Translations under genes and position numbers: made by a program
The notes under the pieces: model-generated
What the model was told of the DNA's origin: nothing
Seen by the model: the letters and a program-made list of their open reading frames with translations, nothing else
Database searches by the model: none
Shown here: positions 1 to 64,000 of the stretch, in pieces
Layout: each line of letters opens with the position of its first letter
How positions within the stretch are numbered: position 1 is the first letter of the stretch
NCBI GenBank assembly: GCA_034422735.1
Contig: DAOUJL010000079.1
Coordinates: 37,699 to 101,698 of the forward strand
Length of the DNA: 64,000 bases
Direction of reading: 5' to 3'
Origin: Dehalococcoidia bacterium
GTDB lineage: Bacteria > Chloroflexota > Dehalococcoidia > Lucifugimonadales > CATOSD01

Positions 1-2
1 TG

Positions 3-944
3 GACGCCTACCTGGACGGCCGCATTCCCCGCCGCACGCGCGGCGAGTTCGAGGCCGGCGTCAGGCAGGCGTGCGAACGCCTGGCTGCGCTGGGCGTCAC
101 GTCGGTGGTGGACGCCACGCCAACCAACTCCGTCGAGCGGTGGGAGACGTTCAGAACGCTGAGGGCCGGCGGCGTGCCGCTTCCCAGGATCACGATGATG
201 GCGGGCTACGACCACCTGGACGGCTTTGTCGCTGATGGGATGGGTTACCGCCACGGCGACGACACCCTGCGGCTCGGCCACGTGAAAATAATGCTGACGG
301 CGACGACGGGGGCGCTTCACCCGCAGCCGGAGGAGCTTGCAGCCATGGTAGCGCGGGCGCACGCGGCGGGGTTCCCGGTAGCGGTGCACGCGGTGGAGGC
401 CGAGGCCGTGGAGGCGGCGGCGCGGGCCATCGCCGAGGCGCCCCGGAAGCGGCCACTCCCGTTCGCAGACCGCATCGAGCACTGCTCCGAGTGCCCACCC
501 GACGTCTTGCAGTCGGTGAGGCGCGCGGGCGTGGCCGTGTGCACGCAGCCCGCGTTCGTGCATTACCGGGGTGACAAGTACCTGTCAGAGGTCCCGGAGG
601 ATGCGCAGCCGTGGCTCTACGCGATGCGCTCGCTGCTGGACGCGGGCGTGCCCGTGTCGGCCGGATCCGACGCGCCGGTCGTGGAGCCTGCTCCGATGGT
701 GGGACTGGCGGCCGCGGTGACACGCCGCACACGGGAAGGACGGCAGGTCGCGCCTGGGCAGGCGGTGACGCCGATGGAGGCGCTGCGGGCGTACACGCTG
801 GGCGCGGCACGGGCGTCAGGCATGGGCCGCGCCGTAGGCTCAATCGAGGTGGGCAAGCTGGCGGACTTCGCGCTGCTGGATGCGGACCCGACCGCGGTTG
901 CGGCCGAGGAAATAGCGGGAATCAGGGCGCGGGCGGTGCGGTAG
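3..944 (+). CDS. Amidohydrolase family 3 (YtcJ-like) metal-dependent hydrolase, 5' truncated by window edge
   Basis: Frame is open from base 3 (DAYLDGRIPRR...). Motifs VAVHAVE, RIEHCS, SAGSDAPV and GSIEVGKLADF are typical of amidohydrolase_3. Confidence 0.85.
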   Translation, partial: DAYLDGRIPRRTRGEFEAGVRQACERLAALGVTSVVDATPTNSVERWETFRTLRAGGVPLPRITMMAGYDHLDGFVADGMGYRHGDDTLRLGHVKIMLTATTGALHPQPEELAAMVARAHAAGFPVAVHAVEAEAVEAAARAIAEAPRKRPLPFADRIEHCSECPPDVLQSVRRAGVAVCTQPAFVHYRGDKYLSEVPEDAQPWLYAMRSLLDAGVPVSAGSDAPVVEPAPMVGLAAAVTRRTREGRQVAPGQAVTPMEALRAYTLGAARASGMGRAVGSIEVGKLADFALLDADPTAVAAEEIAGIRARAVR

Positions 945-957
945 GCGGGACTACGCG

Positions 958-1926
958 CTAGGCGCGCATGGCGTTGACGTAGTCGACGAGCTCGTCGAGA
1001 GAGGCGCGGGCCGGGGTATCGGGGAGGGCGTCGAGCTGGCGGCGGGCGGCCCGGCAGTAGTCGGAGGCGACGGCGTAGGACTCCTCGATCGCGGTGGAAC
1101 CTACGATGTACTCCACGGCGAGCCTCAGGTCTCGCTCGCCGCCGGGGCCGTCCAGCAGCGCCCGCACCGGGTTGTCGTCGGGCTGGTTGCGCAGGGCCAC
1201 CATTACCGGAAGCGTGACCGTGCCGTGGGACAGGTCGTTGCCGACAGGCTTGCCCACGTCCTCCTCCGACGCCTCGAAGTCCAGGATGTCGTCCATTATC
1301 TGGAAGGCCATGCCCAGATTGTAGCCGTAGTCCCTCAGCGCCGACACCTGGTCGCCCGGCGCGCCGCTCAGAATCGCCCCGGACTGGCAGGCGGTTGTGA
1401 ACAGCGACGCGGTCTTGTTGTAGATGCGCTCCAGGTACTGCTCCATCGTCTGGCCGCCGTTGTAGGCCTCCGACATCTCCTGCAACTCGCCGGTGGAAAG
1501 CTCCATGATCGTCTCGGAGAATCTGCGTATCACGCGGATGTCGCCGGTATCGCAGACGTAGGTGGCGGACTTGGCGAAGATGTAGTCTCCGGCGAGAACG
1601 GCGGCGTTGCGGCCCCACAGGCTGTTGAGGGTGGCCCTGCCGCGCCGGACGCTGGAGCTGTCCACGGTGTCGTCGTGGACAAGCGTGGCGATGTGCAGCG
1701 CCTCTACCGCCGTCGCCATGATCTCCGTAACGCGATGGTCGTGGTCGTGGAACGAGGACGACAGCAGCGTGAGCGCGGGACGCATCCGTTTGCCGACGGT
1801 GTCGAAGACGTGGGAGAGCAGCTTTGCGAGGAAGTCGGAGCGTATCTCCGGCATCGCCCTGAGGCTTTGCTCCACGCGGGCCAGCCGCTCTTCGATGGGC
1901 GCGTAGATAGTGGTGGCTACTTGCAA
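958..1926 (-). CDS. Polyprenyl diphosphate synthase (HepT/IspB-like)
   Basis: GKRMRP motif, first Asp-rich motif LVHDDTVD..RRG, second motif FQIMDDILD. Confidence 0.93.
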   Translation of the reverse strand: MQVATTIYAPIEERLARVEQSLRAMPEIRSDFLAKLLSHVFDTVGKRMRPALTLLSSSFHDHDHRVTEIMATAVEALHIATLVHDDTVDSSSVRRGRATLNSLWGRNAAVLAGDYIFAKSATYVCDTGDIRVIRRFSETIMELSTGELQEMSEAYNGGQTMEQYLERIYNKTASLFTTACQSGAILSGAPGDQVSALRDYGYNLGMAFQIMDDILDFEASEEDVGKPVGNDLSHGTVTLPVMVALRNQPDDNPVRALLDGPGGERDLRLAVEYIVGSTAIEESYAVASDYCRAARRQLDALPDTPARASLDELVDYVNAMRA

Positions 1927-1947
1927 AGTCAGCTTTCCGGCGGTGGC

Positions 1948-3615
1948 TTACGCGCCAAGCCGCTGCGTCTCGGACTCCGCGAGCGCCTCGTCGAGCTTGG
2001 CGAACAGCGGCTCAGGCCGGCCGATTCGCCTTCCGGGGACCGTCGCCGCCGGGTCCCAGGCCCAGCCGGCATCTTTCACGGTTCCCTCGAATCCGAGCAT
2101 GGTGTGGACGCGTTCCGAGCTGAACGGTATGTAAGGGTAGAGCAGCGTCTTCAGGCAGTCGATGACGGCGAGGCCGGTCCAGAGCGCGGCGCCGGCCTTC
2201 GCCTTGTCCTCGCGGACGGCGCGCCAGGGCGCGGCCTGTTCGAGATAGCGGTTGGCCGCCTGGGCCAGTCCCATGGCGGTGTTGAGTGCGAGCCTGAGAC
2301 GCACGGCCTCGAGACTGGCGGTGGCCTGCGCGAAGCGTTCGCGCGCCTCGTCCAGCAGGGCGGCGCTCGCCTCGTCTGGTTCGCCCGGCTCGGGCACCAC
2401 GCCGTCGAAGTTGCGGCTAACCATGGTCATCACGCGATGGACCAGGTTCCCGTAGGTTGCCACCAACTCGTCGTTGTTGCGCCTGACGTACTCGCGCCAC
2501 GAGAAGTCGGAGTCGCTCGTCTCCGGCATACCCGCCGCGATCACGTAGCGGAGCGGGTCGGGGTCGTAGCGGTCCAGGTACTCCGGCAGCCAGATGGCCC
2601 AGTTGCGGCTTGTGGAAAGCTTGAAGCCCTCCAGGTTCATGTACTCGTTGGCGGGCACGTCATAGGGCAGGTCAAGCCCGCCGTAGCCGAGCAGCAATGC
2701 GGGCCAGATGATGGTGTGGAAGGGTATGTTGTCCTTGCCCATGAAGTAGTACGAGCGGCTCTCGCCCTTCCAGAAGTCCTCCCAGCGATCCGGCTCGCCG
2801 CGGTTCTTGGCCCACTCGATTGATGCGGACAGGTAGCCGATGACCGCCTCGAACCAGACGTAGATGCGCTTGCCGTCGTAGCCATCCAGCGGCAGCGGAA
2901 CGCCCCAGTCGATGTCTCGCGTGATGGCGCGGTCGCGGAGGCCGCCCTCCAGGAACGCGATGGTGAAGTTCTTGACGTTCGACTTCCAGTGCTCCTGCTT
3001 GCGCGCCCACTCCAGCAGCGTGTCCTCGAAGCCGACCAGCTTCAGGAAGAAGTGCTCGGTCTCGGCGAACTCCGGGGTGCTGCCGCAGATGCGGCAAGCG
3101 ATGCTCTTCAGGTCGCGCGGGTCTAGGGTGCGCCCGCAGTTGTCGCACTGGTCGCCGCGCGCGCCGTCGAAATCGCAGTGGGGGCACACGCCCTCGACGT
3201 AGCGGTCGGCCAGGAAGCGGTCTTCCGAGTCGCAGTAGGGCATCTCCATCGTGCTCTTGTAGATGTGGCCTCGCTCGTATAGACGGGAGAAGATATCCTG
3301 GGCGACGTTTTGGTGGTTCTCGGTGTGTGTGGTGGTGAAGAGATCGAAGGTGATTCCGAACCTCTCCCAGTTGTCGAGAAACTCGGCCTGGTACTCCTCG
3401 TAGACCTGCTCCGGTGTGACGCCGCGCTGCTCTGCGGTGAGCGTCACGGGTGTCCCGTGAGCGTCGGAACCGGACACCATGAGCACCTCGCTGCCCTTCA
3501 TGCGGTGGTAGCGCGCGAAGATGTCGGCGGGCAGGTAGCAGCCGGCCACCTGGCCTATGTGAATCGAGCCGTTGGCGTAGGGCCACGCGACGGCTACGAG
3601 TATGCGCTCGGTCAT
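1948..3615 (-). CDS. metG: Methionyl-tRNA synthetase (short form without C-terminal dimerisation domain)
   Basis: WPYANGSIHIGQ (HIGH), zinc-knuckle CxxC pairs, YVWFEA, GKDNIPFH, KLSTS (KMSKS-like). Confidence 0.97.
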   Translation of the reverse strand: MTERILVAVAWPYANGSIHIGQVAGCYLPADIFARYHRMKGSEVLMVSGSDAHGTPVTLTAEQRGVTPEQVYEEYQAEFLDNWERFGITFDLFTTTHTENHQNVAQDIFSRLYERGHIYKSTMEMPYCDSEDRFLADRYVEGVCPHCDFDGARGDQCDNCGRTLDPRDLKSIACRICGSTPEFAETEHFFLKLVGFEDTLLEWARKQEHWKSNVKNFTIAFLEGGLRDRAITRDIDWGVPLPLDGYDGKRIYVWFEAVIGYLSASIEWAKNRGEPDRWEDFWKGESRSYYFMGKDNIPFHTIIWPALLLGYGGLDLPYDVPANEYMNLEGFKLSTSRNWAIWLPEYLDRYDPDPLRYVIAAGMPETSDSDFSWREYVRRNNDELVATYGNLVHRVMTMVSRNFDGVVPEPGEPDEASAALLDEARERFAQATASLEAVRLRLALNTAMGLAQAANRYLEQAAPWRAVREDKAKAGAALWTGLAVIDCLKTLLYPYIPFSSERVHTMLGFEGTVKDAGWAWDPAATVPGRRIGRPEPLFAKLDEALAESETQRLGA

Positions 3616-3661
3616 GGGCTTCCCCGCGGTTCCGGATCGATTGCTAATGTTATCACAAACG

Positions 3662-4492
3662 CTAGCTGTCTTGGCCGGACTCCAGCCAGAGCCTGTAGGC
3701 GGCGCTGCGGCTGATGCCGCACTCGGACGCGGCGCGGGTGGTGGCGTCCCGCGCGCTCGCGCCCTCCGCCCGCAGTTGAGACAGCAGGCGGCGCGCGGCG
3801 TCCTCGCGGCCGGCGTCGTCCGCCTCGCTCTCTGGAGCGCCCTCGATGACCAGCGTGAACTCGCCGCGCGGCCCGGCGAAGTGGGCCAGCGCCTGGGAGA
3901 GCGTGCCCCTGAACGTCTCCTCGTGCAGCTTGGTCAACTCGCGGCACACGGCGACGTCGCGGTCGCCCAGAGCGTCCAGCGCGTCCTGGAGAGCGGCGCG
4001 CAGCCGGTGCGGCGTCTCGAAGGCGACCAGGGGAGCGGGGTTGCGCGCCAGCGATTCCAGCAGCCGCCTGCGGTCCGAGGCGCGGCGCGGCAGGAAGCCC
4101 AGGTGCGTGAACGTCGGCGCGGCTATGCCGGACACGGCCAGCGCGGCCGTCACCGCCGACGCTCCGGGTACGACGACGACGGAAGCGCCGGCCGCCGATG
4201 CCTCCCTTGCCAGCCGCTGGCCGGGATCGTTGACCGCGGGCATACCGGCGTCCGTGACCAGCGCCACGTCGCCCTCGCCCAGCGCGTCCAGCACGGCGCG
4301 CAGGCGGGCGGGGCCGCTGTGCTCATGGTAGCTGACCAGCGGGGTGTCGATGGCGTAGCGGACGAGCAGGCGGCGCGTGACGCGGGTGTCCTCCGCCGCG
4401 ATCAGGCTCACCTCGCCCAGTATCCTGAGCGCCCGCAGCGTGACGTCCTCGAGGTTGCCTATGGGTGTGCCTACGATGTACAGGGTTCGCAT
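3662..4492 (-). CDS. rsmI: 16S rRNA (cytidine1402-2'-O)-methyltransferase
   Basis: LYIVGTPIGNLEDVTLRAL, AEDTR, DAGMPAVNDPG, RELTKLHEE. Start placed at ATG 4492; the ORF-track N-terminal extension is non-homologous. Confidence 0.95.
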   Translation of the reverse strand: MRTLYIVGTPIGNLEDVTLRALRILGEVSLIAAEDTRVTRRLLVRYAIDTPLVSYHEHSGPARLRAVLDALGEGDVALVTDAGMPAVNDPGQRLAREASAAGASVVVVPGASAVTAALAVSGIAAPTFTHLGFLPRRASDRRRLLESLARNPAPLVAFETPHRLRAALQDALDALGDRDVAVCRELTKLHEETFRGTLSQALAHFAGPRGEFTLVIEGAPESEADDAGREDAARRLLSQLRAEGASARDATTRAASECGISRSAAYRLWLESGQDS

Positions 4493-4619
4493 TCTGCTAT
4501 GTCCGCAGCGTACCTGTTGAGACTCCGAATTGTGCGCCATGCGATTCGTCCGGGCAAGGTCGTCCGCGTCGTCCGTTCGCCATATTGCCCGGCAACGTCC
4601 CCCGGACGCTCCAACGCAC

Positions 4620-5102
4620 ATCCCAACCGCACTCCCTCGCCCACACCCGGCTCAGTCGCTCCCCCGTACCCCGAAAATTCCGTAACTTTCCCGCGCCACG
4701 CGTTCCCCAGCCCTGCCTCTGCCAACCCCACGCACGCCCACCTCGTCCCCACGTCTGCGCCATTTCTCCCCACCAAACCGCCCCCATACCCACATTTTCA
4801 CTAAGGCCATTGCAATACACGTACATCCGTGCTAACCTCGGCCGTGTGAGGGACTGACCCCACGGCCCGCAAATCCTGCCCTCAATCGGGATTATGCCCC
4901 AGGCATCCGGCGGAACGCCCCTTCCAGGCGCCCTCCGGCGGCGAAGACACGGCCGGTCGGCCCGTCCGTCCCCTGTCCTCTTCTGCCACGCGGCGGGACA
5001 CTTTTGCTATGAATTGTCCCCTCCGGCATTACAGAACTGAGCAGGGCCACCGACGGTCCCAGCTACGAATCGCACAGAATGTCGCAGAATCTAACAGAAT
5101 TC
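4620..5102 (+). repeat. Divergent copy (A) of dispersed non-coding element: C-rich tract, promoter, CCCAGCTACG and 10-bp array
   Basis: CCCCGAAAATTCCGTAACTTTCCCGCGCCAC matches the tract near 39520-39555. CCCAGCTACG at 5058-5067. GAAT at 5067, 5077, 5087 and 5097. No terminal inverted repeats recognised. Confidence 0.7.
4810..4838 (+). promoter_or_regulatory. sigma70-like promoter inside element copy A
   Basis: TTGCAA-N17-TAACCT with an extended -10 TG; same position as the promoters in copies B, C and D. Confidence 0.5.
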
Positions 5103-5133
5103 GCCCTCCCGCTTTCCCAGCCACACCTGAATT

Positions 5134-5161
5134 CGTCATTCCCGCGAAAGCGGGAATCCAG
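5134..5161. repeat. CGTC-tagged REP-like palindrome (dRS3-like ATTCCC-N8-GGGAAT)
   Basis: CGTCATTCCCGCGAAAGCGGGAATCCAG is seen directly. Confidence 0.8.
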
Positions 5162-5306
5162 TGGAGGTTGGACACTCCGAAGCGAAGCCACCGGGTAATC
5201 TGACACAGCCTCAATGGCTGGGAGGAAGTGGCAGTGTAGCGGTGCAAAGGTCGGATTGGGTATATTGGATGAATACCGAGTGCAAGTGAGTATCTGAGGA
5301 GTCGGC

Positions 5307-6881
5307 ATGAACGACGCGGGCGACAAGAACAGGACCCAGTGGACGGACGCCCGCAAACACTTCCTGTGGGGCGCCCTGGGTGCCGTCGGGATGGCGCTGT
5401 TCACGTTTGCGGTGCGGTCGGTGGTGAGCGCGCAGTCGGTGCTGGAGCTCGCCGCGGACTGGTTCACCATGCACCTGCCGCCGGATCTGTTCGACCTGCT
5501 GCTGGAGAACCTGCTGTTCAACGCTAAGCCGCTGATGTTCGCCGGACTGGTCGTAGCGCAGGTGATCGCTGGCGGCGCGCTGGCGGCGCTGTACGGTCGT
5601 TACGCCGCTGGCCGCGCCACGTCGGAACTGCTGGTGTGGGTGTACGCGCTGGGCTTCGGCCTCGCGCTGTGGCTGGCGGCGCAGCTTGTGCTCGTGCCGC
5701 TGTTCGGCGGCGGGTTCTTCGGCGCGGGCGTAGTGGGCGGCGCCGTCGGGTTCCAGTTGACCTCGATAGGCTCGGCTCTCGTGTACGCGCTGGTTATCGG
5801 CTTCTTCTTCTCGGGCGAGACGCAGGGCGCAACCGAAGGCGCGGGAGCGTCGTCTGGGACGTCGGACAGGCGGGCCTTTCTCAAGAAGGCGGGCGTGTGG
5901 GCCGCCGTCATCGCTGGGGTCGCAATCGGCCTGAAGCTGGCGACGGACAGGCTCGGCGGGCAGATGGGATCGAGCGGATCCTTCCGCACACAGGGCGTGC
6001 TGTCCACCGAGGTGACGCCGAACGACGAGTTCTACATCGTCTCCAAGAACTTCATCGACCCGGAGGTGAAGGAGCAGGGCTGGATCCTGGAAATCGACGG
6101 GCAGGTGGAGGTTCCGCACTGGGTCGACTACCAGCAACTCATTTCGATGCCGTCGGTGGAGGAGTACGTGACTCTGGAGTGCATCAGCAACCTGGTGGGC
6201 GGCGATCTGATAAGCAACGCGAAGTGGACGGGCGTGCCGCTGCGCGCCTTCCTGGAGCGGGCCAGGCTGAAGCCGAGCGTGGTCGACATCGCCTTTCACG
6301 CCCAGGACGGCTACAGCGAGAGCATACCGCTGGAGATGGCGATGCGGGACGAGGTGATGGTGGCGTACCAGATGAACGGCGAACCGCTGCCGAGCAAGCA
6401 CGGCTTCCCGGCGAGGCTGATCGTTCCGGGCTTCTTCGGGCTGAAGCACGTGAAGTGGCTGACCAAGATCGAGCCGGTGGTGCACGACTTCCGAGGCTAC
6501 TGGCAGCAGCGGGGCTGGACGGACGTGCCGTGGGTGAAGACGTTCTCGCGCATCGACGTGCCGGCTCACACTTCGGTGATCGAGAGCGGGACCGTGTCGC
6601 TGGGCGGCGTTGCGTTCGCGGGCGACAGGGGCATCGCGAACGTCGAGGTGAGCCTGGACGACGGCGCGACGTGGACGCCGGCCGACAGCATCAGCGAGCC
6701 GCTGTCACCGTACACCTGGGTCATCTGGCGGGCCGAGCTGCCCGTTCCCGGCGCGGCGGAGTTCGGCGTCCGCGTGCGCGCCACCGACGGCGCGGGCGAC
6801 GTGCAGACCGCCGAGGTACGCAAGTCCCTGCCCAGCGGCGCCACAGGCCACCACGCCATACGCCTAACGGCAGGCGCGTAG
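5307..6881 (+). CDS. Sulfite-oxidase-family molybdopterin oxidoreductase with polytopic N-terminal membrane domain
   Basis: About 4 hydrophobic helices, an internal DRRAFLK twin-arginine motif, then the Mo domain (TPNDEFY, TLECISN, HGFPARLIVPG, KHVKWL) and the Ig-like dimer domain (GGVAFAG). Confidence 0.9.
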   Translation: MNDAGDKNRTQWTDARKHFLWGALGAVGMALFTFAVRSVVSAQSVLELAADWFTMHLPPDLFDLLLENLLFNAKPLMFAGLVVAQVIAGGALAALYGRYAAGRATSELLVWVYALGFGLALWLAAQLVLVPLFGGGFFGAGVVGGAVGFQLTSIGSALVYALVIGFFFSGETQGATEGAGASSGTSDRRAFLKKAGVWAAVIAGVAIGLKLATDRLGGQMGSSGSFRTQGVLSTEVTPNDEFYIVSKNFIDPEVKEQGWILEIDGQVEVPHWVDYQQLISMPSVEEYVTLECISNLVGGDLISNAKWTGVPLRAFLERARLKPSVVDIAFHAQDGYSESIPLEMAMRDEVMVAYQMNGEPLPSKHGFPARLIVPGFFGLKHVKWLTKIEPVVHDFRGYWQQRGWTDVPWVKTFSRIDVPAHTSVIESGTVSLGGVAFAGDRGIANVEVSLDDGATWTPADSISEPLSPYTWVIWRAELPVPGAAEFGVRVRATDGAGDVQTAEVRKSLPSGATGHHAIRLTAGA

Positions 6882-7039
6882 TCGCATACGCTGGAGGACG
6901 GCTGGCTGATGCAAGGGCGGAGGGAAGTGCAAGACTCCGATTCTGGTCGAACGAATGCACTCCTAAGGAGGGTAGGACAGATACCTTCGGATAAAGGCGG
7001 GAAGCAGTTACGTAGGGTACGGATAGGAGAACAGACTAC

Positions 7040-7630
7040 ATGGGGATCATGAGCATAGCAGGCTTCTTCTTCCTCGTCATAGCGGCTCTGGTAACGACAC
7101 CCCTGGCGGCACTGCTCTGCGGAGCATTCGCATGGTGGCAGAAGAAGAGCATTTGGCGATTCGCGGCGGAGGGTGGTCTCAATGGCATCCTTGTACTGCC
7201 CTGGGTATTGGTGATGGTCAAGGCGAGAGGCCGTCCAGTCCCAATTGTCGCCTTGCTGATATACCTGCTCCCCTATGCCGTCTGGCTCGGCGTCTTTGCG
7301 GCTATCGCTCGTGGCATATTCTTTATATGGGAGTATACCCTCGGTACCGACACAGGATACGTGGCCCCCCAGGCCAACTTCGTCTCAGCAGCGCTGATGT
7401 CGATATTCCTTGGATGTTGCGCAGCCGTGAATGTCGGGACCCTGCTCCTCTCGGCAAGAGGCATATATAGACGTTACAGACAAGACAGAATCGACGGCCG
7501 ATTGCCAGAGTTGACGTACTACGCGCGGCCTTTCGTCTTCTCCTACATTTGGTTAGGTGCGCTGCTAGTACTTGGTCTTCTAGTAGCAGGGTACATGGTG
7601 AGCATTGGAGTGGACATACAAGGGTTCTAG
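7040..7630 (+). CDS. Hypothetical multi-pass membrane protein (lower GC)
   Basis: 196-aa ORF preceded by a GGAGA RBS, several hydrophobic segments, no recognisable family. Confidence 0.6.
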   Translation: MGIMSIAGFFFLVIAALVTTPLAALLCGAFAWWQKKSIWRFAAEGGLNGILVLPWVLVMVKARGRPVPIVALLIYLLPYAVWLGVFAAIARGIFFIWEYTLGTDTGYVAPQANFVSAALMSIFLGCCAAVNVGTLLLSARGIYRRYRQDRIDGRLPELTYYARPFVFSYIWLGALLVLGLLVAGYMVSIGVDIQGF

Positions 7631-7818
7631 TATTCGTTGAAATCGAGGCGCAGGGGGTTCTTTGACAACCGCTCCCCCGGGCAGGAACAATCGGGTCAGA
7701 AATTACTGGAATTCTGTCAACACTCCGTTGTCAATTTCTGCACACTTTGTCGTAGCTGACTCAGCTACAGGCGGGGCAGAGTTTGCACTTCCTGATAAGG
7801 GCGACCAGCGGGAGCGGG

Positions 7819-7848
7819 TTGTAAAGCGTTAGGCCGCATGGCTATAAT
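7819..7848 (+). promoter_or_regulatory. Putative sigma70 promoter of dnaJ-prmA
   Basis: TTGTAA-N18-TATAAT about 100 nt upstream of dnaJ. Confidence 0.55.
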
Positions 7849-7945
7849 TCGTGGGCGTGTGAAATGTCGCACAGACAAACCGTTGATGCCGTGTCGTGGT
7901 AAGCCTGTCGTCCGCCTGGGGCGCGGTTGGAAGCCTGGACCGTAG

Positions 7946-9079
7946 ATGACTACTCAGAAGCGAGACTATTACGAGGTGCTGGACGTCGCGCGCGGAGCCT
8001 CCGAGGAGGAGATCCGGCAGGCGTTTCGGAAGAAGGCGCTCGAATATCACCCCGACCGGAACAAGTCGGCGGACGCCACCGAGAAGTTCAAGGAGATCAA
8101 CGAGGCGTACCAGGTGCTCTCGGACGCCAAGAAGCGCGCCAGCTACGACCAGTTCGGCCACGCGGGCGTGACCGGCAACGGGGGCCGCGGCTTCGAAGGC
8201 TTCGACAACTTCGGCGGCTTCGGGGACATCTTCGACGCCTTCTTCGGGGGCGGCCCGACGACGACGCGGGCGAACGCGCCGCGGCGGGGCGCGGACCGCG
8301 AGATGGTGATCGACCTGTCGTTCGACGAGGCGGTCTTCGGCGTGGGCAGAGAGATCGACGTCGGGCGCATCGAGGTGTGCGGGAAGTGCCGCGGAAGCCG
8401 GAGCGCGCCGGGCAGCACGCCGTCCATGTGCGCCAACTGCAACGGGCAGGGCCGGATTCGCCGGTCGCAACAGGGCATATTCGGACACTTCAGCCAGGTC
8501 ATGACGTGCGGCTCGTGCCAGGGCGAGGGCAAGGTGATCTCGGACCCCTGCGAGAACTGCCGAGGCGCCGGGCGTGAGCAGAGGCGGCGCAAGCTGGAAG
8601 TGTCGGTGCCCGCCGGCGTGGACTCCGGCACGCAGATTCGGCTGAGCGGCGAAGGCGACCACGGCGCGAACGGCGGGCGTCCGGGCGACCTGTACGTGTC
8701 GCTGCGAGTGAGCCCGCACGAGTTCTTCGAGCGGGACGGCAACGACATCCTGTACGCGATGCGCATCAACGTGGCCCAGGCAGCGCTGGGGGCCGACCTG
8801 AAGGCGCCGACGCTGGAGGAAGACGACGGCCTGCAGGTGAGCATTCCGGCCGGCATTCAGAGCGGCGAAGTGCTGCGCTACAAGGGCAAAGGAGTGCCTC
8901 ATCTGCGCCGGAACAGGCGGGGCGACCAGCTCGTGCAGGTGATCGTCGATACCCCCAAGTCGCTCAACGACGAGCAGGTGAGGCTGTTCCGCGAGCTGGC
9001 TCTGAGCTTTGGCGTCGACGCGCCGGAGAGGGACAAGGGCTGGCTTCGCAAGATCAAGGATGCCCTTGCAGGCAGCTAG
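7946..9079 (+). CDS. dnaJ: Chaperone DnaJ
   Basis: J-domain with HPD, G/F-rich region, four CxxCxGxG repeats, C-terminal domain. Confidence 0.98.
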
Positions 9080-9085
9080 GCGCCG

Positions 9086-9994
9086 GTGTTGAAGTGGCTT
9101 GAGTTGAGCGTCAGCGCGCCCCCGGAGTTCGTAGAGCCGCTGTCCCACATCTTCTACCGCTACGGGCACGGCGGCGTGGCGCTGGAGCAGCAGGGCGGCT
9201 TCAATCCCGACGAGGGCGAGACGCCCAGCGAGACCGCCTGGGTCACGCTCAAGACCTACCTCCCCATCAACGAGTCCACCGACGAGCGCCGCAACCGCAT
9301 AGACGTTGGCGTGCGGCTGGTGGCGCACGTCGGGCCGGTGACGGAACTGGTGGCCCGCACGGTGGACGAGGACGAGTGGCAGAATAGCTGGAAGGACCAC
9401 TTCCACGTGCTGCGGGTCGGGCAGAGGCTGGTGGTCAAGCCGACCTGGCGGGAGTACGAGCCGCAGCCCGGGGACGTGGTCATCGTGCTCGATCCGGGCA
9501 TGGCGTTCGGCACAGGCCACCATCCCACGACGCGGTCGTGCATGGAGGCGCTGGAGCGGCTGGTCGCGCCGGGAGCGTCGGTGCTCGACTTCGGGTGCGG
9601 CTCCGGCATCCTGTCCATCGCGGCGTCCAGGCTGGGGGCGAGCAGCGTGCTGGGCGTGGAGGCGGACTCGTCGGCGGTGCGTGTGGCGAAACAGAACGCC
9701 CGCGAGAACGGGGTGGAGCACAACGTGCGGTTGGTGGAGGGAACGCTGCCGCGCCCGGAGGTGCGCGCGGGGGAGTTCGACGTGGCGGTGGCGAACATCT
9801 CGGCGAAGGTGGTTTCGGAATCAGCCAGGGAGCTGGTGAGGGCGGTGAAGCGCGGGGGCTACGTCATCGCGTCGGGCATAATCGCGGACAACAGGGGAGT
9901 GGTGGAGGATGCGATGACCGCGGCTGGGGCGACGCTCGCGGAGGCGGTGGTGGACGGCGACTGGGTGACGCTGGTGTACGCCACGCCGGGCTGA
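9086..9994 (+). CDS. prmA: Ribosomal protein L11 methyltransferase
   Basis: LDPGMAFGTGHHPTT, LDFGCGSGILSI, VANI; directly downstream of dnaJ. Confidence 0.95.
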   Translation: MLKWLELSVSAPPEFVEPLSHIFYRYGHGGVALEQQGGFNPDEGETPSETAWVTLKTYLPINESTDERRNRIDVGVRLVAHVGPVTELVARTVDEDEWQNSWKDHFHVLRVGQRLVVKPTWREYEPQPGDVVIVLDPGMAFGTGHHPTTRSCMEALERLVAPGASVLDFGCGSGILSIAASRLGASSVLGVEADSSAVRVAKQNARENGVEHNVRLVEGTLPRPEVRAGEFDVAVANISAKVVSESARELVRAVKRGGYVIASGIIADNRGVVEDAMTAAGATLAEAVVDGDWVTLVYATPG

Positions 9995-10022
9995 GCGCCG
10001 CCAGGCACCCGATTGGCGGGGT

Positions 10023-11039
10023 TTAGGCCTCCATGCCCGTGAGCTCGGGGCGCGGCGCGCGTTCGAGCAGGTCGGCGATGACCTCGGTCACGTTGGTGCC
10101 CTCGAAGAGCACCCTGTGAGTCGCCTGGGCGATGGGCATTTCGACCCCCATGCGGGCGGCCAGCGGCACGGTCGCCGCCGTGGTATCCACGCCCTCGGCC
10201 ACGCTCGTCATGGAGGCGCGGATCTGCTCGAGGGTGCGGCCCTTGGATAGCTGGACGCCGAACTGGTGATTGCGGCTGAGCGGGCTGGCGCAGGTGGCGA
10301 TGAGGTCGCCCATACCGGCGAGTCCCGACAGGGTGAGCGGGTTTGCGCCGGCGGCGACGCTGAGGCGGGCGATTTCGGCGAGGCCCCTGGTTATGAACCC
10401 GGCCTTGGCGTTGTCGCCGAGGCCCATGCCCTCGCAGACGCCGGCTCCGAGAGCGATGATGTTCTTGAGCGCTCCCCCGAACTCGACGCCGACCACGTCG
10501 TCGTTGGTGTAGACGCGGAACCGCGGCGAGTTGACGATGTCCTGGGCCGTGCGTGCGGCGTCGGCGTTGCGGGAGGCTATCACTGTGGATGCCGGCCGCT
10601 CCTCGATCACCTCGCGCGCCAGGTTGGGGCCGGACAGGACGCACACGCCGGGTCGCAGCGCGTCGGGAAGCTCGTCCTCCAGGACCTGGCTCATGCGCTT
10701 GCCGGTGGCTATCTCGATGCCCTTGGTGGCGCTGACGACGATGGCGTGTTCGGAGATGTCGCCGGAAACACCGCTTACGTTCTGCCGGAATGCGCGGGAG
10801 GGCGTGGCGATAATGACGAGGTCTGCGGCACCCAGCGCGTCGTGGGCGGAGGATGTGACGCGCAGGGTTTCGGGGAACGGCGCGCCGGGGAGAAAGCGAG
10901 ACTGCTCACCGTCGTCGCTGAGAGTGCGGGCCTCCGTCTCGGTGCGCGCGAGCAGGCGCACGGCGTGACCGCGCCTCGCCGTGATAATGGCGAGGCTTGT
11001 GCCCCATGCGCCTGTGCCAACTACGCCAATTGCGGCCAT
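10023..11039 (-). CDS. gpsA: NAD(P)H-dependent glycerol-3-phosphate dehydrogenase
   Basis: GTGAWGT, ATKGIE, SGPNLA, GGALKNIIA, GMGDLIATC..SRN. Confidence 0.97.
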   Translation of the reverse strand: MAAIGVVGTGAWGTSLAIITARRGHAVRLLARTETEARTLSDDGEQSRFLPGAPFPETLRVTSSAHDALGAADLVIIATPSRAFRQNVSGVSGDISEHAIVVSATKGIEIATGKRMSQVLEDELPDALRPGVCVLSGPNLAREVIEERPASTVIASRNADAARTAQDIVNSPRFRVYTNDDVVGVEFGGALKNIIALGAGVCEGMGLGDNAKAGFITRGLAEIARLSVAAGANPLTLSGLAGMGDLIATCASPLSRNHQFGVQLSKGRTLEQIRASMTSVAEGVDTTAATVPLAARMGVEMPIAQATHRVLFEGTNVTEVIADLLERAPRPELTGMEA

Positions 11040-11093
11040 CGGTCTACCTCGCGGGGAATTTACCACACTCGGGGCAAGGATGGGCAGCGGCAG

Positions 11094-11717
11094 TCAGACG
11101 GATTGGCCGAGCTTGCGCTCCTCCCCTTTGAGGAGACGCTCGATGTTTCCCCGGTGCTTTCCGACCACGAAGGCGCAGCCGATTGCGGCGAACCAGATGA
11201 GACCCATGGGCGCCGATCCGGTGAGGCACAGGACGGCCAGCAAGGCGCAGCCGACCAGGGTGGCAACGACGGACCCGAGAGAAACGTAGCGCGTCAGGGC
11301 GACGAGGGAGAGGCCGACGACGCTGGCCACCAGGCCGGCAATCGGCCAGAGGATGAGCAGCGAGCCCCAGCCGGTGGCGGTGCCGCGACCGCCTCGGAAT
11401 CCTATGAAGACGGGCCAGTTGTGCCCGGCGATGGCGGCAAGACCGGCGACAGCCTGCGCCGCATCCGGCGCGCCGAGGCCGTAGCGGGCCAGTGCGACCG
11501 CGCCCACCCCCTTGCCCATGTCAAGCAGCAGCACGAGCGCGCCGACCGGGAAGCCCACCGTGCGTATCACGTTGGTCATGCCGGTGCTGCCGCTTCCGTG
11601 GTCGCGCACGTCGATGTGCCCGAACAGCTTTCCGGCGATCACGCCGAAGGGAATCGAGCCCAGCAGATAGCAGACCAGGACCAGTATCGGGACCAGTACG
11701 GGATGGTAGTCGATCAC
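11094..11717 (-). CDS. plsY: Glycerol-3-phosphate 1-O-acyltransferase
   Basis: YLLGSIPFG, GSGSTGMTN, GHNWPVF..FRGGRG, HRGNIERL..GEE. Confidence 0.96.
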   Translation of the reverse strand: MIDYHPVLVPILVLVCYLLGSIPFGVIAGKLFGHIDVRDHGSGSTGMTNVIRTVGFPVGALVLLLDMGKGVGAVALARYGLGAPDAAQAVAGLAAIAGHNWPVFIGFRGGRGTATGWGSLLILWPIAGLVASVVGLSLVALTRYVSLGSVVATLVGCALLAVLCLTGSAPMGLIWFAAIGCAFVVGKHRGNIERLLKGEERKLGQSV

Positions 11718-13042
11718 TGTTCGCCCCTGCCTTTGAAGCGCATTCTGAGAGGGCTGCCCTTGAAGACGAACGCCCGGCGGATCCGGTTTTCAAGGTAGCG
11801 CGTATACGAAAAGTGGGCAAGGCTTGAGCTGTTCACGTAGAAGGTGAAGCTGGGCGGCAGGGTGTTGTCCTGAGTGACGCCGTAGATTTTCAGCGCGCGC
11901 CTGCCGGACGACGCGGGAGGGTGGTCGGCCACGGCGTTGAGCACCTGCCGCCGCAGCTCGTAGCGGGGCAGGCTCTTGCCGCACTCCTCGTAAACCTCCC
12001 ACGCGGTGCGCAGAAGCTCCTCTATGCCCTCCCGTTCGAGACCAGAGGTAAAGCAGATGGGCGCGAAGGACGCGAACCTGAATCGGTGGCGCAGCTCCTG
12101 GGTCGCGGACTCACGGTCGAGCGACAGGTCCGGTGCGAGATCCCACTTGTTCACGGCGATGACGATGCCCTTGTAGGCGTCCAGGACGTAGCTTGCGACG
12201 TGCGTGTCCTGGTTCGTGGCGAGCTCCGAGGCGTCGAGCACCAGCACGGCCACGTCGGCGCGATCGATGGCGCGCATGGAGCGGAGCACGCTGTAGCGCT
12301 CGATGCCCGGCTCGGTTCTGCCCCTGCGCCTCATGCCGGCGGTGTCGATGAGCAGGATGGATCGTCCCTCGAACTCGATCAGCTCGTCCAGCGAGTCGCG
12401 GGTGGTGCCAGGCACCTCGCTGACTATGGCGCGGTGACCGCCGGTGATGGCGTTGAGAAGCATGGACTTTCCAACGTTGGTGCGGCCCACGATGGCGAGG
12501 CGCAGGTCGGCCTCCGGCTCGGGGTGGTAGGACGGTTCGGGAACGATTTCGGCCACGCGCGCCATCAGGTCGTCGACGCCGATGTTGTGGTACGCGCTCA
12601 CCGGGATAGGCTCGCCAAGGCCGAGCTCGTAGAACTCCAGGGCCAGGGTCTCGCGGCGAGGGTTGTCGGCCTTGTTTACGGCGAGCACGATGGGCTTGCC
12701 CACGGCGCGCAGGGAGTCGGCGGCGTCCCTGTCGGGCGCGGTGAGCCCGGCCTCGGCGTCGGCGACCATTACGATCACGTCAGCGTCCTCTAGGGCGATG
12801 TCGATCTGGCGTCTCACGCCCTGCCAGAGATCGGTTTCGGGAAAGCGGTCGATGCCGCCCGTGTCCACGAGGACGAAGGACTTGCCGGACCACTCGGTCT
12901 CGCCGATGACGCGGTCGCGCGTGGTGCCGGCCGTCTCAGACTCGATCGCGTCGCGGCGACCGACCAGCCGGTTGAACAACGTGGATTTGCCTACGTTGGG
13001 CCGCCCGACAATGGCGATCGTGGGCTTTGGAGTGGATAGCAT
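11714..13042 (-). CDS. der: Ribosome biogenesis GTPase Der (EngA)
   Basis: Two GTPase domains (GRPNVGKS/DTGG and GRTNVGKS/DTAG) plus a KH-like C-terminus. Confidence 0.97.
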   Translation of the reverse strand: MLSTPKPTIAIVGRPNVGKSTLFNRLVGRRDAIESETAGTTRDRVIGETEWSGKSFVLVDTGGIDRFPETDLWQGVRRQIDIALEDADVIVMVADAEAGLTAPDRDAADSLRAVGKPIVLAVNKADNPRRETLALEFYELGLGEPIPVSAYHNIGVDDLMARVAEIVPEPSYHPEPEADLRLAIVGRTNVGKSMLLNAITGGHRAIVSEVPGTTRDSLDELIEFEGRSILLIDTAGMRRRGRTEPGIERYSVLRSMRAIDRADVAVLVLDASELATNQDTHVASYVLDAYKGIVIAVNKWDLAPDLSLDRESATQELRHRFRFASFAPICFTSGLEREGIEELLRTAWEVYEECGKSLPRYELRRQVLNAVADHPPASSGRRALKIYGVTQDNTLPPSFTFYVNSSSLAHFSYTRYLENRIRRAFVFKGSPLRMRFKGRGEQ

Positions 13043-13075
13043 GGCGTGGAGCGTACCGTGTTGTGGTCGGCTCGT

Positions 13076-13987
13076 TTAGGCGAAGAGCCGTGCGAGAATG
13101 GCCTTCTGGCCGTGCAGGCGGTTCTCGGCCTGTTGGAACACGACCGAGCCGGGATGGTCCAGCATGTCTTCGGAAATCTCCTCGCCCCTGTGGGCGGGCA
13201 TGTCGTGCATGAACAGCGCGCCCGGCCTGGCTTCGTCCATGAGGGCCTCGTCGACCCGGTAGCCGGAGAAGGCCTCGAGGCGCGCCGCGCTCTCCTCCTC
13301 CTGGCCCATGCTCACCCAGACGTCGGTGTAGACCACGTCGGCGTCGCGCACGCCGTCCGGCGGGTCCGGCGTCCAGTTCAGCCTGGACTCGCTCAGCGCG
13401 GCGCGGCGCTCCGCCTCCTCCCAGACCATGGACGGGATGCGGTAGTCCGCCGGGCTGGCCACGGTGAAGTTGGCCCCGACGGAGGCGCAGCCGAGCGCGA
13501 GGCTGCCCGCGATGTTGTTGCCGTCGCCGACGAAGGCGACGTTCAGACCGTCCAGGCCGCCGCGGTGCTCGTACATCGTCAGCAGATCTCCGACTGCCTG
13601 GCACGGGTGGCCCAGGTCGGAAAGTGCGTTGATGATGGGTATTGCGGCCTGCTCTCCGAGGATTTCGAGGCTGCGGTGTGAGAAGACGCGCGCCACGATG
13701 CCGTCGACGAGCCGCTCGAGCACGCGGGCCACGTCGGAGACGGGCTCGCGGACGCCGAGACCGATGTCGGACTGGCTGAGGTAGATGCAATCTCCGCCCA
13801 TCTGACGTATGCCAACCTCGAAGCTGACTCGCGTTCGGAGCGACGGCTTTTCGAAGATGAGCGCGATGGTCTTGCCCTCCAGCGGGCGGGCTTGCTTGCC
13901 GCGCTTCAACTCGTCGGCGCTCTCCACGAGGAGTTTAACTTCCTCGGGTTCGAGGTCGGCCAGGGTCAGCAGGTCTTTGCCTCTCAT
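13076..13987 (-). CDS. argF: Ornithine carbamoyltransferase
   Basis: FEKPSLRTRVSF, HPCQ, YTDVWVSMG, HDMPAHRGEE. Confidence 0.95.
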   Translation of the reverse strand: MRGKDLLTLADLEPEEVKLLVESADELKRGKQARPLEGKTIALIFEKPSLRTRVSFEVGIRQMGGDCIYLSQSDIGLGVREPVSDVARVLERLVDGIVARVFSHRSLEILGEQAAIPIINALSDLGHPCQAVGDLLTMYEHRGGLDGLNVAFVGDGNNIAGSLALGCASVGANFTVASPADYRIPSMVWEEAERRAALSESRLNWTPDPPDGVRDADVVYTDVWVSMGQEEESAARLEAFSGYRVDEALMDEARPGALFMHDMPAHRGEEISEDMLDHPGSVVFQQAENRLHGQKAILARLFA

Positions 13988-14004
13988 TTTGAGTTACCTT
14001 TCGT

Positions 14005-14028
14005 GGGCGGTTCGCGGACCGCCCCTAC
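14005..14028 (-). repeat. GTAG-tagged REP palindrome overlapping the gyrA stop codon
   Basis: Minus strand reads GTAGGGGCGGTCCGCGAACCGCCC. Confidence 0.7.
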
Positions 14029-16562
14029 GCCTTGGCGCCGCCCTTGCCGTTGGGCTGGCTGGCGTCGGGCTTGGCGAGGCCGCTGATGCAGGCGACGGAC
14101 GCCACGGCGTCGCCTGGACGCAGGTTGAAGATGGTGACGCCCTGGGCTATGCGGCCAGTGTTTCGTATCTCTGAGGTGCTGGTCCGGAGCACCTGCGCCT
14201 GCTCGGAGACGACGTAGATTTCCATGCCGTCCTCGATCACCTTGGCGTCGGCGACCGGACCGGCCTTGCCGGCGGTGTTGAGCGTCTTTATGCCCTTGCC
14301 GCCTATGCCCTGCTGGCGGTATAGCTCCATGTCGGTCAGCTTGCCGTAGCCGTGCTTGCCGATGACCAGCAGCTTGCTGTCCGGCCTGGCGACGTCCATG
14401 GCGACGACTTCGGCGTCGGCCAACTTTCTCGGCTTTGCCCTGGAGCCTTTTCGGGGCTTGCTGTACCTACTCAGGTCCATGCCCTTGATGCCTCCCGCGG
14501 CTCGACCTCTCGGCCTGACGGCGGCGGCGGGGAAGCGGATGGATATGCCGTCTTCGGTGACCATGATGACGTGATCGTCCTGGTTCGCCAAGCGGGCGGT
14601 GACGAGCTCGTCTTCGGCATCTAGCCTCATGATGATGAGGCCGGAGGGCCGGATGGTGGAAATCTCCCTGAGTGAAACGCGCTTTACCTTGCCCTTCCTG
14701 GTGGCCATGACTAGGTAGGAGTTCTCCTCTTCCAGACCGGCGACGCCTATGATGGCGTTCACGCGCTCGGCGTCGGAAATGGGCAGCACGTTGAACACGG
14801 GAACGCCGCGCGTGTTGCGCGAGGTGTCGGCGCGCAGCTCGTAGGCCTTGATGGAGAGGATGCGGCCGGTGTTGGTGAAGAACAAGAGCCGGTCGTGGCT
14901 ATCGACGACCAGGATGTGCTTGACGGGGTCGTCGTCCTTGGTGTTCATGCTGGAGACGCCCTTGCCGCCCCTGTGCTGATTGCGGTAGGTGTCTGCGGCG
15001 ATCCGCTTGATATAACCACCCTGGCTGAAGGTGACGACGAGCTGCTCGTGAGGCTCCAGCTCCTCGCGGCTGATGTCGTGGCCCTCGTTGCTGATTTCGG
15101 TGCGGCGAGGTTCGCCAAAGCTCCTCTTCAACTTGCGGGTCTCCTTCTTGACCTCGCCGAGAATCTTGTCGGGGCTGGCGAGTAGCTCTTCCATGCCGCG
15201 GATGCTCTCCTGGAGCTCGCGGTACTCCGTTTCGAGTCGCTCGCGTTCGAGGGCGGCGATGCGGCGGAGCTGCATGTCCAGAATGGCGCGGGCCTGCACG
15301 TCGTCCAGGCCGAACTCGGACATGAGGCCGTCGCGCGCCGCGTCGGCGTTGGCGGAGCCGCGTATGAGCTGGATCACGCGGTCCAGGTTTCCGATGGCGA
15401 TTCGAAGTCCCGCGAGTATGTGCGCCCGCTCCCTTGCGCGCTTGAGGTCGTACTCGGTGCGGCGCACGACGACCTGCTCGCGGAAGGCGATGAAGTTTTG
15501 CAGGGCGGACTTGAGAGTGACGGTCTCGGGCGTGCCGCCGACGAGCGCGAGCATATTTGCGGAGAAGGTGCTCTGCATCGCGGTGAGCTTGTACAGGTTG
15601 TTCAGCACCACCATGGGCTGCACGCCGCCGCGCAGCTCTATGACCACGCGCATGCCGTCGCGGTTGGACTCATCGCGGATCTCGGAAACGCCGTCGATGC
15701 GCTTGTCCTTGGCTAGCTGTGCGATCTTTTCCACCAGGGTGGCCTTGTTCACCTGGTATGGCAGTTCTGAGACGACTATCTTCAGCCGGCGGGAGCGCGG
15801 CGTCTCCTCGACCTCGGCCCTGGCGCGCATGATTATCTGGCCGCGGCCGGAGATGTAGGCGTTGCGTATACCCTCGCGGCCCATGATCGTGCCGCCAGTG
15901 GGGAAATCGGGTCCCTTGACGTGGCGCATGAGCTCTTCGGGGGTGCTGTCGGGCTTGTCTATGAGCTTGATGATGGCGTCGCACACCTCGGCGGGGTTGT
16001 GCGGTGGTATGTTTGTGGCCATGCCGACGGCGATCCCGGACGCGCCGTTGATGAGCAGATTCGGCAGTCGCGCGGGCAGTACGGTCGGTTCGCGCAGCGA
16101 GCCGTCGAAGTTGTCGATGAAATCGACGGTGTCCTGATCAAGGTTGGCGAGCATCTCCTCGGCGGGAGCGGCCAGCCTCGCCTCGGTGTAGCGAAGTGCC
16201 GCGGGCGGGTCGCCGTCCACGCTGCCGAAGTTCCCCTGTCCGTCCACTAGCGGCAGGCGCATGGACCATTCCTGGGCCATGCGAACCATGGCGTCGTAGA
16301 CGGCGGCGTCGTTGTGTGGATGGTACTTGCCGAGCACCTCGCCGACGAGACGGGCGCTCTTCTTGTAGGCGGAGTTGGGCCTCATGCCCAGCTCGTGCAT
16401 CGCGTAGAGGATGCGCCGCTGTACAGGCTTCAGGCCGTCGCGGACGTCGGGGAGCGCCCTCGACACGATCACGCTCATGGCGTAGTCGAGGTAGGAGCTG
16501 CGCATCTCCTCTTCGATCTGCGTCGGCTTGATGTTCCCGAACTCTGTCTTGGTAGTTGTCAT
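14025..16562 (-). CDS. gyrA: DNA gyrase subunit A
   Basis: [17 protein letters not shown], catalytic RYTEAR, GyrA-box QHRGGKG, beta-pinwheel repeats. Confidence 0.97.
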
Positions 16563-16858
16563 GGATGGCTCCTGGGGTGGTGCTGACGCGGAGCGGGGGC
16601 GGCGGCGCAGTCCGCGCGGCGAGTAGTGCGTCCCTCGCTCCGGGGATGTGGAGACGGCCTTGCGCGCGGGCTTCGGGCCGCCATGCTTAACCTATCACTG
16701 ATAAGTCTATTTTACCACTTGCCCAGCGACCTGTTTGGCGCGAATCGAGGCCGCGCAGAGCCGTTAGCCAAGCGAGAGGTTTGGGCGTATAATGGGCCGT
16801 GTTCCCACAGGGCCAGCGGCGCGTTGGTCACGCATCGAGGCAGGCAAGGAGAGTTCAC

Positions 16859-18181
16859 ATGCCCACACAGCAGCACCAGACGGAGATCGACCGCTACATG
16901 GCCAGCACTCCCAAGTCCAGGGAGGTGCTCGCCGAGGCGGCGAAATACCTGCCGGGAGGCAGCACGCGGGGCGCACAGTACTTTCCACCTTACCCCTTTG
17001 TCGCGGAGAGGGGCGAGGGCCTGTACATGTACGACATCGACGGCAACCGCTACCTGGACTACGTGATCAACGCAACCAGCCTGATCCTGGGCCACGCTCA
17101 CCCGCGCGTGGTGAAGGCGATCCAGGACAAGGCGGACTTCGGCACGGCGTTCAGCGTGCCCACCGAGGACCAGACTCGGCTGGCGAAGATTCTGTGCGAG
17201 CGGATCCCGTCCCTGGAGCGCGTGCGCTTCACCAACTCCGGCACCGAGGGAACCCTGATGGCGATAAGGGCCGCGCGTGCCTACACCGGGCGGCACAAGA
17301 TAGCCAAGTTCGAGGGCGCGTACCACGGCTCCCACGAGTACGTTCAGGTGAGCGTGTCGCCGTCGGCGGACAGTCTCGACCCGAACGGGACGACGGGCGT
17401 GCCCGAATACGACGGCATGCCGCCCAGCGTCCTCGAGGACGTGGTAGTGCTTCCGTACAACGACCTGGCGACGAGTGAACGGCTGCTGCGGGAGAACAAG
17501 GACGATGTCTCGTGCCTGGTCATGGAGGCAATCTCGTCGAGCTTCGGCTATCTCCCCGCCGAGAAGGAGTTCCTGCAGGGGATTCGCGACGTCACCGAGG
17601 AGCTCGGGATCATCCTGATATTCGACGAGGTGCAGAGCCTGCGCGTGGCGCCGGGCGGCGCGCAGGAGTTGCTCGGAGTCACGCCGGACATGACGGCGAT
17701 GGGCAAGATCATCGGCGGCGGCACGCCGGTTGGCGCGTTCGGCGGGCGCGAGGACCTGATGGCGCTTTACGACCCGACGGAAAACGGCCCGACGCTGGCG
17801 CACGCCGGCACCTTCAACGGCAATCCGCTGACGATGGCGGCAGGCTGCGTGGTGATGGAGGAGCTGACGCCCGAGGTTTACGCGCGCATGAGCGACCTGG
17901 GCGATTCGCTGCGCGGCAAGATGCGGGCGGTGTTCGATGAGTTGGAGGTGCCCGCGCAGGTGACCGGCATCGCGTCGCTGTTCGGCATCCACTTCACGTC
18001 CGAGGAGATCACGGACTACCGCTCGACGCTGACGGGCGACAAGGCGCTGAACCAGGCGCTGTTCACCGGTCTGCTCAACGAGGGAGTGCTGCTCGGCGGC
18101 GCGCTGAGCGCGCTCACCGAGGACGAGCACGTCGACACGCTGGTCGACGCCACGCGCCGGGTGATCCAGCGCGTGCGGTAG
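16859..18181 (+). CDS. Class III PLP aminotransferase (HemL/GSA-aminomutase-like paralog)
   Basis: RFTNSGTE, KFEGAYHG, IFDEV, GKIIGGG, HAGTFNGNP. Start at ATG 16859 after AAGGAG. Confidence 0.9.
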   Translation: MPTQQHQTEIDRYMASTPKSREVLAEAAKYLPGGSTRGAQYFPPYPFVAERGEGLYMYDIDGNRYLDYVINATSLILGHAHPRVVKAIQDKADFGTAFSVPTEDQTRLAKILCERIPSLERVRFTNSGTEGTLMAIRAARAYTGRHKIAKFEGAYHGSHEYVQVSVSPSADSLDPNGTTGVPEYDGMPPSVLEDVVVLPYNDLATSERLLRENKDDVSCLVMEAISSSFGYLPAEKEFLQGIRDVTEELGIILIFDEVQSLRVAPGGAQELLGVTPDMTAMGKIIGGGTPVGAFGGREDLMALYDPTENGPTLAHAGTFNGNPLTMAAGCVVMEELTPEVYARMSDLGDSLRGKMRAVFDELEVPAQVTGIASLFGIHFTSEEITDYRSTLTGDKALNQALFTGLLNEGVLLGGALSALTEDEHVDTLVDATRRVIQRVR

Positions 18182-18190
18182 AGAGGCGAT

Positions 18191-18233
18191 CTCTCCCCCA
18201 TCCTGGTCTTCTCCTGCTCAAGGGGAAAGAGAC
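18191..18233. repeat. BoxC-like CCCTCTCCC/GGGAGAGGG-family repeat (degenerate)
   Basis: CTCTCCCCCATCCTGGTCTTCTCC...AAGGGGAAAGAGAC resembles 36376-36419. Confidence 0.5.
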
Positions 18234-18237
18234 AATC

Positions 18238-18262
18238 GGGCGGGTCTGTGACCCGCCCTTAC
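18238..18262 (-). repeat. GTAG-type REP palindrome
   Basis: GGGCGGGTC-TGT-GACCCGCCC-TTAC, a perfect 9-bp stem between convergent genes. Confidence 0.7.
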
Positions 18263-18300
18263 AGTTTCGACTGGCCGTCAGGCTTACCGCGGATCGTACC

Positions 18301-18777
18301 CTACTCGGTGTGCTCCAGCTGGCGGCGGCCGCCGTCGGCGGCGATGTGCATGGAGTCCGCCACCGTGAGCCCCAGAAACACCCAGCCGGAGTAGTGTGCA
18401 ACGGGCACCCAATCGAACTCCATCGCCACGAGCATCACCACCGGGGGAATCCACAGACCCATGATGAGCACCCGCGTAATGGTACCAATGACGTGCTCGT
18501 GGCTTATGCCGCGATGCTTGAACAGAATGCCGTAGGGCAGCGTCCAGATGTACAGGAACAGGCCCCAGAAGCCTTGGCGCTCGGCGAAGGTGCGCCTTGC
18601 GATGTCCTGGTCTGGGTTGATGCCTATGGTGGACAGCAGGTATCCGCCGCCCAGCGCGGCCAGGCTCTGCCACCAACCGACCGAGTACTCCTCTCCAAAG
18701 AACCACGCCAGCGCAACCGCGCCGGGAATTATCAGGGCGGTTACGTTGACGAGTCTGTGCGTTCTGCCGGAGGACAC
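18301..18777 (-). CDS. DUF2227-family putative metal-binding membrane protein
   Basis: N-terminal SGRTH, PDQD, HRGISH and C-terminal H..AD motifs with hydrophobic segments. Confidence 0.75.
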   Translation of the reverse strand: MSSGRTHRLVNVTALIIPGAVALAWFFGEEYSVGWWQSLAALGGGYLLSTIGINPDQDIARRTFAERQGFWGLFLYIWTLPYGILFKHRGISHEHVIGTITRVLIMGLWIPPVVMLVAMEFDWVPVAHYSGWVFLGLTVADSMHIAADGGRRQLEHTE

Positions 18778-18798
18778 TCGGGGCTGTGGGCCGGCGGG

Positions 18799-20256
18799 CT
18801 AGCCGTACAGGAAGCCCAGGCGCTCCTGGCGCAGGCCGTCTCCGACGTGGTCACGGATTTCATCCAGCATGGCGAAGTCGAGCATGTCCGACACGAAGGT
18901 GATTGCCGTGCCCGGGCGACCCATGCGGGCCGTCCTGCCGATGCGGTGGACGTACTCCTCCAGGTTGCTGGGCATGTCGTAGTTGATGACGTGCGAAACG
19001 GCGGGGATGTCCAGCCCGCGCGCGGCGACGTTGGTCGCGACTAGCGCCCGGAGCTTCTTTTCCCTGAACTTGCGCATCACCCTCTCGCGGTGCGCCTGCG
19101 TCATGTCGCCGTGGATGGCCTCGGCGTCGAAGCCCTCGCGCTCCAGGTGGTACACAAGCCGGTCGACGCCAATCTTGGTGCGCCTGAATATGAGCGCCTG
19201 GGTTACCCGGTCGTGGTCGGCGAGCAGGCCGTCCAGCGCAGCCTGGCGGTCCTGTGCCGCAACCTCGTAGTAGATCTGGTCCACTTCGTCGACCGGCTCG
19301 GCGTCCCCGCCCACCCTGATCCACTCCGGGTCGCGAAGATAGCGTCGGGCCAGCCTGCGAATGGGACCTGGCATGGTGGCCGAGAACAGCAGCGTCTGCC
19401 GCGTTTTCGGCGTGGCCCTGAGTATGCGCTCTATGTCGTCGACGAAACCGATGTCCAGCATCTGGTCGGCCTCGTCCAGCACCACGATGCGCACGTCGGA
19501 GAGGCTGATGGTCCGCCGGCTCATGTGGTCCATCAGACGACCTGGCGTTGCCACCACCACCTGCGGTCGCCTGCGCAGGCCGTCCAGCTGCGTGTTCATG
19601 GACTGTCCGCCGTACACGGTGAGGCAGCGCACGTTCTCGAACTGGCCCAGGCTCGAAACCTCGGTGCTCACCTGCATCGCGAGCTCTCGCGTGGGCGTGA
19701 GCACCAGCGCCTGGATTTCGGTGGAGCCGCCGTCGATGAGCTCGACGATGGGTATGCCGAACGCGGCGGTCTTGCCGGTGCCGGTCTGCGCTTGGCCCAC
19801 TATGTCGAGACCCTGGGTGGCAATGGGGATGACGCTGGACTGGATTGGCGTAGGTTCCGAGTATCCCATGCGATCCAGGGCGTGGCCCACCGCGCCCGAA
19901 ACCGTAAGCTCGCCGAATGTGGCCTGGTCGGGGAGATCGCTGGGAATAGGGGTCGGCGCCGCCGGTGCGGGTTGCGGCTCGGGCGGGGCATCGGTCCGCT
20001 CCTGTTGACGCATGCGCCGCTGGTTACTTGGGCGCTGGCGGTCACTTCGCTCCGAGCGGTCGCGCTCGCGGTCGCGGGGAGAGCGGCGGCGCGCCGGCCT
20101 CTCGCCGCGGCGGGACGGGGCCGTAGTTCGGGCTACGTTTTCGACTTTGGGCGATTCTACTCCGGTAAGCGAGATGAGCACCTGGCTCTTTGGGGCCTCG
20201 GACACGACGGTTTCGTGCTGTACTTTGGGTTCTTCCGAGGGCGGGCGTTTGAACAC
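18799..20256 (-). CDS. DEAD-box ATP-dependent RNA helicase (true start may be ATC at 20292)
   Basis: Q-motif PTPIQ, AQTGTGKT, PTRELA, TPGR, DEAD, SAT, HGD, ARGLD, HRIGRTAR; charged N-terminal extension. Confidence 0.96.
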   Translation of the reverse strand: MFKRPPSEEPKVQHETVVSEAPKSQVLISLTGVESPKVENVARTTAPSRRGERPARRRSPRDRERDRSERSDRQRPSNQRRMRQQERTDAPPEPQPAPAAPTPIPSDLPDQATFGELTVSGAVGHALDRMGYSEPTPIQSSVIPIATQGLDIVGQAQTGTGKTAAFGIPIVELIDGGSTEIQALVLTPTRELAMQVSTEVSSLGQFENVRCLTVYGGQSMNTQLDGLRRRPQVVVATPGRLMDHMSRRTISLSDVRIVVLDEADQMLDIGFVDDIERILRATPKTRQTLLFSATMPGPIRRLARRYLRDPEWIRVGGDAEPVDEVDQIYYEVAAQDRQAALDGLLADHDRVTQALIFRRTKIGVDRLVYHLEREGFDAEAIHGDMTQAHRERVMRKFREKKLRALVATNVAARGLDIPAVSHVINYDMPSNLEEYVHRIGRTARMGRPGTAITFVSDMLDFAMLDEIRDHVGDGLRQERLGFLYG

Positions 20257-20341
20257 GCCCCCGACTTTACGAGTGATGTTTAGCAGCTTGATGGCTTGTA
20301 CCTCCTAGTAGGGCGAGTGGGGCGCCTTGGCGGCATCCCGA

Positions 20342-20380
20342 AAGCAAAAGAGGGCGCGACGCCGGCAGGCGTCCGCCCTC
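20342..20380 (-). terminator. Terminator-like hairpin upstream of the DEAD-box helicase
   Basis: Minus strand GAGGGCG-GACGCC-TGCC-GGCGTC-G-CGCCCTC followed by TTTTGCTTT. Confidence 0.55.
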
Positions 20381-20509
20381 ATTGATACGCAATAGATAGT
20401 TTGTGAATGTTGTCGTAGCATTCCGTCTTTCACGAAAGTCTAGCACACGCCGTTCTAAGTGTCAAAACGGGGCTGTTTCAGGAAGCCACACTTTGCTAAC
20501 ATCCCTCTC

Positions 20510-21754
20510 ATGCGTGAAGCGGAGCAGACAGTCGACAGGCGGCCCTTCGCCGAGAGGTGGCGCGTCCATCTCATCGTGGCAGCCCTCGCGCTCGGCTGGT
20601 CCGTGCTTTATCTGGACCGCAGCATCCTGTTTCCGCTGTTGCCGGTCATAGCAGACGATTTCGGGCTGACTGACGCGCAGAGCGGAGCCATATCCAGCGT
20701 CTACTTCATCACCTACGTCTTGATGCAGATACCCTCCGGCGTACTGGGCGACCGGTTCGGGCTGAAGAGGGTGCTGGTGGTGATGTACCTGATCATCGGG
20801 TTGGGGCTGTTCTGCATCGGCATGTTCAGTGTCAGCTACCTGCTATTGCTGCTGTTCATCGGAGTCCAGGGCTTCGGGGCGGGGGCTTACTATGCGGGAT
20901 CTTACGGCATCACGATAAGCTCGGTGCCGTCCCGGTGGCGGGGCACGAGCTCCTCTATAGTCACGTCCGGCATGGCGTTGGGGTCGGCGCTCGGACTGGG
21001 GATGGCGGGTCTGCTGTACTCGGTGTCGGAGAGCTGGCGAACTCCGTACCTGTTCATGCTCGCACCGACCCTACTGATGGCCGGGCTGATTGGCCTTCTG
21101 ATAAGGGGAGTGCCCAGCGCGCCAAAGGTGGAGGGTGGTCTGGCGTTCCTGTTCAAGAACCGCGACTTCATCCCGCTGTGCGTGACCAACTTCTGCGCGC
21201 TGTACGCCTACATGGTCATCTTCACCTGGGGTCCCAGCTTCCTGGTGGAAGAGCACGGCATGTCCATCACCAGGGCGGGGCTGTTCACGTCGGTCGTCGC
21301 TGGAGCGTCGCTGCTGGGCGCACTCACCTGGGGCAGGCTGTCGGACCGGCTGGGCCGCAAGGGTCTGACTATTGCGATGCTGAGCGGGTCCGCGGTGATG
21401 ATGTCCGTCGCGGCCGTCGTCGACTCGACGCCGGCGATTCTGGGCGCGTTCGCGGCGTACGGGTTCCTGGGCGCGCTTGCGTGGAACCCGATTATCGTCT
21501 CCTGGGCGGGCGACCACACATTCGCGTCCGGGCGCGTGGGCATGGGCACGGTCATGGGGGTGATGAACACTGTCGGCATTTCGAGCGCGTTCATCGCGCC
21601 GGTGGTGAGCGGCTGGATCAGCGACACGACGCACTCGCTGGAGATGGCATTCTTCCTCGCGACGGCGGTGCAGCTCGTCGGCGTGGTCGTGGCGCTCGCC
21701 GCGCGCGAGAGGCCGGCCCACGCCGAGAGTGCGCCGGCGACTGTGGGGCGGTGA
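20510..21754 (+). CDS. MFS transporter
   Basis: About 12 TM helices; motif A in both halves (GVLGDRFGLKR and GRLSDRLGRK). Confidence 0.93.
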   Translation: MREAEQTVDRRPFAERWRVHLIVAALALGWSVLYLDRSILFPLLPVIADDFGLTDAQSGAISSVYFITYVLMQIPSGVLGDRFGLKRVLVVMYLIIGLGLFCIGMFSVSYLLLLLFIGVQGFGAGAYYAGSYGITISSVPSRWRGTSSSIVTSGMALGSALGLGMAGLLYSVSESWRTPYLFMLAPTLLMAGLIGLLIRGVPSAPKVEGGLAFLFKNRDFIPLCVTNFCALYAYMVIFTWGPSFLVEEHGMSITRAGLFTSVVAGASLLGALTWGRLSDRLGRKGLTIAMLSGSAVMMSVAAVVDSTPAILGAFAAYGFLGALAWNPIIVSWAGDHTFASGRVGMGTVMGVMNTVGISSAFIAPVVSGWISDTTHSLEMAFFLATAVQLVGVVVALAARERPAHAESAPATVGR

Positions 21755-21763
21755 CGGTGGCGA

Positions 21764-22549
21764 GTGGCTGGTGAGCGATGGCCGGTCGCTGGAGCGTGGG
21801 CGGCCGCTGTCGCTGTTCTGCTGGCGGCCTCGCTGGCGGCGTGTTCAGTTCGGTCGGAGCGTTCGGAGATCCTGGTTCTCGCGGCGGCCAGCCTGGCAGA
21901 CGCCATGGAAGAGGTGGAGAGAGCGTTCGAGCAGGACAGCGACGTAGATGTAGTGCTGAGCTACGGCGGTTCGCAGAGCCTTGCGCGGCAGATAGTCGGC
22001 GGCGCGCCGGCGGACGTGTTCATCTCGGCAGGCGGGTCTCCCATGGAGGACCTGCGCGCGGAAGGGCTGACAGCGGGAGATCCGGTCGAACTGTTCGGCA
22101 ACGCCCTGGTTGTGGCGACCCGTTCGCCGGACCTCTCGCCGCAGTCACTGGCGGAGCTGGTGAAACTGGGCCGAACGCGGGTCGCGGTCGCCGACCCGGA
22201 ACTCGCGCCGGCGGGCCGCTACGCGAGGCAGGCGCTTGAGAGCGCGGGGCTGTGGCAGCCGTCGGACAGCTCGCTGGTGTTCGCCCCGGACGTGCGCGCG
22301 GCGCTCGCCTACGTGCAGTCCGGAAACGCGGACGCCGCCATCGTGTACCGGACGGATGCGGTGGCAACGCAGGGCGTGCGCGCGCTGAACATTGTGCCCG
22401 CGGACAGTCACGATCGGATAGCGTATCCGGCGGCGGTCGTTGGGCGGCCTTCCAACCAGGCGCCGGCGGCCCGGTTCGTAGATTTCCTACAGGGGCCGGA
22501 GGCGCAGGCCATATTCCGCCGGCACGGCTTTCAATCTCTGGAGCGTTGA
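21764..22549 (+). CDS. modA: Molybdate ABC transporter substrate-binding lipoprotein
   Basis: Lipobox LAAC, AAASL, GGSQSL, ADVFISA, PAGRYA. Confidence 0.93.
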   Translation: MAGERWPVAGAWAAAVAVLLAASLAACSVRSERSEILVLAAASLADAMEEVERAFEQDSDVDVVLSYGGSQSLARQIVGGAPADVFISAGGSPMEDLRAEGLTAGDPVELFGNALVVATRSPDLSPQSLAELVKLGRTRVAVADPELAPAGRYARQALESAGLWQPSDSSLVFAPDVRAALAYVQSGNADAAIVYRTDAVATQGVRALNIVPADSHDRIAYPAAVVGRPSNQAPAARFVDFLQGPEAQAIFRRHGFQSLER

Positions 22550-22561
22550 ACGGCATCGAGC

Positions 22562-23236
22562 ATGGACGAACTTGACCTGACCGTTATCTGGGTGACGCTG
22601 AGGGTGGCGGCGGCCGCCACCGCCGTCAACTTCCCGCTGGCTCTCGGACTCGCCTGGCTGATGGTGAGGAAGCGGATTCGCGGGCGGTTCGTGGTGGACC
22701 TGCTCGTGTCGCTGCCACTCGCGCTTCCTCCTGTGGCGGTGGGCTATTTCCTGCTGCTCCTGCTGGGGCGGGACGGCCCTGTCGGCGCCGCCGTGCACGG
22801 GCTGCTGGGCCTGGACCTGGTGTTCACGTGGGTAGCGGCGGCGCTCGCCGCTGCGGTAGTGTCGTTCCCGTTGATGGCAAGGGCGGTGATGGTGGCGATG
22901 GAAGGCGTGGACGAGCGGCTGGAGGCTTCGGCGCGCAGCTTGGGCGCGGGCCCTATACGGGTGTTCTTTACCATCACTGTGCCGCTCGCCTACACCGGCA
23001 TCCTGGCGGGCGTGCTGCTGGGATTCGTGCGCGCACTGGGCGAGTTCGGGGCGACGATCATCGTTGCGGGCAACATCCCGGGGCGGACGCAGACGCTGCC
23101 GCTGGCGATCTTCACCGAGGTGCAGTCGGGAGACAGCGGTGCGGCGGTGCGGTTGGTGGGGGTGTCGATCGCCCTGGCGGTAGTGACGCTGGCTGCGCAC
23201 AACTGGCTGCTTGAGCGGTCCGGCAGAGGTGGATAG
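22562..23236 (+). CDS. modB: Molybdate ABC transporter permease
   Basis: LPLALPPVAVG, EASARSLGA, RALGEFGAT, TQTLPLAI. Confidence 0.95.
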   Translation: MDELDLTVIWVTLRVAAAATAVNFPLALGLAWLMVRKRIRGRFVVDLLVSLPLALPPVAVGYFLLLLLGRDGPVGAAVHGLLGLDLVFTWVAAALAAAVVSFPLMARAVMVAMEGVDERLEASARSLGAGPIRVFFTITVPLAYTGILAGVLLGFVRALGEFGATIIVAGNIPGRTQTLPLAIFTEVQSGDSGAAVRLVGVSIALAVVTLAAHNWLLERSGRGG

Positions 23237-23245
23237 GCCGCGCCG

Positions 23246-23569
23246 CTATTCCATTCCCAGTTGGACTCTCACGGCCCGCTCGACCCTTCGCAGGTCAGCC
23301 CCCGACAGACGGCCAAACAGGTTGCTTACGCGCGACTTGCTCACCGTAGCAAGCTGGTTGGCCATACACTTGTGCCGTATGCCGTTTATCGTAACGTAGG
23401 CTTCACCAGAATATAGACGTCCCACGTTCGTGGTAAATGGAACAACCTGCAACCTGTTGAGAAGTCTATTTGAGGCATCGTTGCTGAGTATGACCGCCGG
23501 CCGCACCTTGCGTATCTCTCCACCGACCGATGGGTCGAAGTTGACCCAATAGATCTCACCGCGGGTCAT
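23246..23569 (-). CDS. mazF: Type II toxin, PemK/MazF family endoribonuclease
   Basis: [29 protein letters not shown]. Confidence 0.92.
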
Positions 23570-23786
23570 CGGCCACGTCTCCTACGACCGCCTCTATCCA
23601 CTCCAGAGCTTCCGCCTCGTACTCCTCGTCCTCAGCCATCTGGCGATAGCCTTCTTCCAGGTCAGCCTCGATCACGTGAGGGCGCACCAGCGACTCGATG
23701 AACTCGCTTATCTGTTCACGGCCCACGGCTCTGCACAGGCCATCGTAAACCTCTTCGTCAATGGTAATGGTCAGTTTCTTCTGCAT
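23556..23786 (-). CDS. Cognate antitoxin of the MazF-family toxin
   Basis: 76 aa; [12 protein letters not shown] ribbon-helix-helix-like N-terminus, acidic C-terminus (LEEGYRQMA); overlaps the toxin start. Confidence 0.85.
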
Positions 23787-23963
23787 CGTCAGACCTCCGT
23801 AGCACGTACAGATTGCGCATCATATCCGACGTAGTTACACGGTCAAGGGTAGCACGCGCCGCGCCGTTTGTAAGCCCATTTCGCTTTTGCTAGAATCTGG
23901 CGGGAATTGGAGAGAGATTCGACTGAATCGCAGGACTGATTCGGGCAAGTAACCGAGGGAGGG

Positions 23964-25322
23964 ATGACCATGCTCTACGAGGCCGAAAGCGGCGACATTT
24001 CCATGGCGATAACTGGGGAATCTCTGATAACGCGGGGGATGTCCATTTTCCGGGAACCCCGATTCCTCACGATGCGCGAGCATCTTCACGGCGCCGACGT
24101 GCGGTTTACGAATGCCGAGATGCTGTTCCACAACTACGAGGACCCGCCCACGCACAGGCCGGGCGGCACCTACATGCGATGCGATCCCAAGCACATCGAG
24201 GACCTGAAGTGGCTGGGCATCAACATGGTGGGCTGCGCAAACAACCACTCCTACGACTTCGGCGAGAACGGCATACTGACCAACATTAAGCACCTGGACG
24301 AGTTCGATATGCCTCACGCGGGCACCGGCAGGCACCTCGCCGAGGCAACCGCGCCCATGTACATGGACACGCCCAAGGGCCGCGTGGCGCTCATCTCGGC
24401 GACTACGACGTCGCCGCCCGGCGGCCGCGCCGGCGAGGCGAGCCGTGACGTGATGGGACGCCCCGGTGCCAACGTCATCCGCTGGTCCAGCGAGTTCACC
24501 GTCGACAGGCCCGCCTTCGACGCGCTTCAGCGCATCGCGGACCAGATGGGCTGGCCGCAGCGTGTGGCGGGGATGCGAAACTCCGGTTACGCCGACAACA
24601 TCTCGGACTCGGACACCGAGGTGCACATGCTCACGCAGCCGATGTACGGCGAGGACCCCACGGCCAAGTTCGTGCTCGGCGAGACGTTTGAGAAGCGCAC
24701 CTTCATCAACAGGGACGACCTGGAGCGCAACCTCGCGCGCGTCAGCGACGCCGCGCGGATGGCGGACTGGGTGATGTTCACGGTGCACAACCACGAGGGC
24801 GGCAAGACCGAGGACGAGCCTTCGGATCACGTGCGGGAACTGGCCCACGCCGTCATCGACGCGGGCGCCGACGTCTTCATCGGCCACGGCCCGCACCAGG
24901 ACAGGGGCATAGAGATCTACAAGGGCAAGCCCATCTTCTACAGCCTGGGCGACTTCATCCTGCAGAACGACACCGTGCTGCTGATGCCGCACGACAACAT
25001 GGTGAAGCAGGGCCTGGACTGGGACGCCACGCCGGCGGACTTCTACGACGCGCGCTCCGGCAACGAGACGCGCGGCCAGACGGTCCAGCCCATCCGGTGG
25101 CAGAGCGCCATAGGCATGACCAGCTTCCGCGACGGCGAGCTGAGCGAGCTGAAGCTGCTTCCCATAGACCTCGGCTACGGACGCAACCGCGCACAGCGGG
25201 GACGCCCGGTGCTGGCCGAGGACGAAGTGGCCGAGGAGATCATCGACCGCTTCGACCGCCTTTCCAGCGAATTCGGCACCAACTTCAAGGTGGAGGGCAA
25301 CACCGCGACGGTGACGATCTAG
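23964..25322 (+). CDS. CapA (PGA_cap) family metallophosphoesterase-fold protein
   Basis: ANNHSYDFG, HAGTG, HNHE, GADVFIGHGPH, IFYSLGDF. Confidence 0.88.
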   Translation: MTMLYEAESGDISMAITGESLITRGMSIFREPRFLTMREHLHGADVRFTNAEMLFHNYEDPPTHRPGGTYMRCDPKHIEDLKWLGINMVGCANNHSYDFGENGILTNIKHLDEFDMPHAGTGRHLAEATAPMYMDTPKGRVALISATTTSPPGGRAGEASRDVMGRPGANVIRWSSEFTVDRPAFDALQRIADQMGWPQRVAGMRNSGYADNISDSDTEVHMLTQPMYGEDPTAKFVLGETFEKRTFINRDDLERNLARVSDAARMADWVMFTVHNHEGGKTEDEPSDHVRELAHAVIDAGADVFIGHGPHQDRGIEIYKGKPIFYSLGDFILQNDTVLLMPHDNMVKQGLDWDATPADFYDARSGNETRGQTVQPIRWQSAIGMTSFRDGELSELKLLPIDLGYGRNRAQRGRPVLAEDEVAEEIIDRFDRLSSEFGTNFKVEGNTATVTI

Positions 25323-25462
25323 CTTGCAGTGGGGTGCGGCTTCCCCGACACCTTTGAAGTCGCCCCCCATGAGTAGCAGAAAGACGAGCGGAGCAGTTCT
25401 TCGCTAGCGGTAATCCCGTGAGCGTATGGCTGCTCCGCTCTTTGTACAAAGGAGGCCGGCCC

Positions 25463-26848
25463 GTGGACATGCTGATAACCAACGCCACCGTCGTAACGTC
25501 CGACGCGGACGGCACGATTATCCGGGACGGCGCCCTGGCCGTGGTGGACGGCAAGCTGGCCGCCGTCGGCAAGACGGCTGACCTCGAGCGCGCGCACACC
25601 GACCTGGAGCGACTGGACGCGAGCGGCAAGGCGGCGCTGCCGGGGCTGATCAACTCGCATACGCACACCGTGCTGACGGTGATCCGCGGCACCGTGGAGG
25701 ACATGGACGTCGACTCGGTCTACTCATACATGACGCCGATCACGTTCGCCATGACCGACGACGAGCGCGGCGCGATGGCCGCCTTGGGCTGCCTGGAGTC
25801 GATCCGCTGCGGCGCGACGACCCTGGTGGACCCGCTGCGTTTCGTGGACGGCTACGCCCAGTACATGGTGGACTCCGGCCTCCGCCTGTTCCTCAGCGAG
25901 AGCTGCGCCGACGCGCTGACGCTGGAGATTCGCCACGGGCGCTACGAATACTCCTGCGAGTGGGGCGAGGCGTTCCTGGAGCGCGCGGAGAGGCTCGTGG
26001 AGCGCTTCCACGGCGTGGACGGCGGGCGCGTGCAGTGCCAGATAGCGGCCCACGCCACGGAGAACTGTTCCCCCTGGATGCTGGACGAACTGCTGAAGCT
26101 GGCAGACAAGCACCGGCTGCGGCGGACGATCCACCTGGCGCAGAGCGCAACGGAGGTGCGGCAGACCGGCGCGCTCAGTGGCAATGGCAGCACGCCGGCG
26201 GAGTATCTGCGGGACAACGGCTGGCTGGGTCCGGACCTGCTGGCGGCGCACTGGTCGTTCTGCACCGAGGACGACATCGCCCTGCTGGCCGGCAGCGGCA
26301 CCCACATGGCGCACTGCCCCGCGTCCAGCTCGCGTCGCGGCAGCCACGCCGGGGCGAATATGCCCGCCATCGTGGACGCGGGTGTAAACGTGGCGCTGGG
26401 TACGGACAATATGTCCGAAGACATGTGGCAGGCGCTGAGCGTGGGGATCATCGTGAACCGCGGTAAGCGCGGCGGCGGCCCGGTGCCCACACCGCGCACG
26501 ATGCTGGAGTGGGCGACCCGGAACGGCGCGAAGGCGCTGGGTAGGGAAGACGACCTCGGGTCGCTTGAGCCTGGCAAGCTGGCCGACGTAGCGCTGGTGG
26601 ACCTGCGGCGCGCCCACCTCACACCCTCCAACAACCTGCTGTCCAACCTCGTCCACTACGGGCAGGCGAGCGACGTCGACACGCTCATCGTGGGCGGCGA
26701 GATGGTGATGCGCGAGGGCAGAGTGCTCACGATGAACGAGGACGACGTGCTGCGCAACGCCAGGGAGGCGACGCGCAACGCCTGGGCGCGGCTGTCCGAG
26801 CAGTTCCCGGACATCCCGCCGGCAAGCGCCTTCCTGGACGGGGCGTAG
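25463..26848 (+). CDS. Amidohydrolase (MTA/SAH-deaminase-like)
   Basis: PGLINSHTH, IHLAQS, AAHW, HCP, ALGTD, GSLEPGKLAD. GTG start 7 nt after GGAGG. Confidence 0.9.
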   Translation: MDMLITNATVVTSDADGTIIRDGALAVVDGKLAAVGKTADLERAHTDLERLDASGKAALPGLINSHTHTVLTVIRGTVEDMDVDSVYSYMTPITFAMTDDERGAMAALGCLESIRCGATTLVDPLRFVDGYAQYMVDSGLRLFLSESCADALTLEIRHGRYEYSCEWGEAFLERAERLVERFHGVDGGRVQCQIAAHATENCSPWMLDELLKLADKHRLRRTIHLAQSATEVRQTGALSGNGSTPAEYLRDNGWLGPDLLAAHWSFCTEDDIALLAGSGTHMAHCPASSSRRGSHAGANMPAIVDAGVNVALGTDNMSEDMWQALSVGIIVNRGKRGGGPVPTPRTMLEWATRNGAKALGREDDLGSLEPGKLADVALVDLRRAHLTPSNNLLSNLVHYGQASDVDTLIVGGEMVMREGRVLTMNEDDVLRNAREATRNAWARLSEQFPDIPPASAFLDGA

Positions 26849-26935
26849 GGGCCGTGGTGGGTTGAGCGACACTTCCCTACGCGGGACTCCGCAATTCGGA
26901 AGTCACAGACGACAGATGTCAGGAGGCAAGACGGA

Positions 26936-27688
26936 ATGGCTGTGGATAGTTTCCCGCCAGAGGTCGTGGAGGAACTGAAGCACTATGTCTATCGACTGAT
27001 CGACCCGCGAAACGGCGAGACCTTCTACGTGGGCAAGGGCCGAGGGAATAGGGTGTTCGCTCACGCAAACGCCGCTCTGACCGATCCCAACGAAGGCGCC
27101 GCCGACCCAGAGTTGGAGCGCATCCGTGAGATACAAGGGTTGGCTATGCGGGTGCAACATGTCATTCACCGCCACGGAATGACCGCGACGGTGGCGAACG
27201 AAGTCGAAGCCGCGCTGATAGACGCATATCCCGGTTTGGTGAACAGAGTGGTGGGAACAGGCTCAAGGGATCGCGGCACGCGGCATGTGGACGAGATAAT
27301 TCTGGAGCACAGCGCAGTCGAATTCGTGGTAGGAGAGCCGCTGATCCTCATCTCGATTGGGCAGTTGTGGAAAGAGCGCGGCGTGTATGGGGCGGTGAGA
27401 GGCCTGTGGACGATGAACAAACAGCGGGCGGAACGTTACAAGCTGGTGCTCGCCCACGTCAGAGGAGTGGTCAGGGGAGCCTACAGACCAACGAGGTGGA
27501 TGCAGGCGAATAGGCACGACTTCCCTTCCGAGACTTGGGAGTCGAATCCCGAAAGGTTGTCGAAGCGGATAGGGTTTGATGGAGACGAAGCCGAGCCGGC
27601 GGTGCAGCACCGGTACGTGGGTAAAAGGGTGCCTGCGAGATACAGAAAGCCGGGTGTACAGACGCCGTTCCAGTATCTGCATCCGTGA
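26936..27688 (+). CDS. Stand-alone GIY-YIG (LEM-3-like) nuclease-family protein
   Basis: YVYRLIDPRNGETFYVGKG..NR, EVEAALID; lower GC than flanking genes. Confidence 0.75.
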   Translation: MAVDSFPPEVVEELKHYVYRLIDPRNGETFYVGKGRGNRVFAHANAALTDPNEGAADPELERIREIQGLAMRVQHVIHRHGMTATVANEVEAALIDAYPGLVNRVVGTGSRDRGTRHVDEIILEHSAVEFVVGEPLILISIGQLWKERGVYGAVRGLWTMNKQRAERYKLVLAHVRGVVRGAYRPTRWMQANRHDFPSETWESNPERLSKRIGFDGDEAEPAVQHRYVGKRVPARYRKPGVQTPFQYLHP

Positions 27689-27712
27689 TGTTGAAGGCGT
27701 CCGATGCTCCAC

Positions 27713-27749
27713 ACTCTCCCTCTGTACATCCCTCGAAGGGGAAGGGACA
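27713..27749. repeat. BoxC-like repeat (degenerate)
   Basis: CACTCTCCCTCTG...GGGGAAGGGAC between convergent genes. Confidence 0.4.
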
Positions 27750-27764
27750 TTTGGACGAAGGGCG

Positions 27765-29180
27765 CTAGTTGCGGTCGGCGAGCCACTCCAGCATACGTAT
27801 GCCTATCTCCGTGGCAACGCCCAGAAGGTGCGGGTTGACGTGCCGGAGTTCGTCCGCGGGCGAGTTGATGCGGGTGAGGTCGTCGGAGATCAGGAAGAAC
27901 ACCGGAATGCCCGCCAGCCGGAACGGGCCGTGGTCGCTCGCCCCGCCCAGGCTGGCCCACGCCTCCTCGGAGAATCGGCCCATGTCCAGTCCAAAGTCCC
28001 TCCCGAAACCGGACGCCGCGGCGACAAGTTCTGGGTCGCCTGACGCCTCGAGTGTCGTTCCTGATCCGAAGGCGTCGAAATTCAGCATGGCGACGGTGTT
28101 TTCGATCTCTTCCGCGCTCATGTTGGCCACATAATGCTGGCTGCCGAACAGGCCGATTTCCTCCGAGCCGAACAGGATTATCCTCACGTCGAACGGGAAG
28201 TCGCTGTTTGCGATGTGCCCCGCCAGTGTCAGCACCGTGGCCACGCCCGACCCGTTGTCGCTGGCCCCTTCGGTGTCCGCAACGGTGTCGTAGTGCGCGC
28301 CGATTATCACCGTCCGGCCGTCGTCCGCAGTTCCGGGCATGTCGGCAATAACATTGCGTGACGGCGATTCCGCGACTCCGACGTGAACGGTGGCCTCGGC
28401 CTCACCCTGCTCGACGATAGCCAGCAGACGGTGGCCGTCCGACTGGCTGACGGCCACCGCCGGAATCCTCGACTCGCTGGTGAATGTGCCGCGGAACAAG
28501 CCTTCTTCGTTGTTGAAGACAATCGCTCCGACCGCCCCGGCATCGGCCACACGATTCACCTTTTCCTCGAAGGTGACTCTCCCACGTTCGATCAGTGCGA
28601 CGCGGTTCTCCAGTCCCCCTGCTGGGATGTCAGTCTCGAGCGCGCGGCCCGCGTAGGCAAGGACGCCGCTTGCGCTGCCGTGCATTGACATGGAGATTGG
28701 GAACACGCGAGGCGAGCCGGAAGCACCGCCGTTCGTGGTGCGGAACTCGACCTCGGCGTTAAGCAGGTTAACGGTAAAGTCCTGGAGCGACGTATCGTAG
28801 CCGAGAGCGTTCAGCCTGTCCCGCAGGTGCAGCGCGGCCTCCAGCTCCTGGTCGGTAGCGCTCTCCCTGGGGCTGTACTGTTCGGTAAGCTCCTCCAGTG
28901 TCGCGTAGACCTGGTCGGAATACGCGCTGGGAACGGCTGTCGCGACAGCGGGCGCGGCCGTAGCCGTGGGCCGCGGCGCGGGCGGCTGCGTGGGCAACAT
29001 CGCCATGGGTGTCGGCGACGGCCTTGGCGTGGCCGTCGCTGTCGGGGGCGCAGGCGTGGCCGTCTGAGAGACGGCGTCCACGGGCGAATCCGCCTCGCCG
29101 CATGCCACCAGCACGGCCAGGAGCGCGGCAGCGAGCAGCGGCAGCAGCCTGGGAGCGAGAATGTTCGTCGAGTGCTTCAT
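27765..29180 (-). CDS. M28 family aminopeptidase lipoprotein with PA domain
   Basis: Lipobox LVAC, Pro/Thr linker, PA domain (LIERG..FEEKV), GAHYDT, GASDNGSG, SEEIGLFGS, SDHGPF. Confidence 0.92.
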   Translation of the reverse strand: MKHSTNILAPRLLPLLAAALLAVLVACGEADSPVDAVSQTATPAPPTATATPRPSPTPMAMLPTQPPAPRPTATAAPAVATAVPSAYSDQVYATLEELTEQYSPRESATDQELEAALHLRDRLNALGYDTSLQDFTVNLLNAEVEFRTTNGGASGSPRVFPISMSMHGSASGVLAYAGRALETDIPAGGLENRVALIERGRVTFEEKVNRVADAGAVGAIVFNNEEGLFRGTFTSESRIPAVAVSQSDGHRLLAIVEQGEAEATVHVGVAESPSRNVIADMPGTADDGRTVIIGAHYDTVADTEGASDNGSGVATVLTLAGHIANSDFPFDVRIILFGSEEIGLFGSQHYVANMSAEEIENTVAMLNFDAFGSGTTLEASGDPELVAAASGFGRDFGLDMGRFSEEAWASLGGASDHGPFRLAGIPVFFLISDDLTRINSPADELRHVNPHLLGVATEIGIRMLEWLADRN

Positions 29181-29293
29181 GGCGTGGGAGTTCCATCCTG
29201 GCGTTTGATGTTATAACGACGCCGACCGGCAGTAGTTAGGACGCGCAGGTGTGGACCGCTCTACGTTCCCATACGGAAGATGCAGGGGCCTCG

Positions 29294-30367
29294 TCAGTTT
29301 CGCGGCGCGTACCTGGCCATCACCCGCTGGAGCTCGTCGAGCGGCAGCGCGTGCGCGGTGCGCCCATTCACCCCGACGGTCGTCTCCGCGGCCGCCAGCG
29401 CGTTCAGAATCGACTCCTCCACCGCCTCCGCCGTCGCGTCGAACATGGGGTCCATGTGGTCGTTCGGCATCATGGACAGCGGTACCGGGCCGTCGGCGTC
29501 CCTGGGCAGGTGGTTGCCAGTCGCGAACGCCAGGAATATGTCGCCGCTGCCGTTGTGCCCGCTGCCTCCCACGCGGGCCAGCCCGACGGTGGCGCGCTGC
29601 GTGAGGCGGCGGCACTGGAAGGGCAGCAGCGGGGCGTCGGTCGCCACGATGATGATGATCGAGCCGTCGGTCGTCATCTGCTCCAGCACCGAGGGCGTGT
29701 GGTCGTAGCCGATCTCCTTGCCCACCGGCACGCCGTTGACGCGAAGGTGCTGTCTCGCGCCGTAGTTGGCCTGCACCAGCACGCCGATGACGTATTCCCC
29801 GGACGCCGTCTCCACCACCCGCGACGAGGTGCCGATGCCGCCTTTGAACTCGTGGCATACCATGCCTGTCCCGCCGCCCACGTTGCCCTCGGCCACCGGG
29901 CCGCCCGACGCCGAGTCGATGGCCTGGTACACGTGCTCCTCGGTCACGTGGAAGGCGCCGATGTCGTTGAGCCTGCCGTCGTAGGTCTCAGCGACGACGG
30001 GCAGGGACCAGCCCCGCAGACCCTGGCGCGCGGCGTGCTTGACCATCGCGTCCCTCACAGTGCCCACCTGGTGCGTGTTGGTGATGCCGATGGCGGAGGT
30101 CAGCAAGCCGGACTCCTCCACCCACAGCAGCCCGGTCATCTCGCCGTTGCCGTTGAAGCGGTGGTAGCCGGCAAACGCCCTGTCAGCGGCGATGGTGCCG
30201 CCGCGCGGCAGCACCATGGTTACGCCCGTCCTGGCGACGCGCGGTTCGTCGTACACGACCGTCGTGTGGCCCACCCGCACGCCTGCCACGTCGGTTATGG
30301 CGTTGTGGGCGCCGGTGGGATGGTCTCCGATTACGATGCCGAGGTCGCGGATGCGCGCGCGTGTCAT
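29294..30367 (-). CDS. P1/S58 family peptidase (DmpA-like L-aminopeptidase/D-esterase)
   Basis: NAITDVAGVRVGH, NGNGE, EGNVGGGTGM, self-cleavage site NG-SGD. Confidence 0.92.
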   Translation of the reverse strand: MTRARIRDLGIVIGDHPTGAHNAITDVAGVRVGHTTVVYDEPRVARTGVTMVLPRGGTIAADRAFAGYHRFNGNGEMTGLLWVEESGLLTSAIGITNTHQVGTVRDAMVKHAARQGLRGWSLPVVAETYDGRLNDIGAFHVTEEHVYQAIDSASGGPVAEGNVGGGTGMVCHEFKGGIGTSSRVVETASGEYVIGVLVQANYGARQHLRVNGVPVGKEIGYDHTPSVLEQMTTDGSIIIIVATDAPLLPFQCRRLTQRATVGLARVGGSGHNGSGDIFLAFATGNHLPRDADGPVPLSMMPNDHMDPMFDATAEAVEESILNALAAAETTVGVNGRTAHALPLDELQRVMARYAPRN

Positions 30368-30472
30368 AGCCTGCTCCTGTGATCTGATTGGGCGTTGCCA
30401 TGATAGCCGCGGCCAACGGACGTGGCAAACGCCGCACTTGGATTGTATGCGCCTCTGTTATACTAACTGGCT

Positions 30473-32302
<1,830 letters not shown>

Positions 32303-32339
32303 ACTCGCCGCGGGCGCCAGCACACCGCCGCTCGCCAGC

Positions 32340-32368
32340 TTGACTTTTCAACCACGAATGGCTATATT
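32340..32368 (+). promoter_or_regulatory. Putative sigma70 promoter for the acyl-CoA dehydrogenase cluster
   Basis: TTGACT-N17-TATATT. Confidence 0.6.
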
Positions 32369-32440
32369 CACGCTCACAAGGCTGCATTCGCGCCGGTATG
32401 GTCGGAAGCACGCCGTGCGCTAAACCCGAGGAGGTTGGCT

Positions 32441-33664
32441 TTGGACTTCACGTATCGTTACACGGATGAGCAGGAAGAGTTCAGGAGGGAAGTTCGCGAC
32501 TGGCTCGCGGCGAACGTCCCGGAGGACATGCGCGCGCCCGTCGACAGGCTCGACCTGAGCGACGAGCAGTACTGGTTCTGGCGTGACATGCACGTCACGC
32601 TGGCCGAGAAAGGTTGGCTCAACCCCACCTACCCCAAGGAGTACGGCGGCGGCGGCCTGAGCGGCGAGCACGAGACCATCCTGCTGGAGGAGTTCCGGCG
32701 CGCCCGCGTGGTGCCCAGCTTCACCAACACCCTCATCTACCCCACGCTGCTCGTGTGGGGCACCGAGGAGCAGAAGCAGCAGTTCCTGACCCCGATGCTC
32801 AAGGCCGAGAAGATCGCCTTCCAGCTATTCACCGAGCCGAACGCCGGCTCCGACCTGGCCTCCCTGCAGAGCAAGGCGGTGCGCGACGGCGACGACTGGA
32901 TTCTGAACGGCCAGAAGATATTCATCAGCGGCCATGGCGACCCGGATTGGCTGTACGGCCCGCTGATCACCGACCCCGACGCGCCCCGGCACCGGAACCT
33001 GGGCTACTTCATGGTGCCCTATCCCTCCGAGGGCCTGGACATGGAGCGCATGGGCCTGCTCACCGGCCACGACCAGAGCATGTTCTTCATGGACAACGTT
33101 CGCGTGCCCGGAGACCACCTCGTGGGCCAGGAAGGTCAGGGCTGGCAGGTGTCTCAGACCACGCTCGAGGTCGAGCACGGCGGACGCGGCATAGCCTTCC
33201 CGATCGACGAGTCGATGGATAACCTCCTCACCTACGTCAAGGGAACCAGGCACAACGGCGGCAGCCTCGGCGACGATCCGGTGGTCCAGCAGGACACCAT
33301 GGACGCGCTGCTCGAGACGCACGTGCACACCCTGCTGGCGCAGCGCAACTACTCGATGTACCAGGCGCGCCAGGAGATGAGCTACCACGGCTCGCAGACC
33401 TCGATGTTCCGCAAGGAGTACCACATGCGGAACGCCGACCGCGCCCGCAACGTGATGGGCATGTACTCGCTGCTCGGCGTCAACGAACCCCGCGCGCCCT
33501 TTAAGGGCGAGCCGGAGGTGTTCCAGCGCAGCAGCCTCACCGGGGCGCACCCCGGCGGCACCATCGAGATCCAAAAGGTCATCATGGCCCGCCGCATGGG
33601 CATCAGCCGCACCAGGGAGCGCGCGGCGCCCACGCCGTCCACCACGGGCGTCCGCGGCGTGTAG
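32441..33664 (+). CDS. Acyl-CoA dehydrogenase family protein (full length)
   Basis: TEPNAGSDLASL, NGQKIF, F.DNVRVP, GGTIEIQK. TTG start 6 nt after GAGGAGG. Confidence 0.92.
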   Translation: MDFTYRYTDEQEEFRREVRDWLAANVPEDMRAPVDRLDLSDEQYWFWRDMHVTLAEKGWLNPTYPKEYGGGGLSGEHETILLEEFRRARVVPSFTNTLIYPTLLVWGTEEQKQQFLTPMLKAEKIAFQLFTEPNAGSDLASLQSKAVRDGDDWILNGQKIFISGHGDPDWLYGPLITDPDAPRHRNLGYFMVPYPSEGLDMERMGLLTGHDQSMFFMDNVRVPGDHLVGQEGQGWQVSQTTLEVEHGGRGIAFPIDESMDNLLTYVKGTRHNGGSLGDDPVVQQDTMDALLETHVHTLLAQRNYSMYQARQEMSYHGSQTSMFRKEYHMRNADRARNVMGMYSLLGVNEPRAPFKGEPEVFQRSSLTGAHPGGTIEIQKVIMARRMGISRTRERAAPTPSTTGVRGV

Positions 33665-33679
33665 CCAACCGTACCAATA

Positions 33680-33718
33680 CTCCCTTCCCCCTCGCAGGGG
33701 GAAGGTTAGGATGGGGGT
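33680..33718. repeat. BoxC-like repeat between ACAD genes
   Basis: CCTTCCCCCT-CGC-AGGGGGAAGG-TTAGGATGGGGGT. Confidence 0.65.
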
Positions 33719-33816
33719 CAACCCGCCGCACAACCTGAGACCCTTCGCAATGGGGCCTTCCGAATCCGGACAAGGCCCCATTTGCTTTGTCTCACAGCCG
33801 CCAAAGGAGCACCCAG

Positions 33817-34635
33817 ATGGACTTCACCCACCCCTACAGCAAAGACCAGCAGGCCTTCCGCGTGGCCGTGCGCTCGTGGCTGGAGCACAACGCGCCCACC
33901 GGCCTGCGCATCCCGCCCGACGGCCGCCCGCTGGACGAGGAGACGCAGCGGGTGGTGAAGGACTTCCGCCGCCAACTCGGCGCGCAGGGCTGGCTCGCCC
34001 CGTCGTGGCCGCGCGAGTACGGCGGGGGCGCGATGAGTTCGGCGTTCGAGGCCATCATCATGGAGGAGATCCAGCGAATCGACCTGCCAAGCATGGGCGA
34101 CAACAACCGCTGGATACCTGCGATGATGGTGTGGGGCACCGAGGAGCAGAAGCGCCGCTACATAACCCCGGCGCTCAAGGGCGAGACCATCATCTGGCAG
34201 GCGTTCAACGAGCCGGACTCAGGCTCCGACCTGGCGGGCATCCGCACCACCGCCGTGCTCGAGGACGGGCAATACCACGTCAACGGGCGAAAGCACTACA
34301 TCACCGGGCGTTTCGATCCCGACTACCTCTGGACCCTGGCGGTCACCGACCCCGACCGCCCCCGCAGGCTAAACTTGGGTGTGTTCATGGTGGACGCGCG
34401 GTCGCCGGGCATCCGCATCGAGACCCAGCGGCTGCTCATGGGCAGCGAGCGCCGCGTCTACCTGGAGGACGTTGTGATCCCCGAGGACTGCCTGGTCGGC
34501 CTGCCCTACCAGGGCTGGGAGATAGCGCAGACCATCCTCGAAGGCGAGCGCGGCGGCTACACCCTGCGCGGCGACGAAAACGAGACGGCGGAGAGCATAG
34601 AACGCTTCCTCCGCGAGGAGCGCGAGCGGTCGTAA
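33817..34635 (+). CDS. Acyl-CoA dehydrogenase-like protein lacking the C-terminal helical domain (272 aa)
   Basis: NEPDSGSDLAGI, NGRKHY, LEGERGG, then a stop. AAGGAG RBS upstream. Confidence 0.85.
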   Translation: MDFTHPYSKDQQAFRVAVRSWLEHNAPTGLRIPPDGRPLDEETQRVVKDFRRQLGAQGWLAPSWPREYGGGAMSSAFEAIIMEEIQRIDLPSMGDNNRWIPAMMVWGTEEQKRRYITPALKGETIIWQAFNEPDSGSDLAGIRTTAVLEDGQYHVNGRKHYITGRFDPDYLWTLAVTDPDRPRRLNLGVFMVDARSPGIRIETQRLLMGSERRVYLEDVVIPEDCLVGLPYQGWEIAQTILEGERGGYTLRGDENETAESIERFLREERERS

Positions 34636-34662
34636 CCGGCCCAGCCGGCCACTGATTCAGTA

Positions 34663-35811
34663 ATGGACTTCGCCTACCAATACACGGATGAACAGCAGCG
34701 CTTCCGCGCCGAGGTGTCGGCCTGGCTCGACGCCAACGCGCCGCCTGACACTGCGCGCGGTCCCGACAGCCCGTCGCGGCAGCGCCTGCGGCTTGCCCTG
34801 GGCGAGAATGGCTGGCTCGCGCCGTCTCTGCCAGTCGAGCAAGGGGGCGCGGGCCTGACGCCGGACCACACGGTCGTGGTGCTGGAGGAGTTGGACAGGC
34901 GCGGGCTGCTCTCGGTGCACGACGCCGCGGGTGCCCAGCTACGCAGCGCGCTGATCGAGTCCGGTTCGGAGTCGCTGCGCGGCGAACTGCTTCCGGCGCT
35001 CGCCAGTGGCAGGGCGGCGGTGTGGCGCATGGTGCTGGACCCGCACGCCGAGCCGGGCAGCGACACGCTTGGCGTGAGCGCGCGTCCCGACGCCGACGGG
35101 TTCATCCTGGACGGCGAGGCCGCCTTCACTGGCGCGGGCGCGGCCCCGACGCACCTGTGGACGCTGGCGACTTCCGAGCGCGACGGTGCGATTCTGGCGC
35201 TGGTCGTCCCGGCCGCGTTGCACGGCGTCAGCGTCTCCACGCCCCGCACGCTCGCGGACGGCGCCTTGCACCGGGCCGCGTTTGAGGACGCCTGGGTTCC
35301 GCGCACGTCCATGCTGGGGGACGAGGCCGACGGCTGGCGTGTCACCCGCTCGGCGGCGCTGGACGACCCCGCGCTGGACCTCCCCGTTCCCGAGGTGAGC
35401 CGCGAGGCGGAGGCCGTGTTGCGGTTCGCCAGGAATACGACGCACGAGGGCAGGCCGCTCAGCGAGGAGCCGGTGCGCCGGATGCTGCTGGTGGAGGCCT
35501 ACGTGGACAGCCGGCTGTCGCGGCTGCTTGCGATGCGCAACCAGTGGCGCCGCGCCGCGGGACTGCCCATGACGTACGAGCTCGCCCAGGCGGACATGCT
35601 GAGGGAGCGGGCCGCGCTGCGCCTGTCCCACATCACGCAGGAAGTGGCGGGCGTGTACGCGCTGCTGGACTCGGACGACCCCCGGTCAGGTTCGCCGGGC
35701 TTTGCGACGCAGCAGCGCCAGAGCGTCGCCGGCCAGAATCCGACCGGACTGCCGGACGCCCGCAGGCAGGCCATCGCGGAGGCGCTGGGCATGAGCAAGC
35801 CGGCCGGCTGA
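34663..35811 (+). CDS. Degenerate acyl-CoA dehydrogenase-family protein
   Basis: ACAD-like N-terminus (TDEQQRFRAEV, GWLAP..P.EQGG), but FAD/substrate motifs are eroded (DPHAEPGSD; C-terminal GQNPTGLP). Confidence 0.75.
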   Translation: MDFAYQYTDEQQRFRAEVSAWLDANAPPDTARGPDSPSRQRLRLALGENGWLAPSLPVEQGGAGLTPDHTVVVLEELDRRGLLSVHDAAGAQLRSALIESGSESLRGELLPALASGRAAVWRMVLDPHAEPGSDTLGVSARPDADGFILDGEAAFTGAGAAPTHLWTLATSERDGAILALVVPAALHGVSVSTPRTLADGALHRAAFEDAWVPRTSMLGDEADGWRVTRSAALDDPALDLPVPEVSREAEAVLRFARNTTHEGRPLSEEPVRRMLLVEAYVDSRLSRLLAMRNQWRRAAGLPMTYELAQADMLRERAALRLSHITQEVAGVYALLDSDDPRSGSPGFATQQRQSVAGQNPTGLPDARRQAIAEALGMSKPAG

Positions 35812-35823
35812 GGAGAACGACTC

Positions 35824-36393
35824 GTGCGCATCGGCATAATCTCTGACACCCACAGCCTTCTCGACGACGCCAGCGACATGCCGTCGCAGATCCTGGACGC
35901 CTTCCGGGGCGTCGACATGATCATCCACTGCGGCGACCTGGACACGCTGGGCGTGCTGGACTGGCTGGAGACCGTCGCGCCAGTGCTCGCCGTGCGCGGC
36001 TACCCCGACCCCGTCGAGGAGGGCGAGCGGCTCGCCGACTCGACGCGCGTGGTGGAGGCGGAGGGCCTGTCCATAGGCGTCATACACGACATCGCCTGGC
36101 CCGGCATCCGTGTGCGGCTGGAGAGCTTCTTCGAGTTCCCGGACAGGCCGTTCGAGGCGGTGATGCGCTCCAAGTGGGGCCGGCCCGTGGACGTGATAGC
36201 CTTCGGCGACACGCACGAGGAGATGGTCGCCTGGTACGAGGGCGTGCTGCTGGTCAACCCCGGCAGCCCCACCAAGCCGGGCCTGCGCCACGGCGCGGGC
36301 GAACTGGGCACGGTCGCCATCCTCGAGGTCAGGCGCGGCGTAGCCACAGTGGAGCTGGTAAAGCTGCCCGGCCGGCTCTCACCCCCATCCTGA
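35824..36393 (+). CDS. YfcE-like metallophosphoesterase
   Basis: ISDTH, HCGD, VRG, HD, FGDTH, NPGS. Confidence 0.88.
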   Translation: MRIGIISDTHSLLDDASDMPSQILDAFRGVDMIIHCGDLDTLGVLDWLETVAPVLAVRGYPDPVEEGERLADSTRVVEAEGLSIGVIHDIAWPGIRVRLESFFEFPDRPFEAVMRSKWGRPVDVIAFGDTHEEMVAWYEGVLLVNPGSPTKPGLRHGAGELGTVAILEVRRGVATVELVKLPGRLSPPS

Positions 36394-36465
36394 CCTTCCC
36401 CCATCGTGAGGAAGGGACTACTGGGCCTCCTCTCCCTTGATGGGAGAGGATTGAGGTGAGGGTGA
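36376..36465. repeat. Inverted doublet of BoxC-like repeats
   Basis: CTCTCACCCCCATCCTGACCTTCCC...GAAGGGAC followed by CCTCTCCC-TTGAT-GGGAGAGG-ATTGAGGTGAGGGTGA. Confidence 0.7.
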
Positions 36466-36482
36466 GTGCATGAGGGCGTCCC

Positions 36483-37541
36483 CTACCCCCGCGAAATCCC
36501 AACCCCCTTGCCCTTTAGGATCACCTGGCCGTCGCTGTTGTAATACGTCGTGCCCGTCACCGTAAACACCAGCCGGTTCTTGGAGCCCTGCCGCTCGTAG
36601 ATGTCCAGCAGCCGCGACTTCCTGCTCAGCTTCTCGCCCAACCTCGCCAGCCCGAGCACCTCGTAGGACTGCCCGCCGTTCAGGCCGCCCTGGGTGGGCA
36701 GACCCTCGATCTCGTGGTCGCGTTCGCCGCTCATCACGCCCGGAGGGCCGCCCCAGTAGTTAGGATTCTCCCGTATTCGGCGGGTGAGCTGGTCCGGCTC
36801 GGTGGGCGGGTGCTTGAAGCCGTCCACCGGATAGAGCGGCATGGCCATCACAGAACCCCAGCGCGTGGACTTGGCGTACTCCTCGTCCCAGTACAGCCGG
36901 TCCGGGTCCGGTATCGCCTGCGAGAACCTGCGAAGCTCCGGCAGCGACACCGAGTCCCAGCTAGTGCCCTCAGACTCCAGGCCTATCTGGCTGCGCACCT
37001 CGTCGTTAACGTACAGCGCGCCCTCCATGTTGTGGCCGGGCTCGTAGTAGTCGTCGGGTTCTTGCAACTCCTGCGGCGGCACAAACGGGTAAGAAACGTC
37101 CGGGCCGTTCTTCAGGGGAAGTGCCACCACCGCGGAGCCGGGAGATGTTTCCTGTCCGTTCTGGTTCCTCATGCCGCAGTCCAGGTCGACGATGCCGATA
37201 CCGTCGATCTCGCGCATCTCGCGCACGCGCGCCCACACGGTGAACACGTCGAAGGGGTAGTGCATGGCGCGGTACTGCATCTGGAGCTTCCAGAGCCAGC
37301 CGCCTTGACCGGCCCAGTCCTTGAACACGCGGGCGATGGGGTGCTTGCGCCAGTTGCCGTTCGCCACGATGTCGTCGAGCTGGAAAACCGATGTGGCGAA
37401 CTTGTAGTCGTAGTGGAACCTCTCCCAGTTCTCCTGGGCGGCGCACCAGCGCGCGATGTGGGCGTTGCTCCAGGGACCGTACTCCTGCGTCGGCACCTCC
37501 ATGCCAACTTCGATGTCTTCCAGATAGACCTGGTCGGTCAT
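36483..37541 (-). CDS. Tandem hot-dog-fold (MaoC-like plus MaoC-N/FAS1-like) hydratase/dehydratase
   Basis: N-half: YLEDIEVG, RFHYD..FA. C-half: LRRF..AIPD....YWDEEYAK, NGGQSYE. Confidence 0.75.
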   Translation of the reverse strand: MTDQVYLEDIEVGMEVPTQEYGPWSNAHIARWCAAQENWERFHYDYKFATSVFQLDDIVANGNWRKHPIARVFKDWAGQGGWLWKLQMQYRAMHYPFDVFTVWARVREMREIDGIGIVDLDCGMRNQNGQETSPGSAVVALPLKNGPDVSYPFVPPQELQEPDDYYEPGHNMEGALYVNDEVRSQIGLESEGTSWDSVSLPELRRFSQAIPDPDRLYWDEEYAKSTRWGSVMAMPLYPVDGFKHPPTEPDQLTRRIRENPNYWGGPPGVMSGERDHEIEGLPTQGGLNGGQSYEVLGLARLGEKLSRKSRLLDIYERQGSKNRLVFTVTGTTYYNSDGQVILKGKGVGISRG

Positions 37542-37587
37542 GCTACCTAACCTCCGGCGCGCTCGCGCGCTCTGTTTTCCCTTCTGG

Positions 37588-38631
37588 CTATGATGAATGA
37601 ATTTGGACCTTAATCGAGCCTGTGGACTTGTCGTAAGCGGTCTCGAAGCCGCGCTGGATATCGTCCAGCGAGTACCTGTGCGTCACCATCTGGCCCAGGT
37701 CGGCCTGGCCCCGCGCCATCATCTCGATGGCAAGCTCGTAGTCGTGCCGACCGTCCAGCACGTTGTAGCAGGACGAGAAGGCTATCGTCTGCTCCTTGAG
37801 CATGGGCGGAAGCCAGTCCACCGTGATGGGCCGGCGGAAGCCGCCTACGATGGCGATGCGCCCCTGCCGCCGCGTCACCTCGATGGACTGCACGGCGGTG
37901 GCCTCACTCTTACCGCCCACGGTCTCGATCGTCAGGTCCGCGCCGCGGCCGTCCGTGGCGTCCGCTAGCGCCTCCCAGAACGCGGGGCCGTCCGGGGGCA
38001 GCGCGTCGTCTGCGCCCAGTCGCTTGGCCATGGCGGCCTGCTGCTCGTGGCGCGCCGTGGCGAACACGCGGCCCGCGCCGAGCGCCCGCGCCGCGGCAAT
38101 CGCCGTCAGCCCGATGTTGCCGGAGCCCAGCACCGCGACCGTCTCGCCACCCTTGAGGTCGCCGCGGCGGACGCCGTGCACCGACACCGCCAGCGGCTCC
38201 ACCAACGCGCCCTCCTCCCAGGACAGCGCGTCGTCCAGCGGGTAGCATCCCGCGGCCCTGCGCAGGATGTACTCCGCGAATCCGCCGCCGTGGGCGTCGT
38301 CCTTATGCTGGCACTGGATGAACTGTCCCTGGCGGCAGAACCAGCAGTCTCCGCATGAGCGCCCGTGGCCGATGGTCTCGACGGCAACCCGCTCGCCGAT
38401 TCGAGCAGGGTCGACACCCTCGCCCACCTCCACGATCTCTCCGGCGACCTCGTGGCCGGTGGGCAGGTCGTCCGGCTCGGTCTTGTCCGCGTTCATCAGC
38501 AGGTCCGATCCGCAGATGCCCACCGCGCGGACGCGGACGAGCGCGTCCAGCGGTCCCGGTGTGGGCTTAGGGAGTTCAGTGAGGCGCATAACGCCCTCGC
38601 CGTCGAACAGGGCGGCCTTCATCGTGGACAT
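37588..38631 (-). CDS. Zinc-dependent medium-chain alcohol/polyol dehydrogenase
   Basis: GICGSD, GHEVAG, CGDCWFC..C structural Zn site, GSGNIG. Confidence 0.93.
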   Translation of the reverse strand: MSTMKAALFDGEGVMRLTELPKPTPGPLDALVRVRAVGICGSDLLMNADKTEPDDLPTGHEVAGEIVEVGEGVDPARIGERVAVETIGHGRSCGDCWFCRQGQFIQCQHKDDAHGGGFAEYILRRAAGCYPLDDALSWEEGALVEPLAVSVHGVRRGDLKGGETVAVLGSGNIGLTAIAAARALGAGRVFATARHEQQAAMAKRLGADDALPPDGPAFWEALADATDGRGADLTIETVGGKSEATAVQSIEVTRRQGRIAIVGGFRRPITVDWLPPMLKEQTIAFSSCYNVLDGRHDYELAIEMMARGQADLGQMVTHRYSLDDIQRGFETAYDKSTGSIKVQIHSS

Positions 38632-38640
38632 CTCGTCCTC

Positions 38641-39327
38641 CTAACTCGGCTCAAGCGGCGGCAGCACGCGCTTGATCCACTCGGTGGCGTCGTTTACCGT
38701 CCGCTGGGCGATTTCGTGGCCCATGGGGTACTCGTGGTATTCGGGCGCGTAGCCCTCCGCTTCCAGGAAGCTCACCGCCTCGCGCGCGGCGTCGATGCCT
38801 ATCACCGCGTCGCGTGTGCCGTGCGCGACGAAGATGGGCTGGTCGCGCTTTTCGGGCAGCCTGCCGCGCAGGACATCGGGATCGGTCACCCTGCCGCTCA
38901 GCCCTAGTATGCCGCGGAACCTGCGCGGGTCGGGCAGCCCCACGCGGTAGCTCATCATGCAGCCCTGGGAGAACCCGCCGAGCACCAGGTTGCCCGGCTC
39001 GATGCGGTATGCTTCCATAACCTCGTCCAGCAGCGCGTCGATCAACTCCTCGGAAGCCTGCGCCTCCTCCGGTCCGCCCGCGCCGCCGGGCTGCGTCCAG
39101 GCGTAGCCCACCATGCCCGGGCCAAGCTGCACCTGCATGGGCGCGTTCGGGCAGATGTACACGTAGCCCCTGCTGTCGATGGCTGGAGTAAGACCCGCTA
39201 GGTCGCCCATGTGCGCGCCAAAGCCGTGCAGCAGCACAACCATGGGATAAATGGCGTCCGGGTCGTAGTCGTCCGGCTCAATCGCCAGGTAGGTCAGGGT
39301 GCTGCCCTGTCGTTCGAATGCGCGCAC
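38641..39327 (-). CDS. Phospholipase/carboxylesterase (alpha/beta hydrolase)
   Basis: LLHGFG, GGFSQG nucleophile elbow, HGTRD, GHEI. Confidence 0.92.
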   Translation of the reverse strand: MRAFERQGSTLTYLAIEPDDYDPDAIYPMVVLLHGFGAHMGDLAGLTPAIDSRGYVYICPNAPMQVQLGPGMVGYAWTQPGGAGGPEEAQASEELIDALLDEVMEAYRIEPGNLVLGGFSQGCMMSYRVGLPDPRRFRGILGLSGRVTDPDVLRGRLPEKRDQPIFVAHGTRDAVIGIDAAREAVSFLEAEGYAPEYHEYPMGHEIAQRTVNDATEWIKRVLPPLEPS

Positions 39328-39418
39328 GGTGCCTAATCACCTCCAGCGGGTCTCGTGCCGTACAGAGGTTATCGCTATACGCAGCCGATGACAAGCCTGC
39401 TGTCCATTAGGAAAGCCA

Positions 39419-40096
39419 GGCCTTTTCATTCCCCGTCGCGGCAACCTGCCGGCGGGCGAGGGCAACGGCGTCACTTCCGCTTGTCACCACTCCCCCAACA
39501 CCAACCCATTCGCGCCCACGTATCCCGAAAAAAGCGTCACTTTCCCGCGCCACCCGTTCCCATCCGTGCGCCATCCATTCTCACCCGCGTTCTACCAGTT
39601 CCCGTCCGTGCGCCATTTCTCCCCACAAATTCGAACTGCCCCTACAATCTCGCCAACCCTATTGATTCTACAGCACGCACGTGCTATTTTCTACGTAGCA
39701 GTCGCCGCGGCGCCAGTTGTGGAGTAGGGGCGGAGCCTGCCCTGAACTTGCCGAATGGGTTTGAAACCCGCCCGTTCCCCGCCCAAGATCACTGTCGCGT
39801 TCTGCGACATTTGGCGCAATGCGCGTGACGAACCTTAACAACTTGGCTCACAAGAAGTGACAATAGAATCGGACCGCCCAGCTACGGAATGGGCAGAATT
39901 GTGCAGAACTGAGCAGATTTTTCCGAGAGCCGCGCCCAAAGCCCTTCCGCTTGTCCCCTCTCCCTCGATGGGAGAGGGCTAGAGCCTGCCCCGTACTTGA
40001 TGCGGGGGCGAGGGTGAAGACACGACCACAGCCGACGAATCTAAAGCCTCCATCCCGACCCTCTCTCCTGACCGGAGAGGGCAGAATGAAAAGGCT
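39419..40096 (+). mobile_element. MITE-like non-autonomous element, copy B
   Basis: Terminal inverted repeats GCCTTTTCATTC (39420-39431) and GAATGAAAAGGC (40084-40095). The body aligns by eye over more than 500 bp with the reverse complement of 60130-60751. Confidence 0.75.
39662..39690 (+). promoter_or_regulatory. sigma70-like promoter inside element copy B
   Basis: TTGATT-N17-TATTTT with an extended -10 TG. Confidence 0.5.
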
Positions 40097-40183
40097 CTGG
40101 GTTGCGGGCGGCGTGCTTGCACTCCGTGACAGGCGTGGACTAGAATCGAGCCGAATCTTTGGAACAGTTTTGAAGAGGATGGA

Positions 40184-40963
40184 ATGAGTAAACTGATCGA
40201 CATGCTGGAGAGGGCGTCGTCTCCCTCGCAGACCCCGATGGGATTCGGCCCCGCCTCGCGCCGCGCCGACGAGAGACCGGCGCTCGCGGTCGTTGGCCGC
40301 GTGCTCGCTTCCGACCTGGAGGCAGATTCGGGCCTGGTGCGGACGGACGTTGAAGCGGTGCTGGTGGAGGTGCACGCGAGCGCCCGCAAGGAGTCGCTCG
40401 ACGCGGCATTCGACGCCCTGGATGGCAAGCTGTGGGGCCTGAGCGTAGACGAGCGCGTAGGCTTGGAGATCGTGGAGGCCGCCAGGGAGCGAGGCTGCGA
40501 TTTCGTGGCGTTGGACACTCTCGGCGCGCCCGCGTCGCTGCTGAGCGAAGAAGACCTGGGCAAGCTGGTGACGGTGGAGGGCGACCTGGACGAGCGCACC
40601 GCGGGGGCGATTCGCAGCCTCTCGTTCGACGGCGCGCTGTACCATCCGCCGGAAAGCCTGTCGCCTCTCAGCCTGGGGCGTCTGATCGCCGTCCAGCGCG
40701 CACACCGGCTGCTGGGCAACCCGTTCCTGGTCAGGGCCTACGGCGAGCTGTCGAAGCCTGACCTGAAGGAGCTTCGAGACGCGGGCATAGCGGGCATCGT
40801 GGTGGAGCTTTCCCAGTCAGATGCGATCGCCGCCATGCGGGAGAGCATTCGCAACCTGCCCAGAAGCAGGCCAAGGAAGAACCAGAGGCGAAACGTCGCG
40901 CCGCTAGTGCCCTCCGTACAGCCGGGACAAGTAGAGGCCGACGACTACGACGACGAGGAGTGA
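40184..40963 (+). CDS. Hypothetical protein (possible degenerate aldolase/citrate-lyase-like TIM barrel)
   Basis: 259 aa with an AAGGAGG-like RBS and an acidic tail; the fold assignment is only an impression. Confidence 0.65.
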   Translation: MSKLIDMLERASSPSQTPMGFGPASRRADERPALAVVGRVLASDLEADSGLVRTDVEAVLVEVHASARKESLDAAFDALDGKLWGLSVDERVGLEIVEAARERGCDFVALDTLGAPASLLSEEDLGKLVTVEGDLDERTAGAIRSLSFDGALYHPPESLSPLSLGRLIAVQRAHRLLGNPFLVRAYGELSKPDLKELRDAGIAGIVVELSQSDAIAAMRESIRNLPRSRPRKNQRRNVAPLVPSVQPGQVEADDYDDEE

Positions 40964-40971
40964 CTGCGCGG

Positions 40972-41703
40972 CTAGCGCCCCAGCGGCAGCCTGTCGATCA
41001 GGTACTGCGGCAGGTCGTGGCCGCGCATCTTCTCCTGCGTCGCCTCGATGTCGTACTCGACCCTGTGGTGCGTCACCGTTGACGCATCGGAGTCGTACAC
41101 CGCGTAGCTCGCGGTGGGATCGCCGTCGCGGGGCTGCCCGACCGAACCGGGGTTCACGATCACCTGCTCCTCGCCCAGCGCAACCGGCGAATCCAGCGGA
41201 AACTGCAAAAACTCGGCTCCCTGCGCGGCGGGCCGGCAGATGAACGGGACGTGCGAGTGGCCCACCAGGCACCAGTAGGTGTCGAAGTGGTTGAAGCTGG
41301 CAACGGCCGCCTGCACCGTCACGACGTACTCCCAGATGGGGTCGCGAGGGCTGCCGTGGACTACGGTGAACTCGTCCAGCTCGAGGCGCAGCTCCAGGCT
41401 GGCGAGGTGCTCGGCCTGCTCAGCGGACAGTTGGCCGGCTGTCCAGCGGTTGGCGGCCGCGGCGTAGGGATTGAATGCCTCCAGGCTCAGCTTGCCAATG
41501 GCGGCGAGGTCGTGGTTTCCTGCGACGGCCCGCAGGTCGTGCCGGAGCAGGAGGTCGATGCAGGGACCGGGATCCGGGCCGTAGCCGACGACGTCGCCCA
41601 GAGACCACACCTGGTCGAACCCGCCCCTGGATTGTGCGTCGCTTAGCACGCTCTCCAGCGCCTCCAGATTGCTGTGGATGTCCGAAACTATGAGCGCCCG
41701 CAT
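40972..41703 (-). CDS. Metallophosphoesterase (calcineurin-like)
   Basis: SDIHSN, LGDVVGYG, GNHD, HGSP, GHSH, NPGSVGQPRD. Confidence 0.93.
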   Translation of the reverse strand: MRALIVSDIHSNLEALESVLSDAQSRGGFDQVWSLGDVVGYGPDPGPCIDLLLRHDLRAVAGNHDLAAIGKLSLEAFNPYAAAANRWTAGQLSAEQAEHLASLELRLELDEFTVVHGSPRDPIWEYVVTVQAAVASFNHFDTYWCLVGHSHVPFICRPAAQGAEFLQFPLDSPVALGEEQVIVNPGSVGQPRDGDPTASYAVYDSDASTVTHHRVEYDIEATQEKMRGHDLPQYLIDRLPLGR

Positions 41704-41810
41704 TCGTTTCTCCGACTTGAGGTTGCCGCCTGTCCGAAAATATAATACTACGTTGGAGTGAGTGGTGCGGGGGCGCTCGATGGATTGTCGGCACGGAATC
41801 GGCAGATGGA

Positions 41811-42314
41811 GTGGCCGGGATTTTGGACGACAACGCGAAAACGACCATAGTCAGCGGCTCGCCCGAGCACACGCGGGCCATCGGCAGGGCGCTCGGCGAG
41901 AGCGCGGAGCCGGGCGACGTGTTCCTGCTCGCCGGAGAACTGGGCGCGGGCAAGACGTGCCTCACCCAGGGCGTGCTCTGGGGGCTTGGCGGCGACGAGT
42001 ACGCCAGAAGCCCCACGTTCGTGCTGGTCTCGCAGTACCGGGCGCGCCTGACGCTGCACCACGTGGACCTGTACCGGCTGGACTCGTTCACCGAAGTCGA
42101 CGGCCTGGAGCTGGACGAGTACCTCTACGGCGACGGGCTCTGCGTGGTGGAGTGGGCCGACAAAGCGGACGGCATGTTTCCGGATGACAGCCTCCTCATC
42201 CGGCTGGACGTTACGGGCGAGTCCACGCGCCGCATCACGTTCGAGCCGCCGCCACAGCGGGCGGAGTGGCTGGCGAACGCGCTGAGCGGGGTGAAAGTGT
42301 GGAGCTGTCAATAG
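41811..42314 (+). CDS. tsaE: tRNA t6A biosynthesis ATPase
   Basis: GELGAGKT, SPTF, HVDLYRL, VVEW. Confidence 0.95.
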   Translation: MAGILDDNAKTTIVSGSPEHTRAIGRALGESAEPGDVFLLAGELGAGKTCLTQGVLWGLGGDEYARSPTFVLVSQYRARLTLHHVDLYRLDSFTEVDGLELDEYLYGDGLCVVEWADKADGMFPDDSLLIRLDVTGESTRRITFEPPPQRAEWLANALSGVKVWSCQ

Positions 42315-42979
42315 ACACGTCGACAACCTGCGCCGCCGTCGGGTTGTCGGACCGCGGCGAGTTCATCGCGGAGCACCGATGGCGGTCGCGGCAGAACCAC
42401 TGCGTCGAGCTGGTGCCGGCTATCCGGGAGCTTATGCGGCGCTCCGGTGTGGACGTGGGCAATGTAGAGGCGGTGTTCGTCGCCAGAGGACCGGGCGGAT
42501 TCAGCGCGCTGCGCGTGGGCATGAGCGCGGCCAAGGCGCTGTCCGCAGCGCTCGACGTGCCGCTGGTGGCGGTCAACACGCTGGACGTGGAGGCCGCGCC
42601 GTACCTGCCGCTGGGATCGCCGGTGGCCGCCGTGATGCCGGCGGGCCGCAATCGGCTGTACCTGGGAAGCTACGCCGTTTCCGAGGAAGACGAGCCGGCG
42701 TCATACAGCGTCATTCAGACTGACGAACTCGCGGCGCTGCTGTCCCCCGGCGTCGTGGTGTGCGGTGAGGCGGCGGAGGCGTGTGTGGATGCGTCCGAGG
42801 TCGCGGGCGCGCGGGTGGCGGCTCTGTCTCCTCCCACGCGAGGCGCGGCGTCCCTGGCGCGACTGGCATACGCGCGGCTGGAGCGCGGCTGCATCGACGA
42901 CCGCGCCGCGCTACAGCCACTGTACCTGCGGAGCGCGCAGGTGGAGATGGCCCGGCGCACATGGGGCGCGGCAAGTTAG
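42299..42979 (+). CDS. tsaB: tRNA t6A biosynthesis protein
   Basis: LSIDTST, GPGGFSALRVG, P.YLR. GTG start at 42299 overlaps tsaE. Confidence 0.93.
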   Translation: MELSIDTSTTCAAVGLSDRGEFIAEHRWRSRQNHCVELVPAIRELMRRSGVDVGNVEAVFVARGPGGFSALRVGMSAAKALSAALDVPLVAVNTLDVEAAPYLPLGSPVAAVMPAGRNRLYLGSYAVSEEDEPASYSVIQTDELAALLSPGVVVCGEAAEACVDASEVAGARVAALSPPTRGAASLARLAYARLERGCIDDRAALQPLYLRSAQVEMARRTWGAAS

Positions 42980-43017
42980 CTGCGCTCAATACTGGTAACC
43001 GATAGGAGATTACGGAA

Positions 43018-43470
43018 TTGGAACGGACGCTCGTACTACTGAAGCCCGACGCCCTGCAGAGGGCGCTTGTGGGTGAAATCGTGTCCCGCCTGGAGCGGAA
43101 GGGGCTGCGCTTCGCGGCGATGAAGCTGATGCGCGTCAGCGAGGATCTGGCGCACAGGCACTACGGCGAGCATGAAGGCAAGCCATTCTTCGGGGATCTG
43201 GTCTCTTTCATCACGTCGGGGCCGGTTCTGGCGATGATAGTAGAAGGGGACAACGCCGTGGCCCTGGTGCGCGGCCTGATGGGCGCCACCAACCCCGCCG
43301 AGGCATCGCCGGGCACGATACGCGGCGACCTGGGGATCGCGATTGGAATGAACCTGATCCACGGGTCGGACTCGCCGGAGTCGGCCGCCCGTGAGACCGC
43401 GCTGTTCTTCGGGGAAGGCGAGGCGTTGGACTACGAGCGCGACCTGGACAGGTGGATTACAGAAGCCTGA
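43018..43470 (+). CDS. ndk: Nucleoside diphosphate kinase
   Basis: [21 protein letters not shown] start after AGGAG. Confidence 0.97.
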
Positions 43471-43819
43471 CGACCTCGACCGCCCGGGACCAGGCGCCCT
43501 CCACGTCGTAGAACTCGCGCTCCTCCGGCCCGAACAGGTGGACGATGACGTCGCCGTAGTCCTGCAGTATCCAGCCGGAGGCGGGCGCGCCCTCGCGGTG
43601 ATGCAGTACCGCGCCGGATGCCTCCAGCGCGGCCTCGATGGCCTCGGATATGTCGCGTAGCTGGCGAGTAGACTCGCCGGTCAGTATGATGAAGTAGTCG
43701 GCGAAATCGCTGAGTCCCCGGATGTCCAGCATCAGGATGTCCGACGCCAGCCGGTCGGACGCGGTATCGACCGCGATGCGGGCGTAGTCGGCGGGATCCG
43801 TAAGCGCGTCTTGATTCAT
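43457..43819 (-). CDS. rsfS: Ribosome silencing factor
   Basis: [36 protein letters not shown]. Confidence 0.93.
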
Positions 43820-43949
43820 GCGCGGATTATAGAGTGAGACCCCGGTATGGTCAACGCGATGTTCGCGCGCCTGAGTGCGCTTTGCTACAATTGTCTATGC
43901 TCTGTGGAGACTTTCCGGCATTGCCGGACGGGGCGGAATCGAGGCTCGA

Positions 43950-45047
43950 ATGACTGACAAGGGAAGGGTCGTCGTCGCTATGAGCGGGGGTGTGGACTCC
44001 TCCGTCGCCGCGCTGCTGCTCAAGCGGCAGGGCTTCGACGTCGTGGGCGTCACCATGCGGCTGTGGTCGGTGGAGGATCCCAACGCCCCCGCGCTGAACA
44101 AGCGCTGCTGCTCGGTGGAGGACGTGGACGACGCCCGCCGCGTGTGCCAGGTCATCGGCGCGCCGCACTACGTGATGAACTTCGAGCGCGAGTTCCAGCA
44201 GCACGTCATCGACTACTTCGTTCGCGAGTACGACCGCGGCCGCACGCCCCACCCCTGCCTGGCCTGCAACGACAGGATCAAGTTCGACTTCCTGCTGCGC
44301 CGGGCGATGTTCCTGGGCGCCGACTACGTGGCCACCGGCCACTACGCCCGCATACGGCGCGGCGAGGACGGCTACCGGCTGCTGACGGGCGCCGACGGGA
44401 GCAAAGACCAGTCCTACGTCCTGTTCACGCTCCGACAGCGTGAGTTGGAGCGGCTGCTTCTGCCGGTTGGCGAGTACCCCAAGAGCGAGGTGCGCGACCT
44501 GGCGGCGGAGGCGGGTCTGCCGGTGGCGGACAAGCCCGACAGCCAGGAGATCTGCTTCATACCGTCCGGAGATTACCGCAAGTTCGTTGGGGAGCGCACC
44601 AAGCCGAGGGCGGGCGAGATGGTGTCCACCTCTGGTGAGGTGCTCGGCGAGCATCCCGGAATCCAGTTCTTCACCATCGGCCAGCGCAGGCGGCTGGGAC
44701 TCCAGGGCAACACCGGCGCGCCGATGTACGTCGTGGAGATAGACACCGACTCGAACCGCGTGGTGCTTGGCCGAGAGGACGACCTGCTGAGGCGGTCGTT
44801 CTGGGCGTCCAGGGTCAATTTTACGGCTGGTGAGACTCCCTCCGGCCCCCTCGCCGTCGATGCCAAAATACGCTACAAGTCGGGGCGGGCCGCCGCGTCC
44901 ATCGTGCCCCACGGTGACTGGGCAGAAATCTGTTTCGACACGCCCCAGCGGGCGGTCACTCCCGGGCAGGCGGTGGTATTCTACCGCGGCGACGAGGTGC
45001 TGGGCGGCGGCATAATCGAGCTGGAGCCGCCGAGCGTTGCCGCGTGA
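43950..45047 (+). CDS. mnmA: tRNA-specific 2-thiouridylase
   Basis: AMSGGVDSS, TPHPCLACN, ATGHY, KDQSY, DSQEICF, TIGQRR, PGQA. Confidence 0.97.
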   Translation: MTDKGRVVVAMSGGVDSSVAALLLKRQGFDVVGVTMRLWSVEDPNAPALNKRCCSVEDVDDARRVCQVIGAPHYVMNFEREFQQHVIDYFVREYDRGRTPHPCLACNDRIKFDFLLRRAMFLGADYVATGHYARIRRGEDGYRLLTGADGSKDQSYVLFTLRQRELERLLLPVGEYPKSEVRDLAAEAGLPVADKPDSQEICFIPSGDYRKFVGERTKPRAGEMVSTSGEVLGEHPGIQFFTIGQRRRLGLQGNTGAPMYVVEIDTDSNRVVLGREDDLLRRSFWASRVNFTAGETPSGPLAVDAKIRYKSGRAAASIVPHGDWAEICFDTPQRAVTPGQAVVFYRGDEVLGGGIIELEPPSVAA

Positions 45048-46065
45048 CCTCGGCCCGCGCCAGGCCGCCAGGCAGCAGAAGCCGACGCTTGCGCACGAGC
45101 AACGGCTGCGAGAGCAGGGCATCTGGCCCGTCGCCGGGCTGGACGAGGCCGGACGCGGCTCCATAGCCGGACCGGTCACCGCCGGGGTAGTGGTGCTTCC
45201 TCCGGACGTGCCGGACTGCCAGGACGCCCCGATACGCGACAGCAAGCGGCTCACACCCGCTCAGCGGGAGCGGGCGCTGCGGCACATCGAGTCCATCGCG
45301 CTCGCGGTGGGCGTCGGCCACTGCTCCGCACCTGAAATCGACGAGATGGGCATCGCGCCCGCGACGCGCGTCGCCATGAAGCGGGCGCTGGAGGCGCTCT
45401 CGCTGGAGCCGTCGTATCTGCTGCTGGACGCCTTCCCCCTGCCCGGGGTCGCCACGCCCCAGCTCGCCATAGTGCGCGGCGACGCGACCTGCATGTCCAT
45501 CGCCGCCGCGTCCATTGTCGCCAAGGTTGCGCGGGATCGGCACATGGCCGAGCAGGACGAGCGGATTCCGGGCTACGGGTTCGCCCGCCACAAGGGCTAC
45601 GGCACCGCCGAGCACATTCGGAACCTGGAGCGGCTGGGGCCTAGCTCCATACACCGGCGCACCTTCGCGCCCCTGAAGCTCACTCTGGCGCTCAGCCAGG
45701 AGACGCCCAGGCAGGGGCTTGGGAAAACCGGCGAGGAACTGGCGCGCCGGCGACTGGTGGAGGACGGGCGCGCCGTCCTGGCCGCCAACTTCCGCACACG
45801 CAGCGGGGAGATCGACCTCGTTACCGAGAAGGACGGCGTGGTGGCGTTCGTCGAAGTCCGTGCGAAGCGCGGGACGGCGTTCGGCACGCCGGAGGAATCG
45901 CTCACAAGGCGCAAGCTGGCCCGTATGGTGAGGTGCGCCCACGAGTTTCTGGCCGAGCGGCGCTGGCAGAACCGCCCCTGGCGCATCGACGTGGTGGCCG
46001 TAGAGATGGACAGGTCGGGCAGGCTGCGGCGCGTCGAAGTGCTCGAGAACGCCGTGGAGGGATGA
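45037..46065 (+). CDS. rnhB: Ribonuclease HII fused to a C-terminal YraN (UPF0102) PD-(D/E)xK nuclease domain
   Basis: GLDEAGRG, DSK, SIAAASIVAK, KGYGT, then without a stop G..GEELA, GEIDLV, FVEV, RIDVVAV. Confidence 0.92.
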   Translation: MPRDLGPRQAARQQKPTLAHEQRLREQGIWPVAGLDEAGRGSIAGPVTAGVVVLPPDVPDCQDAPIRDSKRLTPAQRERALRHIESIALAVGVGHCSAPEIDEMGIAPATRVAMKRALEALSLEPSYLLLDAFPLPGVATPQLAIVRGDATCMSIAAASIVAKVARDRHMAEQDERIPGYGFARHKGYGTAEHIRNLERLGPSSIHRRTFAPLKLTLALSQETPRQGLGKTGEELARRRLVEDGRAVLAANFRTRSGEIDLVTEKDGVVAFVEVRAKRGTAFGTPEESLTRRKLARMVRCAHEFLAERRWQNRPWRIDVVAVEMDRSGRLRRVEVLENAVEG

Positions 46066-46089
46066 CTGTGCAGCCCGGGCGGCCCTCGC

Positions 46090-47106
46090 TCAGGCGAGCC
46101 AGAACACCGCCGCGCTGGCCGCCGCGTACAGGCCGATAAGCCCGGCGCCCTCGTAGGTGATGAAGCGGGTGGGCCTGCCGCGGGGCCGCAGCGTTATCGC
46201 GGTGATCACCAGCGCCGTCATGAACATGGCGAACACGGCGGTGATGACGTGTATGTCGGACGCGACCGCCCAGATCGCCCCGTCCACAAATGCGACGTCG
46301 TCCAAGAACAGCACGAACCCCATGTTGAAGACGTTGCTGCCGAGTATGTTGCCGATTGCCAGCTCCGGCGCGCCCAATCGCACCGCCGCGAACGACGCGG
46401 CCAACTCCGGCAGCGACGTGCTGAACGCCAGGAACTGCGTGCCTACGAAGCTCGCCTCCCAGCCCATCGCCTCGGTGATGCCCTCGCCGCTATGGGCCAG
46501 CCACACCGCCGCGCCGACCACCAGCGCCGCTGAGACGAGGTAGCGTATGAAAGCCCCGGCAAGGCTTCCCCCCTCGTACTCCTCGCCTGCCTCGGCCTCT
46601 CCCTCGGTCTGACCCTCGGCCTGTCCGGAGCGGTAGATGAGAAGCATAGCGAGGAGGAACATCGCAAACAGGGCTGCGCTGAGCGGGCCTACGTGCCAGC
46701 CGCTCATGGCAGTGGTGGCGCCGTGCACAAGCAGCGCCAGGGCGGCGATGCCGATCACGGCGATGCCGAGCGCGCCCACGACGGCGGGAGTGTAGCCCAC
46801 CCTGGTCAGCAGGGGACCGTCCCTCCAGTAGAGGTCGAGCAGCCCGATAATCAGCAGGTTGAAGAGGTTGCTGCCGAAGGCGTCGCCAAGGGCGAGGTCC
46901 GGCTCGTCGAGCCAGGCGATAGAGCTGACGCCGGTACCGAGCTCGGGGAGGGAGGTTGCCGTCGCCAGCAGCACCACCCCGATGAAGGAGCGCCCCAGAC
47001 CGGTCTTGAAGGCGATGACGTCGGCGGACTTGGCGAGAAACCAGGACGCGCCCAGAATGATCGCCGCGGAGGCCGCGAGCTGCAGCCATAGCAGGGTTGT
47101 TTCCAA
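46090..47106 (-). CDS. Cation/Ca2+ (CaCA family) antiporter
   Basis: Two alpha repeats: ATSLPEL..G...G.AFGSNLFN and STSLPEL......GNILGSNVFN. Confidence 0.92.
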   Translation of the reverse strand: METTLLWLQLAASAAIILGASWFLAKSADVIAFKTGLGRSFIGVVLLATATSLPELGTGVSSIAWLDEPDLALGDAFGSNLFNLLIIGLLDLYWRDGPLLTRVGYTPAVVGALGIAVIGIAALALLVHGATTAMSGWHVGPLSAALFAMFLLAMLLIYRSGQAEGQTEGEAEAGEEYEGGSLAGAFIRYLVSAALVVGAAVWLAHSGEGITEAMGWEASFVGTQFLAFSTSLPELAASFAAVRLGAPELAIGNILGSNVFNMGFVLFLDDVAFVDGAIWAVASDIHVITAVFAMFMTALVITAITLRPRGRPTRFITYEGAGLIGLYAAASAAVFWLA

Positions 47107-47169
47107 ACAGTCCTCTGTTGCCGCGGTTCAGGCGGCTGGGTGATCTGAGGGTGTGGGCGCGGCGTAAGA

Positions 47170-49356
47170 CTACCCGCTGCCGCGGTTGCTGTGGAGCAAC
47201 TCGGGACGGTCACGCCACTTGTCGAGGAAGCGGCGGTAGTTCTTGCGGCTCAGCTCGTCCCTCTCGCCCTCGGGCAACTCGCTCCAGACCCGGTGCTCAT
47301 GCTGGGCAACGGGCAGAGTGGGATCTGCGACGATGCGGTAGCCTCGGTCCTTGAAGTGGAAACTGTAATCGATGTCGAGGTTCCGGTAGAACCGGAAGCT
47401 CTCGCGCATCAGCCCCACACCCGCGAGGCTCTCGCGCCGGAATGCGAAGCAGTACGCCTGCATGGCATCCATGTCGCCGGACTCGCCCTCTCCGTCGTGG
47501 AAGTGGTGCAGGTCGTTGGTGCGCAGCCCGAATGGGCCGGCAACGCCCACGCTCTCGTCCTGCAGCATTGCATCGAGCGGGCCGAACAGGTCGCCGACCA
47601 CCTCTGTGCTGGTGTCGAGCAGCACTACGAGCTTGCCGCGGCACTGCTTCAGCACGATGTTCTTGGCGGCGCCTTCTCCTAGTACATGGTCCGTGTGAAT
47701 CACGCGAATCCTGGTGTCGCCTGCCGACGCCTCCTCCAGCCAGTCCGCCGCCCCGTCGACGGAGCCGTTGTCCACGACAACCAGCTCGACGGAGCGGCCG
47801 TCGGCCCACCTGAGCGTGGAGAGTACGCATCGCTTCACGTCTTCGACGTAGTTGCAGGCGACGATTCCAATGCTGACGTCCGCGGCGTCCGGCTCGTCGA
47901 GCAGGGAAGGCACCTCGGCGGAGGACGAGTAGCTGTGCCAGCCCTCCTGGCGCTTTTCCCAGGCGGTCTTGGGCCGCACACGGGACCCAGTCGCCGTGTC
48001 TTCCACCACGTAGCCCTCTCCGGATAGGGTGCCGCGGATGGCGTCCGCGCTGCCGTATTCGCCGGCGGAACGCATCTGCGAGCGATCTTTCACACGCGTC
48101 TCCACGTCGTCGGGCACAGCGTAGGCTGCGGCGGGCTGTTCCAGTTCGAGCCCGAGCACCTCGTCGAACGCGCGGACGGCGCGCAGCTTCAGCGCGGCGG
48201 GGGCGTCGGATCGCGCCAACTCCCAGGTCAGGGCCAGCGCCGCGGGCATGTTCAGGTCATCATTCACCAGACGCATGAAGCGGTCGCGCCATTCGAGGAG
48301 CGCGGCCTCGTCGAAGTCGGCTTCTCCGGACGCGCCGCTCCACTCCCGCACCCTGTTGCGGAGCCTGTGGAGGCCGCGCTGGGCGGCCTTGAGCGCGGTG
48401 AAGGTGAAGTTGAGCCTGGTGCGATACCTGGCGGTGAGGCACAGGTAGCGGAACGCGAGGGGGTCGATGTCCTGGCTCTCGATGTCCGAGAGGATGAACG
48501 AGTTTCCGGCCGACTTGGCCATCTTGACACCGTCGGCGAGCAGGTGCTGGCCGTGTGTCCACACGCTGACCACCGTTTCGCCGGTGAAGCCCTCGCTCTG
48601 GGCGATTTCGCCCTCGTGGTGCGGAAAGATGTTGTCCACGCCGCCGGTGTGCAGATCGAACCGGCGGCCCAGGTACTTGACGGACATCGCGGAGCACTCG
48701 ATGTGCCAGCCCGGAAAGCCCTCGCCCCAGCGACTGGGCCACTTCAGGTCGCGGCCCGGTTCCGCCAGCTTCCACAGCGTGAAGTCTCGCGGGTCCTTCT
48801 TCAGCGGGTCTGCCTCGACGCGCACCGCCTCCAGCAGCTCGGCGTCCTGGATGTTGCCGGAAAGCCTGCCGTAGTCCGCGAAAGAGTCCACGTCGTAGTA
48901 AACGTTGCCCTCCACCTCGTAGGCGTGGCCTGCCTCCACCAGTCCGTCCACTATCTCGAGCATCTCGGTCACGTGGTCGGTGGCCTTCGGGAAGTGCTTC
49001 GCCGGGATGATGTTGACCTTGCGCTCGTCGGCGAAGAAGCGGTCCGTGTAAAACTGGGCGATCTCGGCGGGCGTCTTGCCCTCGGCGATGGCGGCGGCGA
49101 TCACCTTGTCCTCGCCCTGCTCCAGCACCTCCTGGCGCATGTGGCCCACGTCGGTGATGTTCTTTACGTGGGTAACCTCGAGGCCCTGGGATTCGAGAGC
49201 GCGGCGGATCCAGTCGGCCATCAGGTAGGAGCGCAGATTGCCGATGTGGGCGTCGCGGTAGACGGTGGGGCCGCAGGTGTACATCTTTACCCTGCCTGGC
49301 TCAAGCGGGCAAAGCTCCTCCACTCGTCTCGTGAGGGTGTTGTATAGCCTAAGCAA
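47170..49356 (-). CDS. cysS: Cysteinyl-tRNA synthetase fused to a C-terminal GT2 glycosyltransferase domain
   Basis: CGPTVY, HIGN, GWHIECSAM, FPHHE, KMAKS and the anticodon-binding helices, then a GT-A domain (VVVDNGSVDG, G..AAKN, LLDTS, LDIDYS). TTG start inferred at 49356. Confidence 0.92.
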   Translation of the reverse strand: MLRLYNTLTRRVEELCPLEPGRVKMYTCGPTVYRDAHIGNLRSYLMADWIRRALESQGLEVTHVKNITDVGHMRQEVLEQGEDKVIAAAIAEGKTPAEIAQFYTDRFFADERKVNIIPAKHFPKATDHVTEMLEIVDGLVEAGHAYEVEGNVYYDVDSFADYGRLSGNIQDAELLEAVRVEADPLKKDPRDFTLWKLAEPGRDLKWPSRWGEGFPGWHIECSAMSVKYLGRRFDLHTGGVDNIFPHHEGEIAQSEGFTGETVVSVWTHGQHLLADGVKMAKSAGNSFILSDIESQDIDPLAFRYLCLTARYRTRLNFTFTALKAAQRGLHRLRNRVREWSGASGEADFDEAALLEWRDRFMRLVNDDLNMPAALALTWELARSDAPAALKLRAVRAFDEVLGLELEQPAAAYAVPDDVETRVKDRSQMRSAGEYGSADAIRGTLSGEGYVVEDTATGSRVRPKTAWEKRQEGWHSYSSSAEVPSLLDEPDAADVSIGIVACNYVEDVKRCVLSTLRWADGRSVELVVVDNGSVDGAADWLEEASAGDTRIRVIHTDHVLGEGAAKNIVLKQCRGKLVVLLDTSTEVVGDLFGPLDAMLQDESVGVAGPFGLRTNDLHHFHDGEGESGDMDAMQAYCFAFRRESLAGVGLMRESFRFYRNLDIDYSFHFKDRGYRIVADPTLPVAQHEHRVWSELPEGERDELSRKNYRRFLDKWRDRPELLHSNRGSG

Positions 49357-49624
49357 TTGTCGCCACTGTCCCTGAGATTCGCAGCAATTATACGACCGGC
49401 CGTCCATCGTGTCTAATGCGGGGCCGCGTCGTTAGGCGAGCGCTGCGGGCCGCCCGTACCCAATTGTACTGCTAAGTACCGGTCGGGGACTACGGAACAC
49501 GGGCGCTCATGCGGGCGAAATGCTATACAATGATGCGTGGCGGGTGGCTTGCGCCGCGTCTTCGTCCGCAGACTGTCACAACCACGACCTCAACCCGCGT
49601 AGAAGTTCCCCGCCGGTGTGCGTT

Positions 49625-50326
49625 ATGGTAGACATCAGGCAGCTATTCAATCTACAAGAACTCGACTGGGAGATCGCCTCCAGGGCCAAAACGCTGGAGG
49701 AGACCAGGTTTCGACTGAACGACGTGTCCGCCATCGAGGCGATGCGGCGCCGGCAGGCCCTGATCGGCAGCCAACTGGACGAAGCCCGCACCGAGAGGCG
49801 AAAGCGCGAGACGGCAGTGAGCGGATTGGAGCAGCGGCTGGAGAATCTGGATCGCAGGTTGTACGGTGGCTTCGTCACCAACCCCCGCGAACTTGAGGCC
49901 AGCGAGGAGGAGCGGGCCTTTCTGCAACAGCAGAGGTCGGAGGAGGAAGACGGCCTGCTCGAGGCACTGGTGCTCTCCGAGGAGTTGGAGGAGGGGCTGT
50001 CGGCGGCGGGCGAGCGCGTAGCTGCGATGGAGTCGGCCCGCGACGCGGAGCGGCCCGGTCTGCTGGAACGCGAGAGCCGGCTCGCAGCCGAGCTCGAGGA
50101 ACTGCGCCGGGCGCGCGAAGAGGCTGCGCCGCAACTGCCGGCGGGCGCACTTTCAACTTACGAGTCGCTGCTGAGAAGCAAGAACGGCCACGCGGTCGCG
50201 CGGGTCGAGCGGTCGGTGTGCCAGGGCTGCCGGATGACGCTGCCGTCGTTGGAGGTGCAGCGGGCCAAGTCTCCCACGCGAGTTGCTCTGTGCAGCAACT
50301 GTGGCAGAATCCTGTACGTGGTGTGA
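49625..50326 (+). CDS. Coiled-coil protein with C4 zinc ribbon (DUF164/zf-RING_7 family)
   Basis: LFNLQELD N-terminus, long heptad region, CQGC...CSNCGRILY. Confidence 0.9.
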   Translation: MVDIRQLFNLQELDWEIASRAKTLEETRFRLNDVSAIEAMRRRQALIGSQLDEARTERRKRETAVSGLEQRLENLDRRLYGGFVTNPRELEASEEERAFLQQQRSEEEDGLLEALVLSEELEEGLSAAGERVAAMESARDAERPGLLERESRLAAELEELRRAREEAAPQLPAGALSTYESLLRSKNGHAVARVERSVCQGCRMTLPSLEVQRAKSPTRVALCSNCGRILYVV

Positions 50327-50333
50327 TCCGAGC

Positions 50334-51674
50334 ATGAGAGCTATCGGCTATTTTCGTCCCAAAGAGGGGCCAAAGTACGTGGAGGCCTTCGAGGAGGCCT
50401 TCCTGGACTACTGCGACCGTAACGGTCACCAGCCGGTGGAGACATTCTACGACTACATCGATGGGGGCGGCGGCCGGCTGCCCAACTATCGGGCGATGGT
50501 CGAGTTCATGCGCGAGAACACCGGCGGCTACCTCGTGGTGGTGCCGGACGCCACGCACTTGGGAGGCGAACTGGAAGCCGTGGCGCGCGCCGTCGTCGAG
50601 TTGGAAGCGCTGGGCGGCAAGGTGACGTGCGACGACGACGATATGCCCGATCCACTGCAGAACAGCTTCCTGACACTGGACGTGAAGGGCGTTTCGCGCA
50701 CGCGGAGCACTCGCATCCAGACGTCCATGCGCCGCCGCGCCATGCAGGGCCTGGGGCTGGGAAAGCCGCCCTACGGCTACCGCATCGGCTCGAAGGGAAC
50801 GCTGGAGGTGGTGCCGGAAGAGGTCCCGGTGGTGGAGCTGATCTTCCGCCTGCGCACGAAAGAAGAGCTGGGAGTCCGGCTCATCGCGCGCCACCTGAAC
50901 GAGCGGGGCATACCCACGCGGCGCGGCGGTAAGTGGAACATGGTCACCATCCGCGACATTCTGCGAAACTCTACCTACATCGGCACCTACCGCAGGTTCG
51001 ACATGAGCGTCCCGAACAGTCACGAGGCCATAATTCCGGGAGAGGTCTTCCGTGCGGCGCAGGAGGTCACGAGGGCGCGCCGACCGGTGGGACGCGTAGT
51101 CAACGCCCAGCCGTTTCTGCTGTCGGGCTTGGTGGTCTGCGGCTACTGCGACAATAAGATGATGGGCGTGACCCGCCGCCAGAGTTGGAAGCGCAAGGAC
51201 GGGCGCCGGGCACGCGGAGTCTATCGCTACTACCAATGCCAGACCCGAAACAACCAGAGCCTTTGCGGCTACCACACCTGGCGCGCCTCCAGGCTGGAGG
51301 GGACGGCGATGGGGCAGCTCAAGCAGGCCCTACGCTCCAGGGAATTGGAAGCGCGGTTGGACCCGGAGGCGGCCAAAAGCCGGCAGGAACAGGCCAAAGC
51401 CGAGTGGGAAACCCGCGTGCGGAATGCCGAAAGGCGCTTTGTGCAGAGCATGAGGCAGGCGGCCAGAGGCAAGCTCACCACCGAGCGGCTGGGCGAATAC
51501 CTCGATGACCTGGACAGCGTGAGGACCGCCGCGAAGAACGCGGATCGGCCCCTGGACGTCGACAAGACGCTGGCAAACTGGGATTCGCTGGATCTGGGCG
51601 ACCAGCAGCGCTTCCTGAACGAGCACGTGGCCCGCATAGTCGTCAAGGACGACTCCGTGGAGGTGGCGGTCTAG
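50334..51674 (+). CDS. Large serine recombinase homologue with degenerate catalytic domain
   Basis: Recombinase domain (PPYGY, IARHLN, W....IRDIL.N, HEAII) and zinc ribbon (CGYC, YYQC...C) are intact. N-terminal GYFRPK replaces GYARVS. Confidence 0.88.
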   Translation: MRAIGYFRPKEGPKYVEAFEEAFLDYCDRNGHQPVETFYDYIDGGGGRLPNYRAMVEFMRENTGGYLVVVPDATHLGGELEAVARAVVELEALGGKVTCDDDDMPDPLQNSFLTLDVKGVSRTRSTRIQTSMRRRAMQGLGLGKPPYGYRIGSKGTLEVVPEEVPVVELIFRLRTKEELGVRLIARHLNERGIPTRRGGKWNMVTIRDILRNSTYIGTYRRFDMSVPNSHEAIIPGEVFRAAQEVTRARRPVGRVVNAQPFLLSGLVVCGYCDNKMMGVTRRQSWKRKDGRRARGVYRYYQCQTRNNQSLCGYHTWRASRLEGTAMGQLKQALRSRELEARLDPEAAKSRQEQAKAEWETRVRNAERRFVQSMRQAARGKLTTERLGEYLDDLDSVRTAAKNADRPLDVDKTLANWDSLDLGDQQRFLNEHVARIVVKDDSVEVAV

Positions 51675-51717
51675 TCCGCCGTGGGAACCTGTATCAGCCT
51701 AGCCGGTTCTCCACAAA

Positions 51718-51786
51718 GAGGGGCGTCCCTTGTGGGTACCCCGGCCATGATGACCAATACGGGCAGCCACAAGCGTTCGCCCCTGC
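51718..51786. repeat. Degenerate inverted REP doublet (REPIN-like)
   Basis: GAGGGGCGTCCCTTGTGGG...GGGCAGCCACAAGCGTTCGCCCCTGC. Confidence 0.55.
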
Positions 51787-51825
51787 TTAAGTTTGGCCGT
51801 CCTGACTAACACGGGTTCGTCATCC

Positions 51826-52101
51826 CAACCCCCTATTGACCCAACCCGTACATCCGTGCTACGCTCCTTCCATCACGCACCTACACAACCAAATCGCAAC
51901 CCTCGACCGCCCCCTGCCGGGTGTCCCATTCATGCCCTACCCTGTGGCGTTTCCGCACCAAATGCCGCCTGACGCGGGACACACGACGCCCGTGACAACC
52001 CAGACTGTGGCGCGCCCAGCTACGCAATGCATCGAAATGCATCAGTTTGCAACGCTTTCTGCTAAGGCGCGACACGGAATGACCCCGAATGACCCACATT
52101 C
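51826..52101 (+). repeat. Divergent copy (D) of the promoter/CCCAGCTACG/10-bp-array core
   Basis: TTGACC-N18-TACGCT shares GTACATCCGTGCTA with copy A. CCCAGCTACG at 52015-52024, AATGC at 52026 and 52036, GAATGACCC at 52077 and 52087. Confidence 0.6.
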
Positions 52102-52188
52102 CGCCAAGTTCCCGGCCCTGTCGCGCCGCCATCGCGTGACCGCCAATCGCGAGCCTTTAACAATTCAATATGTAAGCCATCCAAAACG

Positions 52189-52197
52189 TGCTACAAT
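52189..52197 (+). promoter_or_regulatory. Extended -10 promoter of rnpB
   Basis: TG-C-TACAAT ending 7 nt before the predicted RNA 5' end. Confidence 0.6.
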
Positions 52198-52203
52198 TCC
52201 TGT

Positions 52204-52577
52204 GTCGAGGTGGCCGGGCGGCCGCCCTGGTCGCGCCCACGGGCGCGGGCGAGGGAGGAAAGTCCGAGCTCCACAGGGTAAGGATGCCCGCTAACGGCGG
52301 GGCGGGGCGACTCGACGGAAAGCGCCACAGAAACATGCCGCCGCCTTCGCAACGAGGGCGGTAAGGGTGAAAAGGTGAGGTAAGAGCTCACCGCCTTGGC
52401 GGTAACGTCAAGGGCTAGGCAAGCCCCATCCGGAGCAAGGCCAAATAGGGGGAACACTGGCTTACCCGGCCATTCTCCGGGTTGGCCGCACGACCCAACC
52501 GGCAACGATTGGGCTAGATAGATGGCTGCCGTCCCGGTGTTCCGGGATACAGAACTCGGCTTACAGGCCGCCTCGAC
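52204..52577 (+). ncRNA. rnpB: RNase P RNA (type A)
   Basis: GAGGAAAGTCC near the 5' end and ACAGAACTCGGCTTAC near the 3' end; P1 pairing GTCGAGG/CCTCGAC; CCACAGAAA and GGTAAGAG conserved blocks. Confidence 0.97.
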
Positions 52578-52598
52578 CAAGCCACATCCCAGGACTCT

Positions 52599-53831
52599 AT
52601 GCGAGCGCAGCAGACCGGCTCCAAGCAATTCGTCCCACCCGAACCGGAGTTCGCGCCCCTCACCCTGGAGGGCATGGCTCCGCTGGGAGACTGCCACGCG
52701 CGATTCGAAGAACAGACCATCAGCGTGTTCGGCGGGCTACCCGGCGAGCGCGTGGTCGCCAGGATCGTGCGATACCGGCGCCGCCGCCGCAGGTTCATCT
52801 CGGGCATCGTCGAGCGCGTGCTGTCGCCGTCTCCGCACAGGGTGGCGCCGCCGTGTCCGATCTTCGGGCCGTGCAGCGGCTGCCAGTGGCAACACGTGAG
52901 CTACGACCACCAGCTCACGCTCAAGCGCGAGGCCGTCGAGAATGAGATCAGGCGCTATTCGGAGCTGGACGGCGTCTCCGTGGCCCCCACGATTCCAAGT
53001 CCACAGCCGTTCAACTATCGCAACCACGCCCGATTCACGGTTCGTCGCGGCGGTTCGCTGGGGTTCTCGAACCGCATCACACGCAGATTCGTCCCCGTCG
53101 ATGAGTGCATGCTGATGGCGCCCGGCGTCAACTACGCGCTCGCCGAACTTCAGGGCAAGTGCGCGGAGACCACGCAGCTCTCGGTACGCTACGGCATCAA
53201 CACCGGGGACTACCTCGTGCAGCCGACGTTGCAAAACCCCGACATCGACCTGTCGTCCGGCCAGACTCACTACTTGGAGGAACTGCTTGGACACCGGTTC
53301 CGCGTCGCCTCCCCGTCTTTCTTCCAGGTCAACACGCGCCAGGCGGAGCGGATGGCCGAGTTGGTACGCGACAGGCTCGAGCTCACCGGCACGGAGACGC
53401 TGCTGGACGCCTACGCGGGCGTCGGCACGTTCGCGGTGCTGCTGGCGGGCGACGCGGGCAGGGTAATCGCGGTGGAGGAATCTTCCGCGGCCGTGCGTGA
53501 CGCGGCGCTGAACGCGGAGAGCGTGAGCAACGTGGAGTTCGTCGAGGCGAAGACCGAGCACGCGCTCGAGACCCTGGTCACGCCCGTGGACGCCGTGATC
53601 CTCGATCCGCCGCGCTCGGGTTGCGACCACCGCGTCCTCGCAGCCCTGGCGCGCCTCTCCCCCCGGCGGGTCGTGTACGTGTCGTGCGACCCCTCGACGT
53701 TGGCTCGGGACCTCGCGATCCTGGCGGGCGGCGGCATGTCCGTGCTCCGAGTCGAGCCGCTGGACATGTTCCCCCAGACGTACCACGTGGAGACCGTCGC
53801 GACGCTGGACGGGCGCGCTGTCTGCGCTTAG
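52599..53831 (+). CDS. rlmD: 23S rRNA m5U methyltransferase, TrmA/RlmD family
   Basis: TRAM domain, CPIFGPCSGCQ Fe-S motif, SFFQVN, DAYAGVG, LDPPR, YVSCDP, DMFPQTYHVE. Confidence 0.92.
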   Translation: MRAQQTGSKQFVPPEPEFAPLTLEGMAPLGDCHARFEEQTISVFGGLPGERVVARIVRYRRRRRRFISGIVERVLSPSPHRVAPPCPIFGPCSGCQWQHVSYDHQLTLKREAVENEIRRYSELDGVSVAPTIPSPQPFNYRNHARFTVRRGGSLGFSNRITRRFVPVDECMLMAPGVNYALAELQGKCAETTQLSVRYGINTGDYLVQPTLQNPDIDLSSGQTHYLEELLGHRFRVASPSFFQVNTRQAERMAELVRDRLELTGTETLLDAYAGVGTFAVLLAGDAGRVIAVEESSAAVRDAALNAESVSNVEFVEAKTEHALETLVTPVDAVILDPPRSGCDHRVLAALARLSPRRVVYVSCDPSTLARDLAILAGGGMSVLRVEPLDMFPQTYHVETVATLDGRAVCA

Positions 53832-53945
53832 ACGCGCGGTGCGTCCTCGCTTCACTCGTTGGACTGGACCCAGAGCAATCCATTAGAATGGGCGCGCGGC
53901 CAGCGCCTTATGCGCCATACTTCGGCCGTAAGGAAACGCACGCGA

Positions 53946-54644
53946 ATGACCTCCTACTCGCTGACCGATCGGGCAGCTCCGCGGATCCCCCGCGTTGTGC
54001 TGGCTTCCTCCTCTCCGCGCAGGCGAGAGCTGGTGTCCGAGCTAAGTTTGGACGTGGATACGCTGAGTCCGAACGGCTACGAGGGCCCGCCCTTCCCGGG
54101 TGAGGCGCCCGACGACTACACGCTACGCATGGCCGCCGACAAGGCGGAGCAGGGCGTGGCGCTCCGACCGGGCGCGGCCGTCATAGGCGCGGACACGTGC
54201 GTCGTGTTCCGGGGCGACATCCTGGGCAAGCCGGCGGACGCTGACGAGGCGGTTGCTACGCTCAGGCGGCTGCGAGGCGAGGAACACTCGGTGGTGACCG
54301 GGCTGTGCGTGCGAACCGCTGGACCCGCCGGAACTGCGGACTCGGACTCGCTGAGCATGGCGGTCCGGCGCACGCGCGTATGGATGCGAGACTACTCCGA
54401 CGATGAGATCGACGCCTACGTAGCCTCGGGCAGCCCGTTCGACAAGGCGGGCAGCTACGCGATCCAGGACACGGACTTCGATCCGGTCGATAGGATACAG
54501 GGCTGCTACTTCAACGTGGTGGGCTTCCCGCTGTGCGCGCTGGTCGAGACCCTCGCCGCCCAGCGCGTCCACGCGGAGCTGAGGTGCCCGCAGCGCGTCG
54601 GTGAACTGTGCGGCGAGTGCGAGCTTGCGGGAGGCGGCGCGTGA
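53946..54644 (+). CDS. maf: Maf-family nucleoside triphosphate pyrophosphatase
   Basis: LASSSPRRRELV, GADTCV, GKP, DKAGSYAIQ, NVVGFP; Cys-rich C-terminal tail. Confidence 0.93.
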   Translation: MTSYSLTDRAAPRIPRVVLASSSPRRRELVSELSLDVDTLSPNGYEGPPFPGEAPDDYTLRMAADKAEQGVALRPGAAVIGADTCVVFRGDILGKPADADEAVATLRRLRGEEHSVVTGLCVRTAGPAGTADSDSLSMAVRRTRVWMRDYSDDEIDAYVASGSPFDKAGSYAIQDTDFDPVDRIQGCYFNVVGFPLCALVETLAAQRVHAELRCPQRVGELCGECELAGGGA

Positions 54645-55054
54645 ACTTCCTGGGGATGGGTACGCCCGAAATCCTGGTCGTCCTGCTGCTCGCCTTTCTG
54701 CTGTTGGGTCCGGAGCGGATGATCAACGCGGCAAAGTTGCTTGGCAAGTACGCCGGCGAAATGCGTCGGATGGCGTCCGAGATTCCCGACATCACGCTCG
54801 AGGGCGACGAACCCGGCAGCGGAGAGCGGCCAATCGTGCACAGGGGCGGCGGCCCCAACCCGAGCGTCCGCCCGCGCAACGATGAGACTGAGCGAGACAA
54901 GAAACCGGACGATGGCGGCGAGGAGGCAGTGCCGAAAGACGACGGACCGGTGGCCTTCCGCCCCGGCAAGCCATCCAGGCCGGCTCAGGACGCGCCCGAG
55001 TCGTCGAGGGCCCAGGACGCGCCCGAGTCGTCGAGGGCCCAGGACACGCCATGA
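54641..55054 (+). CDS. tatB: Twin-arginine translocase subunit TatB
   Basis: GMGTPEILVVLLLAFLLLGPERM followed by an amphipathic helix; directly upstream of tatC. Confidence 0.85.
   Translation: MNFLGMGTPEILVVLLLAFLLLGPERMINAAKLLGKYAGEMRRMASEIPDITLEGDEPGSGERPIVHRGGGPNPSVRPRNDETERDKKPDDGGEEAVPKDDGPVAFRPGKPSRPAQDAPESSRAQDAPESSRAQDTP
54986..55050 (+). repeat. 27-bp tandem repeat (2.4 copies) in the tatB 3' end
   Basis: CAGGACGCGCCCGAGTCGTCGAGGGCC twice plus a partial third copy; encodes QDAPESSRA. Confidence 0.9.
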
Positions 55055-55824
55055 GCGAGTCGAGGGTCCCTTTCGGAGAGCACGTGGCCGAGCTGCGCAA
55101 GCGGCTAACTAGGGCTGTAATCGCGGTCATCCTGTGCACCGCCGTCGCGTTCGTGTTTCACGAGCAGATTCTGGTGCTGCTGATGCAACCCGCCCAGGGC
55201 TTCGCCGAGATTCCCAACGGCAAGCCAGTGTTCATCAATTTGACTGAGTTCATCAGCACCGCCATGAAGGCGTCGCTGGTGGTAGGCCTGTGCGTCTCGT
55301 TGCCGTTCGTGCTCTACCAGATGGTCATGTTCATCGCGCCCGGCCTGACTCCGTCCGAGAGGCGGTACCTGTACGCGCTGGTGCCGGTGTCGGTGGGAGC
55401 GTTCCTGCTCGGAGCGTTCTTCGGATACCGCGTGCTATTCCCGCCTGCGATAAAGTTCCTGCTCGGATTCGGCAGCGGCGTCGCCACCCCGATGATAACC
55501 ATCGGGAGCTACGTGGGCCTCATGCTCACGCTGCTGTTGTGGATGGGCGTGGTGTTCGAGATGCCGGTGGTGCTGTTCTTCCTATCCAGGTTGGGAATCG
55601 TTACTCCGCGGTTTCTCGCGCGGCAGCGCCGGTGGGCCATCGTGCTGGCGTTCGTGCTGGGCGCCGTAATCACGCCGACGTTCGACCCAATAAACCAGGC
55701 GTTGGTGGCGCTGCCCATAATCGCGCTGTACGAAGTCAGTATCTGGCTGTCTAAGCTTGCCCGGCGCGGGCGCGAGAGCGGGTCCTCGAAGCTGGGGCTG
55801 GCAGACAACGACGCGGGAACGTAG
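55051..55824 (+). CDS. tatC: Twin-arginine translocase subunit TatC
   Basis: HVAELRKRL, FIAPGL, FEMP, TPTFDP, LYE. Confidence 0.96.
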   Translation: MSESRVPFGEHVAELRKRLTRAVIAVILCTAVAFVFHEQILVLLMQPAQGFAEIPNGKPVFINLTEFISTAMKASLVVGLCVSLPFVLYQMVMFIAPGLTPSERRYLYALVPVSVGAFLLGAFFGYRVLFPPAIKFLLGFGSGVATPMITIGSYVGLMLTLLLWMGVVFEMPVVLFFLSRLGIVTPRFLARQRRWAIVLAFVLGAVITPTFDPINQALVALPIIALYEVSIWLSKLARRGRESGSSKLGLADNDAGT

Positions 55825-55846
55825 AGGCGCTGAGTTGGTGACAACA

Positions 55847-55874
55847 AAACGCCCCAGAGCAATCCGGGGCGTTT
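55847..55874. terminator. Bidirectional intrinsic terminator between tatC and tatA
   Basis: AAACGCCCC-N10-GGGGCGTTT. Confidence 0.75.
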
Positions 55875-55901
55875 AACTTTCGTTGAAAGTTCGCTTGAGC
55901 G

Positions 55902-56108
55902 TTATGCTGAGCCGTTCTGCTTTCCGCTGGTCACCGCCTCGCTCTGCGTTGTCGAGCTGGTGTCGGCATCCGCCGACTGCGAGGAGCGGAACTCGCGTAT
56001 CGCCTTGCCAATCGCGCCGCCTATCTCCGGAAGACGGCCCACACCAAAGATGACCATCACGATAACCAGGATTATTATGAGCTCCAGCGGCCCCAGTCGA
56101 AATGGCAT
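55902..56108 (-). CDS. tatA: Twin-arginine translocase subunit TatA
   Basis: LGPLELIIILVIVMVIFGVGRLPEIGGAIGKAIREF. Confidence 0.93.
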   Translation of the reverse strand: MPFRLGPLELIIILVIVMVIFGVGRLPEIGGAIGKAIREFRSSQSADADTSSTTQSEAVTSGKQNGSA

Positions 56109-56247
56109 CACGCCCCCTTTCCAGTTGCTACAGCCCGATACCTGGCTTATGGTAGCGCCGTGCAACGCGCGGCGTCAAGTCTCTCACGGGATTTGTGGAT
56201 CACCACACTAGTAGCGACTTGCCCAGCCGTAACGTGGGCGCGATGGG

Positions 56248-57252
56248 TTACGCGCGGGGCAGTCGATGGCGTGGACTGGGGTGGGTAAGCACGCTGGTGT
56301 TGTAGAGGTTGTCCGGCATCTGGCCGAGCAGCACGCTCGCGACTTCACCCGCGCCGCGCTCTTCCAGTTCCAGCACCGCCTCCTGGGAGAAGAACGCGAT
56401 GTGAGGCGTCACTATCACGTTGTCCAGCTCGAAAAGGGGATGATGCTGAGGCGGCGGCGTCTGCGCGGCCACGTCGAGCCCGGCGCCCGCTATCTGCCCG
56501 GCGACCAACGCGTCATGCAGCGCGTTCTCGTCTATCACCGCGCCCCTCGCGGTGTTGATGATCACCGCGCTCGGCTTCATCGACGCGAGCTCGCTCGCTC
56601 CGATCATCCCCTCGGTCTGCGTCGTTAGCGGCGTGTGGATGGAAACGTAGTCGCTCTGCTCCAGGAGTTCCGGCAGCGAGGCCAGCCGTGCGCCGTGGAC
56701 AGTGGCTTCGTCCTCGGTCAGGCTGGGACTGTACGCCAGCACCTCCATACCGAACGCTCGCGCCTTTGCGCACGTAGAGCGGCCGATGCGACCGAACCCC
56801 ACTATACCGAGCTTTTTCCCGCGCAGGCGGGGCATGGGCATGCCCAGCTTCAGACTCTCCCAGCCCTCGGACTTGACGGCGTGATTGAACAATGTGATGC
56901 GCCGGTTCCACGCCAGCAGCAGCGCCATTGCGTGGGACGAAACCTCGTCCACGCAGTAGTCGGGCACGTATGTCACGGCGATGCCGAGCTCGGTGGCGAC
57001 GTCTACCGCGATGTTGTCCACGCCTACGCCGAACCTGCCGACCACCTGCAGATTCTCGGCTTCGCGCACCACTCGCTCCGTCACCAGCGCGAAGCAGGTG
57101 AGGATGCCGTGCACGTCCCTGGCGAGTTCCGTCAGCGTCTCCTCGCTGCCGTCGGGCGAGACCACGATATCCGCGTCGGCGCGGGCGAGCACGGCTCTCT
57201 CCGGCTCGACGGAGGGCCACACGTGGTCGGTGATGAGGACTTTGTACTTCAT
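56248..57252 (-). CDS. D-2-hydroxyacid dehydrogenase (CtBP/SerA-like)
   Basis: GVGVDN, VPDYC, GFGRIG, INTARG, GLDV, TPHIA. ATG at 57252. Confidence 0.92.
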   Translation of the reverse strand: MKYKVLITDHVWPSVEPERAVLARADADIVVSPDGSEETLTELARDVHGILTCFALVTERVVREAENLQVVGRFGVGVDNIAVDVATELGIAVTYVPDYCVDEVSSHAMALLLAWNRRITLFNHAVKSEGWESLKLGMPMPRLRGKKLGIVGFGRIGRSTCAKARAFGMEVLAYSPSLTEDEATVHGARLASLPELLEQSDYVSIHTPLTTQTEGMIGASELASMKPSAVIINTARGAVIDENALHDALVAGQIAGAGLDVAAQTPPPQHHPLFELDNVIVTPHIAFFSQEAVLELEERGAGEVASVLLGQMPDNLYNTSVLTHPSPRHRLPRA

Positions 57253-57362
57253 TCGTCTCGATTCGCCGCGCCGCGGTCCCAAGAAAGGCGCGGCTAGGGA
57301 TTGTGCACCTATGTTACTACCCGCTTGGGGCGCATGCAAAAGGGAGCCGCGGACTCGGTGGG

Positions 57363-58979
57363 CTAGGGGAGTGCCATCGGCTTGAACATACACCCCTCGA
57401 CGAAGATGTCGAAGAAGTCGGGCGTGGTCTCCAGTTCCACGTGCTCGACGGTCAGGGCCAGGCGCTCCATCTCGCGCCGCTTTGGACCGGAGAGCAGCAT
57501 GATGGTCGCGCCCTCCAGTGCCGCGTTGCCCACCTTGGCTACCCTGTCCGACGGCAAGTCCGCAATGAATCCGATGGCGGCAGCGTTCCCGACGTTCACG
57601 TAGTTGGCGAACCCGCCCGCCAGGTACAGCCGCGAGACCGATGCCACCGGCTCGCCGTACTCCCTGAGTACGATGAACTGCCCGGCGTAGTTGGCGGACT
57701 TGGCCTGCGCCAGCGCGCTCACGTCCGCGCGCGAGACGGCGATTCCGGCCTGTTCGTCGATAACGAACTCGTCTGCGCCCTCCGCGAAGGCGCCGAGGTG
57801 GTTCATCCGGCCCGTGCGTCTCAGCTCGGCCAGCGTGTCCACCAGGCCGGAGCCGCAGATTCCCTGTGGCTGCACCCCACCGATGGTGGAATAGCGCATC
57901 TCGGGCCCTCTCAGCGACACGGACTCGATAGCGCCGTCGTAGCCGGGCATACCGTATGTGACCTGCCCACCCTCGAACGCCGGTCCCGCGGGACAAGACG
58001 CCGCGAGCAGCCTGTGGCGGTTGCCGACCACCACCTCCGTGTTTGTGCCCACGTCCACCAGCATCGCCAGTCCCTCTTCCTCGTCCATGCCCACCGCCAG
58101 CATGTCCGCCGCCACGTCCGCGCCCACGTGACAGCCGATCAAGGGGCCGCCGTAGACGTTGGCCTCCGGGTGCACGCGCAGACCCATTCGACCGGCCTTT
58201 GCGTTAAGCGCGGTTCCGGAGCGACTGCCCGCTTCGAGCTCAAGCTCTACCACGGACTTATAGGGCCTCTCCCCGATGCTCTGGACGTCCAGGCCGAAGA
58301 AGATGTCGCGCATGGTGGAGTTGCCCACCACGACCACCTCGTAGATCCGCCGACGGTGGAACCCGAGCCGCCGCGCCATGTCGCCAATCTCGAAGTTGAT
58401 GGCCGACAGCAGCACCTGCCGAAGTTCGCCCCTATGCGGTCCGCCGTCGTAGGAGATGCGGTGCATCACGTCGCTGCCACCGAAGCGCTGCGGGTTCTCG
58501 AACGAGGCGGTGTGCAGCACCTCGCCACTCTCCAGGTCGGCCAGATTCATCGCGACGGTGGTGGTGCCGGCGTCGATGGCGAGCCCGTAGACGTCCCCTC
58601 GATAGGCGTCCATACGGCCACCATCGAAGTACACGCCGTCGCCGCTGCGGTGCGTAGGTGGGTCCGGGTCGAACTCGCGGCGCACCCCGGCCGTGAGGAT
58701 GCGCGGCTGGCGGCGCAGAAGCGCGAATTCGACCTCGGCGTTCGTGTCGACGATCGCGGCCTGGCACGCCAGGCGATAACTGTTGCGCAGAAACGCCTCC
58801 GCCGGTGTGTGGGGTGTCAGCGCGTCCATGCCGCGCCTCACCTCCACGATGCACTCGTGGCACTCGCCGTTCCTGCCACACGACGTAGGAACGCGAACTC
58901 GTAGAGTGTCGGCGTAGTCGAAGATAGTCTTGCCGGCGACGGACTCTAGCCGCGCCGCGCCGTGTAGGATTGGACTCAT
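57363..58979 (-). CDS. ATP-dependent reductive activator of corrinoid proteins (RACo/RamA, ASKHA/DUF4445)
   Basis: N-terminal 2Fe-2S motif (CGRNGECHEC...RLACQ), DAGTTT, DVGTNTE, GPAFEG, GICGSG, LAGGF, GNAALEGA. Confidence 0.9.
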   Translation of the reverse strand: MSPILHGAARLESVAGKTIFDYADTLRVRVPTSCGRNGECHECIVEVRRGMDALTPHTPAEAFLRNSYRLACQAAIVDTNAEVEFALLRRQPRILTAGVRREFDPDPPTHRSGDGVYFDGGRMDAYRGDVYGLAIDAGTTTVAMNLADLESGEVLHTASFENPQRFGGSDVMHRISYDGGPHRGELRQVLLSAINFEIGDMARRLGFHRRRIYEVVVVGNSTMRDIFFGLDVQSIGERPYKSVVELELEAGSRSGTALNAKAGRMGLRVHPEANVYGGPLIGCHVGADVAADMLAVGMDEEEGLAMLVDVGTNTEVVVGNRHRLLAASCPAGPAFEGGQVTYGMPGYDGAIESVSLRGPEMRYSTIGGVQPQGICGSGLVDTLAELRRTGRMNHLGAFAEGADEFVIDEQAGIAVSRADVSALAQAKSANYAGQFIVLREYGEPVASVSRLYLAGGFANYVNVGNAAAIGFIADLPSDRVAKVGNAALEGATIMLLSGPKRREMERLALTVEHVELETTPDFFDIFVEGCMFKPMALP

Positions 58980-58998
58980 GGCTGGCGACGCCGGGTGC

Positions 58999-59256
58999 CT
59001 ACGGCGAGGGGCCGTCCATCATCCAGGCGCTGCGGTAGTCCAGGTCGTCGCTGCCAACGCACAGCGGCAGGCTGCCGGGCGGCCCCTCGCGGCGCTGGTT
59101 GCGGCATCCGAACGCGGCGGTGCAGTGGTCCTGGACGTTCTTGTAGGGACAGCGGCGTTTGGACACCTCGCTGACGGTCTCCGACATCTCCTTGAAGATG
59201 CCATACAGCCGGGCCATGCTCGCCCGGTAGCGCTCCCTGTCCACCGGCTGCGACAC
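58999..59256 (-). CDS. Small Cys-rich hypothetical protein
   Basis: 85 aa with CPYKN...C....C...C, tightly packed between the corrinoid protein and RACo genes. Confidence 0.7.
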   Translation of the reverse strand: MSQPVDRERYRASMARLYGIFKEMSETVSEVSKRRCPYKNVQDHCTAAFGCRNQRREGPPGSLPLCVGSDDLDYRSAWMMDGPSP

Positions 59257-59268
59257 AGCGGCACGCTC

Positions 59269-60039
59269 CTAGTCTGTGGCGCCCACAGGCTCGCGGCTCG
59301 GGGCGTAATCCTCGAGGCCGAGGAGCCTCCTTGCGAGGTCCACGCAGTCGATCGCGTCCTTGCCGTAGCCATCCGCTCCCATGTCGTCCGCGAACTCCTG
59401 CGAAACCGGCGCGCCGCCCACCATTATCTTCACGAACTCTCGCAGCCCGGCCTCCTCGAACGCCTCGATAGTCCTGCCCATGTTGGGCATGGTCGTCGTG
59501 AGTAGCGCCGACATGCCCAGAAGCTGGGCATCGTGCTCAATCACGGCGTCCATAAACTCGTCCGGCGCGGAGTCCACCCCTAGGTCCTCCACGGTGAATC
59601 CGGCCCCGCGCAGCATCATAATGCACAGGTTCTTGCCTATGTCGTGAAGGTCGCCTTTCACCGTGCCCATGACCACAGTGGCCAACGGCTCGATGCCGGA
59701 CGCCGACAGGATAGGCTCGACGTGGGCCATACCGGCTTTCATCGCGCGCGCCGCGACCAGCACTTCCGGCACGAAGATCACGTTGTCCCGAAATTTGACG
59801 CCGACTATGCTCATGCCGGCGATCAGCCCGTCGTCGAGGATGGTGTTCGCGGAAAAGCCGTCTTCCAGCGCCTGCCTCGTCAGCCGGTCGACCTCGTGGT
59901 GGTTGCCCGCGATGAGGTTGTAGCTGATGTCCTGCATCAGCGGGTCAGCATCGTCCCACTGAGCGCGGATGTGGTTATGTTCGACGGGCCTGGTAACGTA
60001 GCCTAGCTCGCGCTCCAGCCCGGCGTGAACGACTGGCAT
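59269..60039 (-). CDS. Methyltransferase corrinoid protein (MttC/MtbC-like)
   Basis: Cap domain FVPEVL, B12-binding motif GDLHDIGKN, SALLTTTM, GGAP. Confidence 0.95.
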   Translation of the reverse strand: MPVVHAGLERELGYVTRPVEHNHIRAQWDDADPLMQDISYNLIAGNHHEVDRLTRQALEDGFSANTILDDGLIAGMSIVGVKFRDNVIFVPEVLVAARAMKAGMAHVEPILSASGIEPLATVVMGTVKGDLHDIGKNLCIMMLRGAGFTVEDLGVDSAPDEFMDAVIEHDAQLLGMSALLTTTMPNMGRTIEAFEEAGLREFVKIMVGGAPVSQEFADDMGADGYGKDAIDCVDLARRLLGLEDYAPSREPVGATD

Positions 60040-60192
60040 GTGTGATGCACTCCCGTGAATGGCCCCGGCGGGGCTGCGGCGATTCTAGCACGGGGCGGGT
60101 AGAGACGCTAGTGATGGGCGCCCAGCGCGGGGCCTTTCCATTCTCCTCCCCCATCTCGGTCAGGGGAGAGGGTTAGGATGGGGGGCCTTATC

Positions 60193-60220
60193 AGGTTCCC
60201 CGGCTGCGCTCGGAATGAGA
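60193..60220 (-). repeat. CGTC/TGTC-type REP-like sequence nested in copy C
   Basis: Minus strand TCTCATTCCGAGCGCAGCCGGGGAACCT. Confidence 0.5.
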
Positions 60221-60478
60221 ACATCAGGGTCTCTGGGCGCGGCTCTCCGAAAAATCTGCTCAATTCTGCTACATTCTGCACATTCCGTAGCTGGGCGGCC
60301 CGATGTTCTTGTCACTTCTTGTGAGCCAAGTTGTTAAGGTTCGTCACGAGCATTGCGCAGAATGTCACAGAACGCGACCCGTTCGGCAAGCTCAGGGCAG
60401 GCTCCGTTCGGCCGAGGGCGGGCGGGTTTCAAACTTGCCCCCACTCCACAACCGGCGGCCGCAGTGCCTATGCTGTAG

Positions 60479-60507
60479 AAAATAGCACGTGTGTGCTGTA
60501 GAATCAA
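60479..60507 (-). promoter_or_regulatory. sigma70-like promoter inside element copy C, facing the corrinoid protein gene
   Basis: Minus strand TTGATT-N17-TATTTT. Confidence 0.5.
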
Positions 60508-60786
60508 GAGGGTTGGCGAAATTGCCGGATGGGGGCGAATTTGTGGGGAGAAATTGCGCACGAATGGGAACTGGTAGAACGTGGGTGAGAATGGCTGGAG
60601 CACGGATGGGAACGGGTGGCGCGGGAAAGTGACGCTTTTTTCGGGGTACGTGGGCGCGAATGAGTTGGAGTTGGGGGAGAGGGGACAAGCGGAAGGGACG
60701 CGGTTACCCTCACCCGCCGGCAGCTTGCCGCGACGGAGAATGAAAAGGCCCTGTGCCCAGCCCAGCGCCGCACCAGCATGGCCGCG

Positions 60787-61818
60787 TTAATGCGACTCGT
60801 GCCACTCCCGGACGCTCTGGGGTATGGCGATGAGATTCTCCAGCCGCGTCGCCAGCGGGACGGCGCACTCCGGGGCGATCATCTGGACTCCCGCGTCCAG
60901 GCACGCGAACACCTCTTCCCGCACCTCGGCGGGGCCCCGCGCGTACAGCGTATCGGGGTTGTTGATGTTGCCCACCAGCCCTATGCGGCCTCCCGCTACG
61001 TCCATCGCCTGCTGGGGGTCGTTCTTCGAATCGAAGTGGAAGCTGGCCATCCCCGATTGGGCGATGTAGTCCAGCCTGTCCAGCGTGTTGCCGCATATGT
61101 GCAGGATGAGCGGGACGCGGAGCCGTTCGGCCATCTCCTGGTGTATATCGAGCAGGAAGCGGCGGTAGTACTCGCCGCTCACAAGGTCGCCGGTCGCGTG
61201 GTCGGGGAATGTCAGCGCGTCGGTCCCCGCGGCTATCTGCGCCTCGCCGAACAGCACCGATATCTCCTTCAGCTTGTGCAGGCACCGCAGCACCATGTCG
61301 GGGTCGTCCACCGTCATCAACAGAAAGCTCTCGACGCCGAACACGTGGTAGGCGAGCGTCCACGGCCCCATCGTCTTGCCGATGATGGCGGCCTCGCGGC
61401 CATACTCGCGCTTCAGCAACTCGATTGATCGGGTGATGGTCAGGTTGTCGGGATGCTCCAGGAAACCCGGCGGAATACGGATGTCGTCTTCGCCCTTCCA
61501 GATGGGGTTGTACATCCGCACAGTCGGCCAGTTGTCTTTCTCCTCCCACTGCATGTCGCAGCCGAGGGCGGAGGACTCCTGGATTATGGTGAAGTAGGGC
61601 ATTATCGCGTCGAAGCCCAGCTCCGTATACCCGGTGGCCGCCAGGCGCGCGGCCAACTCCGGGTCGCGGCACGCGTCCGGAAACGGCGCGTCGACCAGGT
61701 CCATCAGCTCCACCGTCGCCACGTTGGTGGGATTGGCGACCGGCGTGCGGTCCACCGGCTTGCCCGCGAGGGCGTTCATCACCCGCTCGCGTGGTGTCAT
61801 CGTTTCGGTTAGGGGCAT
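60787..61818 (-). CDS. MtaA/CmuA family methylcobalamin-dependent methyltransferase (URO-D fold)
   Basis: MTPRERV..AL.G..VDR, GPWTLA, zinc-ligand motifs LHICG and APECAV. Confidence 0.92.
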   Translation of the reverse strand: MPLTETMTPRERVMNALAGKPVDRTPVANPTNVATVELMDLVDAPFPDACRDPELAARLAATGYTELGFDAIMPYFTIIQESSALGCDMQWEEKDNWPTVRMYNPIWKGEDDIRIPPGFLEHPDNLTITRSIELLKREYGREAAIIGKTMGPWTLAYHVFGVESFLLMTVDDPDMVLRCLHKLKEISVLFGEAQIAAGTDALTFPDHATGDLVSGEYYRRFLLDIHQEMAERLRVPLILHICGNTLDRLDYIAQSGMASFHFDSKNDPQQAMDVAGGRIGLVGNINNPDTLYARGPAEVREEVFACLDAGVQMIAPECAVPLATRLENLIAIPQSVREWHESH

Positions 61819-61833
61819 GGTGAACCTTCCTTG

Positions 61834-62157
61834 CTACTGTCTTGGTACGCGCCGGATCTCTCCACGTCCGATGGTCTTTAGCTCCTCCAAGACTTCGGGT
61901 ACAAGTGGAACATGGTCTTCAATGTCGTTGCTGGGAGCATTCAGGACTATCACGCCGACGTCCTCCTTGGTGATCGTATTTTCAGTGACCATGCACTTAT
62001 CGGAGGTGATGATCACGTCGAAGTCATCCCGTGCGAGATTCATCAGATCCCCGTTGCTTACACCCTTCCACCCCATGAAGGGAACTGTCCGAACATCGTG
62101 CTTGACGAACGAGTGCCTTAGTGAAACGTCCAGCATCTCATCGAGCAGCAGTCTCAT
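61834..62157 (-). CDS. DUF5615 PIN-like toxin (VapC45-like)
   Basis: MRLLLDE, GW.G..NG.L, ITSDK. Confidence 0.85.
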   Translation of the reverse strand: MRLLLDEMLDVSLRHSFVKHDVRTVPFMGWKGVSNGDLMNLARDDFDVIITSDKCMVTENTITKEDVGVIVLNAPSNDIEDHVPLVPEVLEELKTIGRGEIRRVPRQ

Positions 62158-62398
62158 ATGCGATGCTCTCCAGAACGTTCCTTGCTATTGATAGGGCGCC
62201 AACGGCCTGTTCACGGGTAACACTCGGAAACCCGGAAAGAAACTCGTCTATGTCGTGCCCGTTCGCAAGGTAGTCAAACAGGTTCTTAATGGGCACACGG
62301 GTCCCTGAGAAGACGGGCGTCCCGCTCACGTATCCCTCTTTGCTTTGAAACACGCCTTCCTCAATGTCCAGGGTTACACTTATAGCTGTTGTCGTCAT
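62138..62398 (-). CDS. DUF433 antitoxin
   Basis: GTPVFSGTRVP, L..G...DEFL..FPSVTREQ; overlaps the toxin start. Confidence 0.88.
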   Translation of the reverse strand: MTTTAISVTLDIEEGVFQSKEGYVSGTPVFSGTRVPIKNLFDYLANGHDIDEFLSGFPSVTREQAVGALSIARNVLESIAYETAAR

Positions 62399-62453
62399 TT
62401 CAAGCCTCGCAGTCTCTGGCTCCGGGTCATCCATCCAGTGGCCATGCTGTCCG

Positions 62454-63416
62454 TCACTTTGCCAGTTCGTCAAGCCGCGGCCGAAACACTTCTCTGAACT
62501 TCAGCAGGCGGTCGACCATCCAGTCATGGATCTCTTCCAGCATGTCATCGCTGTCGTCGATACTGCCGTCTCGATACACCGCGACTCTAGAGGCTCGCCT
62601 ATCATCCAATCGCTCCCAGTCTAGTGGGTCGCCGAGTTCCGATTCAACGGCCAGACGTTGTTCGTGCAGCCTGTCGTAGAGCCGTTTGTTCCAGTCACCG
62701 TCAGTATTGTCAATGTATACTTCTACTCTGGCGCGTCCTCCTTGAGCGAAGGATGCTCCCCACTGAACTCGCTGCGCGTGGCCAGCGGAGAAAAAGTACC
62801 AACTTTGGGGTTGGGCCGACCGCGCATTTGTGAAACTATGTTCCTCCCGCAGAGTATCCATTAGCCGTTGAAAGAACTGCCTGTATCGTTCCCTACGTGG
62901 AGACACGTTCCCAGTCGCCCCTGTCGTACTGACAGTCCGCTTCCGCCACTCGTTCGGATAGGCAACCAGCTTGAAGCTGGGAGCGGGTCGGGAACCGTCG
63001 ATCTTCCAGAGTTCGACTTCGACTCCAAAGAAATGTGTGTCTTCACCCGTGCGGCGGTTCAGCATGTCAAGTGCTTCCCGGTGTTCGCTCTTGAAGTCTC
63101 TGGCGATCCAGACAGCGACTCGTGCATCAAATCCCGCCGCATAGGTTAGGAGTTGCCCCAAGTGGCTGTGGTCGGTGGTTCCCAACTGATTCTCGATGAC
63201 CACCTCACCCCCACCCCCGACATCACGCGCGAGGATGTCAAGCGCATATCCGCCGACGGGGGCCTCCTGCGCCTGAAGCTCGAGATCCAACCCAATAGCA
63301 CTACCGAGAACAGAGAGGTTTTCCGCCAGCCAAGGCGTAAAGTCCGCAGCTTCGTTGGGCCAGATTTCGCGGAGGTCTACTCTCTCAATCTTCGCCAGTC
63401 CGTTCTCTATCGTCAT
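62454..63416 (-). CDS. DUF4268-domain protein with N-terminal NucS-like PD-(D/E)xK domain
   Basis: LREIWPNEA.DFTPWL, LDIL, VIENQL, DHSHLGQLLTY, C-terminal L.WE.LD.RRASR; lower GC. Confidence 0.8.
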   Translation of the reverse strand: MTIENGLAKIERVDLREIWPNEAADFTPWLAENLSVLGSAIGLDLELQAQEAPVGGYALDILARDVGGGGEVVIENQLGTTDHSHLGQLLTYAAGFDARVAVWIARDFKSEHREALDMLNRRTGEDTHFFGVEVELWKIDGSRPAPSFKLVAYPNEWRKRTVSTTGATGNVSPRRERYRQFFQRLMDTLREEHSFTNARSAQPQSWYFFSAGHAQRVQWGASFAQGGRARVEVYIDNTDGDWNKRLYDRLHEQRLAVESELGDPLDWERLDDRRASRVAVYRDGSIDDSDDMLEEIHDWMVDRLLKFREVFRPRLDELAK

Positions 63417-63449
63417 TGACAGCCTCCATCTGGCTTCGCCTCTTGCGTC

Positions 63450-63998
63450 TTACGTCGGCGGCGTAAACCCCAGCGTGCCCGTCGTCATCTGGCCGCGCAG
63501 CGCCTCCGCCGCCATCATGCCCTCCACGCTGGATATGTTGCGCGAGTAGGGCATCAGCAACCGCACCAGGCCGTCGTGCCTCGCCCCGCAGGGAAACGCC
63601 ACGTCGCGCTCTCCGGCCTTCTCCATCTCGCCGTAGCGCAGGAATCCTGCCACCACCATGCGCAGCCGCGCGCCCGGATTCGGCGCCTCGCCCTCTCCCG
63701 CCACGCTGTACACCCACCGCCCGTCCGACTCGCCGCCCGTCACCACGAGCGTCAGCGGGGAGCGCAGGTCCTTGATCGACATTTCACCGCTGGGAGGGGC
63801 GTAGTCGGGGGCCTTGCCGACCGCCTGGCTCAGCAGGAACTTCAGCGGCCGCTCGTGCACCTGCCCGCAGCCGAAACGTGCCTGGTTGTGCGTGTCCTCG
63901 ACTGGCTCCATGCCGCCAAGGGCCACGAGCTGCCCGCGCACCTGCTCGAGGCGCTCCCGCGCGCCGTCCTTGCGGCTGAACGTCCACACGGTGCAGAC
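63450..63998 (-). CDS. Hypothetical protein, 5' end beyond the window
   Basis: Frame is open to the window edge; high-GC codon usage; ends ALRGQMTTGTLGFTPPT. Confidence 0.7.
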   Translation of the reverse strand, partial: VCTVWTFSRKDGARERLEQVRGQLVALGGMEPVEDTHNQARFGCGQVHERPLKFLLSQAVGKAPDYAPPSGEMSIKDLRSPLTLVVTGGESDGRWVYSVAGEGEAPNPGARLRMVVAGFLRYGEMEKAGERDVAFPCGARHDGLVRLLMPYSRNISSVEGMMAAEALRGQMTTGTLGFTPPT

Positions 63999-64000
63999 GC

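Follow-up and report, generated by a model that had tools for sequence, protein, structure and literature searches.

A probable non-autonomous, MITE-like transposon family of Dehalococcoidia that inserts at a set distance upstream of sigma70 promoters

A cassette that recurs in intergenic regions of a Dehalococcoidia bacterium probably makes up the inside and right-hand portion of transposons that are non-autonomous, MITE-like and promoter-targeting. Members of this family are 0.6-0.8 kb in length and have been seen so far in one group of Dehalococcoidia only. Three filled/empty orthologous sites and 9-bp target duplications show that the elements are mobile, and on insertion the tip of one terminal inverted repeat (TIR) comes to lie 16 bp (15-17) ahead of the -35 box in a sigma70 promoter that was already there. 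The cassette came to attention in a first-pass annotation of the window (the whole stretch of DNA that was analysed, 64 kb), which listed four intergenic regions with a promoter, an exact decamer and an array of short motifs at 10-bp spacing. Every promoter-box and array coordinate in that list is correct and the cassette is indeed shared, but the 293-bp unit that had been delimited is not the true one, which is much longer, and one of the four members is only a degenerate relative. The idea that the cassette might be the end of an unrecognised mobile element was essentially right, since the elements are bounded by TIRs and have filled and empty sites and 9-bp duplications.

The decamer, CCCAGCTACG, has five exact occurrences in the 64-kb window versus 0.13 expected from shuffles. 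The one at 34934 is a chance match, within an acyl-CoA dehydrogenase gene and without any other shared feature. In the four window copies, here called A to D, the -10 box and the decamer are 220, 187, 184 and 150 nt apart. Copy A (4569..5212, plus strand, about 644 bp) is a type A copy in the gap between rsmI and the Mo-oxidoreductase gene. It is 5'-truncated and has no left TIR, and its profile match covers nearly the whole model. Its boundaries are approximate, the junctions having diverged: blastn gives extra DNA at about 4599-5219, and reading the junction by eye puts the left edge at about 4569. On the plus strand it holds an internal promoter box, M2 (4810..4838; -35 TTGCAA, 17-nt spacer, TGC, -10 TAACCT); S1, which is two array units in inverted orientation (CTGTCCTCTTCTGCCAC, 4973..4989); the decamer with its 10-bp-phased CAGAAT array (5058..5100, GAAT at 5067/77/87/97); a REP-like hairpin, GTCATTCCCGCGAAAGCGGGAATCCAG (5135..5161), inserted between array and right TIR and missing from most other type A copies; and the right TIR itself, CCGGGTAATCTGACACAGCCTC (5191..5212, TIR profile match 5189-5212).

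Copies B and C are complete and of type B. Copy B (39417..40099, plus strand, 683 bp) has a minus-strand esterase gene on one side and a plus-strand hypothetical gene on the other, with its TIR pair at 39419-39434(+) and 40081-40096(-), M2 at 39662..39690 (plus strand; TTGATT-17-TATTTT with TGC), and the decamer, CAGAAT array and conserved type B inner end, ...CAGATTTTTCCGAGAGCCGCGCCCAAAG, at 39877..39941 (plus strand; GCAGA at 39893/903/913). Copy C (60128..60753, minus strand, 626 bp +/-2) lies between the MtaA-like and corrinoid-protein genes. Its TIR pair is at 60131-60146 and 60735-60750, and on the minus strand M2 (TTGATT-17-TATTTT) is found at 60479..60507 and the decamer, array and type B inner end at 60231..60295 (TCTGC at 60255/65/75). 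These two have some 620-680 bp in common at 83-88% identity. Copy A has about 640 bp in common with other type A copies; with B and C it shares only a 5' block of about 200 bp (67-72% identity) and a 3' decamer/array block of about 70-130 bp (about 65%). The degenerate copy D, close to rnpB (51836..52062, plus strand), consists of TTGACC-18-TACGCT, the exact decamer and AATGCATC units (AATGC at 52026/36). All that it has in common with the others is the promoter box, the decamer and 10-bp units in degenerate form; no TIRs were recognised in it and its score is below the element-profile threshold. It belongs to a third, separate subtype, also seen at loci L002 and L039.

A strict-pattern scan found 69 further copies, all of them in eight Dehalococcoidia MAGs, with 1-18 per genome. 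The search pattern itself included the decamer and array units one and two, which are therefore invariant at the 69 loci partly because of how these were picked. With a similarity profile and with nhmmer the copies are mostly full-length; complete ones measure 570-1092 bp, typically 620-780. Every copy is intergenic. The GC content of the element is 59-63% versus 66% for the window, which makes it relatively, not absolutely, AT-rich. The proteins encoded downstream are diverse (38 singletons), and we rejected the notion that the cassette is the leader of one gene family. Some other candidates also fell. Indels of about 600-800 nt between the syntenic loci L007/L063, L001/L036 and L058/L060 proved in no case to be a copy of the element family. 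Locus L045 had looked like an autonomous copy with a long spacer, a false alarm caused by the variant box TGTGCTA. The 1.1-kb insert in the copy at L030 is an unrelated insertion sequence of the ISAs1 type, which has TIRs of its own and a duplication of 11 bp. The tip of that insert, CAGGGC, resembles the type B tip at 11/20 positions, which is too weak a lead.

The ends of the elements are as follows. Type A ends read GAGCCTGTTTCAGATTACC... and form imperfect TIRs of about 27-35 bp, present at both ends in 8 copies by fuzzy match and in about 13 by profile. In type A both ends have C as their last 3' base: on the right the sequence closes with ...CAGGCTC-3', and on the left it opens with 5'-GAGCC. 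Type B ends read CAGGGCCTTTTCATTCTCC, a 19-bp TIR with 17/19 positions matching in window copies B and C, its tip being uncertain by +/-2 nt; the window has exactly four occurrences of this TIR, which make two inward-facing pairs, with 0.22 occurrences expected. Many copies of the family are without a left TIR.

The target duplication is 9 bp long. A perfect one, AAGGGCGAC, flanks a type A copy in a relative (locus L091), and the window has the single-copy, empty version of the same site (7797..7805, plus strand) upstream of the dnaJ promoter (-35 7819-7824, -10 7843-7848). Copy C, on the minus strand, is flanked upstream by GGCTGGGCA (60754..60762), which is single-copy in the empty sites, and downstream by CGCTGGGCG (60119..60127), identical to it at 7/9 positions. 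The gap that holds copy C measures 747 nt, versus 103-124 nt at L084, L085 and L086 in relatives with 92-96% protein identity, and two of these three relatives carry the element family elsewhere. The gap orthologous to that of copy A is 212 nt at L091 (empty) and 813 nt at L090 (filled), compared with about 740 nt in the window. The site of copy B is also filled at the orthologous locus L035. Alignment with that locus gives a left duplication, TAGGAAAGC (39408..39416, plus strand), and the partner, GAGGAAAGC, is kept on the right side of the L035 copy; by combining the two orthologues we infer for copy B a target duplication matching at 8/9 positions. In older type A copies target duplications are mostly unrecognisable, and in most old copies they are absent or decayed. 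Flanking repeats are usually lost in old MITE copies, according to a review (PMC10969869).

When full promoters were scored in 38 flanks, 16 matches fell at offsets 15-17 from the tip (11 of them at exactly 16) versus 0.13 per offset elsewhere (P about 1.5e-20). In 11/25 copies a TTG has its first base at +16 or +17, counted from the right tip, versus a per-position background of 0.018. Past the right tip of copy B, the gene downstream has a native promoter, TTGCAC-18-TAGAAT (40117..40146, plus strand), whose -35 starts 17 nt from the tip; past that of copy C, the corrinoid-protein gene has an extended -10 promoter, CGTGCTAGAAT (60082..60111, minus strand), whose -35 slot starts at 16 nt. The targeted promoters at the copy C and dnaJ sites pre-date insertion, because the empty sites already hold them. 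Counted from where transcription of the targeted promoter starts, the right tip comes to lie at about -52, and hence DNA of the element replaces the upstream region of that promoter. The right end is promoter-proximal at 12 loci and the left end at 3-5 loci, the latter in copies that have no promoter at the right end.

It had been noticed that the cassettes always point into the next gene. This is true of most copies in co-directional regions, where 19 are co-oriented with the downstream gene and 5 opposed (about 17:4 once orthologous loci are collapsed by hand). It is not true of all, and for copies A and B co-orientation is automatic, because their intergenic regions are divergent and only co-directional regions are informative. 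The way in which the elements insert can account for this co-orientation, at least partly: since the right end usually adjoins the targeted promoter, M2 would come to point into the downstream gene, and the bias would arise mainly in this way. Genes downstream, that of rnpB included, have their own promoters between element and gene. Rewiring of expression by the module is no more than a suggestion; the mode of insertion can account for at least some of the co-orientation, and the genes keep their promoters.

The claim of a portable promoter fared better and is supported at the sequence level. M2 has the consensus TTGAnn-17-TGnTAnnnT, and across 65 copies only positions relevant to sigma70 are invariant (TTG, TGn, TA...T). 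The conservation is 98% at T179 T180 G181, 98-100% at T199 G200 and 100% at T202 A203 T207; positions 204-206 vary freely and the spacer is 17 nt. This pattern shows the selection signature of a real sigma70 promoter, and we take M2 to be a predicted one. Native promoters of these genomes share the form CGTGCTAnnAT. A simple promoter scanner makes no call at M2, the hexamers of which match at only 8/12 positions. A reverse-strand promoter over M2 (TAGAAA-17-TAGAAT) was considered and rejected; it exists in the B/C subtype only, and across the family the positions on which it depends are variable. M2 faces the right end of the element, away from the left, and was probably once the promoter of a transposase gene. 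Neither a conserved terminator downstream of M2 nor an intrinsic terminator after the array was found, and with no terminator intervening, M2 transcripts probably continue through the array and past the right end as far as the host gene, which would thereby gain an upstream promoter. The C-rich 5' block was considered as a Rho-utilisation site, which is inconsistent with many copies having a divergent upstream gene.

Array units are exactly 10 bp apart, and the third is conserved though it was outside the search pattern. Direct units are confined to the right third of the element and inverted ones to the left two-thirds, and the TIR holds one. A unit in the TIR and inverted units further left point to a repeat derived from the element. 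The array would then be a tandem reiteration of the TIR motif, and its likeliest role would be to offer extra binding sites to the transposase, unless it is a relic of duplicated ends. Promoter box, S1, decamer and array occur together across subtypes with differing TIRs; such co-occurrence hints at a constraint separate from transposition.

Several other readings of these features can be suggested. In the one that survives best, though we consider it unlikely, the promoter box with its palindrome, S1, the decamer and the array are functional regulatory cargo that the transposon delivers and the host keeps. In its fuller form, which we regard as equally doubtful, a regulated promoter and an operator array co-regulate many genes by way of an oligomeric DNA-binding protein. 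The four features do stay together in subtypes A, B and D despite differing TIRs and differing remaining sequence, the downstream genes are diverse, and the spacer of M2 includes an invariant GCAC-N4-GTGC palindrome. Conservation between orthologous pairs is 0.90 for the promoter box and 0.82-0.92 for decamer and array, like that of coding flanks, whereas the spacer M3 has 0.46-0.61. This footprint is weak, however: non-element intergenic flanks are also about 90% identical in the one pair examined, the divergence of M3 is largely a matter of indels and REP-like insertions, and the figures for decamer and array are inflated by ascertainment. The geometry is a further objection, because the distance and helical phase of the array and decamer are variable with respect both to M2 (151-301 nt) and to the right tip (91-261 nt); it gives no support to the earlier proposal that the phased array binds an oligomeric or DNA-bending protein at the promoter. 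No candidate regulator was identified. If correct, this reading would mean that a promoter-targeting MITE brings a regulated promoter together with an operator array to one set position, -52, in front of dozens of unrelated sigma70 promoters, and that an uncultured Dehalococcoidia lineage has one regulon built by a transposon.

It is very improbable that the family is a multicopy gene for a non-coding RNA, with M2 driving a structured transcript of about 250 nt and the CAGATTT(T)T run marking its 3' end, and we give just as little credence to CAGAAU repeats serving in that RNA as protein- or RNA-binding sites. The promoter is conserved, as is an AGG close to the predicted start; in the minimum free energy structure of copy C the array is paired with the S1 region, A-to-G changes are in some cases found opposite U, and in type A a CCCGC...GCGGG hairpin with a loop of variable length follows 3' of the array. 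Yet S1 variants are uncompensated in the array, and no intrinsic terminator follows it. Single-sequence folds are no better than those of shuffles (z = -0.04, -1.6, -0.5), and RNAalifold finds 0 pairs with all copies and -2.3 kcal/mol without covariation with the 49 type A copies, the reverse strand being equally weak. Rfam 15 gave no match at the gathering score, the only match in the window being RNase P, and for copy B nothing credible at E<=10.

A bent-DNA or UP-like enhancer, in which A/T units phased at 10 bp and the A/T-rich right end curve the DNA and so stimulate the targeted promoter, would suit the exact 10-bp spacing and the element DNA that stands in place of the upstream region from about -52, and has a precedent in the IHF site of Correia elements (PMC10969869), but three or four GAAT units give little signal of curvature, the array is 91-261 nt from the tip without conserved helical phase, and it is hundreds of bp from the promoter in left-end-proximal insertions, all of which makes this most improbable.

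We return to the non-autonomous transposon and to the question of what moves it. No Pfam family matches an ORF of the element, and the indels by which copies differ leave no reading frame intact. We discarded a short ORF (13 codons, MRVTNLNNLAHKK) in the 3' module of type B, because several copies lack its start codon and other subtypes lack the ORF itself. No transposase was found in the 64-kb window and no TIR-flanked transposase in the fetched loci; a scan of metagenome contigs with the TIR 18-mer gave 14 chance matches, without the element core and with a GC content of 40-63%. A transposase of the ISKra4/ISLre2 kind, encoded elsewhere in the genome, may move the elements in trans. We think this kind likely, an assignment drawn entirely from insertion behaviour, length of the direct repeats and features of the inverted repeats.

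The consequences could be of practical use. The elements put an outward-reading predicted promoter of their own directly upstream of host promoters, at up to about 18 or more sites per genome, and would readily give rise to differences in regulation among closely related, uncultured Dehalococcoidia. Given the fixed spacing from tip to -35, each recent copy marks a real promoter, which amounts to promoter annotation free of experiments and without genetics. Filled and empty sites are usable as strain-level markers.

The family can be compared with several known systems. Operators of the OmpR/PhoB type are made of direct repeats at 10-11 bp spacing and have a fixed position relative to the -35 and -10 of the promoter that they regulate. 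The array is similar to these in that a 6-7 bp motif is directly repeated three to four times, once every 10 bp, and the inverted S1 unit, CTGTCCT, resembles a Pho-box half-site. In contrast to such operators, the distance of the array to both promoters varies here by more than 100 nt, and no cognate regulator is known.

Correia elements duplicate a TA dinucleotide on insertion. Along with other MITEs (Correia/CREE of Neisseria, MITEAba12, BrickBuilt, QMITE1 and SonMITE_1; PMC10969869) they are TIR-bounded, multicopy, intergenic and without transposase, as are the elements described here. The likeness is one of features, with no similarity of sequence to be expected, and the Dehalococcoidia elements differ in being GC-rich, in having a 9-bp target duplication and in exceeding the typical <500 bp. 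We call them MITE-like rather than MITEs because of this greater length, though the limit is given as typical rather than absolute (PMC10969869). MITEs are further described as AT-rich, as sitting in AT-rich intergenic DNA and as being moved in trans by an autonomous element whose ends match theirs (PMC10969869). Among promoter-carrying MITEs, sigma70-like promoters can drive neighbouring genes; Correia elements are found predominantly just upstream of genes, and BrickBuilt has an internal tandem repeat (PMC10969869). A precise 16-bp spacing to a pre-existing -35 is not reported for promoter-carrying MITEs (PMC10969869).

Promoter-targeted transposition itself is known for autonomous Mutator-like elements, mostly of Firmicutes, and for the ISKra4 group. 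Elements of the ISKra4 group (p-MULT 4) and of ISLre2/TnGBS (p-MULT 3) insert 15-17 bp upstream of the -35 of sigmaA/sigma70 promoters, with a peak at 16 bp from the right inverted repeat (PMC3942029). They are moved by a Mutator-like DDE transposase, which has a signature motif between its domains N1 and N2, and they transpose by way of a circular intermediate (PMC3942029). They are autonomous, 1.1-52 kb long, with inverted repeats of 18-39 bp ending in C and direct repeats of 8-9 bp (PMC3942029, Guerillot et al. 2014). It is usually the right repeat that adjoins the promoter, both orientations occurring when the repeats are near-symmetric, and the p-MULT 4 family is reported in Chloroflexi (PMC3942029). 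The same 15-17 bp offset, a 9-bp direct repeat, inverted repeats of fitting length with the terminal C (in type A) and mostly right-end-proximal insertion with both orientations recur in the Dehalococcoidia elements. These differ in measuring 0.6-0.8 kb and lacking a transposase, and no partner with the signature motif was found. The internal promoter, the decamer and the 10-bp array are not described features of p-MULT families. PMC3942029 describes no non-autonomous derivatives, and the word MITE is absent from it. As far as the searched literature shows, a miniature element that has no transposase and yet targets promoters with such precision is undescribed so far.

The cassette is part of a transposon. 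The first-pass annotation had described a portable promoter followed by a helically phased array at four loci, and its motif positions are all correct on re-checking. The promoter-like box reads TTGCAA-17-TAACCT in copy A (4810), TTGATT-17-TATTTT in copies B and C (39662, and 60507 on the minus strand) and TTGACC-18-TACGCT in copy D (51836). The decamer CCCAGCTACG stands 150-220 nt after each box and leads into motifs that are exactly 10 bp apart. The exact decamer occurs five times in the window, against 0.13 expected from shuffles; the fifth occurrence, at 34934 within an acyl-CoA dehydrogenase gene, has no other feature in common with the rest and was set aside as a chance match. This gene is the last of the acyl-CoA dehydrogenase-like tandem paralogues at 32435-35811, which have in common direct repeats of 147 nt and 50 nt that are 66-73% identical.

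The repeat unit is much larger than had been stated. Repeat finding and alignment identify 39419-39944 and 60228-60750 as inverted copies with 83-88% identity and 4636-5101 as a partial relative; copy D, near rnpB, has nothing in common with the others beyond box, decamer and degenerate units. The flanking genes are unrelated: rsmI and a Mo-oxidoreductase gene lie upstream and downstream of copy A, an esterase and a hypothetical gene of B, genes for an MtaA-like methyltransferase and a corrinoid protein of C, and a serine-recombinase-like ORF and rnpB of D. A single scan of a genome collection with the pattern decamer-N7-CAGAA-N5-CAGAA matched 69 loci, all within eight Dehalococcoidia MAGs, at 1-18 per genome, all of them minimum counts. 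By all-against-all comparison and an nhmmer profile, the majority of copies are full length. Their layout comprises a C-rich 5' block (M1), the promoter box (M2), a variable spacer (M3; box-to-decamer distance 151-301 nt) and a 3' module of about 140 nt (M4), which contains S1 (two inverted array units), the decamer and an array of three or four CAGAAT units in direct orientation. The copies cluster into type A (49 copies, window A included), type B (13, with both window B and window C) and three small groups; copy D is related to one of the small groups, the subtype of the family loci L002 and L039.

Several smaller features accompany this layout. Two spacer blocks of about 28 nt stand in swapped order in copies B (39731-39786) and C (60377-60434), consistent with tandem duplication followed by differential loss. 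GC-rich REP-like hairpin repeats, for example GTCATTCCCGCGAAAGCGGGAATCCAG and CCCCTCTCCCTCGATGGGAGAGGG, lie in or beside elements (5135-5161, 39945-40075, 60150-60230, 33683-33718 and 36381-36416), and such hairpins explain much of the length variation of the spacer and of the region from array to right end. The promoter-box part of the profile also gives short matches alone in L020 (2464-2564), L059 (5769-5814), L066 (2041-2094) and L085 (6437-6491), the last adjoining a DDE_Tnp_1_4 transposase gene; these may be native promoters or element fragments.

The annotation's own alternative, an unrecognised mobile element, was right, as polymorphic orthologous sites, inverted termini and target duplications attest. 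Type A copies, once their flanks are extended, end in imperfect inverted repeats of about 27-35 bp (left GAGCCTGTTTCAGATTACCAGG..., right ...CCTGGTAATCTGAAACAGGCTC). In window B and C the termini are a related repeat of 19 bp, CAGGGCCTTTTCATTCTCC; the window has exactly four occurrences of it (0.22 expected), which form two pairs facing inward. Filled and empty states were found at three orthologous sites. The gap between the MtaA-like and corrinoid genes is 747 nt in the window vs 103-124 nt in three relatives whose protein is 92-96% identical; copy C is an insert of 626 bp between GGCTGGGCA and CGCTGGGCG, and in alignment its flanking sequence is single-copy in the empty sites. In two further relatives, L087 (2078-2860) and L088 (1745-2422), this gap holds an opposite-strand NYN-domain gene instead. 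The gap is a recurrent insertion site. Between rsmI and the Mo-oxidoreductase gene, the window and L090 are filled, whereas L091 has 212 nt only. Upstream of dnaJ, conversely, L091 and L092 carry a copy and the window and L090 have none. The L091 copy there is flanked on both sides by a perfect 9-bp duplication, AAGGGCGAC, which is single-copy in the window (7797-7805), where it represents the unoccupied target site. From AAGGGCGAC to the -35 box of the dnaJ promoter (in the window TTGTAA, 7819-7824, with -10 TATAAT, 7843-7848) there are 13 nt in the window vs 7 nt in L091, a 6-nt difference.

No transposase was found inside the elements or in the 64-kb window. Among the family copies the only one met belongs to an unrelated ISAs1-type IS, which landed inside the L030 copy (1489-2717) between its C-rich block and promoter box; it encodes a 388-aa DDE_Tnp_1_assoc + DDE_Tnp_1 protein and has TIRs CAGGGCAATCGCATTT and an 11-bp duplication ACATTCTCGCC. 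The ORF next to rnpB (50283-51674, 463 aa) carries two domains of large serine recombinases, Recombinase and Zn_ribbon_recom. An N-terminal resolvase catalytic domain was not found in it, and its 5' end overlaps the gene before it; the ORF may be degenerate, or its start may be wrongly called. Also encoded in the window are a 745-aa protein with a cysteinyl-tRNA synthetase catalytic domain fused to a family 2 glycosyltransferase domain (47170-49407) and a 342-aa protein with RNase HII and UPF0102 (YraN-like) domains (45037-46065).

At most loci a predicted sigma70-like promoter, separate from the element, lies between element and gene. By a stringent score, one follows the array within 350 nt on the element strand in 19 of 73 copies and on the opposite strand in none of the 73. 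A TTG starts at +16 or +17 from the mapped right tip in 11 of 25 copies (background 0.018 per position). When orthologues were collapsed and both element ends counted, a complete promoter started at offsets 15-17 in 16 of 38 flanks, 11 of them at exactly 16, compared with 0.13 per offset elsewhere (P about 1.5e-20 for offsets 15-17). Because the targeted promoters are present in empty sites, they are part of the target, not of the element. Copies B and C fit this pattern: in B the -35 box, at 40117, stands 17 nt beyond the tip, and in C the distance from tip to -35 slot is 16 nt and the -10 box lies at 60082-60087. The promoter-proximal end is the right one in 12 loci and the left one in 3-5; among the left-proximal cases, no right-end promoter was found in L043, L045, L049 and L067, and in L055 the right end is not mapped. 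By crude gene calls, 60 downstream genes are co-oriented with the element and 9 opposed. The 24 copies in divergent regions are uninformative on orientation; co-directional regions give 19:5 co-oriented vs opposed, and convergent regions hold 2 copies only. This orientation bias and the scarcity of copies in convergent regions follow from the targeting of promoters by a proximal right end.

Is the cassette also a regulatory module, as had been proposed? For the promoter this is plausible. M2 lies outside the search pattern, so that counts by position in 65 copies are unbiased. In the -35 box (TTGAnn), T179, T180 and G181 are conserved in 98% and A182 in 80%; the spacer (185-201) is exactly 17 nt; T199 and G200 of the extended -10 (TGn) reach 98-100%; and in the -10 box (TAnnnT) T202, A203 and T207 are at 100%, with free variation at 204-206. 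Such a pattern bears the mark of selection for recognition by sigma70. The form CGTGCTAnnAT is common to M2 and many native promoters of this lineage; rnpB (52206-52579) has its own predicted extended -10 promoter, CGTGCTACAAT (52187-52197), which stops 9 nt short of the mature 5' end. The M2 spacer contains an invariant GCAC-N4-GTGC palindrome. M2 points from the left end to the right end, as would be expected of a former transposase promoter, which it may be. On the opposite strand of copies B and C a promoter-like TAGAAA-17-TAGAAT (9/12 matches) overlaps the box (B 39665-39693, minus; C 60476-60504, plus), with a predicted direction towards the left end; its positions show no conservation across the family. 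In orthologous pairs, identity is 0.90 for M2, 0.82-0.92 for M4, about 0.8 for M1 and 0.46-0.61 for M3. Because M3 divergence is due largely to indels and flanking intergenic DNA is also about 90% identical (one pair inspected), these values hint only faintly at host-level selection on the modules.

For the array the proposal is not supported. The array lies 151-301 nt from M2 and 91-261 nt from the right tip (mode 105; A 155, B 222 and C 167 nt); with neither distance fixed, phase-dependent action on either promoter is unlikely. Direct units ([CG]AGA[AT]) are confined to the right third of the element and inverted units to the left two-thirds, and each type B TIR contains one array unit (GGAGAATGG right, CCATTCTCC left). 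Conservation of the third unit, CAGATTT, is 78-99% even though this unit lies outside the search pattern, and copy D, found independently of that pattern, keeps the exact decamer. Our tentative preference is to read the array as additional sites for transposase binding or as a duplication of end sequence. Nothing marks the element as an RNA gene or as coding: an Rfam search of the window returned RNase P only, with no credible match in copy B, single-sequence folds were not better than shuffles, RNAalifold gave zero pairs for a mixed alignment and -2.3 kcal/mol without covariation for 49 type A copies (the reverse strand being similar), and Pfam matched no family in ORFs inside the element.

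We know similar behaviour from other transposons. The prokaryotic Mutator-like elements of Guerillot et al. 2014 (PMC3942029) make 8-9 bp duplications and have IRs of 18-39 bp with a C as the terminal base. Those of the ISKra4 group and of the TnGBS/ISLre2 family insert 15-17 bp upstream of the sigmaA -35 box, most often at 16 bp as counted from the right IR; elements with nearly symmetric IRs do so in both orientations, and the family including ISKra4 is reported from Chloroflexi (PMC3942029). A 2024 review sets out MITE criteria and lists MITEs with sigma70-like promoters (PMC10969869). Our literature searches returned neither a MITE from Dehalococcoidia nor one that derives from ISKra4 or ISLre2, and a TIR scan of metagenome contigs and fetched loci recovered no partner transposase. 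In an uncultured lineage the family is a useful promoter marker and strain marker. All testable behavioural features of the Mutator-like ISKra4, ISLre2 and TnGBS elements are found in it, and by this likeness, which is one of behaviour rather than of the defining enzyme, it represents a known kind of transposon in a variant that is non-autonomous and promoter-seeking.

Follow-up and report, generated by a model that had tools for sequence, protein, structure and literature searches.

Several described systems resemble the repeats reported here. Correia elements, ERIC, and REPIN are non-autonomous intergenic repeats with inverted ends that bring promoters to unrelated genes, as stated in a commentary (PMC3575422) on the putative mobile promoters of Matus-Garcia, Nijveen, and van Passel (2012), i.e. 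similar non-coding DNA located upstream of non-homologous genes, shared by related taxa, and mostly without an Rfam match. Putative mobile promoters are defined only by similarity over 50-100 nt, and their mode of movement is given as unknown (PMC3575422). TIMEs, miniature elements derived from Tn3, make mosaic non-autonomous transposons (PMC4133298). The ISAs1 family is recognized by an inverted repeat of 14-22 bp starting with CAGGG (PMC11946415) and by direct repeats that measure 8-10 bp; a length of 10 bp is given in PMC11946415 and, for ISArsp11, in PMC6305408.

Our bioinformatics analyses of a 64-kb stretch of Dehalococcoidia DNA (the whole of which is referred to as the window) led us to regard two repeats, copies B and C, as probable ISAs1-type MITEs carrying a putative promoter/leader cassette. 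Copy B spans 39417-40099 (+, 683 bp), and copy C spans 60128-60753 (-, 626 bp). They are homologous at 83-88% and alignable over almost their full length (84% mean column identity; blastn match of 83% over 536 nt, E 4e-155; inverted-repeat arms of 293 nt, 88% identical, and of 151 nt, 89% identical), as the initial annotation had proposed for most of their length. That annotation counted two copies in opposite orientation; the orientation stands, and the count rises to three with a diverged copy, A, at ~4560-5211 (+), the right end of which differs from that of B and C. The right 230 nt of copy C are identical in an independent short-read contig. No conserved open reading frame was found between the copies, the frames across the repeat differing between B and C and the short ones on either strand being unconserved, and a coding function of the repeat was rejected. 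Its description as MITE-like, with terminal inverted repeats, was borne out: it is a non-autonomous element with many copies. The features are as follows.

39408-39416, no strand: remnant of the left target-site duplication of copy B, TAGGAAAGC
39417-39434, + strand: left ISAs1-type terminal inverted repeat of copy B, CAGGCCTTTTCATTCCCC; the same repeat bounds 1.2-kb transposase-encoding elements
39435-39482, + strand: left shell of copy B with subterminal hairpin CCGTCGCGGCAACCTGCCGGCGGG
39483-39655, + strand: C-rich module of copy B (nhmmer E 3e-55), including the invariant ACTTTCCCGCGCCACCCGTTCCC at 39539-39561
39662-39690, + strand: predicted internal sigma70-type promoter of copy B
39662-39667, + strand: -35 element TTGATT, followed by a 17-nt spacer
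39682-39683 and 39685-39690, + strand: extended -10, TG and TATTTT
39695-39788, + strand: variable leader stretch of copy B with REP-like hairpins GGAGCCTGCCCTGAACTTGCCGAATGGG and GGGTTTGAAACCC
39789-39924, + strand: 3' module of copy B, constant length of ~135 nt, with a TTCTGC unit
39879-39886, + strand: CAGCTACG within the 3' module
39894-39919, + strand: CAGAAT/CAGAAC/CAGATT array at 10-bp phase
39927-40043, + strand: right-shell stretch of copy B absent from the orthologous loci L049 and L050, mostly a nested REP-like insertion (from ~39945)
40059-40081: hairpin CCCTCTCTCC..GGAGAGGG just before the right inverted repeat of copy B
40081-40099, - strand: right ISAs1-type terminal inverted repeat of copy B, reverse complement CAGAGCCTTTTCATTCTGC
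60119-60127, no strand: target-site duplication to the right of copy C as read on the element strand, CGCTGGGCG in reverse complement, matching the other side at 7/9
60128-60753, - strand: whole copy C, inverted repeats at 60735-60753 and 60128-60146
60248-60381, - strand: 3' module of copy C
60479-60507, - strand: promoter (predicted) of copy C
~60520-60686, - strand: C-rich module of copy C
60754-60762, no strand: target-site duplication to the left of copy C as read on the element strand, GGCTGGGCA in reverse complement, 7/9 against 60119-60127
4560-5211, + strand: whole copy A, diverged family member, left TIR1 missing
4616-4853, + strand: C-rich module and promoter (predicted) of copy A
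4810-4838, + strand: promoter (predicted) of copy A, TTGCAA-N17-TAACCT
4970-5105, + strand: 3' module of copy A
5146-5172, + strand: REP hairpin of copy A
5189-5211: right end of copy A, of the second inverted-repeat type (TIR1)

Both B and C are bounded by 18-19-bp inverted repeats, CAGGGCCTTTTCATTCTCC, which reach slightly further out than initially annotated. In copy B, the termini CAGGCCTTTTCATTCCCC (39417-39434) and GCAGAATGAAAAGGCTCTG (40081-40099) match over 18-19 nt apart from one indel and two mismatches, the left end reading CAGG-CC with one G lost, and in copy C, read on the element strand, CAGGGCCTTTTCATTCTCC (60735-60753) and CGGGGCCTTTCCATTCTCC (60128-60146) agree at 17/19 positions. 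The left shell of B is common only to copies that have the ISAs1-type inverted repeat (C, L025, and L037), and its identity is only 55% in the distant orthologue L050. A target-site duplication had escaped the initial annotation and is present at C (7/9) and at the B locus (8/9), where TAGGAAAGC is compared with GAGGAAAGC, the sequence directly following the right inverted repeat in the orthologous loci L049 and L050; the right flank of B in the window itself has diverged from GAGGAAAGC. Elements with the same ends have better preserved duplications, namely three mini-MITEs (9/10 in L066 and 9/9 in L082 and L094) and a locus in a Dehalococcoidia MAG (10/10 in L023).

These ends start with CAGGG, are 18-19 bp long, and are flanked by 9-10-bp duplications, as in the ISAs1 family (H-repeat/YbfD-YdcC) and MITEs derived from it. 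The earlier view that they match no IS family was therefore wrong, both because the published ISAs1 signature fits and because ISAs1-type transposase elements share the ends; a match of the inverted repeat to a catalogued family, which the initial annotation had itself named as evidence against its undescribed element, was thus found as far as the ends are concerned. A metagenome scan for CAGGGYCTTTTCATTNTC (the repeat of the family is also written CAGGGYCTTTTCATT) returned 120 loci, 9 of which contain inverted pairs of the ISAs1-type repeat 1.17-1.27 kb apart, and tblastn located an ISAs1 transposase in ten. These 1.2-kb elements, bounded by an identical 18-bp inverted repeat, encode ISAs1-type transposases, with DDE_Tnp_1_assoc and DDE_Tnp_1 domains in both of the partner elements that were domain-scanned (L079 and L090). 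In each of the ten partner elements examined, the transposase is broken into two frames; intact 378-aa homologues, named transposase YbfD/YdcC, occur in the protein database. Seven further inverted pairs among the metagenome loci are mini-MITEs of 122-173 bp. Unlike ISAs1 insertion sequences, B and C are without a transposase; the inverted repeat is all the sequence that they have in common with the partner elements found, and their cargo consists of ~500 bp of unrelated conserved non-coding DNA. B and C are thus very probably MITEs with ISAs1-type ends, which settles the main question of the initial annotation and makes a name available to annotators. Searching the literature turned up no paper on MITEs in Dehalococcoidia.

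Under this assignment, an ISAs1-family DDE transposase supplied in trans would recognize the 18-19-bp CAGGG... inverted repeats and insert the unit, making a 9-10-bp target duplication. Neither the window nor L002-L050 (~0.4 Mb of Dehalococcoidia DNA) yielded an ISAs1 transposase, and the best 120 protein matches to the partner transposase comprised only short contigs and no MAG chromosome. All-against-all blastp of the open reading frames of 36 loci did not detect a recurrent neighboring transposase or recombinase; the only recurrences were spurious repeat translations and common metabolic families, e.g. luciferase-like oxidoreductases. A relic of an IS200/IS605-type PATE or of an omega/bridge RNA was also considered and rejected, since the inverted repeats and duplications speak against that class, no neighboring reading frame recurs in the 36 loci, and neither HEARO nor any other Rfam family matches.

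The insertion history differs between the two copies. The spacer between MtaA and the corrinoid-protein gene is 747 bp in the window versus 124 bp in L038, L039, and L040, in which MtaA is 97% identical to that of the window, and the empty site lacks exactly the unit spanning inverted repeat to inverted repeat. Copy C, which had been described as lying between genes of the corrinoid module in a manner consistent with insertion, is therefore a true insertion. Copy B, on the other hand, is old: each of the three relatives checked has it too, and it is retained at this locus in genomes that are 73-75% identical at 4-fold sites. The ~117-bp stretch at 39927-40043 is present in B and L045 and absent in L049 and L050; its first ~20 nt (CGAGAGCCGCGCCCAAAGCCC) also occur in C, so that this part belongs to the element. 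The direct repeat CTTCCGCTTGTC previously reported near both ends of B does occur at 39465 and 39945, although the second occurrence sits inside this stretch, most of which is a nested REP-like insertion.

The interior of B and C would be a passenger rather than a deleted transposase gene, namely a lineage-specific non-coding cassette of four parts: a C-rich, G-poor tract of ~170-190 nt; a putative sigma70-type promoter that has an extended -10 and whose spacer contains the inverted repeat GCAC-N4-GTGC; an insertion-tolerant stretch; and a module that is always 135 nt long and contains CAGAAT units phased at 10 bp. This ~500-bp interior is a conserved module separate from the ISAs1 ends, as one and the same core is enclosed by ISAs1-type ends in B, C, and L025/L037 and by an inverted repeat of another kind, GAGCCTGTKTCAGATTACCAGGTG, in L005 and L016/L024, and most cassette copies have no inverted repeat at all. 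It occurs in ~40 copies across nine related genomes, namely that of the window and those of eight Dehalococcoidia MAGs, with roughly a dozen copies in each genome of this poorly known soil/sediment lineage. The ACTTTCCCGCGCCACCCGTTCCC motif was found at 36 loci in the 8 MAGs, 5'-module matches were found in 38 loci in addition to the three window copies, and nhmmer returned 37 matches to the 3' module, almost all of full length and without indels. The cassette is present in 0 of the 120 metagenome loci with ISAs1-type ends, and viral contigs contain neither the 5' nor the 3' motif. A tRNA 3' end (GGTTCGAA...ACCA-like) suspected at the left flank of some copies was rejected, since ARAGORN finds no tRNA and the sequence is the second inverted-repeat type, TIR1.

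Of 31 downstream coding regions, 29 run in the same direction as the cassette and 2 in the opposite one, or roughly 21 versus 2-3 after collapsing orthologues. The downstream genes are diverse, encoding S6, DXS, riboflavin synthase, MgtE, RNase Y, deformylase, ETF, MFS, and other proteins, and their start codons lie 14 to >250 nt from the array. The cassette at 7060-7330 of L021 ends 26 nt before the mgtE start codon, with AGGAG in between and no room for another promoter. In the predicted promoter, TTG, 17 nt, and TGnTA...T are invariant or nearly so, at fixed spacing, in 25 copies, which agrees with the internal promoter that had been proposed as common to the copies. The automated promoter scan listed a reverse-strand site specific to the B subtype instead of the forward promoter of B, which at 8/12 was below its threshold. 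Reading by eye gave no convincing match to a sigma54 promoter, dif, parS, a DnaA box, or a LexA box. Judging from these sequence features, transcription would start at the cassette promoter and reach the downstream gene, and the cassette, firing toward that gene, may provide it with an additional, portable promoter followed by a long leader. That it is a promoter/leader spread by a transposon is our preferred reading, held with moderate confidence. Downstream genes often have a promoter of their own, such as TGCTAGAAT before the corrinoid-protein gene, which is also present at the empty site, so that the cassette is not needed for their expression.

The C-rich strand noted at the outset is real. 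The tract extends over 190 nt across the family, with a mean of 50% C and 15% G, and those of A, B, and C show the most extreme C/G skew in the window (0.55-0.61 versus a mean of -0.03, sd 0.12); the 19-bp near-repeat GTTCCCRTCCGTGCGCCAT reported at 39556 and 39598 is directly visible in the sequence. On the would-be transcribed strand, the tract resembles the rut tracts of Rho-dependent terminators, lying ~5 sd from the window mean, a likeness in composition only. It might stop incoming transcripts in a Rho-dependent manner; in A and B, however, the upstream gene is divergent, so that nothing obvious reads into it. An intrinsic terminator at CAGAUUUUU was considered and rejected, because most copies do not conserve its U-run and the subfamilies differ in the helix next to it. 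Any role of the C-rich tract or of the CAGAAT array is likewise putative.

At several loci, the cassette evolves more slowly than silent sites. Between B and its orthologues L049/L050, identity is 92-97% in the promoter (up to 100% between orthologous copies) and 90-91% over 39695-39925 (~230 nt containing the 3' module), versus 73-75% at 4-fold sites; likewise, cassette and 4-fold sites are 99% and 89% identical, respectively, for L016/L024, and 98.5% and 71% for L025/L037. The L002/L015/L028 orthologues, on the other hand, show no excess conservation (89% versus 88-90%). This last group, evolving at silent-site speed, would suit a purely selfish repeat without host function, whose blocks are kept by common descent, gene conversion, or the needs of transposition and whose orientation bias reflects only which insertions are tolerated; so would the ragged left boundary of the core, the nested small repeats with which the copies are riddled, the unrelated functions of the downstream genes, and the promoters that these genes keep. 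Such a repeat is nevertheless an unlikely explanation, since at one locus the promoter and 3' module of B are kept at 90-97% across a 4-fold-site identity of 73-75% while its shells and inverted repeats have fallen to 55-70%, the ends required for transposition are the least conserved part and are lost in most copies, and the invariant positions are those that define a promoter. At several loci, constraint thus outlasts the decay of the transposon ends.

The conserved promoter and this constraint would also be expected if the cassettes were genes for a discrete trans-acting ncRNA of ~230-330 nt, running from the internal promoter to a CAGAUUU end and merely spread by the MITE. The 3' module fits such a gene in that it is fixed at 135 nt and never interrupted, while the adjoining leader stretch takes insertions and varies in length and content among copies, with different small hairpin repeats nested within it. 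In 3/3 copies, minimum free energy folds close the module by a long-range helix between UUCUGC-type and GCAGAA-type units, one position of which is compensatory in B-type copies (C-G in L025, L037, and L029; U-A in C and the second L021 copy; U.G in L012). An RNA gene is improbable, however. Rfam gave no match at gathering or E-value thresholds, with only chance-level matches up to E 10 for B and A and RNase P as the sole match elsewhere in the window. The fold z-scores of three copies are unremarkable (-0.4, -1.5, and 0.0), and RNAalifold yields a weak consensus (-3 to -11 kcal/mol) that shows hardly any covariation, the paired columns of the 3' module being almost all invariant and the structure weak whether all, typical-only, or B-type-only copies are aligned. 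Furthermore, the two subfamilies would need helices one repeat unit apart, there is no conserved intrinsic terminator (in most copies the U-run is missing or no longer than UUU), and a gene acting in trans would not be expected to face the downstream gene at a ratio of 29:2.

That sequence rather than base-pairing is conserved could point to protein-binding DNA, in which the CAGAAT array, the inverted TTCTGC units, and GCAC-N4-GTGC would serve as sites for a regulator or nucleoid protein, e.g. a response regulator on direct repeats, the element wiring many genes to one factor. The phased array of the initial annotation is confirmed, with CAGAAT, CAGAAC, and CAGATT at 39894, 39904, and 39914, exactly 10 bp apart; every copy has three to five CAGAAY units with exact 10-bp spacing, an inverted repeat is located in the promoter spacer, and the module always lies upstream of a gene in one orientation. 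A binding-site function as the whole explanation is nonetheless quite doubtful, as array-to-start distances of 14 to >250 nt are hard to fit to one fixed activation geometry and the downstream genes have no common theme. Lastly, the notion that there is no transposon at all, the ends being chance matches or REP-type hairpins and the copies arising by segmental duplication or recombination, could appeal to the lack of recognizable inverted repeats in most family members and of a transposase in the window and the Dehalococcoidia loci searched, but it is extremely improbable, being already contradicted by an empty site that lacks precisely the inverted-repeat-bounded unit and by partner elements whose transposase genes are bounded by the identical 18-bp repeat, in addition to the perfect or near-perfect duplications of L023, L066, L082, and L094 and those of C and B.

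Returning to our preferred reading of a promoter/leader cassette with ISAs1-type ends as one of its vehicles, the family resembles promoter-bearing MITEs of the Correia type in its inverted ends, its intergenic position, and the placing of a promoter beside unrelated genes. Correia elements of Neisseria are ~100-155 bp long, with promoters formed at or near their ends, whereas the elements described here measure 550-680 bp, have a central complete promoter (predicted) and a long fixed downstream module, and differ in transposase family. Like putative mobile promoters, the cassette is highly similar non-coding DNA lying before non-homologous genes within a genome and in related taxa; it is, however, five to ten times longer, and a vehicle has been identified from the ISAs1-type ends, the duplication, and the empty site. 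The principle of B and C, in which miniature inverted-repeat ends enclose and move unrelated passenger DNA, is that of TIMEs, although the transposase is of the ISAs1 rather than the Tn3 family, and we infer capture at B and C from the distribution of the cargo.

Together, these data indicate that the ends of the elements are ordinary (ISAs1-derived MITE) and that their cargo, ~500 bp of non-coding DNA with a complete and strongly conserved promoter sequence, is less so. More tentatively, the cassette could be a domesticated regulatory unit, made up of a promoter, an operator-like inverted repeat, a phased binding-site array or leader RNA, and possibly a Rho-type stop, which would have been carried by at least two unrelated transposition systems (ISAs1-type and GAGCCTG...-type ends) and would tie dozens of housekeeping genes (such as rpsF, dxs, ribE, def, rny, and mgtE) to one signal; if so, transposition would have assembled a regulon in this uncultured clade of Dehalococcoidia. 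Should the promoter prove active, the family would provide a clear natural case of promoters that were spread and then retained, with an identified vehicle unlike most mobile promoters, and would bear on the prediction of operons and expression in these uncultured genomes.

Copies B and C are homologous and lie in opposite orientation, as the initial annotation had read by eye: they align over nearly their whole length at a mean column identity of 84%, blastn aligns 536 nt with 83% identity (E 4e-155), and two inverted arms are 88% (293 nt) and 89% (151 nt) identical. The inverted termini described for both are present and slightly longer than first given, and a third copy, A, is more diverged than either.

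~4560-5211, + strand: copy A; GAGCCTGTKTCAGATTACCAGGTGCGCCC-type end at 5189-5211, right end only
39417-40099, + strand: copy B; terminal inverted repeats 39417-39434 (CAGGCCTTTTCATTCCCC) and 40081-40099 (complement of CAGAGCCTTTTCATTCTGC)
60128-60753, - strand: copy C; terminal inverted repeats 60735-60753 (CAGGGCCTTTTCATTCTCC, element-strand start) and 60128-60146 (complement of CGGGGCCTTTCCATTCTCC, end), 17/19 matching
5146-5172, 39731-39760, 39957-40015, 60377-60406: nested REP-like hairpins

The internal features reported for B, namely the 19-bp near-repeat at 39556 and 39598 and the CTTCCGCTTGTC repeat, can be read directly in the sequence, and the phased units start at 39894 (CAGAAT), 39904 (CAGAAC), and 39914 (CAGATT). 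The C-rich strand is equally real, the C-rich tracts being the most skewed segments of the window (0.55-0.61, against a mean of -0.03, sd 0.12). The right 230 nt of C recur with zero differences in L171, a contig assembled independently from short reads, which ends within the repeat, as is usual for repeats in assemblies. Elsewhere in the window, two 147-nt stretches that are 73% identical lie in direct repeat 1376 nt apart (32745-32891 and 34121-34267) and probably reflect paralogous genes.

A search with the ACTTTCCCGCGCCACNCGTTCCC motif common to A, B, and C returned 36 loci from eight MAGs, every one labelled Dehalococcoidia, with up to 11 on a single 3.3-Mb chromosome and none in the viral contigs searched. 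Profile searches of the window and the collected loci resolved two modules that travel jointly, a 5' module consisting of a 190-nt C-rich tract (on average 50% C, 15% G) and a promoter (42 matches), and a practically indel-free 3' module of ~135 nt (37 matches). The gap between them, 60-250 nt, holds nested small hairpin repeats of kinds that differ by copy. REP-like hairpins of several families (GGAGCCTGCCCTGARCTTGCCGAAYGGG; CCCCTCTCCCTCGATGGGAGAGGG then TAG..GGGTGAGGGTGA; GTCATTCCCGCGAAAGCGGGAATCCAG; GGGGCGGGTTTCAAACCCGCCC) are scattered through these genomes and have become nested in the element, in the window and at many other loci. One locus (L024) also has a short diverged cassette at 7190-7440, with the promoter and a variant array of ATGGTGCAAA units in 10-bp phase, and a tRNA-Gly(TCC) gene ~140 nt downstream at 7580-7653.

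The identification of the repeat as a MITE is borne out. The ends, which at first could be matched to no nameable IS family, are of ISAs1 type by their CAGGG... repeat, their duplication, and the transposases of metagenome elements with this repeat; the claim of an unclassifiable element therefore falls, because they belong to a catalogued family. ISAs1 elements are recognized by a 14-22 bp inverted repeat beginning CAGGG together with direct repeats of 10 bp (PMC11946415); ISArsp11 has IRL CAGGGCTGATGCAAAGTCG and direct repeat GGAACAGCAC (PMC6305408). Around the core (the conserved non-coding interior), this repeat occurs only in B, C, and L025/L037, which are orthologous to each other; a 148-bp element at another Dehalococcoidia locus (L023) shares these ends and is flanked by a 10-bp duplication without mismatch, GGACGCGAAA. 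Scanning metagenomes with CAGGGYCTTTTCATTNTC gave at least 120 loci, and among the 120 matches listed, inverted pairs lie 1.17-1.27 kb apart at nine and 122-173 bp apart at seven. Duplications flanking short elements match at 9/10 (L066) and 9/9 (L082 and L094) positions. The two long elements scanned (L079 and L090) encode DDE_Tnp_1_assoc and DDE_Tnp_1, and the joined transposase retrieved 378-aa homologues named at source "predicted transposase YbfD/YdcC". The core is absent from all 120 metagenome loci listed and is thus cargo peculiar to the Dehalococcoidia elements, outside the IS proper. The transposase is broken into two frames in 10 of 10 ISAs1-like elements of ~1.2 kb bearing the CAGGG... 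repeat (L075, L079, L087, L090, L098, L101, L112, L120, L143, and L157), whereas its database homologues are single 378-aa ORFs; the split point varies (~residues 95-245), the offset is mostly equivalent to -1, and either decay or programmed frameshifting could be responsible.

The core is also enclosed by GAGCCTGTKTCAGATTACCAGGTGCGCCC repeats, in L005 (1371-2092) and L016/L024. These inverted repeats of ~30-40 bp define a second miniature family, which also occurs as a core-free 95-bp element with GAGCCTGTKTCAGATTACCAGGTGCGCCC ends only (L026, 5430-5530); no clear target duplication was found for this type. Its GAG-starting termini resemble, as a lead only, those of the IS1031 group of IS5. 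In most copies no ends can be recognized, and the core is ragged on its left side. The alternative, in which the cassette inserts itself into miniature elements independently of their machinery, is not backed by sharp core borders. On the simplest reading, the cassette would have been enclosed by two kinds of miniature element, at least once each, and decay and nested insertions would have removed the ends of old copies, in which the promoter and 3' module were retained.

Copy C is an insertion between corrinoid-module genes, as had been suggested: the site is empty in L038, L039, and L040, three relatives with 97% identity in MtaA. Their MtaA/corrinoid-protein spacer measures 124 bp against 747 bp in the window, so C inserted as a complete unit including both inverted repeats. 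The gene downstream has its native TGCTAGAAT promoter with and without the element. (Between B and C lie a class A bacterial RNase P RNA at 52206-52579, 304 bits, and an adjoining ORF at ~50283-51674, a large serine recombinase (Recombinase and Zn_ribbon_recom) by synteny with L039.) For B the situation is reversed, its intergenic region being occupied in L045, L049, and L050 too. Contrary to the initial view that target-site duplication was not evident, the flanks of C match at 7/9 positions, and a 9-bp duplication is seen at the B locus as well, since the right flank kept in L049/L050 (GAGGAAAGC) matches the left flank of B in the window (TAGGAAAGC) at 8/9.

Identity of element parts and of 4-fold degenerate sites in flanking genes
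Window vs L049/L050: promoter 92-97%; 230 nt after promoter 90-91%; shells (between inverted repeats and core) 55-87%; 4-fold sites 73-75%
Window vs L050: C-rich tract largely replaced, 55%
L016/L024: 3' module 99%; 4-fold sites 89%
L025/L037: 3' module 98.5%; 4-fold sites 71%, only 31 sites
L002 group: 3' module 89%; 4-fold sites 88-90%

Since element identity exceeds that of 4-fold sites at several loci, with no excess in the L002 group, these comparisons support the view that the promoter and 3' module are under constraint at several loci, not at every locus. The protein encoded 3' of B (40184-40963; 259 aa, zero Pfam matches) changes far faster than the genes around it (80% nucleotide identity to L050 vs 88-94% for the adjacent genes).

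An Rfam search of the element gave zero matches. In every single-sequence fold, UUCUGC-type units opening the 3' module form a long-range helix with the GCAGAA-type units that close it; fold z-scores are -0.4, -1.5, and 0.0. Alignment folds of the module are weak, paired columns are nearly invariant, compensatory variation occurs at one helix position among B-type copies, the helices of the two subfamilies would sit one 10-nt unit apart, and the U-run 3' of the module is unconserved. We conclude that the 3' module appears to be conserved mainly as sequence; a leader or protein-binding array would fit better than a compact structured RNA.

Aligned on the -10 in 25 copies, the promoter has the consensus cTTGaa, 17 nt (ending ACAtcCGTGC), TAtc.T, in which TTG, the TG one base ahead of the hexamer, and TA...T are (nearly) invariant; the spacer contains an inverted repeat, GCAC-N4-GTGC. 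By its sequence, the cassette thus holds an extended -10 promoter of sigma70 type. A promoter scan of B did not list this forward promoter (score 8/12) and listed a reverse-strand site confined to the B subtype, so assignment of the transcribed strand rests on family-wide conservation. Downstream coding regions share the orientation of the cassette 29 times and oppose it twice; genes upstream lie in both orientations. The downstream genes are mutually unrelated (ribosomal protein S6, DXS, riboflavin synthase, peptide deformylase, RNase Y, MgtE, ETF, an MFS transporter, gamma-glutamyltranspeptidase, a Mo-oxidoreductase, and a corrinoid protein). In the second copy of L021, 26 nt separate the cassette end from the mgtE start codon and hold AGGAG alone, so that, judged from this arrangement, the cassette must supply the mgtE promoter and leader unless transcription enters from further upstream. 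The remaining interest is in the cargo, a conserved, directional cassette bearing a predicted promoter across an uncultured Dehalococcoidia clade.

What the first reader, a model, noticed from the sequence alone, without database searches (positions are those of the whole stretch)
50334..51674. Catalytically dead large serine recombinase apparently domesticated beside rnpB
Seen: the N-terminus MRAIGYFRPK aligns residue for residue with the resolvase consensus MRLFGYARVS, so the Ser10 nucleophile is Lys. The SG...RP motif reads GGGGRLP and DRLxR reads THLGG. The recombinase DNA-binding domain, zinc ribbon and a short coiled coil are intact, with no frameshifts. The gene starts 7 nt after a housekeeping zinc-ribbon gene, has host-like composition and carries no phage or ICE cargo. 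Inference: a recombinase repurposed as a DNA-binding regulator, architectural protein or dominant-negative inhibitor of incoming integrases. Its position next to cassette copy D makes binding to the 10-bp arrays a testable but speculative idea.
Basis: partly seen in the sequence, partly recalled or inferred. Interest (0 to 1): 0.75.

Follow-up and report, generated by a model that had tools for sequence, protein, structure and literature searches.

The report
Serine-less integrase relic kept as host gene
A gene with the full shape of a phage-type DNA integrase has lost the residues that cut DNA, yet selection has kept it across a whole class of bacteria (Dehalococcoidia, including marine SAR202), fused in an operon to an RNA-polymerase-associated zinc-ribbon gene, so it looks like an integrase turned into a host DNA-binding factor.

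Summary
Window 50334..51674 (+) encodes a 446-aa protein with the full large-serine-recombinase (LSR) layout: resolvase-fold N-domain, recombinase domain, four-Cys zinc ribbon and coiled coil. The catalytic Ser aligns with Lys10, R68 with His75 and R71 with Gly78.

This is not recent decay. In 412 full-length relatives the Ser position varies freely (Ser in 6%). The R68 position is Arg in 3 of 412, and R71 is replaced nearly everywhere. dN/dS is 0.01-0.27 in every domain and lowest in the DNA-binding domains. Protein distances track CysS (r = 0.92), and composition matches the host.

The DUF164/CdsZ-type gene lies directly upstream in 80 of 80 Dehalococcoidia/SAR202 genome loci, usually 6-10 nt away. 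rnpB follows in about two thirds of them. All neighbours are housekeeping genes, with no mobile-element genes or att sites.

The proposed link to "cassette D" fails. That element occurs only in the window and its three closest relatives.

Best reading: an anciently domesticated, inactive LSR working as a sequence-specific DNA-binding or bridging protein, probably together with the RNA-polymerase-associated DUF164 protein. Inactivity and domestication are well supported by sequence. The function is inferred. I found no description of such a family.

The parts
49521..49531 (+). Promoter-like extended -10 (TGCTATACAAT) upstream of the DUF164 gene
   Evidence: Read from the sequence. It is conserved in the eight closest loci, L001-L007 and L010. 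The simple -35/-10 scanner did not call it.
49625..50326 (+). DUF164 / CdsZ-FlgZ-type gene (coiled-coil hairpin plus C4 zinc ribbon), 233 aa, the constant upstream partner
   Evidence: Pfam CT398_CC PF24481 (E 5.7e-10) and Zn_ribbon_9 PF02591 (E 7.5e-9). NCBIfam Zn_ribbon_CdsZ scores 51 bits, below its cut-off. The start at 49625 is set by the orthologue matches. An orthologue lies directly upstream of the LSR-like gene in 80 of 80 loci, with a 6-10 nt gap in 62.
50334..51674 (+). Serine-less large-serine-recombinase homologue, 446 aa
   Evidence: More than 1100 homologues, the top 120 full length at 55-97% identity.
50334..50753 (+). N-terminal resolvase-fold domain plus helix E (aa 1-140). 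K10 (50361-50363) replaces the Ser nucleophile, H75 (50556-50558) replaces R68, and G78 (50565-50567) replaces R71.
   Evidence: PF00239 at 24.9 bits. Alignments to phage LSRs and TnpX. Column counts. dN/dS 0.07-0.26. Family-specific invariant residues: C27, H32, Q33, E81, R85, S121, R124, S125.
50754..51098 (+). Recombinase domain (aa 141-255), a DNA-binding domain of LSRs
   Evidence: PF07508, E 4e-19. Matches A118 and SPbeta integrase chains. dN/dS 0.00-0.11.
51099..51323 (+). Zinc-ribbon domain (aa 256-330) with four invariant Cys
   Evidence: PF13408, E 7e-12. C269, C272, C302 and C311 are invariant. dN/dS 0.00-0.07.
51324..51671 (+). Coiled-coil arm and C-terminal strands (aa 331-446)
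   Evidence: AF2 helices 318-342, 344-377 and 383-402, and strands 434-445. dN/dS 0.06-0.27.
51814..52188 (+). Lineage-specific insert between the gene and the rnpB promoter ('cassette D'). It holds CCCAGCTACG at 52015-52024 followed by repeats phased at about 10 bp.
   Evidence: Shared only with L001, L002 and L004. Absent from L003, L005-L007 and L010, where the spacer is 55-56 nt. Layout shown.
52189..52197 (+). rnpB extended -10 promoter (TGCTACAAT)
   Evidence: A TGnTAnAAT-type box (TAnAAT nearly always, the TG often) lies about 8-15 nt before the rnpB 5' end in nearly all loci that carry rnpB. This is an inference from the consensus.
52206..52579 (+). rnpB, bacterial type A RNase P RNA
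   Evidence: RF00010, 303.9 bits, E 1.6e-98, full model.

Best explanation
**What the sequence shows**
- The gene is an anciently domesticated large serine recombinase that can no longer catalyse recombination by the known chemistry.
- It keeps the whole LSR body: resolvase-fold domain, helix E, recombinase domain, zinc ribbon and coiled coil.
- Of the six residues shown to be crucial in Tn3 resolvase, three are gone: S10, R68 and R71. This holds across the family.
- It is a vertically inherited chromosomal gene of Dehalococcoidia/SAR202. It lies in an operon immediately after a DUF164/CdsZ-type gene, and in most lineages its stop codon abuts the rnpB promoter.

**What is inferred**
- The protein acts as a dimeric, sequence-specific DNA-binding protein. 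It probably still pairs or loops sites through helix E and the coiled coil, without cutting.
- This is how resolvase dimers act at accessory res sites, and how TnpR acts as a repressor.
- Its partner is probably the DUF164 protein, whose relatives associate with RNA polymerase and sigma factors.
- The pair would then be a transcription-regulating or architectural module. The near-invariant recombinase and zinc-ribbon domains imply a DNA target that is itself conserved across the clade.
For: **Architecture**
- Pfam domains.
- AF2 model at pLDDT 79.8.
- Foldseek hits to full-length SPbeta, Bxb1, A118 and phiC31 integrases at E 1e-19 to 1e-12.

**Catalytic loss**
- Alignment to three phage LSRs whose residues at Y6, R8, S10, R68 and R71 read Y, R, S, R, R gives K10, H75 and G78 in the window protein.
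- Among 412 full-length relatives the S10 column is L70, D50, K33, G32, E26, S25 and others.
- The R68 column is H234, V102, A23 and others, with R in 3.
- The R71 column is D111, S54, A46, G44 and others.
- The 25 proteins with Ser at position 10 still lack R68, and all but one also lack R71.
- In an NJ tree the family is monophyletic against the phage LSRs, with no member carrying both arginines. Ser at position 10 is scattered at the tips.
- In Tn3 resolvase, mutating Y6, R8, S10, D36, R68 or R71 greatly reduces cleavage, while binding to the site persists (PMC2794168).

**Selection**
- dN/dS is 0.07-0.26 for the N-domain, 0.00-0.11 for the recombinase domain, 0.00-0.07 for the zinc ribbon and 0.06-0.27 for the coiled coil.

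**Vertical descent**
- Pairwise distances correlate with CysS (r = 0.92) and with DUF164 (r = 0.93).
- Composition matches the host.
- The genome scan found 159 matching stretches, and every listed locus is Dehalococcoidia, SAR202 or Chloroflexota.
- There are 243 clusters at 50% identity with E <= 1e-30.

**Operon**
- DUF164 is upstream in 80 of 80 loci, with a 6-10 nt gap in 62.
- No + strand terminator-like site lies between 49300 and 52700.

**The partner's known biology**
- CT398 and HP0958 bind RpoN (PMC3372290).
- ML1638 is predicted to bind RNAP beta' (bioRxiv 10.64898/2026.07.15.738315).
- BB0713 co-sediments with RNAP and shows antitermination and RNA-chaperone activity (bioRxiv 10.1101/2025.09.19.677338).

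**Context**
- All neighbours are housekeeping genes.
- There is no PADLOC hit.
Against: - No DNA target was found. The only k-mers conserved across the 80 loci lie inside rnpB or the gene itself. Footprinting upstream of DUF164 shows only promoter elements.
- No direct evidence links the protein physically to DUF164. No fusion proteins were found. A deeper clade has the gene without DUF164 next to it.
- The N-domain keeps family-specific invariant residues (C27, H32, Q33, E81, R85, S121, R124, S125) whose role is unknown. An unrecognised activity is therefore not excluded.
- Inactivity is inferred from sequence and not assayed.
Confidence: 0.55

Rival explanations
1. RNA-centred role. With the DUF164 protein, whose Borrelia relative has RNA-chaperone activity, the arginine-rich zinc ribbon and recombinase domain bind RNA or RNA-DNA hybrids. 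The pair would act in the biogenesis or regulation of RNase P RNA or in R-loop metabolism.
For: - The downstream neighbour is rnpB in about two thirds of loci. The spacer can be as short as 5-24 nt.
- The downstream gene is RNase H in L087.
- DUF164 lies next to rnpB in Borrelia and next to rnhA in several phyla (PMC3372290).
- BB0713 has RNA annealing and strand-displacement activity.
Against: - The recombinase and zinc-ribbon domains are known only as DNA-binding modules (structures matched).
- rnpB has its own promoter.
- The DUF164-rnpB and DUF164-rnhA links exist in phyla that lack this protein, so the adjacency may simply be inherited.
- 27 of 80 loci have pyrD, ruvB or other genes downstream instead.
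Confidence: 0.12
2. Site guard or anti-integrase immunity. The dead integrase occupies the ancestral attB-like site, or poisons incoming LSRs by forming mixed oligomers, and so protects a conserved locus from integration.
For: - It keeps the DNA-binding domains, helix E and the coiled coil, which are the parts needed for site occupancy and subunit contacts.
- The stretch between the gene and rnpB varies in the closest relatives, from 55 nt to 3.1 kb. The L001 insert carries a NYN-domain ORF.
Against: - Class-wide vertical conservation, tight coupling to a housekeeping partner and housekeeping-level dN/dS are unlike defence genes.
- There is no PADLOC hit.
- The best phage LSRs are only 22-31% identical, so mixed oligomers are unlikely.
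- Inserts still accumulate right beside it.
Confidence: 0.1
3. Still an active recombinase. It would use another nucleophile (for example the invariant S121 or S125, T74 or C99), or act only with a catalytic partner, and rearrange a host locus in the way SpoIVCA or XisF do.
For: - The N-domain is under purifying selection and has invariant polar residues.
- A sub-clade has the YxRxS motif again.
- Domesticated active LSRs exist. XisF is the best NCBIfam hit, though far below its cut-off.
Against: - R68 and R71 are missing in essentially all members, and the Ser position varies freely.
- C99 and the PDPLQN stretch align with ordinary structural motifs of LSRs: a Ser at the end of strand 4 and the DTS-P-G stretch.
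- There is no interrupted gene, no att repeats and no excisable element nearby.
- No precedent is known for another nucleophile in this fold.
Confidence: 0.05
4. Decaying remnant of a prophage or ICE integrase, that is, a recent pseudogene.
For: Only the loss of catalytic residues.
Against: - The reading frame is intact in all 80 loci.
- dN/dS is about 0.1.
- Orthologues are 49-97% identical across 32 clusters at 75% identity.
- The position is syntenic and no cargo is present.
Confidence: 0.01

Closest known systems
Large serine recombinases / serine integrases (A118/LI, SPbeta SprA, Bxb1, phiC31)
   Same: Same domain order and fold: resolvase domain, helix E, recombinase domain, zinc ribbon with inserted coiled coil. 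The four zinc Cys are kept.
   Different: - No Ser nucleophile, no R68 and no R71.
- At most 31% identity to any phage LSR in the collection.
- Not on a mobile element and no att sites.
- Vertically inherited and in an operon with a DUF164 gene.
Domesticated but active LSRs used for developmental excision (SpoIVCA, XisF, SprA)
   Same: LSRs co-opted for a host function. XisF is the top NCBIfam model at 43 bits against a cut-off of 375.
   Different: Those keep the catalytic residues and sit on an excisable element that interrupts a gene. Here the catalytic residues are gone and no element is present.
Resolvase dimers at accessory res sites (Tn3 / gamma-delta sites II and III, Sin) and TnpR acting as a repressor (from established knowledge of these systems)
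   Same: Serine-recombinase subunits that bind DNA and shape or repress it without taking part in catalysis. This is the proposed mode of action.
   Different: Those are the same active enzyme used in a non-catalytic position. Here the protein is permanently non-catalytic and of the large type.
CdsZ / FlgZ / ML1638 / BB0713 (DUF164, CT398-like coiled-coil hairpin plus Zn_ribbon_9): the partner gene
   Same: The upstream gene has both Pfam domains. Neighbourhoods with rnpB or rnhA are also reported for DUF164 genes in other phyla (PMC3372290).
   Different: In no described case is a recombinase-like gene inserted between DUF164 and rnpB or rnhA.

Membership tests
Large serine recombinase (LSR) | N-terminal resolvase-fold catalytic domain | tested here: met
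   PF00239 at 24.9 bits (cut-off 23.3) for residues 3-115 when scanned alone. AF2 shows the b-a-b fold. Foldseek hits to gamma-delta, Sin and TP901-1 catalytic domains.
Large serine recombinase (LSR) | Catalytic Ser nucleophile in the YxRxS motif | tested here: not met
   K10 in the window protein. Ser occupies this column in 25 of 412 family members, and the position otherwise varies freely.
Large serine recombinase (LSR) | Active-site arginines R8, R68 and R71 (Tn3 numbering) | tested here: not met
   R8 is kept (318 of 412). R68 becomes H75, with Arg in 3 of 412. R71 becomes G78 and that column is variable. The importance of these residues comes from PMC2794168.
Large serine recombinase (LSR) | Recombinase domain (PF07508) | tested here: met
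   E 4.2e-19, residues 161-246.
Large serine recombinase (LSR) | Zinc-ribbon domain (PF13408) with four Cys and an inserted coiled coil | tested here: met
   E 7.1e-12. C269, C272, C302 and C311 are invariant. AF2 helices 318-402 are followed by terminal strands.
Large serine recombinase (LSR) | Encoded on a mobile element or excisable segment bounded by att sites | tested here: not met
   Housekeeping neighbours in every context examined. No flanking repeats. Composition matches the host.
Large serine recombinase (LSR) | Site-specific recombination activity | not testable with these tools
   Needs in vitro or in vivo assays.
DUF164 / CdsZ-FlgZ family (partner gene 49625..50326) | CT398-like coiled-coil hairpin plus C4 Zn_ribbon_9 | tested here: met
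   PF24481 at 39.8 bits and PF02591 at 36 bits, both above their cut-offs.
Bacterial RNase P RNA type A (52206..52579) | Full-length match to covariance model RF00010 | tested here: met
   303.9 bits against a gathering score of 100, model positions 1-367.
Anti-phage defence systems (PADLOC) | Match to a defence-protein model | tested here: not met
   No hit for the LSR-like protein. Only a chance-level hit (E 0.0044) for DUF164.

The most novel reading that the evidence does not exclude
The serine-less LSR is the DNA-targeting half of a two-protein module. Its other half is the RNA-polymerase-binding CdsZ/FlgZ-type protein. The old integrase still recognises an att-like site and can synapse two sites through its coiled coil, and in this way it positions or restrains RNA polymerase at a conserved set of promoters in Dehalococcoidia/SAR202. 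rnpB, whose promoter abuts the gene's stop codon in many lineages, is one possible target. This would be the first serine integrase turned into a housekeeping transcription or architecture factor. It would also give a first DNA-linked function to the widespread DUF164 family.
Probability: 0.25. Interest if true: 0.8.

Novelty: new variant of a known kind. Interest (0 to 1): 0.62.

Why it matters
- Serine integrases are studied almost entirely as enzymes of mobile elements and as genome-engineering tools.
- This family is class-wide, vertically inherited and under purifying selection. It has kept every DNA-binding and assembly module and dropped the chemistry. That shows the LSR scaffold can be reused as a pure DNA-binding or synapsis protein.
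- It offers a natural "binding-only" LSR for studying site recognition and coiled-coil control.
- It supplies a constant genomic partner for DUF164/CdsZ proteins, whose role outside sigma-54 systems is unclear.
- It occurs in SAR202 and other Dehalococcoidia, which are abundant and largely uncultured, so gene-level functional leads there are scarce.

Tried and rejected
1. **A new Cys2His2 metal site from C27, H32, H75 and C99. Dropped.**
 - C27 and H32 sit at the start of strand 2, while H75 and C99 sit at the opposite ends of strands 3 and 4 (secondary structure).
 - C99 and PDPLQN align with ordinary LSR structural motifs.
2. **Sequence search of the N-domain against the PDB. Uninformative.**
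 - The single sequence gave nothing.
 - The profile gave only a weak TnpX match (E 0.19) and a spurious polyketide-synthase hit.
3. **Search for a conserved binding site. Nothing found.**
 - 12- and 14-mers shared across 32 clusters of loci fall only inside rnpB and the gene itself.
 - Footprinting upstream of DUF164 shows the cysS and DUF164 promoters and a conserved 5'-UTR block, with no dyad operator.
 - Nothing is conserved upstream of the rnpB -10 box.
4. **Cassette D as target. Rejected.** The element and its CCCAGCTACG motif occur only in the window, L001, L002 and L004.
5. **DUF164-LSR fusion proteins as evidence of interaction. None found.** The long outliers carry insertions or a junk N-terminal extension.
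6. **Defence-system reading.** No PADLOC hit.
7. **The consensus promoter scanner** missed the extended -10 promoters.
8. **Literature searches** for serine-less or domesticated inactive serine recombinases found nothing relevant.
9. **A linker-fused DUF164+LSR structure prediction was not run.** The tool returns no PAE or coordinates, so an interface could not be judged.
Full report
**1. What is there**

Window 50334..51674 (+) is an intact 446-aa ORF.
- Pfam finds a Recombinase domain at residues 161-246 (E 4e-19) and a recombinase zinc ribbon at residues 262-328 (E 7e-12).
- The first 139 residues, scanned alone, just pass the Resolvase model: 24.9 bits against a cut-off of 23.3.
- An AF2 model built on 35 homologues (pLDDT 79.8) shows strand-helix repeats at 2-99, a helix E at 122-137, the two DNA-binding domains, three long helices at 318-402, and two terminal strands.
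- Foldseek against the PDB returns full-length serine integrases first (SPbeta, Bxb1, A118/LI, phiC31) at E 1e-19 to 1e-12. Catalytic domains of gamma-delta/Tn3 resolvase, Sin and TP901-1 follow.
- The fold is therefore that of a complete large serine recombinase (LSR).

**2. The catalytic residues**

I fetched real phage LSR genes (Moorella MCACPph1, Streptococcus phiKSM96, Bacillus KLEB30-3S and a gut phage contig) and aligned their N-domains with family members.
- Their Y-x-R-x-S motif lines up with Y6-F-R8-P-K10 in the window protein.
- Their (L/I)DR(F/L)xR motif lines up with T74-H75-L76-G77-G78.
- A HMMER alignment to TnpX gives the same register: H75 on R68, and position 78 on R71.
- In Tn3 resolvase, mutating Y6, R8, S10, D36, R68 or R71 greatly reduces cleavage and recombination, while no mutation strongly inhibits binding to the site (PMC2794168).
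- The window protein keeps Y6, R8 and D40 and lacks the nucleophile and two arginines.
- The four zinc-binding Cys are invariant.

**3. This is not recent decay**

- A search of 5.8 billion proteins gave more than 1100 hits. The top 120 are full length at 55-97% identity.
- A profile search of 1.84 billion representatives gave 243 clusters at 50% identity with E <= 1e-30.
- In 412 full-length members the column of the catalytic Ser reads L70, D50, K33, G32, E26, S25 and others. The R68 column reads H234, V102, A23 and others, with R in 3. The R71 column reads D111, S54, A46, G44 and others.
- The 25 proteins with Ser at position 10 still lack R68, and all but one also lack R71. An example is the MRAIGYYRLSAE clade.
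- In an NJ tree rooted on phage LSRs the family is one clade, and no member carries both arginines. Ser at position 10 is scattered among the tips. This fits an unconstrained position better than a retained function.
- Nei-Gojobori dN/dS over 15 pairs is 0.07-0.26 for the N-domain, 0.00-0.11 for the recombinase domain, 0.00-0.07 for the zinc ribbon and 0.06-0.27 for the coiled coil.
- The whole protein is under purifying selection, and the DNA-binding domains most of all.

**4. Who has it, and where it sits**

- A scan of one genome per species found 159 matching stretches. All 80 loci kept are Dehalococcoidia, SAR202 or Chloroflexota MAGs.
- The closest locus (97% identity) lies on a 3.3-Mb Dehalococcoidia chromosome.
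- A DUF164 gene lies directly upstream on the same strand in 80 of 80 loci. The gap is 6-10 nt in 62 of them.
- rnpB follows on the same strand in 53 of 80 by nhmmer (52 tabulated).
- A CysS-GT2 fusion gene lies further upstream in about half the loci.
- Where rnpB is absent, the downstream gene is usually pyrD, with or without a HAD hydrolase, or ruvB on the other strand.
- Pairwise protein distances of the LSR-like gene correlate with those of CysS (r = 0.92) and of DUF164 (r = 0.93).
- GC, GC3 and codon use match the neighbouring genes.
- A deeper clade of the same family (P0204-like, also Dehalococcoidia) has two contexts. In 7 of 8 contexts the gene lies at or near a spot divergent from yceD-rpmF-fabD-fabG-nusB. 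An ABC transporter follows directly in five and within about 1.7 kb in all seven, and no DUF164 gene is present. In the eighth the order is DUF164, LSR-like gene, RNase H.
- No context contains phage, ICE or transposon genes. The family gets no PADLOC hit. NCBIfam gives only far sub-threshold XisF and Ccr matches.

**5. rnpB and the 'cassette'**

- In nearly every locus with rnpB, a TGnTAnAAT-type box sits about 8-15 nt before the RNA's 5' end (TAnAAT nearly always, the TG often).
- The spacer from the LSR stop codon to rnpB ranges from 5 to 544 nt outside the window's own group. At 21-24 nt (L008, L041, L065) the -35 region must lie inside the coding sequence.
- In the window's closest relatives the spacer is 55-56 nt (L003, L005-L007, L010). 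It is 531 nt in the window, 641 nt in L002, 1992 nt in L004 and 3156 nt in L001.
- About 390 nt of the window's spacer are shared only with L001, L002 and L004. The CCCAGCTACG motif occurs in none of the other 85 loci.
- The element has the same plan as the other window copies: the 10-mer followed by three repeats of about 10 bp. Its repeat units differ from theirs.
- It is a recent insert beside an old gene. It cannot explain the family's conserved function.
- L001's larger insert carries a NYN-domain ORF and two ORFs of unknown function.

**6. The partner**

- The upstream gene has the CT398-like coiled-coil hairpin and the Zn_ribbon_9 domain.
- CT398 and HP0958 interact with RpoN. DUF164 genes sit beside rnpB in Borrelia and beside rnhA, rpoD and dnaG elsewhere (PMC3372290).
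- The M. leprae homologue ML1638 is predicted to bind RNAP beta', with its coiled coil reaching the sigma-binding region (bioRxiv 10.64898/2026.07.15.738315).
- Borrelia BB0713 co-sediments with RNAP and shows RNA-chaperone and antitermination activity (bioRxiv 10.1101/2025.09.19.677338).
- The DUF164-rnpB and DUF164-rnhA links therefore probably predate the LSR-like gene, which sits between the two. This suggests an old integration just 3' of the DUF164 gene, after which only the integrase gene was kept. That step is inference.

**7. Most likely mechanism**

- Shown: the gene is a domesticated LSR that lacks the known catalytic apparatus and is maintained by selection with its DNA-binding and assembly modules intact.
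- Inferred: it binds a specific DNA site as a dimer and may pair sites through helix E and the coiled coil without cutting. This is analogous to resolvase at accessory res sites and to TnpR as a repressor.
- Inferred: it works with the RNA-polymerase-associated DUF164 protein as a regulatory or architectural module.
- The near-invariant recombinase and zinc-ribbon domains across the core clade imply a conserved target.
- I could not find that target. rnpB DNA is conserved for its own reasons and can be neither confirmed nor excluded.
- The rivals are an RNA-centred role, attB guarding or anti-integrase immunity, a non-canonical active recombinase, and a pseudogene. They are scored in their own section, and the pseudogene reading is refuted.

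**8. Novelty**

Four literature searches found no description of a serine-less or catalytically inactive serine recombinase family. Public annotations read only 'recombinase family protein' or 'site-specific DNA recombinase'. I rate it a new variant of a known kind: an LSR pseudo-enzyme fixed as a host gene.

**9. Verdict**

Domestication, ancient loss of the catalytic residues, purifying selection and DUF164 synteny hold. The rnpB link holds in most lineages but not all. The cassette link does not hold. Function is still inferred.

Noticed in passing
window 47170-49407 (-): A 745-aa protein fuses a class-I cysteinyl-tRNA synthetase catalytic domain (E 4e-89) to a C-terminal GT2 glycosyltransferase domain (E 2e-16). 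The fusion length is conserved in more than 40 related loci. CysRS paralogues such as MshC make low-molecular-weight thiols, so this could be a thiol-biosynthesis enzyme and not, or not only, the housekeeping CysRS.
   Followed up: no
window 45037-46065 (+): RNase HII (PF01351) is fused to a YraN/UPF0102 endonuclease-like domain (PF02021) in one 342-aa ORF.
   Followed up: no
window 4636-5100, 39419-39944, 60228-60750 (inverted copy), 34934, 51814-52188: These are repeated intergenic elements. Copies at 39.4 kb and 60.2-60.7 kb are 88-89% identical in inverted orientation. Each carries an exact CCCAGCTACG followed by three repeats phased at about 10 bp (GCAGAAT-type, or ATGCATC-type in the copy next to rnpB), and a promoter-like TTGnnn-17-TAnnnT stretch further upstream. 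The exact match at 34934 lacks the repeats. The layout looks like a protein-binding array. Its binder is unknown.
   Followed up: partly
L001 6342-9105, L004 6342-7955, L002 6342-6424: The short stretch between the LSR-like stop codon and the rnpB promoter is an insertion hot spot in the window's closest relatives. Spacers are 55 nt, 531 nt, 641 nt, 2.0 kb and 3.2 kb. The L001 insert has a NYN-domain ORF plus ORFs of 239 and 435 aa with no Pfam match, possibly a small defence or accessory islet.
   Followed up: partly
window 49590-49612: A block in the DUF164 5' leader (CGACCTCAACCCGCGTAGAAG) is almost unchanged in L001-L007 and L010, while the flanking leader sequence drifts. It could be a leader RNA element or a protein site.
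   Followed up: no
L023, L024, L077; P0059-P0075: One sub-clade of the family again reads Y-Y-R-L-S, the canonical YxRxS, but still has His at R68 and Asn or Asp at R71. It would be a natural test case for whether Ser alone restores any cleavage.
   Followed up: partly
L085, L086, L088-L092: In a deeper Dehalococcoidia clade the same serine-less LSR gene sits at or near a fixed position divergent from yceD-rpmF-fabD-fabG-nusB, with an ABC transporter downstream (adjacent in most) and no DUF164 gene beside it.
   Followed up: partly
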